Assembly: GCA_011064875.1 (NCBI GenBank)
Contig: JAAKFV010000002.1
Location: 1 to 51,749 of the forward strand
Source of the DNA: Candidatus Anoxychlamydiales bacterium
GTDB lineage: Bacteria; Chlamydiota; Chlamydiia; Chlamydiales; SM23-39
Length of the DNA stretch: 51,749 nucleotides
Reading direction: 5' to 3'
Shown: one piece after another, positions 1 to 51,749 of the stretch
How the letters are laid out: each line of letters starts with the position of its first letter
How positions within the stretch are numbered: position 1 is the stretch's first letter
The notes under the pieces: model-generated
What the model saw: the letters and a program-made list of their open reading frames with translations, nothing else
Databases searched by the model: none
Told to the model about the DNA's origin: nothing
Position numbers and translations under genes: made by a program

Positions 1-9
1 GTCTGATAA

Positions 10-1368
10 CTAACGCCATAAATTATTTCCTCCGAATTTGCTCATTTGATTGCTAAACAAACCTTTTGCTAAGCCTTTTGTAGGCATTTTTTTCATAAAC
101 TGTTTAATTCTTTTAAATCCTTTAACTAATCGATTTACATCATCTAATTTAGTTCCACTTCCATTTGCAAGTCTTTTTCTTCTTTCAAATGAAATATCGA
201 CCTCTTCTAATCTCTCTCTTTTTGTCATTGATTTTATGATAGATTCAATTTTTTTCATCTCATCTTCAGGAAGATCTAAACTAGATAATGCTGACATTCC
301 AGGCACCATTTTTAAAAGTGATTTTATAGATCCCATTTTTTTAATCATCGACATCTGTTTGATATAATCATCATAGTTAAAACTTTTACTTTTAATTTTT
401 TTCTCAAGTCTTTCAGCCTCTTTTTCATCAACTACATCTTTAGCTTTTTTAACTAGATTTATAACATCTCCCATTCCAAGAATTCTATCTGCCATAGAGT
501 TTGGGTTGAAAATTTGAAAATCATCTATTTTCTCACCCGTCGCTTCAAATTTTAAAGGCTTTTTTGTAACTTCTTTAATCGAGATCGCAGCTCCAGCTCT
601 AGCATCTGAATCTAACATCGTTAAAATTGAGCCAGTAATACTAACTTTAGAATCAAAGAGAGCTGCTGTTTTTACAGCATCTTGACCAAAAGTTGCATTC
701 GCTACATATAAAACCTCAGATGGCTTAGTAATATTTTTTATATCTTCTAGCTCTTGCATTAAATCTTCATCGATATGAAGTCTTCCAGCTGTATCTAAGA
801 TTAAAACATCATATTTTTCATCTTTTGCCCTCTCAAGAGCTTTTTTTGATACTTTAGTAGCCTTTTTCTCATCCTGAATTGAAAAAACATCTATATGGAC
901 ATCAGCAGCTAACCTTTTTAGCTGTTCAATAGCTGCGGGTCTTTGTAAATCACATGCAGCTAAAAGTACTCTTTTATGCTTCTTTTTCAAAAAAGAAGCT
1001 ATTTTTACAGATGTTGTTGTCTTTCCAGATCCCTGAAGACCACAGAGCATGATAACTGATGGCTTATTTTCTAGATCTAAATTAGATTCTTCTTTTCCCA
1101 TGAGCTCTATTAGCTCATCGTGAACAATTTTTATAAATTGCTCTCTAGGAGATACTGATTTTGTAACTTCAGAGCCTATTGCTTTTTCTTTAACTTTTTT
1201 AACAAAATGAGATGCAACAGAATAGTTTACATCTGCCTCTAAAAGAGCTAGTCTCACCTCTTTTATGGCATCGTTAACATTATCTTCTGTAATCTTTTTG
1301 CCTCGAGAAAAACTCGAAAAAAGATTTTGAAATTTATTACTTAAGTTATCAAACATAATTATTTCCAA
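10..1368 (-). CDS. ffh: Signal recognition particle protein Ffh (SRP54 homolog)
   Basis: 452 aa. SRP GTPase motifs GLQGSGKTTT, DTAGR and TMLDSDARAGAA. Met-rich M domain at the C-terminus. Sits downstream of prmC, as in Chlamydia. Confidence 0.97.
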   Translation of the reverse strand: MEIIMFDNLSNKFQNLFSSFSRGKKITEDNVNDAIKEVRLALLEADVNYSVASHFVKKVKEKAIGSEVTKSVSPREQFIKIVHDELIELMGKEESNLDLENKPSVIMLCGLQGSGKTTTSVKIASFLKKKHKRVLLAACDLQRPAAIEQLKRLAADVHIDVFSIQDEKKATKVSKKALERAKDEKYDVLILDTAGRLHIDEDLMQELEDIKNITKPSEVLYVANATFGQDAVKTAALFDSKVSITGSILTMLDSDARAGAAISIKEVTKKPLKFEATGEKIDDFQIFNPNSMADRILGMGDVINLVKKAKDVVDEKEAERLEKKIKSKSFNYDDYIKQMSMIKKMGSIKSLLKMVPGMSALSSLDLPEDEMKKIESIIKSMTKRERLEEVDISFERRKRLANGSGTKLDDVNRLVKGFKRIKQFMKKMPTKGLAKGLFSNQMSKFGGNNLWR

Positions 1369-1395
1369 AAATTTGTAAATAGAATAACTTAAAAA

Positions 1396-2259
1396 TTATT
1401 CTATTTCAACAAAAAAGAAGCGATCTTTTTTAGAAAAATCTTTAATTACTTGTTTTAAAACATATTTTTTATCTGAAAATATTTTTAATACATCTTTTTT
1501 TTGAGAAAAACCTATTTCAAAAAAAAGTTTTGCTTTTGGCTTTGTATACTTAAAAATTTGCTTTTCAATTTTTTTATAAAACTCTAAACCACTATCTTTT
1601 GCAATTAAAGCTTTTTTTGGCTCAAATTTTTTTACATCATCATCTAAAGATTTAAACTCTATCTCAGATACGTATGGGGGATTTGAAATAATTACATCAG
1701 CTCTTATATCTTCAAGAGGATCTAATAAATCCCCTATTTTAAAAATAATATTTACCTCATTTAAATGAGCGTTTTTTTTTGCAATTTTTATTGCTTTTTT
1801 TGAAATATCTACTGCAAAAACTTTTAATTTAGGAAATCTTTTTTTTAAAGCTATGGCAATAGCGCCACTACCTGTACATACATCAATTAAAGTTTTACCA
1901 TCCAAAACTTCATTTTCTAATTTTTTACATATCAAATCTACTAAGATTTCAGTCTCAACTCTCGGAATTAAAACATTTTTATCTACAATAATTTCGCAAC
2001 CATAAAAATCAATTCTCCCAATTATATAATCTATTGGCTCTTTTTTGGATCTTCTTTGAATTAGCTTCCAATACTTTTTTAAATCTTCATTTAAAAAATT
2101 TTTATTAAAATTTAGAAAAAGATCGCTTTTTTTTATCTTTAAAATATGAGATAGAAGTATTTCAGCTGAAAATTTTGCATTTTTGATATTTTTTTCATCT
2201 AAAAACTCAATAGCCGATCTTAAAACTGACTCAAAATCTTTTGAATTAAAAATTTTCAT
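1396..2259 (-). CDS. prmC: Release-factor glutamine N5-methyltransferase PrmC/HemK
   Basis: 287 aa. SAM-binding DVCTGSGAIAIAL and catalytic NPPY (ISNPPYV). Immediately downstream of prfA. Confidence 0.92.
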   Translation of the reverse strand: MKIFNSKDFESVLRSAIEFLDEKNIKNAKFSAEILLSHILKIKKSDLFLNFNKNFLNEDLKKYWKLIQRRSKKEPIDYIIGRIDFYGCEIIVDKNVLIPRVETEILVDLICKKLENEVLDGKTLIDVCTGSGAIAIALKKRFPKLKVFAVDISKKAIKIAKKNAHLNEVNIIFKIGDLLDPLEDIRADVIISNPPYVSEIEFKSLDDDVKKFEPKKALIAKDSGLEFYKKIEKQIFKYTKPKAKLFFEIGFSQKKDVLKIFSDKKYVLKQVIKDFSKKDRFFFVEIE

Positions 2260-2282
2260 GTAATTTAAAAAAAATTATTGTT

Positions 2283-3347
2283 TTAAGATTTTAGCTTTTC
2301 TTGATAATAAAATGAGATTAAAGCAGTTGCAATTTCATCTAAATCCCCTTCCATAACCAAATCTAAATTATAGACGGTTAGATTTATTCGATGATCAGAG
2401 ATTCTATTTTGTGGATAGTTATAAGTTCTAATTCTTTCAGATCTATCTCCTGTTCCTACTTGAGACGCTCTCTCTTTTGATCTTTTCTTTTCCTCTTCTA
2501 TTCTTTTTTTCTCCGCTACTTTTGCTTTTAGAACCCTCATCGCTTTATCTTTATTTTTATGTTGAGATCTCTCATCTTGGCAAGCAACTACAACACCTGT
2601 TGGTATGTGAGTTATTCTAACAGCTGAATCTGTAACGTTAACATGCTGCCCACCCGCTCCAGACGCTCTATAAGTATCTATCTTTAGATCTTTTTCATCT
2701 ATGTCAATATCATCATCTTCTGTTGGCTCTAATAATATAGCAACTGTCGCAGCTGAGGTATGTAATCTTCCAGAAGCTTCAGTTACCGGTACTCTTTGAA
2801 CCCTATGCGTTCCCCCCTCAAATTTCAAAAACCTATAAACATTTTGTCCAGATAGAGACATTACATACTCTTTATAGCCTCCTCTTTCTGATTCTGTTGT
2901 GGATATAGTCTCAGCTATCCACCCTTTATTATTTGCATAGTATTGATACATTCTAACTAAATCACCTACAAAAATAGCCGCTTCATCTCCGCCTGTTCCT
3001 GCTCTAACTTCCATAATTATATTTCTAGAATCATTTGGATCTGGAGGAACTAATATCGTCTCAATCCTCGCTTTAGAAATAGCTAGCTCATTTTGAAGAT
3101 TTGTAATCTCTTCATTTATAACTTCTATTAGCTCTGGATCTTTTTCTGTGAGTAAAAGAGCTTTGCTCTCTATTAGCTCATCATTAGTTTTAACAAAGTA
3201 GTTCCAAGCATCTTTTAGCTCAGTAAGCCTTGAGTGTTCTTGAGAAAGTTCTTTATATTTTTTTTGATCTGAAAAGATATCAGGTTTCCCCAAAAGAGAT
3301 TCAACTTCTTGAAGTCTTTCAAGAAGTTTTTTTACTTTTTCTTCCAT
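2283..3347 (-). CDS. prfA: Peptide chain release factor 1
   Basis: 354 aa. GGQ motif (SGAGGQHVN) and an RF1-type PxT tripeptide (RVPVTE). Confidence 0.97.
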
Positions 3348-3353
3348 AAAAAC

Positions 3354-3689
3354 TTATTTTTTCTTAGCCGCTTTGGTAGTCTTTTTCTTCTTTTTAGTTT
3401 TATCTAGATTCTCTTTTGCCTTTTCCTTTTCTTTTAAAGATTGCTGTTTTTTCATAGCATATTTTTTAGAAAAACGATCAACTCTACCTTCTGTATCAAT
3501 AAATTGTTTGCTTCCTGTAAAGAATGGATGGGAAGCTGAAGATATTGGAACTCTATAAACTGGATACGTTTTTCCTTCAAACTCTTCTTTCTCTTTAGGT
3601 TGCAGAGTAGATCCACATACAAATTTATGACCATTTGATGAGTCCACGAACAAAATATCTTGATATCGAGGATGGATTTTTTCTTTCAT
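3354..3689 (-). CDS. rpmE: 50S ribosomal protein L31, type B-like, with a Lys-rich C-terminal tail
   Basis: N-terminus [23 protein letters not shown]...HPFFTG is typical of L31. The CxxC zinc motif is absent, as in type B. The tail is [13 protein letters not shown]. Confidence 0.9.
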
Positions 3690-3798
3690 TTGTAAATTCT
3701 CCGATTAATTATAATATATATATATTTAAACGAAAAGCTCCATAAAAAACAAGGATTTTCAGAAAATAGATTTTTTATAAAATTAGATCTAAAAATTT

Positions 3799-4467
3799 TT
3801 ATTTATAGTATTTGCTTATTTTTTCCATATAGTCTATATCACTATAAGAAGTTGCTTGTTTAGTAATCGCTGCATCTAGCATATACCACTTATCCTTTCT
3901 TTGCAGTCTATGCCAGTATCTATCTATTGCAAGAGATAAGGTTTGGCTAAAAAAAAGCTCGTTTTGTAAAAGAGAATGCGCTTCAGTAAAACATTTTTTT
4001 AAAGTAGGTATATAGTGTTTATTTACAGCATAAGCATGTGTTCTTATAGATTTTAAAACTTTTTTTATCTTTTTGTGCTTTGTATCTTGAGCTCCATTTG
4101 TACAAAAATCTAAAAAAAATACATCCCAATCATCCACAGTATCAAAAAAATATTTAATAAGTTTATCTAGATTAGCTCTATTTTGTAAAAACATACAATC
4201 ATCTTCTAAAATCAAAACATTATTTAAATTTTTCTCAGTTGCTAAATCAAGTGCTTTGATATGACTCATTGCACATCCCCTATGCCCGTTTAAAGGATCA
4301 AAAGTAGCTGAAATTCTAACTATCTTATCTTCTTTGACATTTAGTCTAGATAATTGATTTAAAAGATAATCTTTTCTATCTTCTCGATGATCTAGATTAA
4401 TAAAAAATATTTTATCAAAATAATCTAATCCCACAAAAATAGACTCTTTCTTTAGTTCATCTAACAT
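3799..4467 (-). CDS. Glycosyltransferase family 25 (Lic2B/LpsA-like)
   Basis: 222 aa. Pattern FFINLDHREDR...RISA...GHRGCAMSHIKAL...VLILEDDCMF resembles the GT25 LOS glycosyltransferase signature. No signal peptide or TM segment is evident. Confidence 0.72.
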   Translation of the reverse strand: MLDELKKESIFVGLDYFDKIFFINLDHREDRKDYLLNQLSRLNVKEDKIVRISATFDPLNGHRGCAMSHIKALDLATEKNLNNVLILEDDCMFLQNRANLDKLIKYFFDTVDDWDVFFLDFCTNGAQDTKHKKIKKVLKSIRTHAYAVNKHYIPTLKKCFTEAHSLLQNELFFSQTLSLAIDRYWHRLQRKDKWYMLDAAITKQATSYSDIDYMEKISKYYK

Positions 4468-4573
4468 ATTTTAATAAATAGATTTGAATTATTTTTCAAT
4501 GTCTCTTTAGATTTTTCATTCTCTAAAAATCTAAAAAAAACTAATATAACTAATAAAAACAATTATAAAAATT

Positions 4574-5296
4574 ATGCCATATCAAACATCTTTTAAGTTA
4601 GGCCCTTCAAAAACTCCCTTCATAATAAAAACCATCCTTATACTCACTTTAGCAATTAGCTTAATTTCAGCTATTTTAACCCCTTTTATAAAAACTAATT
4701 TTATTCAATATATCTTCTCACTTTCACTACCTGGAATAAAAAGTTATTTTTTTTGGCAGTTAATAACTTACACCCTTCTCCAACCAGGCTATGGAATAGC
4801 TATTAGCTTTATTATTGGTTTACTATTTAATCTATATCTTATCTGGGTAATGGGATCTCAGGTTGTAGAAAAAACATCGAATAAGCAGTTTATTTTTTTC
4901 TATCTTTTAAGCTCTATTTTTTCAGCTTTTGTTATTTTATTAACTATGCTAATCGGCTATCAAAACTATCTGTTTTCATCATCTACCATAACATTATATG
5001 CAGTTTTAATTGCTTGGATGATGTTAATGCCAAGTGATACGAAAATCTTTTTATTTTTTGCTCTTCCCATCAAGCATTATTATCTAGTTTTAGGACTTAT
5101 TTGTTTAAACCTTTTATCAACATTGTCTAGCATGGATTTAATTTCATTTTTTGGGTATTTATCAGTGAGTATCTTCGCTTACTTTTATAGTGTTATAATT
5201 TTTCAAAGATACTCCCCATTTCACGTTCTAAATAAGATGGAAAGATCTCTGATATTTACAACAAGAATTTTTATAAATAAATTCAGAAAGAAATAA
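4574..5296 (+). CDS. Rhomboid-like polytopic membrane protein, catalytic dyad apparently incomplete
   Basis: 240 aa with about 6 hydrophobic helices. FWQLITYTLL...LLFNLYLIWVMGSQVEK parallels the rhomboid WRxxT...HxxxN...GxxxE region. Where rhomboids have AHxxGxxxG this protein has SFFGYLSVSIF, with no His. Confidence 0.5.
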   Translation: MPYQTSFKLGPSKTPFIIKTILILTLAISLISAILTPFIKTNFIQYIFSLSLPGIKSYFFWQLITYTLLQPGYGIAISFIIGLLFNLYLIWVMGSQVVEKTSNKQFIFFYLLSSIFSAFVILLTMLIGYQNYLFSSSTITLYAVLIAWMMLMPSDTKIFLFFALPIKHYYLVLGLICLNLLSTLSSMDLISFFGYLSVSIFAYFYSVIIFQRYSPFHVLNKMERSLIFTTRIFINKFRKK

Positions 5297-5311
5297 AAAA
5301 TATCTTAAGCA

Positions 5312-5728
5312 TTAATTTGAAAACTTTTCTATTACTAATTTTGTAAATTCTAAAAAATCCCCAAGCTGTTTTTCTATTATGGATTTAACAATCTCTAAGT
5401 TCAAAGCTTTATAATCATGCACGGCAATGTTTCTAAAACCGACCATCTTTTGAAGTCTTTTAGATAGATCTTGAGATATTATTTTACCTTCTTCTAAAAA
5501 AATAAAAACATCTCTTGTCTTTTGAGGTACACCTAGATTATTTAACCGAATTAAATGAGCTGCTAAATCTATAGCAGCCTCGCAAGCTCTTTGAATATTT
5601 AATATTATCGAATCTTGCTTTGTAAAATTTGTTTCAAACTCACGTTCACTTCCAATATATTCTTCTTTAATTCTTTTTATGCACTTTTCTATGATGGCAA
5701 CTTTATTTAAAATTACATCATCCATCAA
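5312..5728 (-). CDS. hepT: HepT (DUF86/HEPN) toxin of a type VII HepT-MNT toxin-antitoxin pair
   Basis: 138 aa. HEPN Rx4HxY motif present as FRNIAVHDY. There is a 4-nt overlap with the upstream MNT gene. Confidence 0.88.
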   Translation of the reverse strand: MMDDVILNKVAIIEKCIKRIKEEYIGSEREFETNFTKQDSIILNIQRACEAAIDLAAHLIRLNNLGVPQKTRDVFIFLEEGKIISQDLSKRLQKMVGFRNIAVHDYKALNLEIVKSIIEKQLGDFLEFTKLVIEKFSN

Positions 5729-6120
5729 TAAATACCTTTCCTTTTTTTTATATTTTCTATGATACCTTTTCTAGTATCATTTAATCTTAAATACATCGAG
5801 TATATTTTATTTTCAAAAGACTTTTTTTTCTTTTCATCTAAGCAATAGATTATCTTACTTTTAGTAATTATTTGAAAAGCAAAAACAGTAGAAGCATTTA
5901 ACAAATCTATAAGATCAACATCAATATTAATAAAAGAAGCAATCTTTTGAGATATATTCCAGAGTTTTTCTTTATCTAATTTTTCATCGCATAAAACGGC
6001 TAGATCTAAATCACTGTTCTCATTTTGCACTTTAGAAGAATAGCTACCAAATACATAAATAGCTAGCACCCCAGGAAGTTCTTCTAAGAGGATCTTTTTA
6101 GCTTTTTCAACAACATCCAT
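5725..6120 (-). CDS. mntA: MNT-type nucleotidyltransferase antitoxin
   Basis: 131 aa. Minimal nucleotidyltransferase motif GSYSSKVQNENSDLDLAV (GS...DxD). Translationally coupled to hepT. Confidence 0.88.
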   Translation of the reverse strand: MDVVEKAKKILLEELPGVLAIYVFGSYSSKVQNENSDLDLAVLCDEKLDKEKLWNISQKIASFINIDVDLIDLLNASTVFAFQIITKSKIIYCLDEKKKKSFENKIYSMYLRLNDTRKGIIENIKKRKGIY

Positions 6121-6196
6121 AATAATTTACCCTTAAGAGTAAACTAACACAAAATGTAGTTTTGATAAAAGAGAGCTTTTTTTGATGACGAATTTT

Positions 6197-6664
6197 CTAC
6201 TTATTTAACTTACTTTTTCTAGCTTTTTGGAAAAACTCCCTCAAAAGATCAGATGATATCTTTTCTAAAACACCTGATTCAATCTCCACTACATGAATAG
6301 GATGCTTTTTTTTAAAAACATCTATAAAAGAACCGTTTGCACCAACTCTTAAATCTTTCGCTGAGTAGACTACTCTTTTTACTCTCGCATTGATAATTGC
6401 TCCTGCGCACATAATGCAAGGCTCTAGCGTAGTGTATAGAGTTGTATCTTCTAATCTCCAATCATTTAAATGAGCGGAGCCGGATGTTAAACATATCATC
6501 TCAGCGTGAGCTGTTGCATCTGTTAATTTTTCTACTTGATTGTGGCCTCTTGCGATAATTCTATTGTCATGAACTAATACACATCCAACGGGAACTTCAT
6601 CGATATCAAAAGCTTTTTTTGCTTCTTTTAAAGCCTCAAACATGAAAAATTTATCTTTATCCAT
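6197..6664 (-). CDS. tadA: tRNA-specific adenosine deaminase TadA
   Basis: 155 aa. Deaminase zinc motifs HAEM and PCIMCAGA. Confidence 0.95.
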   Translation of the reverse strand: MDKDKFFMFEALKEAKKAFDIDEVPVGCVLVHDNRIIARGHNQVEKLTDATAHAEMICLTSGSAHLNDWRLEDTTLYTTLEPCIMCAGAIINARVKRVVYSAKDLRVGANGSFIDVFKKKHPIHVVEIESGVLEKISSDLLREFFQKARKSKLNK

Positions 6665-6788
6665 AATTAAAATTTTAGGTTATTTTCAAAATAAATATTA
6701 AAATTTCATACCCTATCTCTTTAACATTATAATAGAACAAATCCTTTTTTTAAAGCATTTCAATCATTTTTTCAAAATAGCTAAAAAC

Positions 6789-6817
6789 TTGATTAGTAAA
6801 TCTTTTTCAGCTAAACT
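6789..6817 (+). promoter_or_regulatory. Candidate sigma70-type promoter for rpsO-pnp
   Basis: TTGATT, 17 nt spacer, TAAACT. It lies about 38 nt upstream of the rpsO ATG, and an AGGAG RBS sits at 6844-6848. Promoter calls in DNA this AT-rich are weak. Confidence 0.35.
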
Positions 6818-6854
6818 ATATGTAAATTAAAAATCAAAAATGTAGGAGACTTGT

Positions 6855-7124
6855 ATGTCTTTAGATAAAGGAACCAAAGATGAGATAACAAAAAAATTTC
6901 AGCTGCATGAGAAAGATACTGGATCTGCTGACGTTCAAATAGCTATTTTAACGGAAAGAATAGCAGAACTTACAGAACACTTAAAATTAGCTCCTAAGGA
7001 TCACGGCTCAAGACTAGCTCTTTTAAAGCTTGTTGGACAAAGAAGAAAGCTACTCGATTATTTAAACTCTACTGATACAAAGCGTTATCAATCGTTAATA
7101 GTAAAGCTAAATTTAAGAAAGTAA
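6855..7124 (+). CDS. rpsO: 30S ribosomal protein S15
   Basis: 89 aa. The sequence is typical of S15 ([19 protein letters not shown]...[19 protein letters not shown]). Confidence 0.97.
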
Positions 7125-7137
7125 ATATTACACTTTT

Positions 7138-7169
7138 GCCAGTAAAATTTTTACTGGCATATTTTTTTT
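7138..7169 (+). terminator. Rho-independent terminator or attenuator hairpin between rpsO and pnp
   Basis: Stem gccagtaaaa / ttttactggc, perfect on paper but probably about 8 bp with a 5-nt loop, followed by a T-run (atattttttt). The position matches the rpsO-pnp intergenic hairpin known in other bacteria. Confidence 0.6.
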
Positions 7170-7296
7170 AACATTAGAGAAAAGATTTGAAAAGACTAGA
7201 GATTAGAAAAAAAACTTCAATTGGTAAATTGAAATTTTCTTTCTGATTTTTAATCTTTTTTTTATCTTTTCTTTTTACTTATAGGAGAAATTATAT

Positions 7297-9396
7297 ATGG
7301 ATCGAAACAAGATCTCATTTACGATAGAAGGTAAAGAAATTATTTTAGAAACAGGTCTCATTGCAAAGCAAGCAAATGGATCAGTACTTTTGCATGTTGG
7401 TGAAACTACAATTTTATCTACAGTTTGTGCAGGTAAAAAAGCATTAGATGACATAGACTTTTTACCACTTAGAGTGGATTATCAAGAAAAATTCTCATCT
7501 ATTGGAAAAACCCCTGGCGGATTTATTAAACGTCAAGGAAAGCCAACAATGAAAGAGATCTTAACAAGCCGCTTAACAGATAGATCATTTCGTCCTCTTT
7601 TTGAAGATGGATATTACAAAGATACACAAATTTTATCATATGTATATTCATATGATTCTCTTCATCTTCCAGATGTTTTAGCAATATGTGCAACATCAGC
7701 AGCGCTTGCTATCTCTGATATACCATTAAAAAAACCAGTTGGAGCTGTAAGAGTTGGTTATATAGATAATGAATATGTTATAAATCCAACAGCTGAAGAG
7801 ATGAAAAATAGCGATCTTGATTTGGTATTATCTGGCACAGATGATGCTATTTTAATGATCGAAGGATATTCTAATTTTTTAACAGAAGAGCAAATTTTAG
7901 AAGCAATTGATCTTGGTCACAAATCTATTAAAACAATCTGCTTAGAAATCTCTGCTTGGGCAGAGAAAATAGGAAAAGAGAAAAACAGAGAAGGGCTTCA
8001 TACAATAGATCAAAAAATTATAGATGATGTTGCTGAGAAAACATCTGCTCAAATTATTGAAGCGCTTTCTGTTAAAGATAAAAAACTAAGAGAAAAAGAT
8101 TTTGATGATCTTAATGCAAAGCTAATAGAAACATACAAATTAGATACTTTAGAGCCTATCTATCCTAAAAGAGATGTTTTTACGGCTTTTAAAAAAATTA
8201 GCTCAACACTCATGAAAAAAAAGATATTAGAAGAGAATAAAAGAATCGATGGTAGAGAGTTTAATGAAATTAGAAAAATTGATTCTGAAGTTGGATTTTT
8301 AGGAAGAACTCATGGAAGCGCTGTCTTTACTAGAGGAGAGACTCAAGCTATTGCTGTATGTACACTCGGAGGAGAAAACATGGCAGAGAGATATGAAGAT
8401 CTTCACGGTGATGGAGCTCACAGATTTTACTTGCATTACTTTTTCCCTCCTTTTTCTGTTGGAGAAGTTGGAAGAGTAGGTTTTCCAGGAAGAAGAGAAA
8501 TAGGACATGGAAAGTTAGCTGAAAGAGCTTTAATGAGCACTCTTCCAGATCAAAAAGATTTTCCATATATTATAAGACTAGAGGCAAACATCACTGAATC
8601 TAACGGCTCCTCTTCTATGGCTTCTGTTTGTTCTGGCTGTTTATCTTTAATGGATGCTGGAGTTCCTATAAAAAGACCTGTATCTGGTATTGCTATGGGA
8701 CTTATTTTGGAAGAAGAAAAATTTGTAATTCTATCAGATATAATGGGAACAGAAGATGCTTTGGGTGATATGGATTTCAAAATAACAGGTGATGAAAATG
8801 GTATCACAGCTTTTCAAATGGACATCAAAGTTGAAGGTATCACTAAAGAGATTATGAAAAAGGCTTTGATCCAAGCAAAAGAAGGAAGAATTCATATCCT
8901 CAAAAAAATGTTAGAGAAATGTCCACAGTCTAGAGATACATTATCCTTGCACGCTCCTAGAATTGTAAATATACAAATCAAACCAAGTAAAATTGGCACA
9001 GTAATAGGACCTGGAGGTAAACAAATCAGAGCTATTATAGAAGAGACTGGCGTTGAGATGGATATTTCAGATGAGGGAATTGTTAGCATAGTATCTAACG
9101 ATGAAAAATCCATGAAAAGAGCAAAAGATATTGTAACTTCTTTAACTCAAGAAGTTGAAATTGGTAAAACGTACCATGGTAAAATTACTTCTATAAAACC
9201 TTTTGGATTATTTGTACAAATCTTCAATCAAGAAGGACTTTGTCATATATCTGAGCTATCACATACTAGAATCGAAAATATCTATGATCTTTTCAAAGAA
9301 GGAGATCCTCTAGAAGTAAAAGTGGTAGATATTGATGATAGAGGTAAAGTTAGACTATCTCATAAAGCTCTTCTTAGTAAAAAAACTGAAGAATAA
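7297..9396 (+). CDS. pnp: Polyribonucleotide nucleotidyltransferase (PNPase)
   Basis: 699 aa. Two RNase PH-like domains (GTEDALGDMDFK), then KH (IGPGGKQIRAI) and S1 (GKITSIKPFGLFV) domains. Confidence 0.98.
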   Translation: MDRNKISFTIEGKEIILETGLIAKQANGSVLLHVGETTILSTVCAGKKALDDIDFLPLRVDYQEKFSSIGKTPGGFIKRQGKPTMKEILTSRLTDRSFRPLFEDGYYKDTQILSYVYSYDSLHLPDVLAICATSAALAISDIPLKKPVGAVRVGYIDNEYVINPTAEEMKNSDLDLVLSGTDDAILMIEGYSNFLTEEQILEAIDLGHKSIKTICLEISAWAEKIGKEKNREGLHTIDQKIIDDVAEKTSAQIIEALSVKDKKLREKDFDDLNAKLIETYKLDTLEPIYPKRDVFTAFKKISSTLMKKKILEENKRIDGREFNEIRKIDSEVGFLGRTHGSAVFTRGETQAIAVCTLGGENMAERYEDLHGDGAHRFYLHYFFPPFSVGEVGRVGFPGRREIGHGKLAERALMSTLPDQKDFPYIIRLEANITESNGSSSMASVCSGCLSLMDAGVPIKRPVSGIAMGLILEEEKFVILSDIMGTEDALGDMDFKITGDENGITAFQMDIKVEGITKEIMKKALIQAKEGRIHILKKMLEKCPQSRDTLSLHAPRIVNIQIKPSKIGTVIGPGGKQIRAIIEETGVEMDISDEGIVSIVSNDEKSMKRAKDIVTSLTQEVEIGKTYHGKITSIKPFGLFVQIFNQEGLCHISELSHTRIENIYDLFKEGDPLEVKVVDIDDRGKVRLSHKALLSKKTEE

Positions 9397-9430
9397 TTTT
9401 TTAAAATTTTAAAGAAAGCAATTTTATTAA

Positions 9431-9459
9431 AAGAGCCTGATAAAAATCAGGCTCTTTTG
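9431..9459. terminator. Bidirectional hairpin terminator between convergent pnp and the 9518-10261 ORF
   Basis: 10-bp stem agagcctgat / atcaggctct with loop aaaa. An A-run precedes it and a T-run follows. Confidence 0.6.
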
Positions 9460-9517
9460 AAATTTTTAAGATCAATTAATTTGCCATATCGATTCTTTTA
9501 AACCTTAAAGCTCAAGC

Positions 9518-10261
9518 CTATAATAAACTTCCCAATAAACATACGCCAGTAATAGCAATCAAAGGCAGGGCTATTGTCATACAATTGGATTTTAAAACAT
9601 TTGAAGAACCTTCTTCTTGTATTGCCTCTTTTTCAGCTCTCATTTCAAGAATGGCTTCGAGTGCCTTTTCCTCTTTTGCTTCTTTATGTTTTCGAATAGC
9701 TTTTTGAAGACTTTTAATAAACTTTTTTAGATCCTTCTCATCTGTCGGAATTTCATCAGGTATATCTTTAACTTTATTGAATTTTGCTTTTCCTAATAAT
9801 CTTTGAGCAATCTCTATATTCGGATCTTCCAGATCCTCTGTAACTTCTTCGGCTTTATTCATTATTTCAGTTTTTTTTGGATTTACATAATCATTTCTTA
9901 AATTTTCAAGATCTAAAATAAATTCATCTAACTTTGTTGGATTACTAATAAATTCATCAAGAGTTTTTACCGGAATTTCATCAGGTAGATATCTAATATT
10001 ACAAGATCTAGCTTGTGCTAATAAACGAGTAGCATAGCGCATACTTTCAGCAAATATTTTCTTTTGTTCAGATCTTTCATGCTCCTTATCTTTGAGATTT
10101 TGTATATCCGCAACAATATCATCTGGTTTTATTTTTACCGGATTAAAACTTCTACTATCTTCTGGTATCTTAACATATCTCCTATACTTAGTTTCAAAAC
10201 CTGTAACTCTTCTCTTAAAAACTGGACCACCTGAAGAGCTAGCATTAACTGTAGAGGCCAT
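9518..10261 (-). CDS. Hypothetical tail-anchored protein with an internal duplicated PDEIP motif
   Basis: 247 aa, charged and helical. The single hydrophobic segment is at the extreme C-terminus (CMTIALPLIAITGVCLLGSLL-stop). It carries two related segments (ATRLLAQARSCNIRYLPDEIPVKTLDEFI and AQRLLGKAKFNKVKDIPDEIPTDEKDLKKFI). I recognise no family. Confidence 0.6.
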   Translation of the reverse strand: MASTVNASSSGGPVFKRRVTGFETKYRRYVKIPEDSRSFNPVKIKPDDIVADIQNLKDKEHERSEQKKIFAESMRYATRLLAQARSCNIRYLPDEIPVKTLDEFISNPTKLDEFILDLENLRNDYVNPKKTEIMNKAEEVTEDLEDPNIEIAQRLLGKAKFNKVKDIPDEIPTDEKDLKKFIKSLQKAIRKHKEAKEEKALEAILEMRAEKEAIQEEGSSNVLKSNCMTIALPLIAITGVCLLGSLL

Positions 10262-10501
10262 AATTTTAATCTCCTTTTATTATATTTTAGTTTATTAAAT
10301 TGATAACAATTATATTTTACAAAATTATAACTATAATTTCAACATTTTTTTTATTTTAACTATTAATCGATAGATTTTTATTAAAAATAGATAAACTACT
10401 AATATCGAAAAACTTATGACAATAACCATAAATTAATTAGCTTACTGGTTAGTAGTTATTATTTTAAAAGACTTAAAACGAAAGACATAATCCTCTAAAA
10501 A

Positions 10502-13231
10502 TTAAGCTTCCTGTGGCCTTGGTCCATTATCTTTCGGCGAGGGCTTATCTTCCATAGGAGGAGGTGGAGGTGGTTTTTTTTGCAAATCATCTGCAATTTT
10601 TAATCTTTTACTTTTTTCCTCTTCATTGAAAGAGCCTTCCATGATCTCTTTAACATCATCAGAATAGAGTGTTTCAAACCTAATTAAGGATTTAGCCATA
10701 AGCTCAACTTTATCCTTATTTTCTTCAACAATTTTATGAGCTGCTTTATAAGCAACATCTAATAGTGATTTTACCTCTTTATCGATGAGTTTCGCTGTTT
10801 CATCTGAATATGATCTTTCTTGAGAGCTTTGATACGCTAAATATTTGTTGCCACTACCCTCATCATAAGCTACAGTACCAAGATCACTCATCCCCCACTC
10901 ACAAACCATAGCGCGAGCTAGTTTTGTAGCTTGAGATATATCTTGTTGAGCTCCTGATGTCATGTCTCCCAAAAATAGCTCTTCTGAAACTCTACCACCC
11001 ATGCATATAGCTAATTGATCTAGCACCTCTTTTTTCCAGTAGTTTAATCTATTTTTTTGTGGCATGAAATGAGTCGCACCTAGAGAAAAACCTCTTGGAA
11101 TGATCGTTACTTTCTCAACTGGGTCTGCGTTCTTAACAACGAGGCCTACTATAGCGTGGCCTGATTCATGATAAGCTGTTGTTTTTTTCTCCCTTTCATC
11201 CATCTCTAAGCTTCTTCTTTCTTTTCCAAATCTTACCTTATCACAAGCTTCCATAGCTTCTTGAGAAGTTACAGCTTTTCTAGCTTTTCTAGCGGCTAAA
11301 AGAGCTGCTTCATTTAAGATATTTTCTAAATCAGCGCCGGAAGAGCCTGGCGTTGATTTAGCAATATCCATAAGATTAACTGATGGGTCAATTTTTATTT
11401 TTCTCGCATGAACTTTTAATATTTCATATCTTCCTTTAACATCTGGAAGATCTAACATAACTCTTCTATCGAATCTACCCGGTCTAAGTAGAGCATTATC
11501 TAAAATATCAGGTCTATTTGTAGCTGCCATTAGAATAACGCCTTCTTTTGTATCAAAACCATCCATTTCAACAAGTAGTTGGTTTAGAGTTTGCTCTCTT
11601 TCATCATGGCCTCCACCGATACCAGAACCTCTATGTCTACCGACAGCATCGATCTCATCCATAAAAATAATACATGGAGAATTCTTTTTAGCTTGCTCAA
11701 ATAAGTCTCTTACCCTAGATGCTCCAACTCCAACGAACATTTCTACAAAATCAGAACCTGAGATTGAGTAGAATGGACGATCAGCTTCACCGGCTACCGC
11801 TTTAGCAACCAAAGTTTTTCCAGTGCCGGGAGGGCCAACTAATAGAACTCCTTTTGGAATTCTAGCTCCAAGCGTTGTAAATTTTTGTGGATCTTTTAAA
11901 AAGTCAACAATTTCTTCTAACTCTTCTTTAGCTTCCTCTGCTCCTGCAACATCATTAAAAGTTACTTTATTAGTCTCTTTAGTTAAAAGTCTAGCTGGCG
12001 ACTTTCCGAAATTCATAGCAGAAGAACCCGCTCCTTTCATCTGACGAGAGAATAGATAATATAAGAGTAGAACTACAATAATTATTGGTAAAAAAGTAAA
12101 GATGTAATTGAAATAGTTAGGCGTCGGTTCTTGAGATGTGAATTGTTTTTCTAATACCAAGTTTCTTGGTTGCTCAGCAGCTTTTATAGCAAGACCTTGA
12201 TTTTCAGAAAAGGCTGCCCACTCTTTTTTAGAGCCTTGAAACCAATGAGAAAAGGTATCTGCATCTTGTTTTTCTAAAGCTTTTGTCGAAATCTCTTTAT
12301 CATTGAAAAACCAAAAATCTGTAGCTACTTTTTCTCTTGCATTAGTAAGCATTGCTGAGTTTTTCTCAACTTGTTTTTGGAGTCCATCATATCTTTGAAG
12401 CGTTTCTAAATATGCTCTAACAGATCTGAGCTGCAAAAGCCTAGTACCATCCTGATTTTGAATAATTCCAGAAACTACCGCACTTAACTCTGTCAAAGTA
12501 GTATTAAAAATATTGATTCTTTGATTAAGGGGCGTTGTTGAGTCTATAGCAGCTAGTTCAGAAGAGACTTTTTTTAAGCTTTGTTTAATAGACTCTGATC
12601 CTATTCCAACTCCAGGAGATCTATATATATCTGTTATAGATGTAAGATCTTTTTGCATTTGAGATGTATTTTCTATAGAAGGATTGTGTTTAATCCAAAC
12701 AAATTGTTCTTTTAAAGTTTTTAGATTAGGGCTATTTTTTTGAGATAGGCTATTTATAATAATAGAGTTTTGTTGATTTTCTGTGTCATAAGCTGAGCTA
12801 ATTACATTAAAACTTGCTTCTGATAAATCTATTCCAGAAGTATATAAAAAAACTTCAGCCGCTTTTATAACATTTTTCTTTTGAGCTTTTAGCTCGTCTG
12901 AGGTCTCATCTTCTTGAGTAGTGAACTCATGTTTTTGATTTAAAAGAGTTAAATAATTAAATCTATTTTCACCATCTTGAGTAGTAGCTTCTCTAAATTT
13001 AGATGAAAAAGTTACCAAATTATCATTTTGAGCAATCTTTTTATTACTATCTGGCTTTAGAAGATCTAAATTCACCAAATGCTCTAACTGATGCGAAAAA
13101 GATACCTTACCAAGCTTATCACCTGTTAAAGTTTGCACAGTTAAAATTATTAATATTACTGCTACAACAAGTAGTAAAAAGCCTCCAGGAAATCCTTTTC
13201 TTGGCTCTTTTTGATTTTTATTATCATTCAT
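10502..13231 (-). CDS. ftsH: ATP-dependent zinc metalloprotease FtsH, long chlamydial form
   Basis: 909 aa. Walker A GPPGTGKT, Walker [33 protein letters not shown], zinc motif HESGHA. There is a segment of about 340 aa between the two TM helices. The C-terminus has a PPPPPP run. Confidence 0.97.
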
Positions 13232-13390
13232 AAATAACTCTTATAATTTTATATTAAATTTCAATGCCCTAGAGTTAAAATTAAATCACTTTTAGGCTAT
13301 TTTGTAAAGATCTATAGCCCAAGACTAGTCCAATATTAACTCTTTCTCTAATTTCATTTGTATAACAAACTTATTATATTTTTTGAAAGT

Positions 13391-14701
13391 TTATTTTAAT
13401 TTAATTACGATTTTGAAAATATTTTTATGTTTTAATTTAAAATTTTTACCCGATAAAAAATCGTAAGTCTCTTTATTTTCACTACATACAATAGGAACTT
13501 GTCTTCTTAAAAAGGCGGGTACTTTATTATTTTCCCATAGTTTTTTAAGGTATTTACTTGGACTCGGATAGTTCATATAATACTTATTTTCAGGAAGATA
13601 AATACTTAAAGAGCTTGAGAAAAGATTTTGCCAGTTAGATAAAGAAAACTTCATATCACCATCATTTTTAATTTTTGTAACTCTCACTTGCCAAATACCA
13701 AAATCAAAACTCCCCTGTTTAACTAAAATCTTTCTTTTCAAGGTTTTAAAATCATTTTTCAGAATAAATAGATAGCCTCGATCTACAAAGATATCTCCAT
13801 TTTTGAGATTTAATCTTAGATTTGGTTTTTTTTCTAAAAGCCATAGAACTAGTTTTTGTAAAATGTTTCTTGAAAGATCAATATCTTTTAGTTTCGCTAT
13901 CTTTTTTATAATAAATTTAAGCTCCAAGCTTTGATCACACTCATTTAAATCTATATATAGCCCAAATGGGCTAATTTTCATTTTTTCAAAAATTTTAGAT
14001 GTTTTTGTTTCTAAATAACTATTTAACTCCAAACTATAGCTAGAGATTTGAGCTAAATTATCTAAAATTTGTTTATTAAAGTTTTTTTGTAAAAATGGAA
14101 AGATATCCTTTCTCATTTTAGCTCGTAGAAATTTAGTATTTTCATTTGTACTATCTATATAGTAGCTAATATTATTTTGATTTAGATAAGCTAAAATATC
14201 TTTTTTCGATTCATCTAATAGTGGTCTAAAAATGGTAAAATTATCAAATTTTGATACTTTTTGCATGGAAGTTAAAGAAAAGATATTAGCGCCCTCTAAA
14301 AATCTTTTTAAAACAGTTTCTGCTAAATCATCTTTTTGATGGGCTGTGATCAGAGCTTGAAATTTATATTCTTTAAAAAGTGTTTTAAAAAACAATAATC
14401 TTTGATTTCTACTTTCATTCTCTAAATTTTTTTTAAAATCTAACTCTAACCTCTTTAGATGAAAAGTAACATTTAAGCTTTTCATCTTTTTTTGAATCTC
14501 TAAAGCCTGAAAAAAACTCTCCTCTCTCCAGCCATGATCTACATGCGCTACATGCAGATCAATCTTATACTCATCTCTATATTTCAATAAAAGATCCAAA
14601 AGACATGTTGAGTCCACTCCTCCTGAATAAGCGAGTAGAATTGGCTTTTTAAAATCTAAATTTTCACTCAAAAATTTTTTGATTTTTTTTAAAAGATCCA
14701 T
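13391..14701 (-). CDS. tilS: tRNA(Ile)-lysidine synthase TilS
   Basis: 436 aa. PP-loop motif SGGVDS near the N-terminus. Adjacent to ftsH, as in Chlamydia (mesJ). Confidence 0.9.
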   Translation of the reverse strand: MDLLKKIKKFLSENLDFKKPILLAYSGGVDSTCLLDLLLKYRDEYKIDLHVAHVDHGWREESFFQALEIQKKMKSLNVTFHLKRLELDFKKNLENESRNQRLLFFKTLFKEYKFQALITAHQKDDLAETVLKRFLEGANIFSLTSMQKVSKFDNFTIFRPLLDESKKDILAYLNQNNISYYIDSTNENTKFLRAKMRKDIFPFLQKNFNKQILDNLAQISSYSLELNSYLETKTSKIFEKMKISPFGLYIDLNECDQSLELKFIIKKIAKLKDIDLSRNILQKLVLWLLEKKPNLRLNLKNGDIFVDRGYLFILKNDFKTLKRKILVKQGSFDFGIWQVRVTKIKNDGDMKFSLSNWQNLFSSSLSIYLPENKYYMNYPSPSKYLKKLWENNKVPAFLRRQVPIVCSENKETYDFLSGKNFKLKHKNIFKIVIKLK

Positions 14702-14773
14702 AAATATACTAATTAAAATTAAAATCTTATAAACTTGAGAATTATTATAAAGAAAATAAGGAAAAAATGCTAG

Positions 14774-15865
14774 ATGCCTATTTTATGGAGATACCTCTTT
14801 AAAGAGTATTTGAAAGTATTTTTTTTATGTATTTTATCATTTATATCCATTCTTTTGATTACAAGACTAAAGCAAATTGCTACTTTTGCAACACTCGCTA
14901 GTGATTTTTTATCTTTGATCTTATTTGTTTTATATCAAATCCCCCATATCCTTCCTATCGCTATCTCAATATCATGTTTGATCTCATCTATATTATTATT
15001 TCAAAAAATGTCTACGATGCATGAAATAACAGCATTTAGAGCAGCTGGAGTGTCTCTAAAAGAACTTTTAGCTCCCCTATTACTCCTTGCAATGGTTTTA
15101 TCATTATTTAACTTTTATATAGCTTCAGAGCTTACCCCTATATGTAGATATAAATCCAAAGAGCTTTTTTATAAAAATACCTCTGTAAATCCCATTGTTC
15201 TACTACAAAGAAGACAAAAAATGTCTAATATTAAAGATTCATATGTTGAGATCACGTCTAAAAATAACGATCTTCAAGCTCAAGACCTTTTAATAATATC
15301 TCCGAATAAATCAAATGAAAGACTCTGTATGATGAGTGTAAAAAAGCTAGAGTTAGAAAAAGATACTTTAATCGGAAAAAACGTCTCATTAATCTCTTAT
15401 ATAAACTCAAATAAAGAAATGAACTACGATAACTTGATTATAGAAAATCAAGAAAATATGACAACAAAAGCAGATGCTTTAACACAATTTATAAAGGCAA
15501 AACAGTGGGATATGAATATCTCTTCTATGCCGATAAAAATGCTACTCATTCAATCAAAACAAAAAAACGATATACAAAAATGCGAGAGAGCAAATATTGA
15601 AATAGCTAGAAGATGCTGCTTTGCTCTTTCTACTTTTAGTTTTACTTTTATTGGAGCTAGTTTTGCTATCTCAATTAGTAGAGTATCTTCAAAAAAAAAT
15701 ATCATTTTAGCATCTATTTTAACTCTTATAGTATTATTTAGTTTTACACTTGGTAAAGCCCTGAAACACTACCCGCTTTTCTCTATTTTAGTCTATATCT
15801 TGCCACAAGTAATTGTAGTTATTTTAACTAGCTTCAAACTTAGAAAAACATCTAAAGGAGCTTAA
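14774..15865 (+). CDS. lptF: LPS export ABC permease, LptF/YjgP family
   Basis: 363 aa. Membrane protein with a 3+3 TM layout around a large soluble loop. Abuts a paralogous gene with no intergenic gap (stop 15865, next ATG 15866). Confidence 0.75.
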   Translation: MPILWRYLFKEYLKVFFLCILSFISILLITRLKQIATFATLASDFLSLILFVLYQIPHILPIAISISCLISSILLFQKMSTMHEITAFRAAGVSLKELLAPLLLLAMVLSLFNFYIASELTPICRYKSKELFYKNTSVNPIVLLQRRQKMSNIKDSYVEITSKNNDLQAQDLLIISPNKSNERLCMMSVKKLELEKDTLIGKNVSLISYINSNKEMNYDNLIIENQENMTTKADALTQFIKAKQWDMNISSMPIKMLLIQSKQKNDIQKCERANIEIARRCCFALSTFSFTFIGASFAISISRVSSKKNIILASILTLIVLFSFTLGKALKHYPLFSILVYILPQVIVVILTSFKLRKTSKGA

Positions 15866-16930
15866 ATGATTCTATCAAAGATTTGGGAGAGAAAACTCTT
15901 TTTCAATACTCTAAAGTTAATTTTGTTTTTTCTTGTTGCTATTTTTATGATTGTAATAGTTATTGATTTTTCTATTCATGGCGCTAAAATATTTGCTCAC
16001 TCTAAAACTTCAATTTCCTTAATCCTAAAATACTATTTCAATCTTTTTTTTATTCAGCTAAATCTATTTTTAGCTCTAACTTTTCTTTTAGCTATTATAA
16101 AAGTTTTATCTGATATGAATATTCATCATGAGCTTACAGCACTTAGAATGGCAGCTATTTCTGCAAAAAAATTATCTCGTCCATTTTTTATCATCGCTAT
16201 TTTAATATCTATTATCTCATTTATAAACTTTCAATATTTCTATCCAAAATCACTTAGTTTTAAAGATAGTTTCAAAGAAAAATATTTAAAAAAAACAAAC
16301 TATGCAAAAAAAATGCAACCAAGCGTTATTTACCTAGAAGATGGAGCAAAACTTGTCTATCAAAAATACGATCAACTTCAAAATAAACTCTTCGATGCTT
16401 ATTTTATAAAAAATTCTTCTGATATTTGGCATGCAAAATATCTAACTTTTAATGAAAAAGAAGCGGTAGGTAAATATGTAGATCACTTAACTAGAAAAGA
16501 TAAAAATTTTGAAAAAATAGAATCTTATGAAAGCTACTCTTTTAAAGACATAGAGATAGATGAAAATATTAATATGTTCGAGCCTTTTGAAAATAGATCC
16601 ATCACCAATCTATTCAAACAAAACTTATCGAAAAACATCTGTCTAAAAGAGAAAAATGAGATTTTATCTTATCTAAATTATAAACTTGCAATGCCTTTTG
16701 TTTCTTTGATAATTGTTTTAGCTATTTTTCCTCCTCTCATTGCTTTTTCAAAAAACATCTCAATATTTTTTATTTGTACTTTTGCATTATTTGGATTTAT
16801 TATCTTTCATACTATTATGGATTCTGCCTTAATTTTAGCAGAAAACGCAGCTAGAGCCCCATACATTATACTTTGGCTACCAATTATTATAATCTCATTT
16901 ATTTTTGGAAGAAGATTTAAAAAAATTTAA
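15866..16930 (+). CDS. lptG: LPS export ABC permease, LptG/YjgQ family
   Basis: 354 aa with the same topology as the preceding gene. This is the typical lptFG pair. Confidence 0.75.
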   Translation: MILSKIWERKLFFNTLKLILFFLVAIFMIVIVIDFSIHGAKIFAHSKTSISLILKYYFNLFFIQLNLFLALTFLLAIIKVLSDMNIHHELTALRMAAISAKKLSRPFFIIAILISIISFINFQYFYPKSLSFKDSFKEKYLKKTNYAKKMQPSVIYLEDGAKLVYQKYDQLQNKLFDAYFIKNSSDIWHAKYLTFNEKEAVGKYVDHLTRKDKNFEKIESYESYSFKDIEIDENINMFEPFENRSITNLFKQNLSKNICLKEKNEILSYLNYKLAMPFVSLIIVLAIFPPLIAFSKNISIFFICTFALFGFIIFHTIMDSALILAENAARAPYIILWLPIIIISFIFGRRFKKI

Positions 16931-16950
16931 ATAAAGAGTTTAAGTTAAAT

Positions 16951-16985
16951 AAAATAGCCTTGGTAAGACCCAAGGCTATTTTATT
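16951..16985. terminator. Bidirectional hairpin terminator between lptG and the RIC gene
   Basis: Stem aaaatagccttgg / ccaaggctatttt with loop taagac. The A/T runs are built into the stem ends. Confidence 0.6.
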
Positions 16986-17019
16986 TAATTGAAAATCACT
17001 TTTTTTGTAAGATCAAAGA

Positions 17020-17742
17020 TTATTTACAAGAACAGTTTGGACAGCCCTCTTTTTCAATAGCCTTCGGAAACAAAACATAATTCTCTTTATGAATATGTCT
17101 GTGTAGATCCTCTTCTAAACCTTTTAATTTATTATGTAAAAGATCTAGCGTCATACATTGTTTGAAATCATCTTTATCAATGATTTGATTAATCTTTTTT
17201 AAAAGATTACCAACAGCTGTGTGTTCCATCTCCATTTGATTTATAGGATTAGCAACACTAGCTAATGGATTTGCAGATTTATCAAAGCAAGCAATGCTTT
17301 TTATCTCACCAAATTCTTCTAACTCTCTTACAGCTGGAAATAATATCTGTTCTTCTTTTTCTAGGTGAGCTGTAATATCTTCTACAAGTGTTTGAAATAT
17401 CTCATTTAGATTTTTTAAATCCTCTGTTTTGTGTCTATTTACAGCCTTATCTAAAAGAGCTAAAATATCTGGAATCTCTTTTTTCATAAAAACATGATGA
17501 GTAGACTCTATATGATCTACTAGCTCAGTTAAAGATAGATTATCTACATCAACAATAGCTTCATCTTTTTTTAAATCATTAATTTCTGTAATAATTTTTT
17601 CCATATCTAGAGATTTTTCATCGCACGCATCTTTTAGAGTTTTATTGCCACCGCAGCAATAATCTAGTTTATATTTTTCTAAAATTTTGTAACTTGCTGG
17701 ATTTGCTGTTACAATACTTTTTAAAGTCATATCTTTATTCAT
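17020..17742 (-). CDS. ytfE: Iron-sulfur cluster repair di-iron protein (RIC; ScdA/YtfE family)
   Basis: 240 aa. ScdA_N-type LDYCCGG motif, followed by a hemerythrin-like region with His/Glu ligands (STHHVFMKKE, EMEHTAV, HIHKEN). There is an extra C-terminal CPNCSCK. Confidence 0.85.
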   Translation of the reverse strand: MNKDMTLKSIVTANPASYKILEKYKLDYCCGGNKTLKDACDEKSLDMEKIITEINDLKKDEAIVDVDNLSLTELVDHIESTHHVFMKKEIPDILALLDKAVNRHKTEDLKNLNEIFQTLVEDITAHLEKEEQILFPAVRELEEFGEIKSIACFDKSANPLASVANPINQMEMEHTAVGNLLKKINQIIDKDDFKQCMTLDLLHNKLKGLEEDLHRHIHKENYVLFPKAIEKEGCPNCSCK

Positions 17743-17966
17743 TTAAATTACCTTTTTTGATTACTTATGATGTTAATATCATATTTTCTAAATAATTTTA
17801 TGTCAAAATATTTAATAATTCCGAAATAGTTACAAAACTGAAAACAATCCTTTTATTTAATTATTTTCATTACATTATAATTATTTTAATATTGCAATAT
17901 ATTCACTTAACACAAATAATATTTCTAGTTATGGGATCATTTTATATAACTTCAGGAGTAATAAAA

Positions 17967-18848
17967 ATGTTTAAAAAACTTAAAATTTCATTAATTATTT
18001 TATTAACTTTTATAACAACCTCATCTTTTGCATGGTGGGATTCTACCCATATGACTGTAGCCAAAATAGCTGAAGAAAATTTATCTGAAAAAGCTAAAAC
18101 CCGATCTTATGAACTTATACATCTTTTAAAAGATTATTATCCTGAAAGCCCTGATTTTATAACAGCCGCTACTTGGGCAGACGATGTACCTTCCACTGGA
18201 TTTACTGGGTGGGCATGGCATGGAAAATCTATTCCTTTCGATCCCGATAACATTTTATCTACATATAAAAAAAACCTCATAGTAGCTTCTTTAAAAAACA
18301 ACGCTGTATATGGAATAAACCAAGCAATTTTAACACTCAAAAATCCAGAAGCTCATGAATATACAAAAGGTATAATGCTTAGGTTCTTACTACATATAGT
18401 TGGAGATATTCATATGCCACTTCACTGCACAAGTTTATATTCAAAAGATTTTCCATCGGGAGATTATGGAGGAGGAATGTTTAAACTTAATATCGATTTA
18501 AATGGAAAAAACAGCCTTCACGCACTTTGGGACTCTTGCTTGACAAGAGATGGGATAAGATTAGAAAGACCGCTTAGCAATGCTGGAATAGCTTATATAG
18601 AGGATTTTAAAAATGAAATCACTGCTTTATATCCAAAAGATTCAATAGATGAATTAGATATCACAGATTTTGATGCCTGGGTCTATGAAAGCCATAAAAT
18701 TGGCTCAGAAAATGCTTACTATGGAATTAAAATAAATGATACACCCTCTGATGAATACATACAAAAAAACAGAAAAATCGCATATAGACAAATTGCAAAA
18801 GCTGGATATAGATTAGCTGATATTTTAAATGAAGTTTTTGAAGATTAA
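17967..18848 (+). CDS. Secreted S1/P1-family zinc nuclease
   Basis: Motifs WWDSTHMTVAKIAE, ATWADDV, HIVGDIHMPLH and LHALWDS match the S1/P1 nuclease zinc ligand pattern. I moved the start to the ATG at 17967, which has an AGGAG RBS at 17954-17958. That start gives a classical signal peptide, MFKKLKISLIILLTFITTSSFA. The ORF track begins at a TTG at 17892. Confidence 0.85.
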   Translation: MFKKLKISLIILLTFITTSSFAWWDSTHMTVAKIAEENLSEKAKTRSYELIHLLKDYYPESPDFITAATWADDVPSTGFTGWAWHGKSIPFDPDNILSTYKKNLIVASLKNNAVYGINQAILTLKNPEAHEYTKGIMLRFLLHIVGDIHMPLHCTSLYSKDFPSGDYGGGMFKLNIDLNGKNSLHALWDSCLTRDGIRLERPLSNAGIAYIEDFKNEITALYPKDSIDELDITDFDAWVYESHKIGSENAYYGIKINDTPSDEYIQKNRKIAYRQIAKAGYRLADILNEVFED

Positions 18849-18955
18849 AAAATAAAATTTACATTTATATTCTATTTAGCAAAAATTATCATAGCTAAGA
18901 GAGCAAAAAAGACAGAAAAAAAGCTCAATAAACAAAAAAATATTAAGTGATATTT

Positions 18956-19465
18956 TTAACTTTTAGATTCTTCAGAGAAACTTTTTCTTTTTTGTCTGAT
19001 ATTTTTTCTTGTTTCAGCATCTAAAAATCTTCTTTTCTCTTCTAAAGTGAATGGGATCACTAAAGGAACAGTTTTTTCTGATTCATCAGATTCATCAGCC
19101 TTAAAGATAAAGTAAGCTGATAAGATATGCTTTTGCTCTAGAGTTCTAAAATCTTCAGCTATAACCTTTACTCCCGCCTCTAACATATCATCCCAGACAT
19201 GATTTACTTGAGATTTACAGATCAAAATATCCCCTTTTTTAATAGGAGAAAAATATCTAATAAAATCAACGCCTATAGTAAAACAGAGAATCTCAGCATG
19301 CTCAGTTGCTACCTTTCTAGCTACGTCATTTACTAAATTCAGAATCCTACCTCCAAAAAACACCTCTCCAAGAGACATGTTTTCATCAAATATCTCTAGT
19401 TTTTTGTTATCTATAGCTGTCTCGGATGTAGGCTTTCCTTGCCAATCTTTATGGATAATGAACAA
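18956..19465 (-). CDS. Acyl-CoA thioesterase (hotdog fold)
   Basis: 169 aa. GEVFFGGRILNLVNDVARKVATEHA resembles the acyl-CoA hydrolase motif (G.vfGG.lm.lmD.aa..aA..h). The start codon is a TTG, so the N-terminus is uncertain. Confidence 0.65.
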   Translation of the reverse strand: MFIIHKDWQGKPTSETAIDNKKLEIFDENMSLGEVFFGGRILNLVNDVARKVATEHAEILCFTIGVDFIRYFSPIKKGDILICKSQVNHVWDDMLEAGVKVIAEDFRTLEQKHILSAYFIFKADESDESEKTVPLVIPFTLEEKRRFLDAETRKNIRQKRKSFSEESKS

Positions 19466-19555
19466 AATAATTTCTCTCTATTAATTTTATTAATAAGAAT
19501 AATACATAATTTGGGTCAACTAAAAACTCTGATATTTTAAAAAAAAGGCTTTAAA

Positions 19556-19594
19556 ATAAAAAAAAGGCCCTTGGGAAGAACTCCCAAAGACCTT
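19556..19594 (-). terminator. Probable terminator of the rplM-rpsI operon
   Basis: On the minus strand an imperfect hairpin (core ttggga / tcccaa plus flanking GC pairs) is followed by a T-run of at least 8. It lies about 25 nt after the rpsI stop. Confidence 0.45.
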
Positions 19595-19620
19595 TAGATA
19601 AACAAGGAGGAAGAAAATTT

Positions 19621-20025
19621 TTATCGTTTAGAAAACTGAAAACTCTTTCTAGCGCCAGCGAGTCCATATTTCTTGCGCTCTTTTTTACGAGGATCTCTTG
19701 TCAAATATCCAAGTTCCTTTAATGATCCTCTATAGTCTTCATTTTCTAAAACTAAAGCTCTTGCTATTCCAAGCCTTGTAGCTATCGCTTGGGCTTGGGT
19801 GCCACCACCTTTTGCTCGAACTATTAAATCATATTTACCTATAAGTTCGAATTTTGTTAATGGCGATAATATTGTATCTCTTTGAAAGGCTAAAGGAAAA
19901 TACTCTTCGAATTTCTTTCCATTTACATCGATGTTACCTTTGCCTTTTCTAACTCTAACAGATGCTACAGCTGTTTTACGTCTGCCAACTCCAATAAACT
20001 CTTTAATCGTTTTTTTCTTTACCAT
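19621..20025 (-). CDS. rpsI: 30S ribosomal protein S9
   Basis: 134 aa. [19 protein letters not shown] and a C-terminal KSFQFSKR are typical of S9. Confidence 0.97.
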
Positions 20026-20032
20026 TTGTCCT

Positions 20033-20473
20033 CTATATATTTACAGCTATAGGTTTTTGAGCATGCATATTGTGTTTTTCTCCAATAAAAATATGAAGTT
20101 TTTTAAGTTGAGCTCTTGCTAGTGGTGTTTTAACAGGTAGCATTCCTCTTACAGCATGCATTAATATATGCTCTGGTTTCTTTTTTAACATCTCTCTATA
20201 TGGAGTCACTCTAAGCCCACCTAACCAACCTGTATGTTTAGTATAAACTTTTCTAGCAGCTTTAGAACCTGTTACCTTGATCTTTTCAGCATTTACAACG
20301 ATAACAGCGTCGCCTGTATCAGTATTTGGTGTATAGCTAGGTTTGTGTTTGCCTCTTAAAATTTTAGCAATCTCAGATGCAAATCTACCAAGCGTTTTGC
20401 CTGTAGCGTCAAATAGGTAACATTTTCTTTCTTTTAGAGCGTCTTCTTTACTTATAAATTTCGTTTTATTCAT
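20033..20473 (-). CDS. rplM: 50S ribosomal protein L13
   Basis: 146 aa. WYLFDA-type N-terminus ([32 protein letters not shown]). Upstream of rpsI. Confidence 0.97.
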
Positions 20474-20665
20474 ATTTTTTATTTACACAGATATTTAAAA
20501 TAGCTTTGTTCATTAGAATATCTTTATCCCACTTTTTTTGCCAAGCTTTTTTTATAGAATTTTTTTATTTTTTTTATTCTTCAATAATTATTGATAAGAT
20601 GATTCTTGTAAAAAGTTATCTATTCATTTAAACTTTTAGGAAATAAATTAAAATAGAAATTATCT

Positions 20666-21979
20666 ATGAAAACTTTAAATACTTTTTATATACGTACCTA
20701 TGGCTGTCAAATGAATGAGCTCGACTCTGAGATCATTTCAACGCAGCTTCAGATGAGCAACTTAAAAAAAGTAGATGATGAAGTATCGGCTGATATCATT
20801 ATTTTAAATACCTGTTCTATAAGAGATCTTTCTGAGAAAAAAGTTCTTGGCAAACTCTTCGAATATAAAAAGGATAAAAAAGATAAGATAATTGGTGTAT
20901 GTGGCTGTATGGCTATGAGCCAAAAAGAAACGCTTTTAAAAAAATTCCCACACCTAGATTTTCTACTAGGTACAAATAATCTTTTAGATATAAATAAAAT
21001 TTTAGATGACATTCTTACAAAAAATCTACAAGAGAAAAAAATAGATTTAAACTATGAAATTGGCTTAGAGAATTTCTTTGCTAAAAGAGAAAATAAAATA
21101 AAAACCTCTATCTCTATTATAAGAGGCTGCAATAATTTTTGTTCATATTGCATAGTACCCCAAACGAGAGGAAGAGAGGTTTCTAGAGACCCTTCTAGTA
21201 TTGTAAAAGAGGCTAAATACCTAGCTAGAGAAGGCATTAAAGAGATTACCCTTCTTGGACAAAACGTCAACTCCTATGGCTTAGACAAGCCTGAAAAAAA
21301 AGTTTTATTTCCTGATCTACTATATATGCTAGATAAAGTAGATGGTATAGAAAGAATTAGATTTATGACTTCTCACCCAAAAGATATAACTAAAGATTTA
21401 ATGTTAGCTATTAGAGATTTAAAAAAAGTCTGTGAGTTCGTTCATTTCCCTATGCAATCTGGCTCTAATAAAATTTTGAAAGCTATGAGAAGAACCTACA
21501 CAAAAGAGCACTATTTAGAAAAAGTAAATCTTTTAAAAAGTATAGTCCCTAATGCCACAATTGGCACAGATATAATAGTTGGTTTTCCAAATGAAACCGA
21601 CGAAGATTTTTTAGAGACATATAAATTATTTGATGAGATTAAATTCGATACAGCTTTTATATTTGCCTATAGCCCTAGGCAAAACACCTTAGCCTCCAGG
21701 TATGAAGATAACATCTCAAATACTCTAAAACAGCAAAGGCTACAAAAACTTTTAAAGCTTTATCATAAGATTTTAGAGACCAAATATACAAAGCTAATCG
21801 GTACTAAAAAGGAGGTTTTAGCAGAAAAACTCAGTAAAGATGGGAAATCCTTAAAAGGAAGAACTAAAACCTTCGAAAAGGTTTTATTTCCAGCAGAGTC
21901 AAAGCTTATAGGATCTCTTCAAACAGTTGATATTGAAAGCTTTAGCCATCAAACACTTAAAGGCTCGATTCCTTCATAA
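20666..21979 (+). CDS. miaB: tRNA-i6A37 methylthiotransferase MiaB
   Basis: 437 aa. N-terminal UPF0004 cysteines (YGCQMN, NTCSIR, GCMA), radical-SAM CNNFCSYC, and a C-terminal TRAM-like region. Confidence 0.9.
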   Translation: MKTLNTFYIRTYGCQMNELDSEIISTQLQMSNLKKVDDEVSADIIILNTCSIRDLSEKKVLGKLFEYKKDKKDKIIGVCGCMAMSQKETLLKKFPHLDFLLGTNNLLDINKILDDILTKNLQEKKIDLNYEIGLENFFAKRENKIKTSISIIRGCNNFCSYCIVPQTRGREVSRDPSSIVKEAKYLAREGIKEITLLGQNVNSYGLDKPEKKVLFPDLLYMLDKVDGIERIRFMTSHPKDITKDLMLAIRDLKKVCEFVHFPMQSGSNKILKAMRRTYTKEHYLEKVNLLKSIVPNATIGTDIIVGFPNETDEDFLETYKLFDEIKFDTAFIFAYSPRQNTLASRYEDNISNTLKQQRLQKLLKLYHKILETKYTKLIGTKKEVLAEKLSKDGKSLKGRTKTFEKVLFPAESKLIGSLQTVDIESFSHQTLKGSIPS

Positions 21980-22151
21980 TACAAGCTTTTGCACTAGAAC
22001 AACTTACATAAAAATCAAGTTTAATTAACTATAAATTATTAATTTAATAAACCATTAAATTAACTTGAATTAATACCTAATAAATGTTATTATTATTTAA
22101 TACTTAATAACATACTTTAACTAATAAAAAAACTTAAAAAAAGCAAATAAT

Positions 22152-22412
22152 ATGACTGCAAGAATAATAAGCCCACCAATAAGAATAATCACAAATCCAT
22201 CGCAAGACTTATTGGATAAAATACAAAAAGCAGGCGTTACACTCCCTCAACTAGAAAGTTATATGAATAGATCTCTTTCTAAACCATTTGGAGGAAGAAA
22301 TAACAATAAATCTGAAAATGCTAAAAAGGCGAAAAAATATAAAAAGCTTTCCGCTGAAACATGGAAAGATATATTCAATGAAAATACATCAACCTATGTA
22401 CATTATATATAA
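22152..22412 (+). CDS. Hypothetical small basic protein (orphan)
   Basis: 86 aa ORF in a long AT-rich intergenic region. I recognise no motif, and coding status is uncertain. Confidence 0.35.
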   Translation: MTARIISPPIRIITNPSQDLLDKIQKAGVTLPQLESYMNRSLSKPFGGRNNNKSENAKKAKKYKKLSAETWKDIFNENTSTYVHYI

Positions 22413-22589
22413 AACATTAAAACCTAGGAAACATTTAAGCTCTTTCAAAAAAAGTTTTTAAAACCTAATCTAACCCCTTCAAAATAATACTCTTAATTAT
22501 CATTAAAATATAATTTAATAATATTGATATTATAGTTAATACTATGCTATAATGTTCATATATTTTAATAAAATTAATAGAATAACACT

Positions 22590-23357
22590 ATGAAAGAAGA
22601 TTTTTTTAATAAGACAATAAGACTTGGCTCTTTTAGGCAAAACATTAAACCTATTCGAATCAATATCAGAAATCTTGGATTTTCACATTTTCAAGATGTA
22701 GAGCTCAAAAACACTGTAACTAGCTCAAAATCCACAAAATCTTATTTTAAAGATCTTTTTTTTGAAACTTTTCCATATATAGATTCAAACTCTCAAAGCC
22801 AAACTCTAAAAAAAGATATTCCTGCAATATTTTTTGATTCATCTATTTTTCCAAATGAGCTTATCTCTTTAAATCAAGAGCCTTTAATAAAAGAGAAAAG
22901 TCCATACATCGATTATCTAAAAAGTTTAAGATTTTTTGGGACTCTAAAACAAAGAAAAGATAAATCAGTTTATTTAAAAATAGATGACTCATTTATAAAT
23001 TTAATCTCATCTAAACTTCCATCTGATATTGAAAAAATGAGTGATTTTAATATTTCTATTATTTCAAAAGAAGAGTATAAAAAGTATGAAGTTTTTCCTA
23101 TATTAGAGCAGGAAGAAAAATTTCAATATAGGATAAAAGATCTATATTCTGTAAATGTTCAAACTGAAAATGGTTTTAAAAAAGTTTGGTTTTTAGAAAT
23201 TGAATCTAAAGATCTAGAAGAATTTAGATATAAATATCATCTTTTTCCAAAAAAAAATGGTCATAATTTTTCAATAAAATTAGGCTCTATAAAATCTTTT
23301 AAACTTAAACTCTCTTTTCCTTTAATGAAAATCAATAGAGCATTTTTTGCTGCTTAA
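22590..23357 (+). CDS. Hypothetical protein upstream of the U-box array
   Basis: 255 aa, same strand as the first U-box gene and 66 nt upstream of it. No signal peptide or TM segment. There is a possible two-lobed fold with N-I-S-I and N-F-S-I tetrads (see findings). Confidence 0.55.
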   Translation: MKEDFFNKTIRLGSFRQNIKPIRINIRNLGFSHFQDVELKNTVTSSKSTKSYFKDLFFETFPYIDSNSQSQTLKKDIPAIFFDSSIFPNELISLNQEPLIKEKSPYIDYLKSLRFFGTLKQRKDKSVYLKIDDSFINLISSKLPSDIEKMSDFNISIISKEEYKKYEVFPILEQEEKFQYRIKDLYSVNVQTENGFKKVWFLEIESKDLEEFRYKYHLFPKKNGHNFSIKLGSIKSFKLKLSFPLMKINRAFFAA

Positions 23358-23423
23358 AAATCTTGCAAAAAATCCTCCTCTTTATTAAGTTTGCTGCAAT
23401 TTAATTTATAAGGAGATATTTAT

Positions 23424-24347
23424 ATGGTTGATCCAGTAAGAGCAGTTGCTGATGCTACTACAGTATTAAAGGAAGAGGATATCTCATGCACAATTGCAGG
23501 AGGAGTGTTCATTGAACCAGTTATAACTAACTGCAATCATAAAATAGAGAAATTAGCTTTAGCGAGGCTTTTAAGAGAAGATAAACATTGTCCTTATTGT
23601 AGAGCTATTGTCACTTCAGCTGTACCAGATGTTGAGCTTGCTAAAAAAATACAAGATCAATTTGTTAAAGTATCCGCTGAGAATAAAAAAATATTCGATG
23701 ATCAAAAACAAGCTCTTTTAGATGATCCTCGATATAATTCTGTTAGAGGAGCTCCTATTATTCCTGCTGTTTCTAGAAGCCGAAGAGTTGAGATGGATGC
23801 AGATGAATCTCTAAGATTTATGGGTATTGATCTATCCGAAGGATTATCAAGTCTTTTTTTAGATTTTTTAGGAATGCCAAGCCCTTTTTCAGGCCCCGGT
23901 GCTGCAGGTCCAAGTCCTTCTACTCTTTTCTCTCAAGTTCAATCTAGCATTAGATTTAATAATTTAACTCAAGCAGAACAAACAGCTGATACAATACCAA
24001 GACCAGATTTTTCAAATTATAGAAATAGAAGCTATGAAAAAATAGCTGGTGCTCATATAGCAAAAGCCAATACACATATCTCACATCTTCAACACGCTAC
24101 AAGAGTTACAAGCAAAATATCAGCAGTAGCTATTAAAGATGGTCTTTTCACACAAATTACACTTAAATATACTCAACATAAAGAATACTCAAAAGCTTTT
24201 CAAACAGCTAATAAAATGCAAAGCTTTGTTTTTAGATTCTTAAACAGAATAGCTATTTGTCTAGGAGCGACCTTCCATGGCTTTATATTTATTTTAAGAG
24301 GACTATTTTGGCCTCTTAGAGCGCTAAGAGAAAGGTTAAGTTCTTAA
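23424..24347 (+). CDS. U-box-like domain protein, paralog A (candidate E3 ubiquitin ligase effector)
   Basis: 307 aa with an AAGGAG RBS. The N-terminus is CTIAGGVFIEPVITNCNHKIEKLALARLL...CPYCRAIVTSAVPDVELAKKI. Then come KKIFDDQK, a Pro/Ser/Gly linker, one or two helical repeat units, and a C-terminal hydrophobic tail ending PLRALRERLSS. Confidence 0.72.
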   Translation: MVDPVRAVADATTVLKEEDISCTIAGGVFIEPVITNCNHKIEKLALARLLREDKHCPYCRAIVTSAVPDVELAKKIQDQFVKVSAENKKIFDDQKQALLDDPRYNSVRGAPIIPAVSRSRRVEMDADESLRFMGIDLSEGLSSLFLDFLGMPSPFSGPGAAGPSPSTLFSQVQSSIRFNNLTQAEQTADTIPRPDFSNYRNRSYEKIAGAHIAKANTHISHLQHATRVTSKISAVAIKDGLFTQITLKYTQHKEYSKAFQTANKMQSFVFRFLNRIAICLGATFHGFIFILRGLFWPLRALRERLSS

Positions 24348-24377
24348 AAATACAATAAATTAATAGAAGGTAAAAAC

Positions 24378-25898
24378 GTGTCATGGGTTTCACTTACAAC
24401 AGATTATCTTAGATTTTTTTTTCAAAGTCCATTGGAAATAGAAGCTATTACCTGTCCTCTCACCTTAAAAATATTGGTTAAGCCTATTAAAACAAATTGT
24501 GGCCATGATTTTGAACAACTTGCTTTAGCAATGCAATTTAGAACCGCTGATCCATCTATCCGAGATAATTGTGGATTGTGTAGAGCAAGAATTACTTCAG
24601 TTGATTTAGATAATGAGCTTATAAAAAAAATACAATATCGATTTGTAAAAACTCACGGAATGACTAACAAAAAGAATAAAAAAATATTTGATGATCAAAA
24701 AAAAGAACTCGATAAAGCAGAAGAGTATGATGATGTTAGAGGAGTGGATGTAATTCCTCAAAGATCAGCAGGGAGAAGAGAAGAAATACTAGAAGAATTT
24801 AGAGGCCTTGCTGACTTTCTTGAAAGCAGTTTTCCACGATCTCCACCGAGAGCGTCATATGAAAATTACGAACGCCGCCCTGCTTTTTCTTCATCTAGAT
24901 CAAATTCTTCTCATGCAAACATCCCAAGGAGATTACGAAACTCTATTTCGTCTATCAGACCAACTAGGATAATTCTAGGCATAAAAAATAATGCATCTTA
25001 TCTAATTACTAAACTTTTTACTAAACTTTTTAACTTAATTATCGCATCTAGTGAATCATTATTGCAAAAAGTAGATCAATGCATAAGAAATGGTTCTTTA
25101 GCACAAGCTGAGATTTATGCATCTCGAATTTCAGATAGTTCATTAAAAAATCAATGTTATCCAAAAATAGCAGCCTCATATCTAGATAAAGCAAGCTTGG
25201 ATTTAGCAAATTTTGACAATCATTTAATATCTTCTATAAGAACTACTAGATTAATTACTAATCCTCATATCAAAAATAATCTTTTTCAGCAAATTGCTCA
25301 AAAATATATAGATAATGATAACTTGCTCCAAGCAAAGTCTATTGTTAGAGATGACATAATAGCTGGTAATAAAGATGAATTATTCGAAAAAATTTGTTCA
25401 AAATTTTTATCAAGAGAATATTCTTTATCAAATACTCAAGAAGTTTTAAGTATAATCCCTTTAATTACCTATGGCACCATTAAAGATAATCTATCTCTAA
25501 ACCTCTTAAATAAATGCATAGCTATTAATGATTTTGAAAATGCTGAAAATGCAATAGAAAAGCTTTGTTTTACATTTCGGAAACAAGCCGAATATTCCAG
25601 TCTTTTTCAAGTATTAATAAATAGTAATAGCGATAGCAATTTACATAGAGCTTTACACATCAATGATAAAATAGAATCTTATTTTTTAAAAAATATAAAT
25701 TATAGAAAAGTTTCTTTTAAATTTGCAGAGATTAGATGTTTTAAAGATGCATATAAAATAGTTTCTAAAATAACTAATCCAGCTACTAGAAGGTTTTCAT
25801 ATTTCCTCTTAACAATAAAAATTCCTTTTTCATTGCTATATTCAATAGTTTCATTTCCATTTAGAAAAATAATTAGTTGGCTCAAAAAAGAAAGATAG
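24378..25898 (+). CDS. U-box-like domain protein, paralog B (candidate E3 ubiquitin ligase effector)
   Basis: 506 aa. A GTG start is needed to include the domain, and GAAGG lies 7 nt upstream. The N-terminus is CPLTLKILVKPIKTNCGHDFEQLALAMQF...CGLCRARITSVDLDNELIKKI. KKIFDDQK, helical repeats and a hydrophobic C-terminus (FPFRKIISWLKKER) follow. Confidence 0.72.
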   Translation: MSWVSLTTDYLRFFFQSPLEIEAITCPLTLKILVKPIKTNCGHDFEQLALAMQFRTADPSIRDNCGLCRARITSVDLDNELIKKIQYRFVKTHGMTNKKNKKIFDDQKKELDKAEEYDDVRGVDVIPQRSAGRREEILEEFRGLADFLESSFPRSPPRASYENYERRPAFSSSRSNSSHANIPRRLRNSISSIRPTRIILGIKNNASYLITKLFTKLFNLIIASSESLLQKVDQCIRNGSLAQAEIYASRISDSSLKNQCYPKIAASYLDKASLDLANFDNHLISSIRTTRLITNPHIKNNLFQQIAQKYIDNDNLLQAKSIVRDDIIAGNKDELFEKICSKFLSREYSLSNTQEVLSIIPLITYGTIKDNLSLNLLNKCIAINDFENAENAIEKLCFTFRKQAEYSSLFQVLINSNSDSNLHRALHINDKIESYFLKNINYRKVSFKFAEIRCFKDAYKIVSKITNPATRRFSYFLLTIKIPFSLLYSIVSFPFRKIISWLKKER

Positions 25899-26016
25899 AT
25901 CTACAAAAAAATCTATCTTAAAAAAGTTTTAAGATCGATATTTTTTAATTTTAAATTCTTGCATTAAAAATTAAACTACTCTATTTTTTACGATCTTAAA
26001 AAAGGAGATTATCAAT

Positions 26017-27471
26017 ATGCCTGATGTAGATATAGTTCCAAAAGATTTTGAGTGTCCAATAACTCTTGATGTAATGGTATCTCCTGTTAGAACGAACTGC
26101 TTAGAAGAAAAACCAACTACTAGCTTTTTTTCTCGTATTTTTGCACCTGCGCCAGATGATAGTTTCAAGGGGCATTATTTTGAAAGAGATGCCTTAGCTG
26201 CTCATTTTCGTCAAAACAATCAAAACTGCCCAACTTGTAATCGAATAATTACAAAAGTTGTTCCTGATAAAAATTTGGCAGAAAGAATAACTAGAGAATT
26301 TACCGCTAAACACAAACTGCATTTTGAAGCTGCGAAAAATGATGTTGAAAAAACCTACGGTGCTATGAAAGATCGGCCGATTATTCCAAACGATTCAGAT
26401 CCTAGTGTAGCTGAGAGAGCAACTCCAGAAGCTCCCGCACCCGGCAGCTTAGCTCCTAGCGCTGAAAGAGCCCCTAGACCCTATAGAGATAGTTTTGCAT
26501 CAGGACTATTTAGCCATAGAGCATTTCATGCTCACCATCCTCTTTTTAGCGCACTTTATCCACGAAGAGAATCTGATAGCACTAAATATAACAAAGTCAA
26601 GCAACATATTAGAAATGACAATTTAGTCTTAGCTAACAATGAAGCCGATAGAATAGTTAGTGCTTATTCTAGAAATATGGCTTATCGAGATATCTCTGAG
26701 AATTATCTTAATAAATATATCTCAAGATATAATGTTAGAAGGTCTTCCGAACATCTTGTATCTGCGAGTAGAGTTGTTTCAAAAATTATTGACCATTCAA
26801 TGAAAAATAATCTTAACTATAAAATTGTGCAAAAAGCATTTCCTAATCATTTAGTCCATGTTGAAGGAGTCGCTCGTTTAATCACTAATATCAGACTAAA
26901 AAACATGGCTTTAGAAACAATTGCTAAAAAAAATATAACTCTATACTTATCTTATAGTATGGAAGCAAGAATTCAAGATGGGATAAGAATTGCGAACACT
27001 TTAGTTACAGATGACTCTACGAAACAAAACATTTTAAATGAGGCTATAAATGCATACATAAGAAAAGACAAACTTAAAAAAGCTATAAATCTCAACAACT
27101 CTATCTCATCGATCAATGCTCAAGATCAAAACAAAAAAGATATCGCTAATCAATATGTTAATAGAAATTTTACCAATGCAAATTTTCAAAAATCTTTAAC
27201 TACAGCTAGTCAAATATCTAGCATGTCGATAAAAGACTCTACTTATAGTTTGATTGTTGGAAAAGCAGCTTCAAATAAAGCTTATTTAAAATCATATAAA
27301 ACGATCTCAAAGATATCTAAATTTTCAAAACGTTTGGGTTTATATATTAAAGTTACTTGCAAAATGTTATTTTTTGGACTTTTTAAAGTTGTTAGCTTTC
27401 CATTTAAATTAACTTACTGGGGATTTTATTATCTCTTAGCTCCATTTAGAGCATTATTTAAAAGACGTTAA
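26017..27471 (+). CDS. U-box domain protein, paralog C (candidate E3 ubiquitin ligase effector)
   Basis: 484 aa with an AAGGAG RBS. This is the best U-box match: FECPITLDVMVSPVRTNC-[23 aa insert]-GHYFERDALAAHFRQNNQNCPTCNRIITKVVPDKNLAERI. An Ala/Pro linker, about 6 helical repeat units and a hydrophobic C-terminus (FPFKLTYWGFYYLLAPFRALFKRR) follow. Confidence 0.82.
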   Translation: MPDVDIVPKDFECPITLDVMVSPVRTNCLEEKPTTSFFSRIFAPAPDDSFKGHYFERDALAAHFRQNNQNCPTCNRIITKVVPDKNLAERITREFTAKHKLHFEAAKNDVEKTYGAMKDRPIIPNDSDPSVAERATPEAPAPGSLAPSAERAPRPYRDSFASGLFSHRAFHAHHPLFSALYPRRESDSTKYNKVKQHIRNDNLVLANNEADRIVSAYSRNMAYRDISENYLNKYISRYNVRRSSEHLVSASRVVSKIIDHSMKNNLNYKIVQKAFPNHLVHVEGVARLITNIRLKNMALETIAKKNITLYLSYSMEARIQDGIRIANTLVTDDSTKQNILNEAINAYIRKDKLKKAINLNNSISSINAQDQNKKDIANQYVNRNFTNANFQKSLTTASQISSMSIKDSTYSLIVGKAASNKAYLKSYKTISKISKFSKRLGLYIKVTCKMLFFGLFKVVSFPFKLTYWGFYYLLAPFRALFKRR

Positions 27472-27489
27472 AAAATTTTGCAAATTGAT

Positions 27490-29514
27490 TTAGAGCATAG
27501 CTGAAAACTCTTCTTCTGTAAGAGTTTTTATTCCTAATTTTTTAGCTTTCTCAAATTTAGAACCAGGCTCAGATCCTACTAAAACATAGTCGGTATTTTT
27601 GCTAACAGAACTAGAGGTTTTACCCCCTCTTTCTTTTATTAGCTTTTTGGCTTCATCTCTTGTGAAATGTTCTAAAGAGCCTGTTAAAACAAAGATTTTA
27701 CTAAAAAATAGATGATCTTTTTTTGTCTCTTTTGGCTTTTGAGGAGAAACTCCTAAAGATAGAAGTTTTTCAATTTCATCTAAATTATTTTGATCTTCAA
27801 AATACTCTACAATAGAATCTGCAGCAATATCTCCAATACCCTCAATATTTATAAGCTCTTCTGTAGTTAATTTTTGAAGCTTTTTTATATCTTTTGAAAA
27901 GTTCGCTAAAAGATCAGCACTCTCAGATCCCACATATTTAATTCCAAGCGCCATTATGAATCTAGAAAATGTGCATTTTTTTGATTTTTTAATGCTATCT
28001 AATAAATTTTTAATAGATTTTTCTTTAAAGCCTTCAAGCTCTGATAACATCTCTTCATTTAAAAGATATATATCAGAGGGTTTTGATACAAAACCCCTTT
28101 CAACTAAAGTCTGCATAACTTTAATACCTAAGTGCTCTATATCCATAGCATTTTTTGCAGCGAAATAAATGAGTCTTCTTAGATTTTGACCTTTACAATT
28201 TAAATTTGTGCAGCGATAAGCTACCTCCCCTTTTACATTTTCAACATCAAATAAGCAAATTGGACATTTTTTTGGCATCTCAAATTTTTTAGCGCCCTTT
28301 TTTCTTTTAGAAAAATCAACGCTTACAACTTTAGGGATAACATCGCCGCCTTTTTCAATTATTACTGTATCTGTGATTCTAATATCTTTTCTTTGGATCT
28401 CATCTAGGTTATGAAGAGTTGCTCTTGAAATTGTCGATCCTGCTACAAATGTAGGTTCTAGCTCCGCTACGGGGGTTAAAATGCCTGTTCGTCCAATTTG
28501 TATTGTAATATCTTTTATAGTTGTTATTGCTTGCTCTGCTGCAAATTTATAAGCTACGGCGTATCTAGGTGATTTTCCTGTAAAGCCAAGGGATTTATGA
28601 GCTTTTATATCATCTACTTTTATGACGATACCATCGATTTCAAAACTAAGTTTCTCTCTTGTCTTTTCTATTTTATTTGCAAAAGATAAGATATCATCTA
28701 AATTTTTACAGAGATTAAAATGTTTTTGAGATGAAATCGGAAGTCCGAATTCTTTTAAGTAGTTGTGCATTTCAAATTGAGAGGAAACAAAATTCTCAGC
28801 ATTTGCAATTGAGTAGCAAATAACATCTAAATGTCTTTTTGCAACTTCTTTTGGATCTAAAAGTTTTAAAGAGCCTGCGGCTGCATTTCTTGGGTTTGCA
28901 AAAACATCTAATCCATCTTCTTCTCTTTTTTCATTTAACTTTTTAAAAATGTTTTTATGTATAAAAACCTCTCCTCTAACTTCGATTAAATCTGGAATGT
29001 TTTTTTCGCTACTATGAAGTTTTAAAGGAAGAGTTTTTATAGTTTTTATATTTAGAGTTACATCATCTCCAGTTTTACCATTTCCCCTTGTTAAAGCTTG
29101 TGTAAGATGACCTTTTTCATATCTAATAGATATTGCCGTTCCATCCATTTTTAACTCTGTGCAGAATTTAACATCCTCTTTTTCTAAAAGCTTATATATC
29201 CTTTTAATAAAATCTTTTAACTCATCTTTTGAATATGTATTAGCAAGAGACATCATCGGAGTTAAATGAGAAAAGTGTTTAAAGCCTTTTGTTAGGGCTT
29301 CTCCTATTCTTAAAGATGGAGAGTTTGGATGTATTAGAGTAGGATTTTTTTTTTCAAAAGCTTGAAGCTCTTTAATTAACAGATCATAATCGTAGTCTGA
29401 AATTATAGGCTTAGCTTCTTTGTAGTAGTGTTTATCGTGCTCGATAAGCTCATTTACAAGGTCTATGTAATCTTTTTGGTCTTTTATTTTTCTATGGGTC
29501 AATTTGAACCTCAA
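27490..29514 (-). CDS. ligA: NAD-dependent DNA ligase LigA
   Basis: 674 aa. Adenylation motif KMDG (ELKMDGTAISI), a Cys4 zinc finger (CPICLF...CTNLNC), and HhH and BRCT regions. Confidence 0.97.
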   Translation of the reverse strand: MRFKLTHRKIKDQKDYIDLVNELIEHDKHYYKEAKPIISDYDYDLLIKELQAFEKKNPTLIHPNSPSLRIGEALTKGFKHFSHLTPMMSLANTYSKDELKDFIKRIYKLLEKEDVKFCTELKMDGTAISIRYEKGHLTQALTRGNGKTGDDVTLNIKTIKTLPLKLHSSEKNIPDLIEVRGEVFIHKNIFKKLNEKREEDGLDVFANPRNAAAGSLKLLDPKEVAKRHLDVICYSIANAENFVSSQFEMHNYLKEFGLPISSQKHFNLCKNLDDILSFANKIEKTREKLSFEIDGIVIKVDDIKAHKSLGFTGKSPRYAVAYKFAAEQAITTIKDITIQIGRTGILTPVAELEPTFVAGSTISRATLHNLDEIQRKDIRITDTVIIEKGGDVIPKVVSVDFSKRKKGAKKFEMPKKCPICLFDVENVKGEVAYRCTNLNCKGQNLRRLIYFAAKNAMDIEHLGIKVMQTLVERGFVSKPSDIYLLNEEMLSELEGFKEKSIKNLLDSIKKSKKCTFSRFIMALGIKYVGSESADLLANFSKDIKKLQKLTTEELINIEGIGDIAADSIVEYFEDQNNLDEIEKLLSLGVSPQKPKETKKDHLFFSKIFVLTGSLEHFTRDEAKKLIKERGGKTSSSVSKNTDYVLVGSEPGSKFEKAKKLGIKTLTEEEFSAML

Positions 29515-31600
29515 ATATCAAAGTAGTAAAAGCTGCTATATCAAAGTATAACCCATTAGGTGTTATTTTTACACTCTCAAGCTCTTTTTCAGAGCCTAAA
29601 TATTTTTCTAAATTTGTATTAAAAATTAGATTTGCTTTTTTTAAATTTTCTAGTTTTAAAAAATAGTTTTTTAAATAATTTTTTGAAAAATTATGAATAC
29701 ATAAAAGCTTTGATTTTTTAGATATTCTAAGATATGAAATTATTGAATTTTTCTTATCTGAGATATCTACCCATTTAAATCCATCAAATGAAAAATCATC
29801 TTCATATAAAGGCTCTTTTTCAAGATATAGATGATTTATATCTCTTACAAAATCTTGATATTTTCGATGGTTCAAATTTTTTAAAAGCTCCCAGTTAATC
29901 TCTTTGAAATTATCCCACTCTTTTATTTGAGCTATCTCAGATCCCATAAAAGTTAGCTTTTTACCAGGATGACAAATCATAAAACTATATAAAAGTCGAT
30001 AATTTGCAAATTTTTCAAAAATGTTATCCCCTCTCATTTTATCAAATAAAGATTTTTTTTCATGAACCACTTCATCATGTGAAAATGGCAAAATAAATTT
30101 TTCATTAAATGTATACATAATAGAAAAGGTTAGATCATTTTGATTGTTTTGTCTCTCTTCTATAGGCGATACAAAATATTTTAGAGTATCTGACATCCAT
30201 CCCATATTCCATTTAAAATCAAAACCTAAACTTTTTTTATCGGTAACTCCCTTATAAGCTGAAGCCTCTTCTGCTATCATCAAAATATCTGGATAACTAT
30301 CCAATACTTTTTTATTTAACTTTTTTAGAAATTCAATAGCCTCTAAATTTTTATTATCCCCAAATTTATTTGCTTTCCACTGATCTTTATCTCTTCCAAA
30401 ATCTAAATATAGCATTGAAGAGACAGCATCTACTCTAAGTCCATCTATATGGTATTTCTCTAAATAAAAAAGAGCGCTAGAGATTAAAAAATTTTGAATC
30501 TCTTTTTTCTCATAATCAAATATAGAAGTCTTCCATTGAGGATGCTCTCTTAAACTTTCATCTGCATTTTCAAATAAATACGAACCATCAAACTTATTTA
30601 ATGCAAAATCATCTATCGGAAAATGAGCTGGCACCCAATCTAAAATAACCCCGATATTATTTTTATGCATATAATTTACAAAATACTGAAAATCCTTAAC
30701 ATTTCCATATCTAGAAGTTACAGCAAAAAATCCTGTTACTTGATAACCCCAAGAATCATCTAATGGATGTTCCATTATTGGCATTAGCTCGATATAGTTA
30801 AATCCCATATCTTTTAGATAGGGAGCTAACTTATGTGCTAAATCTTTATAATTTAAGAAAAACTCATCTCCCTTTACCCAAGACTGCAGATGCACTTCAT
30901 AAATATTAATTGGTCTATTTAAATTTTTATGTTTTCTATTATCTATCCAATCTTTATCTTCCCATTTAAAACTCTCTAAATCTGAGACAATAGCGCTATT
31001 GTGAGGTCTTAGCTCTGTAAAATAAGCAAAAGGATCTGTTTTTACTAAAACATCTCCTCTTTGAGTTGTTATCTCAAATTTATATAAAGATCCATAATCT
31101 ACAGAAGGTATAAATATCTGCCAGATGCCTGAATTTTTAACATTTTTTAAAGGGTTTATTTTCCCATCAAAATCATTGAAATTACCAATAACAGATACTC
31201 CTATTGCATTTGGAGCAAATACACTAAACTCAACACCTTCAATACCATTTATAATCTTTTTATGAGCTCCTAAAATCTTATAGAGATTGAAATGATCTTT
31301 ATTTAAAAAATTTTGAATGTCTTCATTTTTTAGGGTTGTCTCAAATGCATATGGATCATGAATAAGATTATCAGTAGATAAATAAATCTTATAATCTAAA
31401 TTTTTAATTTTTCTATCTAATTTATGTTCAAAAAGACCCCTTTTATCGATATTTTTGGCCTCAACACTTTTATTATTAATTTCTAAAAAAAAAATTTCAT
31501 TATTAGGTCTGAAAATACGAATTACATCATCATGTAATCCCAAAAATGAATGCGGGTCAGGATGTTTTTTTTCTAATAATAGATCTAGATGTTTTTGCAT
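29492..31600 (-). CDS. glgB: 1,4-alpha-glucan branching enzyme GlgB
   Basis: 702 aa. GH13 conserved regions (DWVPAHF, GLRVDAVSSM, MIAEEAS, FSHDEV). The 3' end overlaps the ligA start by 23 nt. Confidence 0.96.
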   Translation of the reverse strand: MQKHLDLLLEKKHPDPHSFLGLHDDVIRIFRPNNEIFFLEINNKSVEAKNIDKRGLFEHKLDRKIKNLDYKIYLSTDNLIHDPYAFETTLKNEDIQNFLNKDHFNLYKILGAHKKIINGIEGVEFSVFAPNAIGVSVIGNFNDFDGKINPLKNVKNSGIWQIFIPSVDYGSLYKFEITTQRGDVLVKTDPFAYFTELRPHNSAIVSDLESFKWEDKDWIDNRKHKNLNRPINIYEVHLQSWVKGDEFFLNYKDLAHKLAPYLKDMGFNYIELMPIMEHPLDDSWGYQVTGFFAVTSRYGNVKDFQYFVNYMHKNNIGVILDWVPAHFPIDDFALNKFDGSYLFENADESLREHPQWKTSIFDYEKKEIQNFLISSALFYLEKYHIDGLRVDAVSSMLYLDFGRDKDQWKANKFGDNKNLEAIEFLKKLNKKVLDSYPDILMIAEEASAYKGVTDKKSLGFDFKWNMGWMSDTLKYFVSPIEERQNNQNDLTFSIMYTFNEKFILPFSHDEVVHEKKSLFDKMRGDNIFEKFANYRLLYSFMICHPGKKLTFMGSEIAQIKEWDNFKEINWELLKNLNHRKYQDFVRDINHLYLEKEPLYEDDFSFDGFKWVDISDKKNSIISYLRISKKSKLLCIHNFSKNYLKNYFLKLENLKKANLIFNTNLEKYLGSEKELESVKITPNGLYFDIAAFTTLIFEVQIDP

Positions 31601-31721
31601 GGATTAGCTTTTTGCTTTTCTTTGGTATAACAAAAACTAAGATTGTTTTTCAAATTTATACCCAAAAAAAAAAATTTATATTTATCAAAAATACTAAAAT
31701 TAAAATCACAATAGTTAAACA

Positions 31722-32102
31722 TCATTTAATTGAAGATACTTTAAAATTCTCATCAACCCATAATCCAATTATCTTAGCATCAAAATTCCAATCTTTTACA
31801 ATCTCGATAGCAGATCTAATCTCTTTAAGTTGGATATCTTTTGGAGTAGGGTTTCCTGCGCAATCAAAATGCCCTACTATAGCTATTAGTTTTGAATTAC
31901 GCATTTTTGTGGATATTTCAACTCTTGTTTTTATGGATTCTATTATTGCGCGATCTTTATTCTCTGATAGAATTTTATTTGGCCCGGGCTCTGTTATCAT
32001 ATCCACATAATCTACTAGAGCTTCTTTTTGTAACCAATGAATTACAGGTAGCTGGACCCTTCCATCCATACAGTTAATTGCTGTTGCAAATATTTTTTTC
32101 AT
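31722..32102 (-). CDS. Small beta-carbonic-anhydrase-like protein, function unknown
   Basis: 126 aa. C11-M-D-G-R15 and G77-H-F-D-C81-A-G reproduce the beta-CA zinc-ligand pattern (CxDxR ... HxxC). The protein is much shorter than canonical beta-CAs. Confidence 0.5.
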   Translation of the reverse strand: MKKIFATAINCMDGRVQLPVIHWLQKEALVDYVDMITEPGPNKILSENKDRAIIESIKTRVEISTKMRNSKLIAIVGHFDCAGNPTPKDIQLKEIRSAIEIVKDWNFDAKIIGLWVDENFKVSSIK

Positions 32103-32119
32103 AAAAAATCCTCAAATTC

Positions 32120-33184
32120 TTATTTTTGAAATTTGTCAAAATAATAGGTTTTATCTTTTTCAAAAGATAAAAAATCTCTATTTTTAAAAAATTTACCTTT
32201 TTGTTTTATAAAAATTTTCAATCGATACGTTGTGATTTTTGATTGAAAATGAAGTTTTAATTTTATATCTTTTTTTGGCCTAAAAATAAGTTTTTTTATA
32301 AGTTTTTTAGACCATTCGATATCAAAGCTTCCTATTGGCAAGTTAATATTTAAAGCTTTGCCTGTATGAAAAGAAATAGGAATCGCTGGCAAGATCGAGA
32401 TCTCATCTAATTTTTGATCTATTAAAATAGATTTAATTATATAAAAAAGCTTTCGTAAAATATGCAAGGGACTTGCATCTTTTTCTTTTATTATTGGAAT
32501 GATATTTTGAAAATCTTCATCATTCACCCTTGGTATAAATGAATCAGAGAAATGAGCTTTATAAACTTTTATAAATTGATCTTCTATTTCATTCCTTTTT
32601 CTATTTTGGATTTTCTCTTTAAGTTCTCTAACTATACAATTTTCTCTTAGACATTTTTTTGTTTGAACATTTTTGAAAAATTGAGAATATAAAAATAAAA
32701 AAGGTAAAATCTCCATAAAATTTTCTCTTTTATTTATAAAATCTAAATCTTGTTTTTTATGAATACCTAAAAACAAAAATTCTTCTGGTTTTTTTGTATA
32801 AGAAATAGCTATCGGAAGATTTATACTAGTTTTGGGTTTTATTTTTTTTGTTTTGTCTAATTTTATTGAAAGTTCATCATGAGGTAGCCTTTCAAAATTG
32901 ATACAAGTAGCTTTTTCAGAGTTAAATATCTTATATGATAAAAAACCTTGCTGTGTCTGAAAAGAAACTTTTATATTACCATTTTGTAGATCTTGAAAAA
33001 TTGTAAAGTTTTTAACAGGCCCAATAAATTCTAAAAAGATTTTAAAATTTTTATCTGAATTCAAATCTTTAAAATGTAAAAGACCAGGAAAGATTTGAAC
33101 AAAATATGTTGAATTCACAATCAAAAATTTTGTGCCCAATCTATGAGAGATTATATTAAACTTTTGTTTTATTTTAATTTGCAC
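32120..33184 (-). CDS. Hypothetical protein
   Basis: 354 aa, Lys-rich. The start overlaps the mtaB-like stop region by 16 nt, suggesting co-transcription. I recognise no family with confidence. Confidence 0.55.
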   Translation of the reverse strand: MQIKIKQKFNIISHRLGTKFLIVNSTYFVQIFPGLLHFKDLNSDKNFKIFLEFIGPVKNFTIFQDLQNGNIKVSFQTQQGFLSYKIFNSEKATCINFERLPHDELSIKLDKTKKIKPKTSINLPIAISYTKKPEEFLFLGIHKKQDLDFINKRENFMEILPFLFLYSQFFKNVQTKKCLRENCIVRELKEKIQNRKRNEIEDQFIKVYKAHFSDSFIPRVNDEDFQNIIPIIKEKDASPLHILRKLFYIIKSILIDQKLDEISILPAIPISFHTGKALNINLPIGSFDIEWSKKLIKKLIFRPKKDIKLKLHFQSKITTYRLKIFIKQKGKFFKNRDFLSFEKDKTYYFDKFQK

Positions 33185-34407
33185 AGCTCACCTAAAATGT
33201 ATCCATCCATATTTTTTGTAAGTTTTACTTGCTTTATGTCATTAGAATGTATCTCAGAGCATTTAGGGACATACACTAAAAGATTGTTATCAGTTGATCC
33301 TACAAAATAATCATCTTTTATACTCTCAAATAAAACTCTCATCTCTCTTCCAATAAATTTTTCTCTTTTTTTAAAAGCTATTTCATTTGCCATTTGAGAT
33401 AAGAGCTTTTTTCTTTCATCTACAGAGTTTTTATCTACTTGATCTAAAAATTTTGCAGCTGCAGTATCTGGTCTTTTGGAGTATGGAAAAAAATGTACTT
33501 TTGTAAATTCAGCTTGCTTTATGATATTTAAAGTATTTTCAACATCTTCTAAAGTCTCTGTAGGAAAACCAACTATTAGATCTGTCATAAATGTAAAATC
33601 AGAATTTAGAGATGTTAGTTTTTTTACCTTTTCAATAAAAATTTCAGTTGTATATTTTCTTCTCATTTTTTTTAAAATCTTATTAGATCCAGATTGAAGT
33701 GAAATATGAAGATATTTACTCATTTTTTCAAAATTTATCAAAACATCAATTAACTCATCTGTAATATCATGGGGATGAATAGATGATAATTTTATTCTTT
33801 TTATATCTTCAATTTCGTGAATTTCTTTTAAAAGATCTACAAAGGATATATCTGATGAAAAATCCCCTAAATTGATACCTGTTAAAACAATTTCTTTATA
33901 TCCATTATCTGAGAGCTTTGTAATCTCATATAAAATATCCTCCGCTGTTCTAGATCTAGATCTCCCTCTAGTAAATGGAATAATACAATAGCTGCAAAAA
34001 GAATCACAGCCATCTTGAATTTTTACAAATGCTCTTGTGTGATTATCAAAATTTTTAATTTTAAATTTCGGAATTACTCTATTTGGGAAAATTTGAGAGA
34101 CTAAACTCTCTTTTTGAGTATTTGGAATAATTATTATATCCTCATCAATCTTATTTTTGACATCTTTTGAAATGCATCCTGTAAAATAAAATTTTGCATG
34201 TTTATTTCTCTTTTTTAAAGATTTTATAGCATTTATAGACTTTTTATCAGCCGAGCTCGTAACAGAACATGCATTTACAATACAAATGTCTGCATTGTCA
34301 TCTTTTGTTGAAATCAGCCCAAGGGTTTTTAACTGATCTGAATATGCTTGAGATTCATATTGGTTCGCTTTGCAACCAATTGTAAAAATGTTAAATTTTT
34401 TTTTCAT
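33169..34407 (-). CDS. mtaB: MiaB-family radical-SAM methylthiotransferase, MtaB-like
   Basis: 412 aa. UPF0004 cysteines (IGCKANQ, NACSVT, TGC), radical-SAM CDSFCSYC, and a TRAM-like C-terminus. It is shorter than the MiaB above, but assignment to MtaB rather than RimO is not certain. Confidence 0.78.
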   Translation of the reverse strand: MKKKFNIFTIGCKANQYESQAYSDQLKTLGLISTKDDNADICIVNACSVTSSADKKSINAIKSLKKRNKHAKFYFTGCISKDVKNKIDEDIIIIPNTQKESLVSQIFPNRVIPKFKIKNFDNHTRAFVKIQDGCDSFCSYCIIPFTRGRSRSRTAEDILYEITKLSDNGYKEIVLTGINLGDFSSDISFVDLLKEIHEIEDIKRIKLSSIHPHDITDELIDVLINFEKMSKYLHISLQSGSNKILKKMRRKYTTEIFIEKVKKLTSLNSDFTFMTDLIVGFPTETLEDVENTLNIIKQAEFTKVHFFPYSKRPDTAAAKFLDQVDKNSVDERKKLLSQMANEIAFKKREKFIGREMRVLFESIKDDYFVGSTDNNLLVYVPKCSEIHSNDIKQVKLTKNMDGYILGELCKLK

Positions 34408-34544
34408 AAAATCCTAAGATATAAATCTAAATTCAGTAAAAAATATAACAAAAACAAAAAAAAACAGCATGAAAAAAAAACAAAAGATGCTTATAATACT
34501 TTTCATATCTGAATAATAAAAAAAAAATTACGAGGTTATATTCA

Positions 34545-35168
34545 ATGGATATTATGATTCCTTCGGAGAAAATGTCTTTTATTCAATCAGCAATCTACAT
34601 ATTTTTTGTCTTTAATTCAATCGGTGAAATTCCAGTTTTTGTATCATTGCTTGCCAGATATAGCCACAAAAAACAAATTAAAATTATAATTAGAGAGCTT
34701 CTCATTGCTCTAGTTGTTTTGCTCGCTTTTGCTTTTTTTGGTAAAAACATGCTTCAAGCTCTTCAAATCTCTACATCTACAATAGGTATTGGAGGAGGTC
34801 TTCTTCTAATTATTATAGCCCTAAATATGATTTTCCCAAAACTCGAGCATGCTAATAAAAAGGATCTACATGGTCATGAACCATTTATTATACCACTTGC
34901 TATTCCAGGTCTAGCTGGCCCCGCTACTATCGCTGCTATGTTTATTCTATCTGCTCAAGTTGGCCCAATAGTTACCGCTGGAGCTCTAGTGATCGCTTGG
35001 ATCCCATCTTTAATTTTGCTACTTGCTGCCTCTTTCATTAAAAGAGTTTTAGGTGATAAAGGTATTTTAGCAGTAGAAAAAATCGGTGGTATGATCATTA
35101 TCCTTTTAGGGATCGAGATGTTCACAAAAGGGGTTATAGAAGTTGTAAAAGCGAACTTTTTTAGCTGA
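34545..35168 (+). CDS. marC: MarC family (UPF0056) integral membrane protein
   Basis: 207 aa with 6 predicted TM helices. The overall pattern and length are typical of the MarC/YhgN family. Confidence 0.8.
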   Translation: MDIMIPSEKMSFIQSAIYIFFVFNSIGEIPVFVSLLARYSHKKQIKIIIRELLIALVVLLAFAFFGKNMLQALQISTSTIGIGGGLLLIIIALNMIFPKLEHANKKDLHGHEPFIIPLAIPGLAGPATIAAMFILSAQVGPIVTAGALVIAWIPSLILLLAASFIKRVLGDKGILAVEKIGGMIIILLGIEMFTKGVIEVVKANFFS

Positions 35169-35477
35169 TTTTATACTTAGTCAATTATTTTTTAAGAAAA
35201 ACGATGGGACTTATAAAATTGTTCACAGGCATTTTTCTCGTACACATATGCTTATTCAGCCTTACGGTTCTGATGGAGGAGGAGGAAGCTACCCTGATTC
35301 TGTTGATCAAATTCACTCCATTTATAAAGAGAGTTTGCATAAATTAAATATAGGCCATCCTGACAGATGTAAACATTTCGCATATAATCCATCCTAAATT
35401 CCACCATTTACAATCCCATCCCTTTGTGTGCCAGCCGTTTAGGCGTCATTCTTTACAAAAAAAATATTTCCTTAAGC

Positions 35478-36488
35478 TTATTTTTCAGAAAATGTTTCAG
35501 ATGTTTTTGCTTTAGATTGCAACTCTTCTAGTAAAGCTATATCTTCAGTATCTGCTATTCTTTTTTCTTCCCTCTTACGACTATTGTCAAACTCTTCATA
35601 TTTATCAAAAGCTAGATTCTCTGCTACTTGTGCTGAAATTTTTCCAGCATGAGTAAGAAGATCTCTTTCATTGAAAGTAAGAAATGTATCAAGTTTTTGC
35701 TCCCATTCTCCCATTGTCATAACTTTATACCGGTTAACTTGATCTTCAGCATAGTCGAGATACATAATAACAATTCGATTAAGTTCATCAATTTCAGGTT
35801 GATTAAGATAATTCTTGGCAATACTTACATCTTGCTTCCTAACTCTACTTCCTTTCCAGCTTTTAAGCCCCATATTTGCAAGTACTGGATTGACTCTCTG
35901 AACAATTAATTCGGCAGCAGTCTGATGAGTTGTCGCCCAAAGCATCTTATTTTGAACTTTTTTAAAAAATAGCTTAGCTTGATCACTTTTAGGATCATAA
36001 TCTATTGCTGTAGCATAAATATCGCGTACTTTCTGATAAAAACGTTTTTCTGAAGAACGAATCTCTTTAATACGTTCAAGTAGTTCATCAAAATAGTCTA
36101 ATGTTGATGGATTTTTTAATCTTTCATCATCTAAAACAAATCCTTTAACAAGATATTCTCGAAGAGTCGTAGTAGCCCACTGACGAAATTGAGTTCCTCG
36201 ATTAGATTTCACTCGATAGCCAATCGCAAGAATCATTCTTAAATTATAAACTTTAGTTGCATAGTTCTTCCCATCACTGGCAGTTGTCAAGTATTCCTTG
36301 ACAACTGATTCATCTAATTCTTCTTCTGCAAAAATATTTTTAATATGAAGACTAATATTTTGTTTGGTTATCTGAAAAAGTTTCGCTATTTCAAGTTGAG
36401 TAAGCCAAACTGTACCACTTTCAGCTTTTAACTTAATTACTGCACTTCCATCTTCTACTGTATAAAGAATAATTTTTCCATTGCTCAT
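35478..36488 (-). CDS. rhuM: RhuM-family protein (virulence protein RhuM family)
   Basis: 336 aa. Strong resemblance to the RhuM consensus: IILYTVEDGSAVIKL....TVWLTQLEIAKLFQITKQNISLHIKNIF.EEELDE..VVKEYLTTASDGKNY.TK.YNL..ILAIGYRVKS.RGTQFRQWAT..LREYLVKGF.LDDERLK. Confidence 0.9.
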   Translation of the reverse strand: MSNGKIILYTVEDGSAVIKLKAESGTVWLTQLEIAKLFQITKQNISLHIKNIFAEEELDESVVKEYLTTASDGKNYATKVYNLRMILAIGYRVKSNRGTQFRQWATTTLREYLVKGFVLDDERLKNPSTLDYFDELLERIKEIRSSEKRFYQKVRDIYATAIDYDPKSDQAKLFFKKVQNKMLWATTHQTAAELIVQRVNPVLANMGLKSWKGSRVRKQDVSIAKNYLNQPEIDELNRIVIMYLDYAEDQVNRYKVMTMGEWEQKLDTFLTFNERDLLTHAGKISAQVAENLAFDKYEEFDNSRKREEKRIADTEDIALLEELQSKAKTSETFSEK

Positions 36489-36660
36489 ATCATCAAACCT
36501 TAAATAAAATATTATTTTTACCTAAAGAAACATTATATGGAATTTGAACATTTTTCCAGTTAAAAGTTCTGAATGCGTCTCTCCACCTCCATCTCATCAA
36601 AAAGTAGAACTATTGATTCTGTTTGTAATTTAAGCTCATTTAAGACCAAATAGTGATATA

Positions 36661-36870
36661 TCAAAAAAGTAAATCAGAAATTTTTCTTGCAATCTTTATG
36701 ATATTGACAGTATTTCCATATTTATTGTACCGCGTATACAAAATTAACCATCTTCTCTTTGTCTGCTTTCTAATCGGCTGCATTCCCACAGTACTATTGT
36801 TCTTAAAAGCTAAAAAATAGAGACGGCCATCTAACCTAGTTTGGCCATAATCTTCAAAAAAAGCTGTCAA
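36661..36870 (-). pseudogene. Short ORF, possibly a remnant of a RelE/ParE-like toxin gene
   Basis: 69 aa with a TTG start. The C-terminal part, RRWLILYTRYNKYGNTVNIIKIARKISD, loosely resembles the RelE/ParE motif (yRi.Y.....v.il.i.hr). It is shorter than typical members and surrounded by non-coding DNA. Confidence 0.22.
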
Positions 36871-36904
36871 TTAATACCTAAATACAAATATTTTTTAATT
36901 AATT

Positions 36905-38215
36905 TCAAGCTATGAACATTTCAAGTTTTTTCTGAAGCATTTTAGGAATTTCTGCTTCTATTAAAATATCATTTTCTTCATAGCTTAATGAAATTATCCT
37001 ACCCTCTTTAATTATCTCAGAGACAAGCTTATAATAGCTTTGAGGAATTTTAAGTTTTATAATTTTCCTAAGATTTGAAATTTCCCCAATCATCTTATCC
37101 ATCAAATCTTCAAATCCCTCTTTTTTTAAAGCTGAGATTATTACAGTTTTTGGATAATTTAATTTAAAATAGGTAATAAATGATTGATCATAGATTTCAT
37201 CGATTTTATTAAGACAGGTAATGATAGGCTTTTCATCGGCTTTAAGCTCTTTTAAAACTTCTATGCTCGCTTCTGCCATCACTTTTGCATTTTCATTAGA
37301 GACATCAACTAAATGAATAAGTATATCAGATGAAATAGCCTCTTCTAGAGTTGATTTAAAAGCTGCAATAAGAGTATGAGGAAGTTTTCTTATAAACCCA
37401 ACGGTGTCTGTTACAACTACTTGCTGCTGATTTGGAAGAGTGTATTTTCTAGTTGTTGTATCTAAAGTAGCAAAAAGTTTATCTTCAACTAAAACTTTTG
37501 CATCTGTAAGGGCATTCATTAAAGTGGATTTCCCAGAATTTGTGTAGCCTATAATCGCAAAAGATGGAATTTGAATTTTTTTCCTTTTTTTTCTTTGAAG
37601 CTCTCTTTGCTCTTTTATTTTATCAATATCCTTTTGGAGATCAGATATCTTCTTTTTTATAATCTGTCTATCAATCTCAATTTGTTTCTCTCCAGCACCT
37701 TTTAGATAGCCACCAGACTTGCCTCCTGTTCTTTGCCTACTTAGATGTGTCCACATTCTTTTAAGCCGTGGCATCTCATATTTAAATTGAGCGAGCTTTA
37801 CTTGGAGTTTAGATTCATTTGATCTTGCATGAATTGCAAAAACCCCTAAAATTAGCTCAGTTCTATCGATAGTGGTTTTTTTTATCTCTCTTTCTAAATT
37901 TCTTTGTTGATGTGGTGCTATATCAATATCGAAAATTACAATATCTATATTTTTCTCTTCGCATAAATCTCTTATCTCTTCAACTTTTCCAGAACCAATA
38001 TATGTAGAAGTCTCTATCTTTCTGATGTGAACTAACATTTTTTCGATTGTTTGAAGCCCAAAAGTTGTAGCTAAACTTTTTAGCTCTTCTAAATGCTCTA
38101 ATCTAATATTTTTTTCTTTATTTGATTTATAAGCCCCAACTAAAAGAGCATTTTTATTTTTTTCTATTTCTAGAAGACGAGTTTTCCCTAAATCTATTGG
38201 ATCTTTTGTAGACAT
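36905..38215 (-). CDS. hflX: GTPase HflX
   Basis: 436 aa. An HflX N-domain followed by G motifs GYTNSGKST, DTVGF and NKID. Confidence 0.95.
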   Translation of the reverse strand: MSTKDPIDLGKTRLLEIEKNKNALLVGAYKSNKEKNIRLEHLEELKSLATTFGLQTIEKMLVHIRKIETSTYIGSGKVEEIRDLCEEKNIDIVIFDIDIAPHQQRNLEREIKKTTIDRTELILGVFAIHARSNESKLQVKLAQFKYEMPRLKRMWTHLSRQRTGGKSGGYLKGAGEKQIEIDRQIIKKKISDLQKDIDKIKEQRELQRKKRKKIQIPSFAIIGYTNSGKSTLMNALTDAKVLVEDKLFATLDTTTRKYTLPNQQQVVVTDTVGFIRKLPHTLIAAFKSTLEEAISSDILIHLVDVSNENAKVMAEASIEVLKELKADEKPIITCLNKIDEIYDQSFITYFKLNYPKTVIISALKKEGFEDLMDKMIGEISNLRKIIKLKIPQSYYKLVSEIIKEGRIISLSYEENDILIEAEIPKMLQKKLEMFIA

Positions 38216-38237
38216 TTTTTTTAATTTGTAAAAATTT

Positions 38238-39011
38238 TTATAATTTTATCTCTAGCCCATCATAAGCAAGAAAAACATTTTTTAAAAGTTTTTTAGAGTC
38301 CTTAAAATACTCTATTTCATGACCTAAATGAGTTAGATATGCTTTTTTTGGCTTAACTATTTTTATGAACTCTAAAGCTTCTTTTATATTAAAATGAACA
38401 TCTGATTTTTTATGTCTGAGTGCACTTAAAACCAAAACATCTAAATTAGTTAGTTGTTTAAAAATCTTTTCATCATATTTTTTGATATCTGTTATATATG
38501 CAAAATTATCGACTCTTACCCCCAAAACTTTCTTAGAATCTTGAAAGTATGAAAAATACTCAAAGGACATATCATCAAATCTAAATGCTTTTCTTTTTGA
38601 ATCTAAAACATGAAAATCAAATTTTGCACCTTGGGTATGATGCTTTAGATTTCTTTTAAAAAAATGATCAAATTTAACTTTTATCTCTTTAAAAGTCTCT
38701 TTTAAAAGATAACATCTAATAGGTTTTTTTTGGATACGATTAAAAATTCTTAAATCATCCAAACCTGCTATATGATCGAAATGAGCATGGGTTAAAATTA
38801 AAACATCTATTTTTTTAATTTTATATCTTACAGCCTGCATTCTGATATCAGGCCCTACATCTATAAGTATCTTTTTTCTGTTTTTCTCAATTAAAACAGA
38901 AGGTCTTAATCTTTTATTGTATTTTGAATCAGATAAGCAAGTTTTGCACCGACAATTAATAACAGGTACAGCAGTAGAAGCTCCTGTTCCTAAAAAAGTA
39001 ACTTTTGCCAT
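38238..39011 (-). CDS. Metallo-beta-lactamase fold hydrolase (PhnP/GPP-like phosphodiesterase family)
   Basis: 257 aa. HxHxDH motif (THAHFDHIAG) and an N-terminal Cys cluster (NCRCKTC), as in PhnP-like enzymes. Confidence 0.82.
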   Translation of the reverse strand: MAKVTFLGTGASTAVPVINCRCKTCLSDSKYNKRLRPSVLIEKNRKKILIDVGPDIRMQAVRYKIKKIDVLILTHAHFDHIAGLDDLRIFNRIQKKPIRCYLLKETFKEIKVKFDHFFKRNLKHHTQGAKFDFHVLDSKRKAFRFDDMSFEYFSYFQDSKKVLGVRVDNFAYITDIKKYDEKIFKQLTNLDVLVLSALRHKKSDVHFNIKEALEFIKIVKPKKAYLTHLGHEIEYFKDSKKLLKNVFLAYDGLEIKL

Positions 39012-39829
39012 TATTGAGAATCCATTTTATGTAAAATGTTAAAACTTTCAATTGCAAAATTAAAAAAGAAAATCACAAATGGTGTTATCAAAATAGAAAA
39101 TGGAATCATTATAAAAAAAGCCTCCAATCCTAAATAGATACTATCTAAACGAATAGCAAAATAGCTTTTTGTTAAAGCAGCTGAAATATATAGAAACAAA
39201 GCAGGTATAAAAACAGTGGCTAAAGCTATTAAAAATAGAGAAGAATTTGCAAAAATATTCTTTTTTAAATTTTTTAATACTTCAAAAAACCCTTTGATCT
39301 TCAATTTTGGTTTTAAAGAAATAGAAGGTGTTAAGAAAAATAAAAACAAAAAATTCAAAATGATAAGCACAATAAAAAAAAGTATTAATAAATAAGCAAT
39401 AATCGATATGAAAACCCCAATAAAAGAACCGATATGAGGAATATCTTTAATCGCTGCTAAAAACCCAAAAACTATCCATAAAACTACAAAAGTAATTATT
39501 GATAAAATAGATATATAAAAAGTCTGAGAGATCTTATCTACGGACTTTTTTAAAATCCCCAAATATGAGCATTTTAAATTTTTAACATCATGGTAGTATA
39601 TTCTTGCCAAGAACACTCCAAGCACAAATAAAATAGCAAAAGTAATAAAAATTGGTAAAAAAACGAAACTTAAAGTTGCCCAGCTTCCAGAGGTAACGGA
39701 TAGCGATTTAAAAAAAATATGGATAATCCCAATTAGAAAAATAAATGGATATGTAAAAAAAAGCTTCTTTTTATGGAATGAAAATAAAAATGCTCTTGTG
39801 TAGCATTTATCTAAATCTTTGAATATCAT
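39011..39829 (-). CDS. Hypothetical polytopic membrane protein
   Basis: 272 aa with about 6 long hydrophobic segments. Its stop overlaps the start of the MBL gene (TAATG). I recognise no family. Confidence 0.6.
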   Translation of the reverse strand: MIFKDLDKCYTRAFLFSFHKKKLFFTYPFIFLIGIIHIFFKSLSVTSGSWATLSFVFLPIFITFAILFVLGVFLARIYYHDVKNLKCSYLGILKKSVDKISQTFYISILSIITFVVLWIVFGFLAAIKDIPHIGSFIGVFISIIAYLLILFFIVLIILNFLFLFFLTPSISLKPKLKIKGFFEVLKNLKKNIFANSSLFLIALATVFIPALFLYISAALTKSYFAIRLDSIYLGLEAFFIMIPFSILITPFVIFFFNFAIESFNILHKMDSQ

Positions 39830-39938
39830 TTTACAAATCCTTTTTCTATAAAAGATGCTCTACTTTATTTTTTTCTTCAATCAATTCTTTTCAAGAATTT
39901 CCAATTTTGCTACTTAAAAATAAAAAAAAGATAACAAA

Positions 39939-41069
39939 TCAAATTTCATCTTTTAAAATTTTTTCTCTAATATTTTTCATATACTCAACCATAAAATGAA
40001 GATTATGAATACTCGCTAAACTTAGAGCAGTTAGCTCCTTTGCTTTGAATAGATGATGCAAATAAGAAAGAGAAAAATTTTGGCAAGTATAACATGAGCA
40101 ATTTTTATCTATAGGATTAAAATTTATTTCATTTTCTTTTTTGGTAAGTTTGATGCCTTTCTTATTATTCAAAACAAACCCATGCCGAGCAGCTTTTGTA
40201 GGATAAGAGCTATCGAATGTATCTAAGCCTAATGGTATACAATCATCTAAAGATGAAATATCTCCAATACCAAGTAAATGATTTGGTTTATCTTTTGGGA
40301 GATGATTCATGGTAAATGTTAGCATTTCAATCATCTCATTTTTATTTTTCCCAACAGAGCCCCCTATTGCAAAACCATCAAAGTCTAGACTTGATAAATA
40401 TTTTGAACTTTTTTCTCTTAGCTCTTTATTTATGCCACCGTGAATTACTGCATACATAGCTTGATTTTGTCTATTTTTTAAATGGTAATCTAAAGATCTT
40501 TTCTCCCATCTGTGCGTTCTATCTAGAGACTCTTTTAAAGCTTTTAGATCCATATGATAAGGAGGAAGCTCATCTAAGGGTATGATTATATCGGATGCTA
40601 TATCTTTTTGAGCTTGGACTGAACTCTCTGGTGTTAGTAGGATTTTTGTGCCATCTCTATATGATCTAAAAGTAGCGCCTTCTTCTGTTATTTTTAAAAG
40701 AGTGCAGTTTGTTTTTTTAGCGCCTTTACTTTTTAGCTCAGAAGCAACAGAACCGAATGCTAAAGAAAATACCTGAAAACCACCAGAATCTGTGATAATT
40801 GGCATATCTCTATTTATAAATTTGTGTATCCCTCCTGCCTTTTTAATGAGTTTTGAGCCTGGCTGCAAGATTAGATGATAAGTATTACAAAACATTAGAT
40901 CTAGTCCAATAGAACTAATCATTTTATTATCTAAAGCTTTTATTGTACCATTAGTGCCAACAGCTACAAAACTTGGAGTGTTTATAACACCGTGGGGAGT
41001 ATAGATTTTTCCAACTCTTGCTTTTGATTTTTTAGATGTGTGTAAAACTTCAAATTTAAATTTATTCAT
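39939..41069 (-). CDS. tgt: tRNA-guanine transglycosylase (queuine/preQ1 tRNA-ribosyltransferase)
   Basis: 376 aa. TDSGGFQV, GFAIGG, the LGIGD nucleophile region, and zinc motif CSCYTC...H. Confidence 0.96.
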   Translation of the reverse strand: MNKFKFEVLHTSKKSKARVGKIYTPHGVINTPSFVAVGTNGTIKALDNKMISSIGLDLMFCNTYHLILQPGSKLIKKAGGIHKFINRDMPIITDSGGFQVFSLAFGSVASELKSKGAKKTNCTLLKITEEGATFRSYRDGTKILLTPESSVQAQKDIASDIIIPLDELPPYHMDLKALKESLDRTHRWEKRSLDYHLKNRQNQAMYAVIHGGINKELREKSSKYLSSLDFDGFAIGGSVGKNKNEMIEMLTFTMNHLPKDKPNHLLGIGDISSLDDCIPLGLDTFDSSYPTKAARHGFVLNNKKGIKLTKKENEINFNPIDKNCSCYTCQNFSLSYLHHLFKAKELTALSLASIHNLHFMVEYMKNIREKILKDEI

Positions 41070-41730
41070 AGGCTTTCTTCATAAAATATTTAGAAAATTT
41101 CATAAAAGGTGCGCTAAAAATAATAACTAAACTTTTTATAATAAAGCTAAATAAAATTATATCAAAAATATGATCTACTATACCCCACAGAGCTAAGAAG
41201 CTGAACAAAACAGTATCAATAAACTGAACTACAATTGAAGATATTCCCATACGAAGAGGTAGGAATTTTTGATTAAATATTTTTTTTAAAAAGGAAAAAA
41301 AATAGATATCTAACCTTTGAGTTAGAAAAAACACAGAAATTGATGAGATTACAATTCTCGGGGAATTTGCTAAAATATTTTGAAAAGCTGAGTGAGTAGT
41401 ATCTAAATGACTCGGGGTATACAAAAGATGTATCTTTGACATCACTAAAAAAAATAGCATAGAAAAAAAAGAAATTTTTATAGTTTTTATAGCTGTTTCT
41501 TTTCCGAAATATTCTTGTAGAAGATTTTGTGAAAAAATAGCGCCTATAATAAATACATCTGTAGCAGTAACCGTTTTAGTAAATAGATCAATTTGTTTGA
41601 TAACGAATAAATTAGCTATCAAAGTCTGAATAACTGCAAAAACAAGTAGGTAATTTTTTCCAAGTCTCAAGGCTACAAATAAAAATAAGATTACTAATAA
41701 AATATGAATTAAAAATAAAACTTCGTTCAT
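41062..41730 (-). CDS. yhhQ: Queuosine-precursor transporter (YhhQ / DUF165 family)
   Basis: 222 aa, 6 TM helices. Length and hydrophobic pattern fit YhhQ, and its 3' end overlaps the tgt start by 8 nt. The family call rests mainly on context and general resemblance. Confidence 0.75.
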   Translation of the reverse strand: MNEVLFLIHILLVILFLFVALRLGKNYLLVFAVIQTLIANLFVIKQIDLFTKTVTATDVFIIGAIFSQNLLQEYFGKETAIKTIKISFFSMLFFLVMSKIHLLYTPSHLDTTHSAFQNILANSPRIVISSISVFFLTQRLDIYFFSFLKKIFNQKFLPLRMGISSIVVQFIDTVLFSFLALWGIVDHIFDIILFSFIIKSLVIIFSAPFMKFSKYFMKKAYE

Positions 41731-41780
41731 AAAACTGTTTTTTGATTAATATTTCTAAAGATTATAGCAAAAACTACCTG

Positions 41781-42179
41781 TTATAGACAATTGATAGGAT
41801 CAAAATAGATTTTATCTTCTAAAATATATAAAAAGCCATAATCTTCATCATTTATATAAAGAGAGTATCTACCCACTGGTATATTAGAACTCCTTCTTAG
41901 AGTAAAAGAACCTTTATATGGGCCTACTTTTTCTACCCAATTTCTATTAGTATCCACAACAACATAAAGATCTATTATCCCATCATGAGAAAATGTTGGC
42001 TTTTCTATATCAACTTTAGATACTTTTAATTGATACATAGACTTTTGATCTTGAAAAGTTCTCATATTAATTTGAAAATATCTTCCCCTATCTTCAACTT
42101 CAACAAAAAGCTCTTGAGCAAAAGAAATGAGTGGAAAAATAATTAAAACAAGAAAAGTAAAAATTTTAAATTTTTGCAT
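41781..42179 (-). CDS. Hypothetical secreted protein
   Basis: 132 aa. Signal peptide MQKFKIFTFLVLIIFPLISFAQE. It starts 4 nt after the stop of the upstream S9 peptidase gene. Confidence 0.5.
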   Translation of the reverse strand: MQKFKIFTFLVLIIFPLISFAQELFVEVEDRGRYFQINMRTFQDQKSMYQLKVSKVDIEKPTFSHDGIIDLYVVVDTNRNWVEKVGPYKGSFTLRRSSNIPVGRYSLYINDEDYGFLYILEDKIYFDPINCL

Positions 42180-42182
42180 ATT

Positions 42183-44105
42183 TTATTTTAAATTTTGAAT
42201 TGTTATAGATTCAATATCATCTGATAGTTCAAAACCAAAGATTTTTGAGTAAAAATATAGCTCAGAATCTATCGCTTTTTCTATATTTTCTGCGCGTCTA
42301 AAACCGTGGCCTTCTTTTTCAAATAAAATATAAGCAGTTGGCAAGTTTTTTTTCTTTAAAGCATCAAACATAAGTTTCGCTTGATTCGGTGGTACAATTT
42401 TATCATCTTCACCTTGAAACAAGATAATTGGACAAGATAGTTGATCTATAAAATTAATTGGCGATCTATCAAAATATATTTGTTTTTGCTCCGGATATTT
42501 ACCAATTAGTTTTTCATCATATTTAGCTTCAAATTTATGAGTATCTGTATGAAATGCTTCCAAGTCGCTAATCCCATAGTATGACGCTCCAACTTTAAAT
42601 ATATCTCTAAATGTTAAAGCAGCGAGTGTTGTATATCCTCCAGCTGATCCCCCTCTAATAATTAGCTTATTTTCATCAACTAAGTTTTTTTTAGCTAAAT
42701 AATTAGCTGCATTAGCGCAATCATCAACATCTAAAATTCCCCAGTTTCCATAAAGCCTTTGTCTATATTCTCTTCCATAGCCAGTAGAACCTGAATAGTT
42801 AACATCAGCAAAAGCGAAACCCCTACTTGTCCAGTATTGAATCTCTAAATTTAAAATAGCTACTGATTGAGCAGTTGGTCCTCCATGTGATTTTACTATA
42901 AGTGGTGGTTTTTCATTTTTTTTAGCTAAAAAATCTTTATTTTTTGGAGGATAATAGATCATATAAGCAGTTTTATTATTCTCAGTTGGAAACTCCAAAT
43001 ATTCAGGCGAGGATATATATCCAGGATTTATATTTAGCTCTCTTGATTTTTTTAAAACTTCAAATTCTTTTGTTTTTAAATCTAGTTGAACAATAGATTT
43101 TGGGTTTTTAGCAGAAGCTCCAATAAATAGGGCCTTATCATCTTTTACGACTAAATTTGAAATATATGTAAACTCCGTTTCTATCTCAAGAAGCTTTTTA
43201 TTTTCTACATCGATAATAGCTAAATTATCAAAACCATCTTTATTATATGTACAAACGATATATGTTTTATCATTATCATAATAAAAATCATAAGTCGACA
43301 TTCCAAAAAGCCAAAGAGGCAATCCGAATTCAGCATCCATTGGATAAATAGCTTCTATAACGCCCGTTGAGTATCTGTATAGATTCCAAAAGTTTGTTTT
43401 ATCTGAAACAAAATACAATGTTCCATCATTTGCAAATCTCGGTAAAAAAATAGATTCATTTTTAGAACCTGCAACTTTTTTTAAATTTTTTAAATCACCA
43501 TTATCTTCGATATCAGCGAGCCAAAGCTCTGCTGCATCCCAAGGCATATCTGGATGGTTCCATGCTAAAAATGCTAGTTTTCTATTATCTGGTGAAATCA
43601 CTAAAGATGAATAAAAATCAAAGCCTTGAGCTATTTTTGTAACTTTTTGATCACTATCAATTTTTACAATCGAATTATTAACTTCATTTTCTAAATGCTC
43701 TTCTTGTACTGAGAAAATAAGATTTTTTGTTTCATCTATAATAAAATTTGCATACCTATCTGTTGAAACATCAGTGATTGGAAAATATTTACCCTTTTTA
43801 TTTTTTTTATAAATTCTTTGATCAACAAAATTAGAAAAATAAATTTCACTATCTTTGACTGCAAAAGAGAGCCCCCCATATTCATGAACTTTCGTTCTTG
43901 CATTGAACTTGTTATCCAAAATCTCATCAAAAATTTTGCCATTGAATTTTAAAATTGTTGATCTTCCTTTTTCAGAGGGTCTTAGCTCAGATATATAAAA
44001 ATCATTGCCATCTACAAAAATATCTAAAAATTTAATTGAGCCCCCAGTTAACATCTTTGAGGTTATCGGAGATTTCCAAGAGCCATAATATTCTTCATTT
44101 GCCAT
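42183..44105 (-). CDS. S9 family serine peptidase (prolyl oligopeptidase / acylaminoacyl-peptidase-like)
   Basis: 640 aa. An N-terminal beta-propeller-like region, then a catalytic domain with GGSAGGY (GxSxGG), GEDDKIV (Asp) and EGHGF (His). Confidence 0.9.
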   Translation of the reverse strand: MANEEYYGSWKSPITSKMLTGGSIKFLDIFVDGNDFYISELRPSEKGRSTILKFNGKIFDEILDNKFNARTKVHEYGGLSFAVKDSEIYFSNFVDQRIYKKNKKGKYFPITDVSTDRYANFIIDETKNLIFSVQEEHLENEVNNSIVKIDSDQKVTKIAQGFDFYSSLVISPDNRKLAFLAWNHPDMPWDAAELWLADIEDNGDLKNLKKVAGSKNESIFLPRFANDGTLYFVSDKTNFWNLYRYSTGVIEAIYPMDAEFGLPLWLFGMSTYDFYYDNDKTYIVCTYNKDGFDNLAIIDVENKKLLEIETEFTYISNLVVKDDKALFIGASAKNPKSIVQLDLKTKEFEVLKKSRELNINPGYISSPEYLEFPTENNKTAYMIYYPPKNKDFLAKKNEKPPLIVKSHGGPTAQSVAILNLEIQYWTSRGFAFADVNYSGSTGYGREYRQRLYGNWGILDVDDCANAANYLAKKNLVDENKLIIRGGSAGGYTTLAALTFRDIFKVGASYYGISDLEAFHTDTHKFEAKYDEKLIGKYPEQKQIYFDRSPINFIDQLSCPIILFQGEDDKIVPPNQAKLMFDALKKKNLPTAYILFEKEGHGFRRAENIEKAIDSELYFYSKIFGFELSDDIESITIQNLK

Positions 44106-44213
44106 AATATTTATTGAGGTAAAGGTTTATTAAAGTATAAATAAAAAATTCATAAGATTTAAAAAGTACATGATATAGAAAAAAAATGAAACTCAAAATA
44201 AGAAAAAAATTAT

Positions 44214-44741
44214 CTAGCTAGATTCCATTTTTAATAAATCAGTAGATTCAGCTTTTTTAAACTTATAAAAATATAAAAAAGTTCTTCCCAAAAACATTCC
44301 AAAAGAAAGAGTTGCTGCCATAATATATCTATAAAAAAAAGTACTATCTTTCAAAACACTAGGATCTTTTCCTATTTGAAAACCAAAATAAAATTTTATT
44401 GAAAAACTAATCAAAATCAAAAAAAGAGTAGAATATGTACCAGGAAGTTTTAGTAAATTATTTTTTTTATCAGCAATAATTTGAGTTTTACTAAATATAA
44501 CAACACTTAGAAAAACACCAATGATCGTTGAAGTTATCCAAACAAGAGATGTAAAAAAATTAATATTACCAACTAATCTTTGAAGAGAGAAAAACAAAAA
44601 CACCACAGGAAGTATAAAGATTTTTTTTAAAGATATAACACTTGGCTTAAAAGCTTTAATACCAATAAAAATTAGATAAGCTAATAAGAACCAAACCCAA
44701 AGAGGCGGGCCTTTAAAAATTTGTAAAAGTGTATCTAACAT
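44214..44741 (-). CDS. Hypothetical membrane protein
   Basis: About 175 aa with 5 hydrophobic segments. I prefer the ATG at 44741 (MLDTLLQIF...) to the TTG at 44774 used in the ORF track. Confidence 0.5.
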   Translation of the reverse strand: MLDTLLQIFKGPPLWVWFLLAYLIFIGIKAFKPSVISLKKIFILPVVFLFFSLQRLVGNINFFTSLVWITSTIIGVFLSVVIFSKTQIIADKKNNLLKLPGTYSTLFLILISFSIKFYFGFQIGKDPSVLKDSTFFYRYIMAATLSFGMFLGRTFLYFYKFKKAESTDLLKMESS

Positions 44742-44969
44742 CTTACATATTCCCTGCAGGATAAATTTATTCAATTAATGAAGTTTATTGATAAAAAATA
44801 TCAAATTTATCTGATTCATACAAGGCTTAAAATAATTACTAATGAGTAACTTATAATCAATTAAAAATTTTATATAGCTATTTATTTTTTATGATTTTCT
44901 ACATATTTTATTGTGAAAAGATCTCATTTTAGCTATCATTTATACAAATCTTAAAAGAGGTATTTTAAA

Positions 44970-45914
44970 ATGCTGTTTTTGCCCTTTATGTTGTTCGCTA
45001 TGTGGTCTAGTTGTTTTGCTATTGGAAAAATGGCTATTTTCTCATCTACTCCTCTTTTTTTTACTGCAATTCGCATGTTATTTGCCTCAATTTTAATTCT
45101 TGGCTTTATGCTACTTAAAAAAAAATCTCAGCTAAAAGTTTCAAAAAAGCAACTAGGAGCTATTTGTTTACTCGCAATACTTAGTATGTATCTAAATAAC
45201 GCTTTAGAATTTTATGGTCTTAAATATATTTCAGCTTCTAAAACTTGTTTTATATATAGTTTAACACCAATTTTTGCAGCTATTTTATCCTACTTTCATT
45301 TCAAAGAAAAACTAACCCCTATGAAAATTTTAGGAATGGCAGTAGCACTTCTTGGAATTATCCCAGTTTTCTTTATGCAATCTGGCTCTGAAAAATTAAA
45401 TAGCTCATTTTTTCATTTATCTTTACCAGAGATAGCTGTTATTGCAGCTGTATTTCTATCTGTCTATGGCTGGATTTTACTAAGAAAACTTGTTAAAGAT
45501 AACGCTGTCTCCCCTCTAACGGCTAATGGCATTGGAATGTTACTTGGTGGAATTTTTGCTATCACTCACTCACTTATATTAGACAAATGGACTCCTATTC
45601 CTGTAGCAGCGGGTCACAGCGGGGCTTTTATTCAAGGAATTGTCTTTTATACAATAATTTCAAATGTAATTTGCTATAATCTTTATGGGTATTTATTAAA
45701 AAGATTTACCGCAACTTTTATGTCTTTTGTTGGTCTTCTCAGTCCAATTTTTGCATCTTTTTCTGAGTGGATCTTATTAAAAACTCCTCCATCTCCATTA
45801 ATACTTGGATCTACATGCGTGATAATCTTTGGGCTTTGGTTAGTTTATAAAGCTGAGCTAAAACAAGGATATATTGTTAAATCTAAAAAAGTGAATGAAC
45901 CGGCAGTCAATTAA
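44970..45914 (+). CDS. DMT superfamily transporter (two EamA domains)
   Basis: 314 aa with 10 TM helices in a 5+5 arrangement typical of EamA/RhaT transporters. Substrate unknown. Confidence 0.85.
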   Translation: MLFLPFMLFAMWSSCFAIGKMAIFSSTPLFFTAIRMLFASILILGFMLLKKKSQLKVSKKQLGAICLLAILSMYLNNALEFYGLKYISASKTCFIYSLTPIFAAILSYFHFKEKLTPMKILGMAVALLGIIPVFFMQSGSEKLNSSFFHLSLPEIAVIAAVFLSVYGWILLRKLVKDNAVSPLTANGIGMLLGGIFAITHSLILDKWTPIPVAAGHSGAFIQGIVFYTIISNVICYNLYGYLLKRFTATFMSFVGLLSPIFASFSEWILLKTPPSPLILGSTCVIIFGLWLVYKAELKQGYIVKSKKVNEPAVN

Positions 45915-46171
45915 CCAGCTTGTTGTCCTATTGATAAAGAATCGTTATTTTGAAAGATTGTTAAACTTATTTGATTTATTCTTTTATTAACTCCCACTGA
46001 GACAATTTTCATCATAAATGTATGAGAATATGGGAAAGAATTATCATATTCTAAATCAACAAAGGTATTATCTGTAACTTCATATCCCATTTTTTGATAA
46101 CAATCTTTCATTCTAAAAACAATAGGATATTCTCTATGAGAAGGAGAAAAATCATTTACTCGATATAACAT
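45911..46171 (-). CDS. Hypothetical small protein, coding status uncertain
   Basis: 86 aa from the ATG at 46171. The track ORF begins at a TTG at 46225. It is convergent with the DMT gene and overlaps its stop by 4 nt. No motif recognised. Confidence 0.3.
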   Translation of the reverse strand: MLYRVNDFSPSHREYPIVFRMKDCYQKMGYEVTDNTFVDLEYDNSFPYSHTFMMKIVSVGVNKRINQISLTIFQNNDSLSIGQQAG

Positions 46172-46274
46172 AGTCTTTTTTAAGAATTTAATCGTTAGCT
46201 TTAAATTTAGGAAACTATTATACAAAAATCTCGTATTGAATATAAGAAAAATCGAGAAGAGAAAAAATAATTCT

Positions 46275-46312
46275 ATAGCCTATCTAACGATATGATAGGC
46301 TATTATTTTTTT
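46275..46312 (+). terminator. Strong hairpin plus T-run, terminator-like, with no obvious plus-strand gene to terminate
   Basis: 10-bp stem atagcctatc / gataggctat, 9-nt loop, then tattattttttt. It lies 360 nt downstream of the DMT gene stop. Confidence 0.45.
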
Positions 46313-46496
46313 ATACTTTTTTCAGTAGAATCAAAAGATTCTTAAATTTAGTTACATGACTAGTTTTAATTAAAAAAATTATTAATGTTTTTAAACTTAT
46401 CTTATTAACTTGTTTTAAAAAGAGAAATTAATTATTGTTTTATAAATTAAATTTTTAGATTACTTATATAATAGCCTATTTTGGGAGGATAAAATC

Positions 46497-51749: not shown

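Follow-up and report, generated by a model that had tools for sequence, protein, structure and literature searches.

Could members of the Anoxychlamydiales, whose association with a eukaryotic host is disputed, carry genes that act on the host ubiquitin system? The question is raised by three adjacent genes, here called paralogs A, B and C, in the window that we analysed, a stretch of 51,749 nucleotides from an uncultured bacterium of this group living in marine sediment. Mimicry of ubiquitin ligases is a known bacterial strategy; it is notable here since the group is suspected to be host-free, and the main value of the array lies in the evidence it brings to this dispute. The reading that we favour, with modest confidence, is that A, B and C are translocated, membrane-anchored mimics of eukaryote-type E3 ligases of the host ubiquitin system.

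The array and its family

As described in the earlier note, the three genes lie on one strand between miaB and ligA with gaps of 30 nt (A-B) and 118 nt (B-C), and the open reading frames agree exactly with that description (Table 1). The interval also holds an 86-aa ORF and the 255-aa ORF U, both 5' of A. The GTG start of B is supported because an N-terminal extension, YLRxFFQ, is kept in orthologs. ORF U lies directly 5' of the RING-like gene or genes in seven of eight syntenic loci and is 91% identical to its L002 ortholog, with a dN/dS of 0.13. The Pfam model 2H-SAK (2H-phosphoesterase) matches four of five ORF U orthologs below its cut-off (best E 1.8e-4), and a PDB sequence search with ORF U gave no match. 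The promoter match upstream of ORF U is the best sigma-70-like one in the region, where the total of promoter-like sites is not above shuffle expectation; no terminator-like sites were found between 21900 and 27600. That this promoter may drive a U-A-B-C operon is only suggestive.

Table 1. Genes and predicted features in and around the miaB-ligA interval (window coordinates)
Feature	Position	Strand	Description
miaB	20666-21979		upstream of the A-B-C array
86-aa ORF	22152-22412		between miaB and paralog A
Sigma-70-like promoter match	22524..22553	+	TTGATA-18-TATAAT, 11/12, extended TG; just upstream of ORF U
ORF U	22590-23357	+	255 aa, pI 9.5; conserved companion gene immediately 5' of the array, between miaB and A
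Paralog A	23424-24347	+	307 aa, ATG start; predicted half-RING domain, one TPR-like helical unit, C-terminal hydrophobic tail
A RING/U-box-fold domain	23475..23663	+	residues 18-80; putative ligands C22 (C1 remnant), C37-x-H39, C56-x2-C59; R60 at linchpin position
A tail	24210..24344	+	hydrophobic, KD19 maximum 1.81 at residues 276-294; then W-P-L-R-A-L juxtamembrane motif, basic end
Paralog B	24378-25898	+	506 aa, GTG start; predicted half-RING, disordered linker, ~3 TPR-like units, C-terminal hydrophobic helix
B RING/U-box-fold domain	24441..24653	+	residues 22-92; putative ligands C26, C41-x-H43, C65-x2-C68; R69 at linchpin position
B linker	24765..25043	+	residues 130-222, Ser/Pro/Arg-rich; predicted disordered
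B TPR-like solenoid	25044..25778	+	residues 223-467; alpha-helical; ~3 degenerate ~85-aa units
B tail	25779..25895	+	long helix and hydrophobic tail, KD19 maximum 1.58 at residues 473-491; then F-P-F-R motif, basic end
Paralog C	26017-27471	+	484 aa, ATG start; predicted half-RING with insertion, linker, ~3 TPR-like units, C-terminal hydrophobic tail
C RING/U-box-fold domain	26041..26301	+	residues 9-95; putative ligands C13, C28, H53, C71-x2-C74
C insertion	26101..26169	+	23 aa (residues 29-51) between ligand C3 and G-H4; hallmark of the C-type subfamily; modelled at low confidence
C tail	27328..27468	+	residues 438-484; two short hydrophobic stretches split by S-F-P-F-K; then A-P-F-R-A-L-F-K-R-R
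ligA	27490-29514	-	downstream of the A-B-C array

The similarity between the paralogs is far beyond chance (BLASTP: A/B 4e-24, B/C 8e-29, A/C 6e-18). The motif KKIFDDQK had been given as common to all three, which is incorrect: exact NKKIFDDQK occurs only in A and B, and C has a diverged HKLHFEAAK there. Across eight related genomes the slot carries one, two, three or four family copies, always at the same position, and single-copy proteins branch outside the well-supported A-type (99% bootstrap), B-type (100%) and C-type (100%) clades, which supports the proposal of one family expanded in situ. This chlamydial family is lineage-specific, restricted to Anoxychlamydiales-type genomes, and the duplications behind A, B and C are taken to be ancient. 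Their evolution is fast yet constrained. At the same dS, the dN/dS of A, B and C is 0.48-0.55 vs 0.09-0.15 for miaB, ligA, glgB and U, and amino-acid identity to L002 is 55-61% for A-C and 87-94% for the neighbours. The most conserved part of A is its RING domain (83% identity to the L002 ortholog, dN/dS 0.28) and that of C is its tail (91%, dN/dS 0.24); the RING region of B evolves fast (dN/dS 0.74).

The N-terminal domain

Do the three proteins begin with a U-box, as had been proposed? Singly, A, B and C remain below the Pfam curated cut-offs for every RING-clan model, and the significance of the domain derives from profiles of the family, from orthologs and from predicted structures. The syntenic ortholog L008 clears the zf-Nse cut-off (46.9 bits vs 27) and L012 R1 that of U-box (24.5 vs 21.4); among 25 family members zf-Nse matches 23 (best 1.4e-12) and U-box 20 (best 5.3e-9). 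A family profile of the N-terminal region retrieved RNF125 (5.7e-11), TRIM21 (5e-8), BRCA1 (2e-7), NSE2 (1e-5) and U-box domains (1e-6 to 3e-4) from the PDB. In AlphaFold the B model has a pLDDT of about 80-91 across residues 21-130, and the C domain a mean of 78, with ~55 over residues 31-50 in the insertion. In Foldseek the C domain superposes on U-box and RING E3s (TM 0.80-0.85, rmsd 1.1-1.6 Å), several of which were solved with an E2. These include the plant U-boxes of OsCIE1 and GmPUB13 (TM 0.82-0.85), U-box 2 of LubX (TM 0.85, rmsd 1.4 Å) and TRIM21 (TM 0.80); RNF125 and RING1B are also among the top matches, with rmsd about 1.1-1.2 Å and TM 0.3-0.6 on longer chains. Profiles and models agree on a RING/U-box fold for the N-terminal domain.

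The sub-type is another matter. Classical U-boxes carry no zinc ligands. The pattern C3-x-H4...C7-x2-C8 fits 24 of the 25 members, and a classical zinc-free U-box is ruled out by the near invariance of C3-x-H4 and C7-x2-C8. Zinc site 2 (C-x-H...C-x-x-C) is kept throughout the family and site 1 is lost, with C2, C5 and C6 gone. By sequence profile the family is also nearer to RING-HC domains, represented by RNF125, than to U-boxes. What stands of the original proposal is an E2-recruiting RING/U-box fold in all three proteins, not the name U-box; judged from its sequence, the domain appears to be a single-zinc half-RING with the ligand layout of an SP-RING. Paralog C, which had been regarded as near-canonical, is so only when its insertion between C3 and H4 is disregarded.

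Could A-C then be E3 mimics for SUMO, or another ubiquitin-like modifier, of the SP-RING type and recruiting Ubc9-like E2s? Retention of zinc site 2 alone is an SP-RING trait, zf-Nse is the Pfam model that matches most members, and the SP-RING of human NSE2 is significant in the profile search. Nevertheless, ubiquitin RINGs outscore NSE2 there by about six orders of magnitude, the TM of NSE2 to the C-domain model is 0.60, below that of the U-box and RING domains, and an Arg or Lys occupies the linchpin position after C8 in 18 of 25 members. A Pfam search of A, B and C found no SAP, PINIT, SIM or Smc5-binding modules, and a similar Simkania protein caught by SP-RING profiles was judged a degenerate conventional RING by Hofmann and colleagues (PMC12591485). 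We consider a SUMO-type function very unlikely. The best single Pfam model is nonetheless the SUMO-type zf-Nse, which counts against a ubiquitin-ligase reading.

Some paralogs may be weak or inactive ligases: the Pro behind C7 with which most RINGs contact the E2 is absent from most B-type proteins (B has Gly), and in many C-type proteins the linchpin Arg is missing. Is it possible that the proteins are translocated and catalytically inert, the degenerate RING being an E2/E3 decoy, an inhibitor or only a dimerisation or scaffolding domain, with the TPR-like region and anchor sequestering host factors? The loss of zinc site 1 in all members, the missing Pro and Arg and the fast evolution of the B RING region agree with this, and two conserved helices behind the B RING (pLDDT about 75-88) could mediate dimerisation. 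However, U-boxes and SP-RINGs are active without zinc site 1. The Ile or Leu after C1 is conserved in the family, the RING of A is its most constrained part, and the comparably degenerate bacterial domains of NleG, LubX and SneRING are active ligases (PMC2891834, PMC12591485). Inert proteins therefore seem to us quite unlikely.

Repeats, tail and possible action in a host

The Pro/Ser/Ala-rich linker, helical repeats and hydrophobic C-terminus listed in the earlier note were all recovered. The linker of B is predicted to be disordered, with pLDDT <50 over most of residues 130-222 (130-139, 141-146 and 148-222), and is followed in the AlphaFold model by helices and a long terminal helix. The B solenoid matches the TPRs of LGN and LapB in Foldseek (E about 1e-3); the assignment is also supported by a unit HMM and by the solenoid profile, which retrieves bona fide TPR proteins. 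Each paralog has a single hydrophobic peak, at its extreme C-terminus, and in 21 of 25 members the top peak is no more than 45 aa away from the end. Its hydrophobicity is moderate, a usual trait of translocated transmembrane effectors (PMC12981334); in B and C it is marginal (KD19 1.4-1.6), and these tails could be amphipathic instead of membrane-spanning. On direct reading, no Sec-type N-terminal signal is evident in the family sequences.

We hypothesize that the bacterium exports A, B and C, a type III secretion system being the most likely route. The tail, next to which a P-Phi-R juxtamembrane motif is conserved, would enter a host or vacuolar membrane post-translationally, in the manner of a tail anchor, and the remaining protein would stay in the host cytosol. 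There the single-zinc domain would dock a charged host E2, most likely of the UbcH5/UBE2E type, contacting it with the residues that follow three of the ligand positions: Ile/Leu (C1), Pro (C7) and the linchpin Arg/Lys (C8). Substrates would be chosen by the TPR-like solenoid, and since its units vary in number (one to three) and sequence between paralogs, the three proteins may ubiquitinate different targets at the membrane.

The host-effector reading is plausible, and it is strengthened by the fast evolution and by ubiquitin-system genes nearby in sister genomes: an F-box gene inside the miaB-ligA slot (L014), an F-box/LRR gene about 7 kb from it (L017) and, between rplM and miaB, a USP/UCH-like gene (L009; 31 bits vs a cut-off of 23.9). 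In eukaryotes the F-box binds Skp1. Marine-sediment chlamydiae encode a non-flagellar type III system (10.1101/577767). The published view that Anoxychlamydiales may lack association with eukaryotic hosts (PMC7449678, 10.1101/577767) counts against an effector role. So does the N-terminus of C-type proteins, where the ~10 residues ahead of the RING-like domain leave little room for a classical secretion signal and chaperone-binding region.

Perhaps, instead, the proteins are not exported and are tail-anchored in the chlamydial inner membrane, their RING-like domain being an internal interaction module or a component of a ubiquitin-like system of prokaryotic type. Such a role would agree with the host-free lifestyle suspected by authors of the MAG studies, and the hydrophobic segment could anchor a protein in a bacterial membrane. 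Prokaryotic RING families exist, two members weakly match Prok-RING_4, and the array lies amid housekeeping genes and may be co-transcribed with ORF U. But no E1, E2 or ubiquitin-like genes occur at the locus in any of the eight genomes, and F-box or deubiquitinase-like genes lie in or near the slot in L014, L017 and L009. The four- to five-fold rise in dN/dS and the variable copy number are typical of host-interface proteins, and the closest matches in sequence and structure are eukaryotic E3s and translocated effectors such as LubX. We regard an inner-membrane role as unlikely.

Comparison with known systems

Eukaryotic SP-RING proteins (Siz/PIAS, Nse2/Mms21) share the single-zinc ligand topology of A-C, in which no SAP, PINIT, SIM or Smc5-binding modules were found. 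CHIP combines TPRs with a U-box, the same two domain types in reversed order, and TRIM13 and TRIM59 tether an N-terminal RING by a C-terminal transmembrane anchor, the same logic as in A-C, which have no B-box or coiled-coil. We regard these likenesses as analogies of design, with demonstrated homology only in the RING fold. Legionella LubX/LegU2 and GobX, E. coli NleG and Pseudomonas AvrPtoB are translocated E3 effectors whose eukaryote-type RING/U-box fold recruits host E2s. Their domains are either U-boxes without zinc or divergent in structure, whereas A-C keep zinc site 2; their partner domains and secretion signals differ (C-terminal T4SS signals in LubX and GobX), and no sequence relationship to A-C is detectable past the shared fold. 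GobX owes its Golgi targeting to a lipid anchor. That targeting is described in PMC12591485, and NleG is also a multi-paralog family (PMC2891834).

Among chlamydiae, NEX1b of Neochlamydia is likewise an expansion with an N-terminal RING/U-box followed by interaction repeats, and it was interpreted as interfering with ubiquitination in the host (Domman et al. 2014, PMC4209131). It has LRRs and belongs to a family that is dispersed and counts 138 members in amoeba symbionts, with no C-terminal anchor described, whereas A-C have TPR-like units and one to four copies fixed at one locus. Among the chlamydial genomes available at that time, the same study found no further RING/U-box proteins (PMC4209131). 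The full-length architecture had been thought undescribed; the combination indeed matches no Pfam family, but very similar RING-like domains were predicted in Simkania negevensis in 2025 (SNE_A08700, SNE_A08690 and SNE_A19470; Horner et al., PMC12591485). The features described among them are likeness to RNF125, an insertion after the third ligand, loss of three zinc-site-1 ligands and neighbouring paralogs, and we liken them to A-C by description only. The 'big insertion after the 3rd Zn ligand' of SNE_A08700 lies at the position of the C insertion; that protein retains all eight ligands, as no member of our family does. The three are known by prediction alone, and the main text and S1 figure legend of PMC12591485 describe no TPR-like region or C-terminal anchor in them. 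Simkaniales and Anoxychlamydiales both belong to chlamydial supergroup G1 (PMC9816063). Simkania SneRING (SNE_A12920) is of a different sequence family, with two predicted zinc ions, a C-terminal alpha/beta domain in place of TPR-like repeats and no hydrophobic tail described. Its N-terminal RING (residues 14-72) is active with UbcH5b and UBE2T, and in infected cells the protein was recovered with the ER/vacuole membrane fraction (PMC12591485), a precedent that such chlamydial RING proteins can be active E3s.

An array of paralogs in a conserved chromosomal slot

The three paralogous genes, A, B and C, are found where the earlier note had placed them, all on the forward strand between miaB and ligA and separated by gaps of 30 and 118 nt (see table). 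The G+C content of the window is about 29% and the array shows no compositional anomaly. Two more ORFs lie between miaB and A. One of them, which we call U, is a conserved ORF directly 5' of A, and it directly precedes the RING-like gene or genes in seven of the eight syntenic loci. Between close genomes U has changed slowly (91% identity, dN/dS 0.13); four of five orthologs have weak, sub-threshold similarity to 2H-SAK phosphoesterases (best E 1.8e-4), and a search of U against PDB sequences gave no match. Since the best promoter-like site of the region (11/12, extended TG) lies just 5' of U and no terminator-like hairpin was found from this site to the end of C, U, A, B and C may be co-transcribed, which is suggestive only. 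U could be a co-expressed partner of the array, a chaperone or a co-effector. The other ORF, of 86 codons and rich in lysine, is a gene call in the ENA record of this very contig, a 90-kb metagenome scaffold, and is located in the 610-nt spacer between miaB and U. It has no counterpart in the sister locus L002 (genome K940_chlam_5), where this spacer measures only about 100 nt, and it is possibly spurious or a lineage-specific small gene.

Coordinates of the array, its neighbours and other features, in the window or in sister-genome loci (L numbers)
Feature	Sequence	Position	Strand	Length	Remarks
miaB	window	20666-21979			5' of array
86-aa ORF	window	22152-22412	+	86 aa	Lys-rich; miaB-U spacer
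Promoter-like site	window	22524-22553			just 5' of U
U	window	22590-23357	+	255 aa	basic; conserved C-terminal '...FFAA'
A	window	23424-24347	+	307 aa	ORF
B	window	24378-25898	+	506 aa	ORF, GTG start
C	window	26017-27471	+	484 aa	ORF
ligA	window	27490-29514	-		3' of array
A/B patch, copy in A	window	23680-23712		33 nt	encodes NKKIFDDQK
A/B patch, copy in B	window	24673-24705		33 nt	encodes NKKIFDDQK
C-type member	L017	6445-8115		556 aa	in four-copy array
F-box protein	L014	7379-8932		517 aa	between miaB and U
F-box+LRR protein	L017	16710-17948		412 aa	about 7 kb from slot
USP/UCH-like putative deubiquitinase	L009	6654-7652		332 aa	between rplM and miaB; 31 bits, cut-off 23.9
247-aa ORF	window	9518-10261	-	247 aa	no Pfam match
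RhuM-family 'virulence protein' gene	window	35478-36488	-		PF13310, 4e-109; between marC and hflX
519-aa ORF	window	46497-48056	+	519 aa	acidic; no Pfam match
221-aa ORF	window	48167-48832	+	221 aa	no Pfam match
371-aa ORF	window	49198-50313	+	371 aa	no Pfam match; paralog of the adjacent 221-aa ORF

That A, B and C form one family, as had been proposed from the sequence, is borne out by pairwise BLASTP (A/B 4e-24, B/C 8e-29, A/C 6e-18). Their nearest database proteins are annotated as 'Candidatus Anoxychlamydiales bacterium', word-indexed homolog searches gave 6, 4 and 3 proteins from Anoxychlamydiales, and the protein homolog searches returned no Simkania proteins. Apart from the K940_chlam_5 MAG, a scan of genome contigs with a pattern derived from KKIFDDQK yielded nothing but a spurious match of 31 residues in Dyadobacter. 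An exhaustive search added about 18 clusters, at 50% identity, with the whole architecture. Every member whose contig spans both flanks occupies the same slot, the miaB-ligA interval, in the order rpsI-rplM-miaB-(U)-RING-like gene(s)-ligA, with glgB next on those contigs that include it. The slot holds one copy in L008, L009, L011 and L014, two in L012, three in the window and in L002, and four in L017, where the family domain HMM confirmed all four (2e-21 to 5e-38). This series of one to four copies agrees with the expansion in situ that had been suggested.

How old is this expansion? In a bootstrapped NJ tree the C-type (100%), B-type (100%) and A-type (99%) proteins form separate clades, A and B are sisters (96%), and the proteins of single-copy genomes fall outside all three. 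We infer that a single gene gave rise first to the split between C and A/B and then to that between A and B, all three lineages having been kept since. We rejected recent duplication or gene conversion, as identity between the paralogs is only 25-38% and every one of them belongs to a separate clade of orthologs. Unremarkable GC content and a slot that is syntenic in eight genomes led us likewise to reject an origin as a mobile element or genomic island.

Two smaller features of the array were also noted. Over the 33-nt patch that encodes NKKIFDDQK, A and B are 94% identical at the nucleotide level, and over its flanking DNA about 72%, which reflects either very strong constraint on the helix that follows the RING-like domain or a micro gene-conversion tract. 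In the C-type member of the four-copy array of L017, the segment '...IAE[KQ]YLIIYSRTKDET[NK]IQNAI[RK]IANT[IL]I...' occurs twice, a recent internal tandem duplication, and the expansion of repeat units is therefore still ongoing in the family. Elsewhere in the window, the RhuM-family gene and a 49-aa ORF, both between marC and hflX, look like an insertion of about 1.7 kb specific to this lineage, since marC and hflX are adjacent in L008 and L014.

Protein identity between the window and L002 is 87-94% for the flanking genes, compared with 61% for A, 55% for B and 60% for C. By the Nei-Gojobori method, dS for the same pair is unsaturated and similar for the array and the flanking genes (about 0.43-0.51), and dN/dS is 0.51 for A, 0.55 for B and 0.48 for C against 0.09-0.15 for miaB, ligA, glgB, rplM and U. 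From these values A, B and C are functional, under constraint four- to five-fold weaker than that on the flanking genes, and possibly subject to episodic positive selection. We rejected the view that they are pseudogenes or chance ORFs because dN/dS lies below 1 and the orthologs are conserved. The rate differs along the proteins: within A it is 0.28 for the RING-like domain and 0.70 for the helical unit, within B the domain reaches 0.74, and C is most conserved in its tail (91% identity to the L002 ortholog, dN/dS 0.24).

The N-terminal domain

When the window proteins were scanned one by one with Pfam and NCBIfam, the only matches were to the RING clan and all of these were sub-threshold (in Pfam, zf-Nse about 1e-4, U-box 1e-3 to 7e-3, zf-C3HC4_2 6e-4). 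The U-box model PF04564, which represents the domain named in the earlier note, scored 16.9 bits with A and 19.5 with C against a cut-off of 21.4 and did not match B, and zf-Nse (PF11789), which has a cut-off of 27, scored 19-22 bits. We therefore turned to family profiles and orthologs. The family is here represented by 25 cluster representatives. Scanned singly, 23 of the 25 matched zf-Nse (best 1.4e-12) and 20 matched U-box at E <= 0.01 (best 5.3e-9). The L008 ortholog exceeded the curated cut-offs of zf-Nse (46.9 bits, cut-off 27), zf-RING_2, zf-RING_UBOX and zf-C3HC4, and protein R1 of L012 exceeded that of U-box (24.5 bits). A profile built from seven family N-termini matched RNF125 best among PDB sequences (5.7e-11), followed by TRIM21 (5e-8), BRCA1 (2e-7), the GmPUB13 U-box (1e-6), the NSE2 SP-RING (1e-5) and the PUB12 U-box (2.6e-4). 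The RING-HC and zf-Nse models score equal to or above the U-box model.

Structure prediction led to the same fold. An AlphaFold2 model of residues 1-126 of C had a mean pLDDT of 78, and in the full-length model of B the domain had a pLDDT of about 80-91. The top Foldseek matches of the C model were the OsCIE1 and GmPUB13 U-boxes (TM 0.82-0.85, rmsd 1.5 A) and U-box 2 of LubX (TM 0.85), with E4B and the TRIM21 RING (TM 0.80) also among them; RNF125 and RING1B superposed at an rmsd of about 1.1-1.2 A, with a TM of 0.3-0.6 over chains that are longer. The top U-box and RING matches all had a probability of 1.00. The cross-brace beta-beta-alpha arrangement and profile similarity that define the RING superfamily are thus found by the PDB profile, by Foldseek and by Pfam on the L008 ortholog, and the E3-like fold suggested earlier rests on three independent routes: the PDB profile, Pfam on the wider family and structure prediction.

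The subtype proved to be another matter. SP-RINGs have a single zinc site, U-boxes lack both sites and RING-HC domains use eight ligands. We aligned the N-termini of the 25 representatives with RNF125 and TRIM21 and numbered the ligand positions C1 to C8, the fourth being H4. C1 (usually), C3, H4, C7 and C8 are kept; none of the representatives has Cys or His at C2, C5 or C6, so that zinc site 1 is gone, and a U-box-like G-H-x-[FY]-E motif takes its place. The site 2 pattern, C3-x-H4 with C7-x2-C8, is present in 24 of the 25 members. The domain therefore does not have the eight-ligand, two-zinc C3HC4 arrangement of RING-HC, and the name U-box was imprecise, since a canonical U-box has no zinc-chelating residues at either site, networks of hydrogen bonds or salt bridges taking their place, and here the ligands of site 2 are conserved. 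Judged by its ligand pattern, C-x-H with C-x2-C and the first site lost, it is a single-zinc half-RING with the topology of an SP-RING. Could the proteins then be SUMO-type E3 ligases? This ligand pattern is the one such a reading would predict, but the closest structures are not SP-RINGs: NSE2 was 24th in the Foldseek search with a TM of 0.60, against 0.80-0.85 for U-boxes and RINGs, and its profile match of 1e-5 compares with 5.7e-11 for RNF125. Pfam also reported none of the SUMO-E3 modules SAP, PINIT, SIM or Smc5-binding helices in the window proteins, and we consider this reading quite improbable.

In canonical RINGs, Ile/Leu after C1, Pro after C7 and Arg/Lys after C8 contact the charged E2. 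The first of these is conserved in the family, Pro after C7 is found in A and C and is absent in B, and the residue after C8, the linchpin, is Arg or Lys in 18 of the 25 representatives, being Arg in A and B and Asn in C. The putative E2~Ub-contact residues are therefore largely present. If the gaps in B and C and the missing site 1 meant that the domain has lost its activity, the proteins might serve as catalytically inert decoys or scaffolds, which we think rather unlikely. In C-type proteins a variable insertion follows C3, which in C of the window is 23 aa long and modelled with low confidence.

Repeats, tail and a proposed mode of action

Directly after the domain the models show, with good confidence, two helices and then an R-G-x-P-I-I-P segment. 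The helices include NKKIFDDQK in A and B only, so that the KKIFDDQK motif once ascribed to all three paralogs holds for these two but not for C. A Pro/Ser/Ala/Arg-rich linker follows, predicted to be disordered (residues 130-222 in B, pLDDT <50 over most of it), and beyond it the model of B shows successive alpha-helices from residue 223 to 467, which make up an all-alpha solenoid. With a unit HMM, a single unit of about 85 aa was found in A and in single-copy orthologs, and in B and C there are two or three, all of them degenerate; this accounts for the difference in length among the paralogs. Full-length B gave weak TPR-type Foldseek matches to LGN, LapB and Ton1535 (E about 1e-3, TM 0.2-0.3); TPR solenoids dominated this search and the N-terminal domain was silent in it, the domain of C having been modelled separately. 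An exhaustive search of representatives with a profile of the post-RING region gave 105 clusters, and nine of nine non-RING matches then scanned exceeded the Pfam TPR cut-offs. TPR proteins consist of tandem helix-turn-helix repeats that build a solenoid and are recognized by TPR profiles. Pfam TPR models did not match A, B or C themselves, and we call the solenoid TPR-like.

A, B and C each have a sole hydrophobic peak (KD19 1.4-1.8), at the extreme C-terminus and with a basic end after it. In 21 of the 25 members such a peak is no more than 45 residues from the C-terminus, and 15 have a P-[FLIVM]-[RK] motif near it. The peak spans about 20-33 residues and belongs in B to one long modelled helix (468-505); C-type tails have two short hydrophobic stretches, about 38 aa in total, and a hairpin is possible there. 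Inc proteins have a bilobed hydrophobic domain of about 40-60 residues, two transmembrane segments with a short loop, usually near the N-terminus. This type was rejected for A, B and C, in which there is the single C-terminal peak instead. No Sec signal peptide was evident in the N-termini. Tail-anchored proteins lack an N-terminal signal peptide and have one transmembrane segment, which lies in their last 65-70 aa, and translocated transmembrane effectors typically have moderately hydrophobic segments (PMC12981334). The KD19 of the B and C tails is only 1.4-1.6. A hydrophobic tail would also suit a bacterial membrane protein that is not exported, a reading that we think unlikely.

Two other places in the window recall these protein types. 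The 247-aa ORF, with a Ser/Gly-rich N-terminus and one hydrophobic segment at residues 225-247, is another tail-anchor-like protein. The 221-aa and 371-aa ORFs share an N-terminal '...WPIQ-K-NL-RTSIPIIT-VAS-M...' region that includes a hydrophobic stretch near the N-terminus and is reminiscent of the Inc-type proteins of chlamydiae.

The most economical reading of A, B and C, and one that we hold to be somewhat probable, is that they are translocated, membrane-anchored E3 ligase mimics. In this reading a charged E2 of the host would bind to the half-RING, substrates would be chosen by the TPR-like units, which differ between the paralogs, and the C-terminal tail would enter a membrane of the host or of the vacuole post-translationally. 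Marine-sediment chlamydiae encode a non-flagellar T3SS (10.1101/577767). A chlamydial precedent is SneRING, whose N-terminal RING spans residues 14-72; the protein shows activity with UbcH5b and UBE2T and occurs in ER and vacuole membranes (PMC12591485).

The host question and related systems

The added interest of the family lies mainly in ecology. Two studies came to the conclusion that Anoxychlamydiales may have no association with eukaryotic hosts (PMC7449678; 10.1101/577767), whereas a conserved, fast-evolving locus for E3-like proteins, as read from these genomes, argues for interaction with ubiquitin-bearing cells. The case is strengthened by the F-box or USP-like genes that three sister genomes carry at the locus or close to it. 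The genome of the window may itself encode a second protein related to the ubiquitin system, the 519-aa ORF, at whose C-terminus we recognized by eye two or three tandem UIM-like motifs (EEQALECALRLS; DELVAQAIQEEEEE; DDEEALVQMALKASLQE); Pfam reported no UIM in it. Which cells could be meant? Asgard archaea have been reported from the anoxic sediment layers where the MAGs were sampled (PMC7449678), and the family might be aimed at their eukaryote-like ubiquitin machinery rather than at a conventional eukaryote. If so, this would explain how actively replicating Anoxychlamydiales came to be found where eukaryotic DNA was nearly absent, and parasitism of a chlamydia on an archaeon would have its first evidence, but we regard it as highly improbable. 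More likely than this, the locus is genomic evidence that supposedly host-free anaerobic chlamydiae exploit ubiquitin-bearing hosts, probably rare anaerobic protists. The E2 preference of recombinant domains could be used to probe what the host is.

To our knowledge, bacterial RING/U-box mimics are still few and SneRING (2025) is the only one characterised in Chlamydiae. In kind the family belongs with LubX, GobX, NleG, AvrPtoB, SneRING and NEX1b of Neochlamydia (PMC4209131). It is a well-delimited and evolutionarily tractable example, combining a half-RING, TPR-like units and a C-terminal anchor, and is notable for its single chromosomal slot with one to four copies and for three old, separately kept paralog lineages. 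In the literature we found no published description of such a locus-fixed copy-number series, and literature and Pfam gave no description or model of the full-length combination of half-RING, TPR-like region and C-terminal P-Phi-R anchor. The claim that the architecture is undescribed thus stands for the full-length protein but not for its RING-like features, which match those of candidates from Simkania. [quoted passage not shown] Simkaniales and Anoxychlamydiales are members of one supergroup of chlamydiae (PMC9816063). These Simkania proteins are the closest description that we found: compared by description only, SNE_A08700 and SNE_A08690 agree with our family point for point, in RNF125 as the best PDB profile match, in the insertion after C3 in C, in the loss of C2, C5 and C6 and in the tandem arrangement of the genes.
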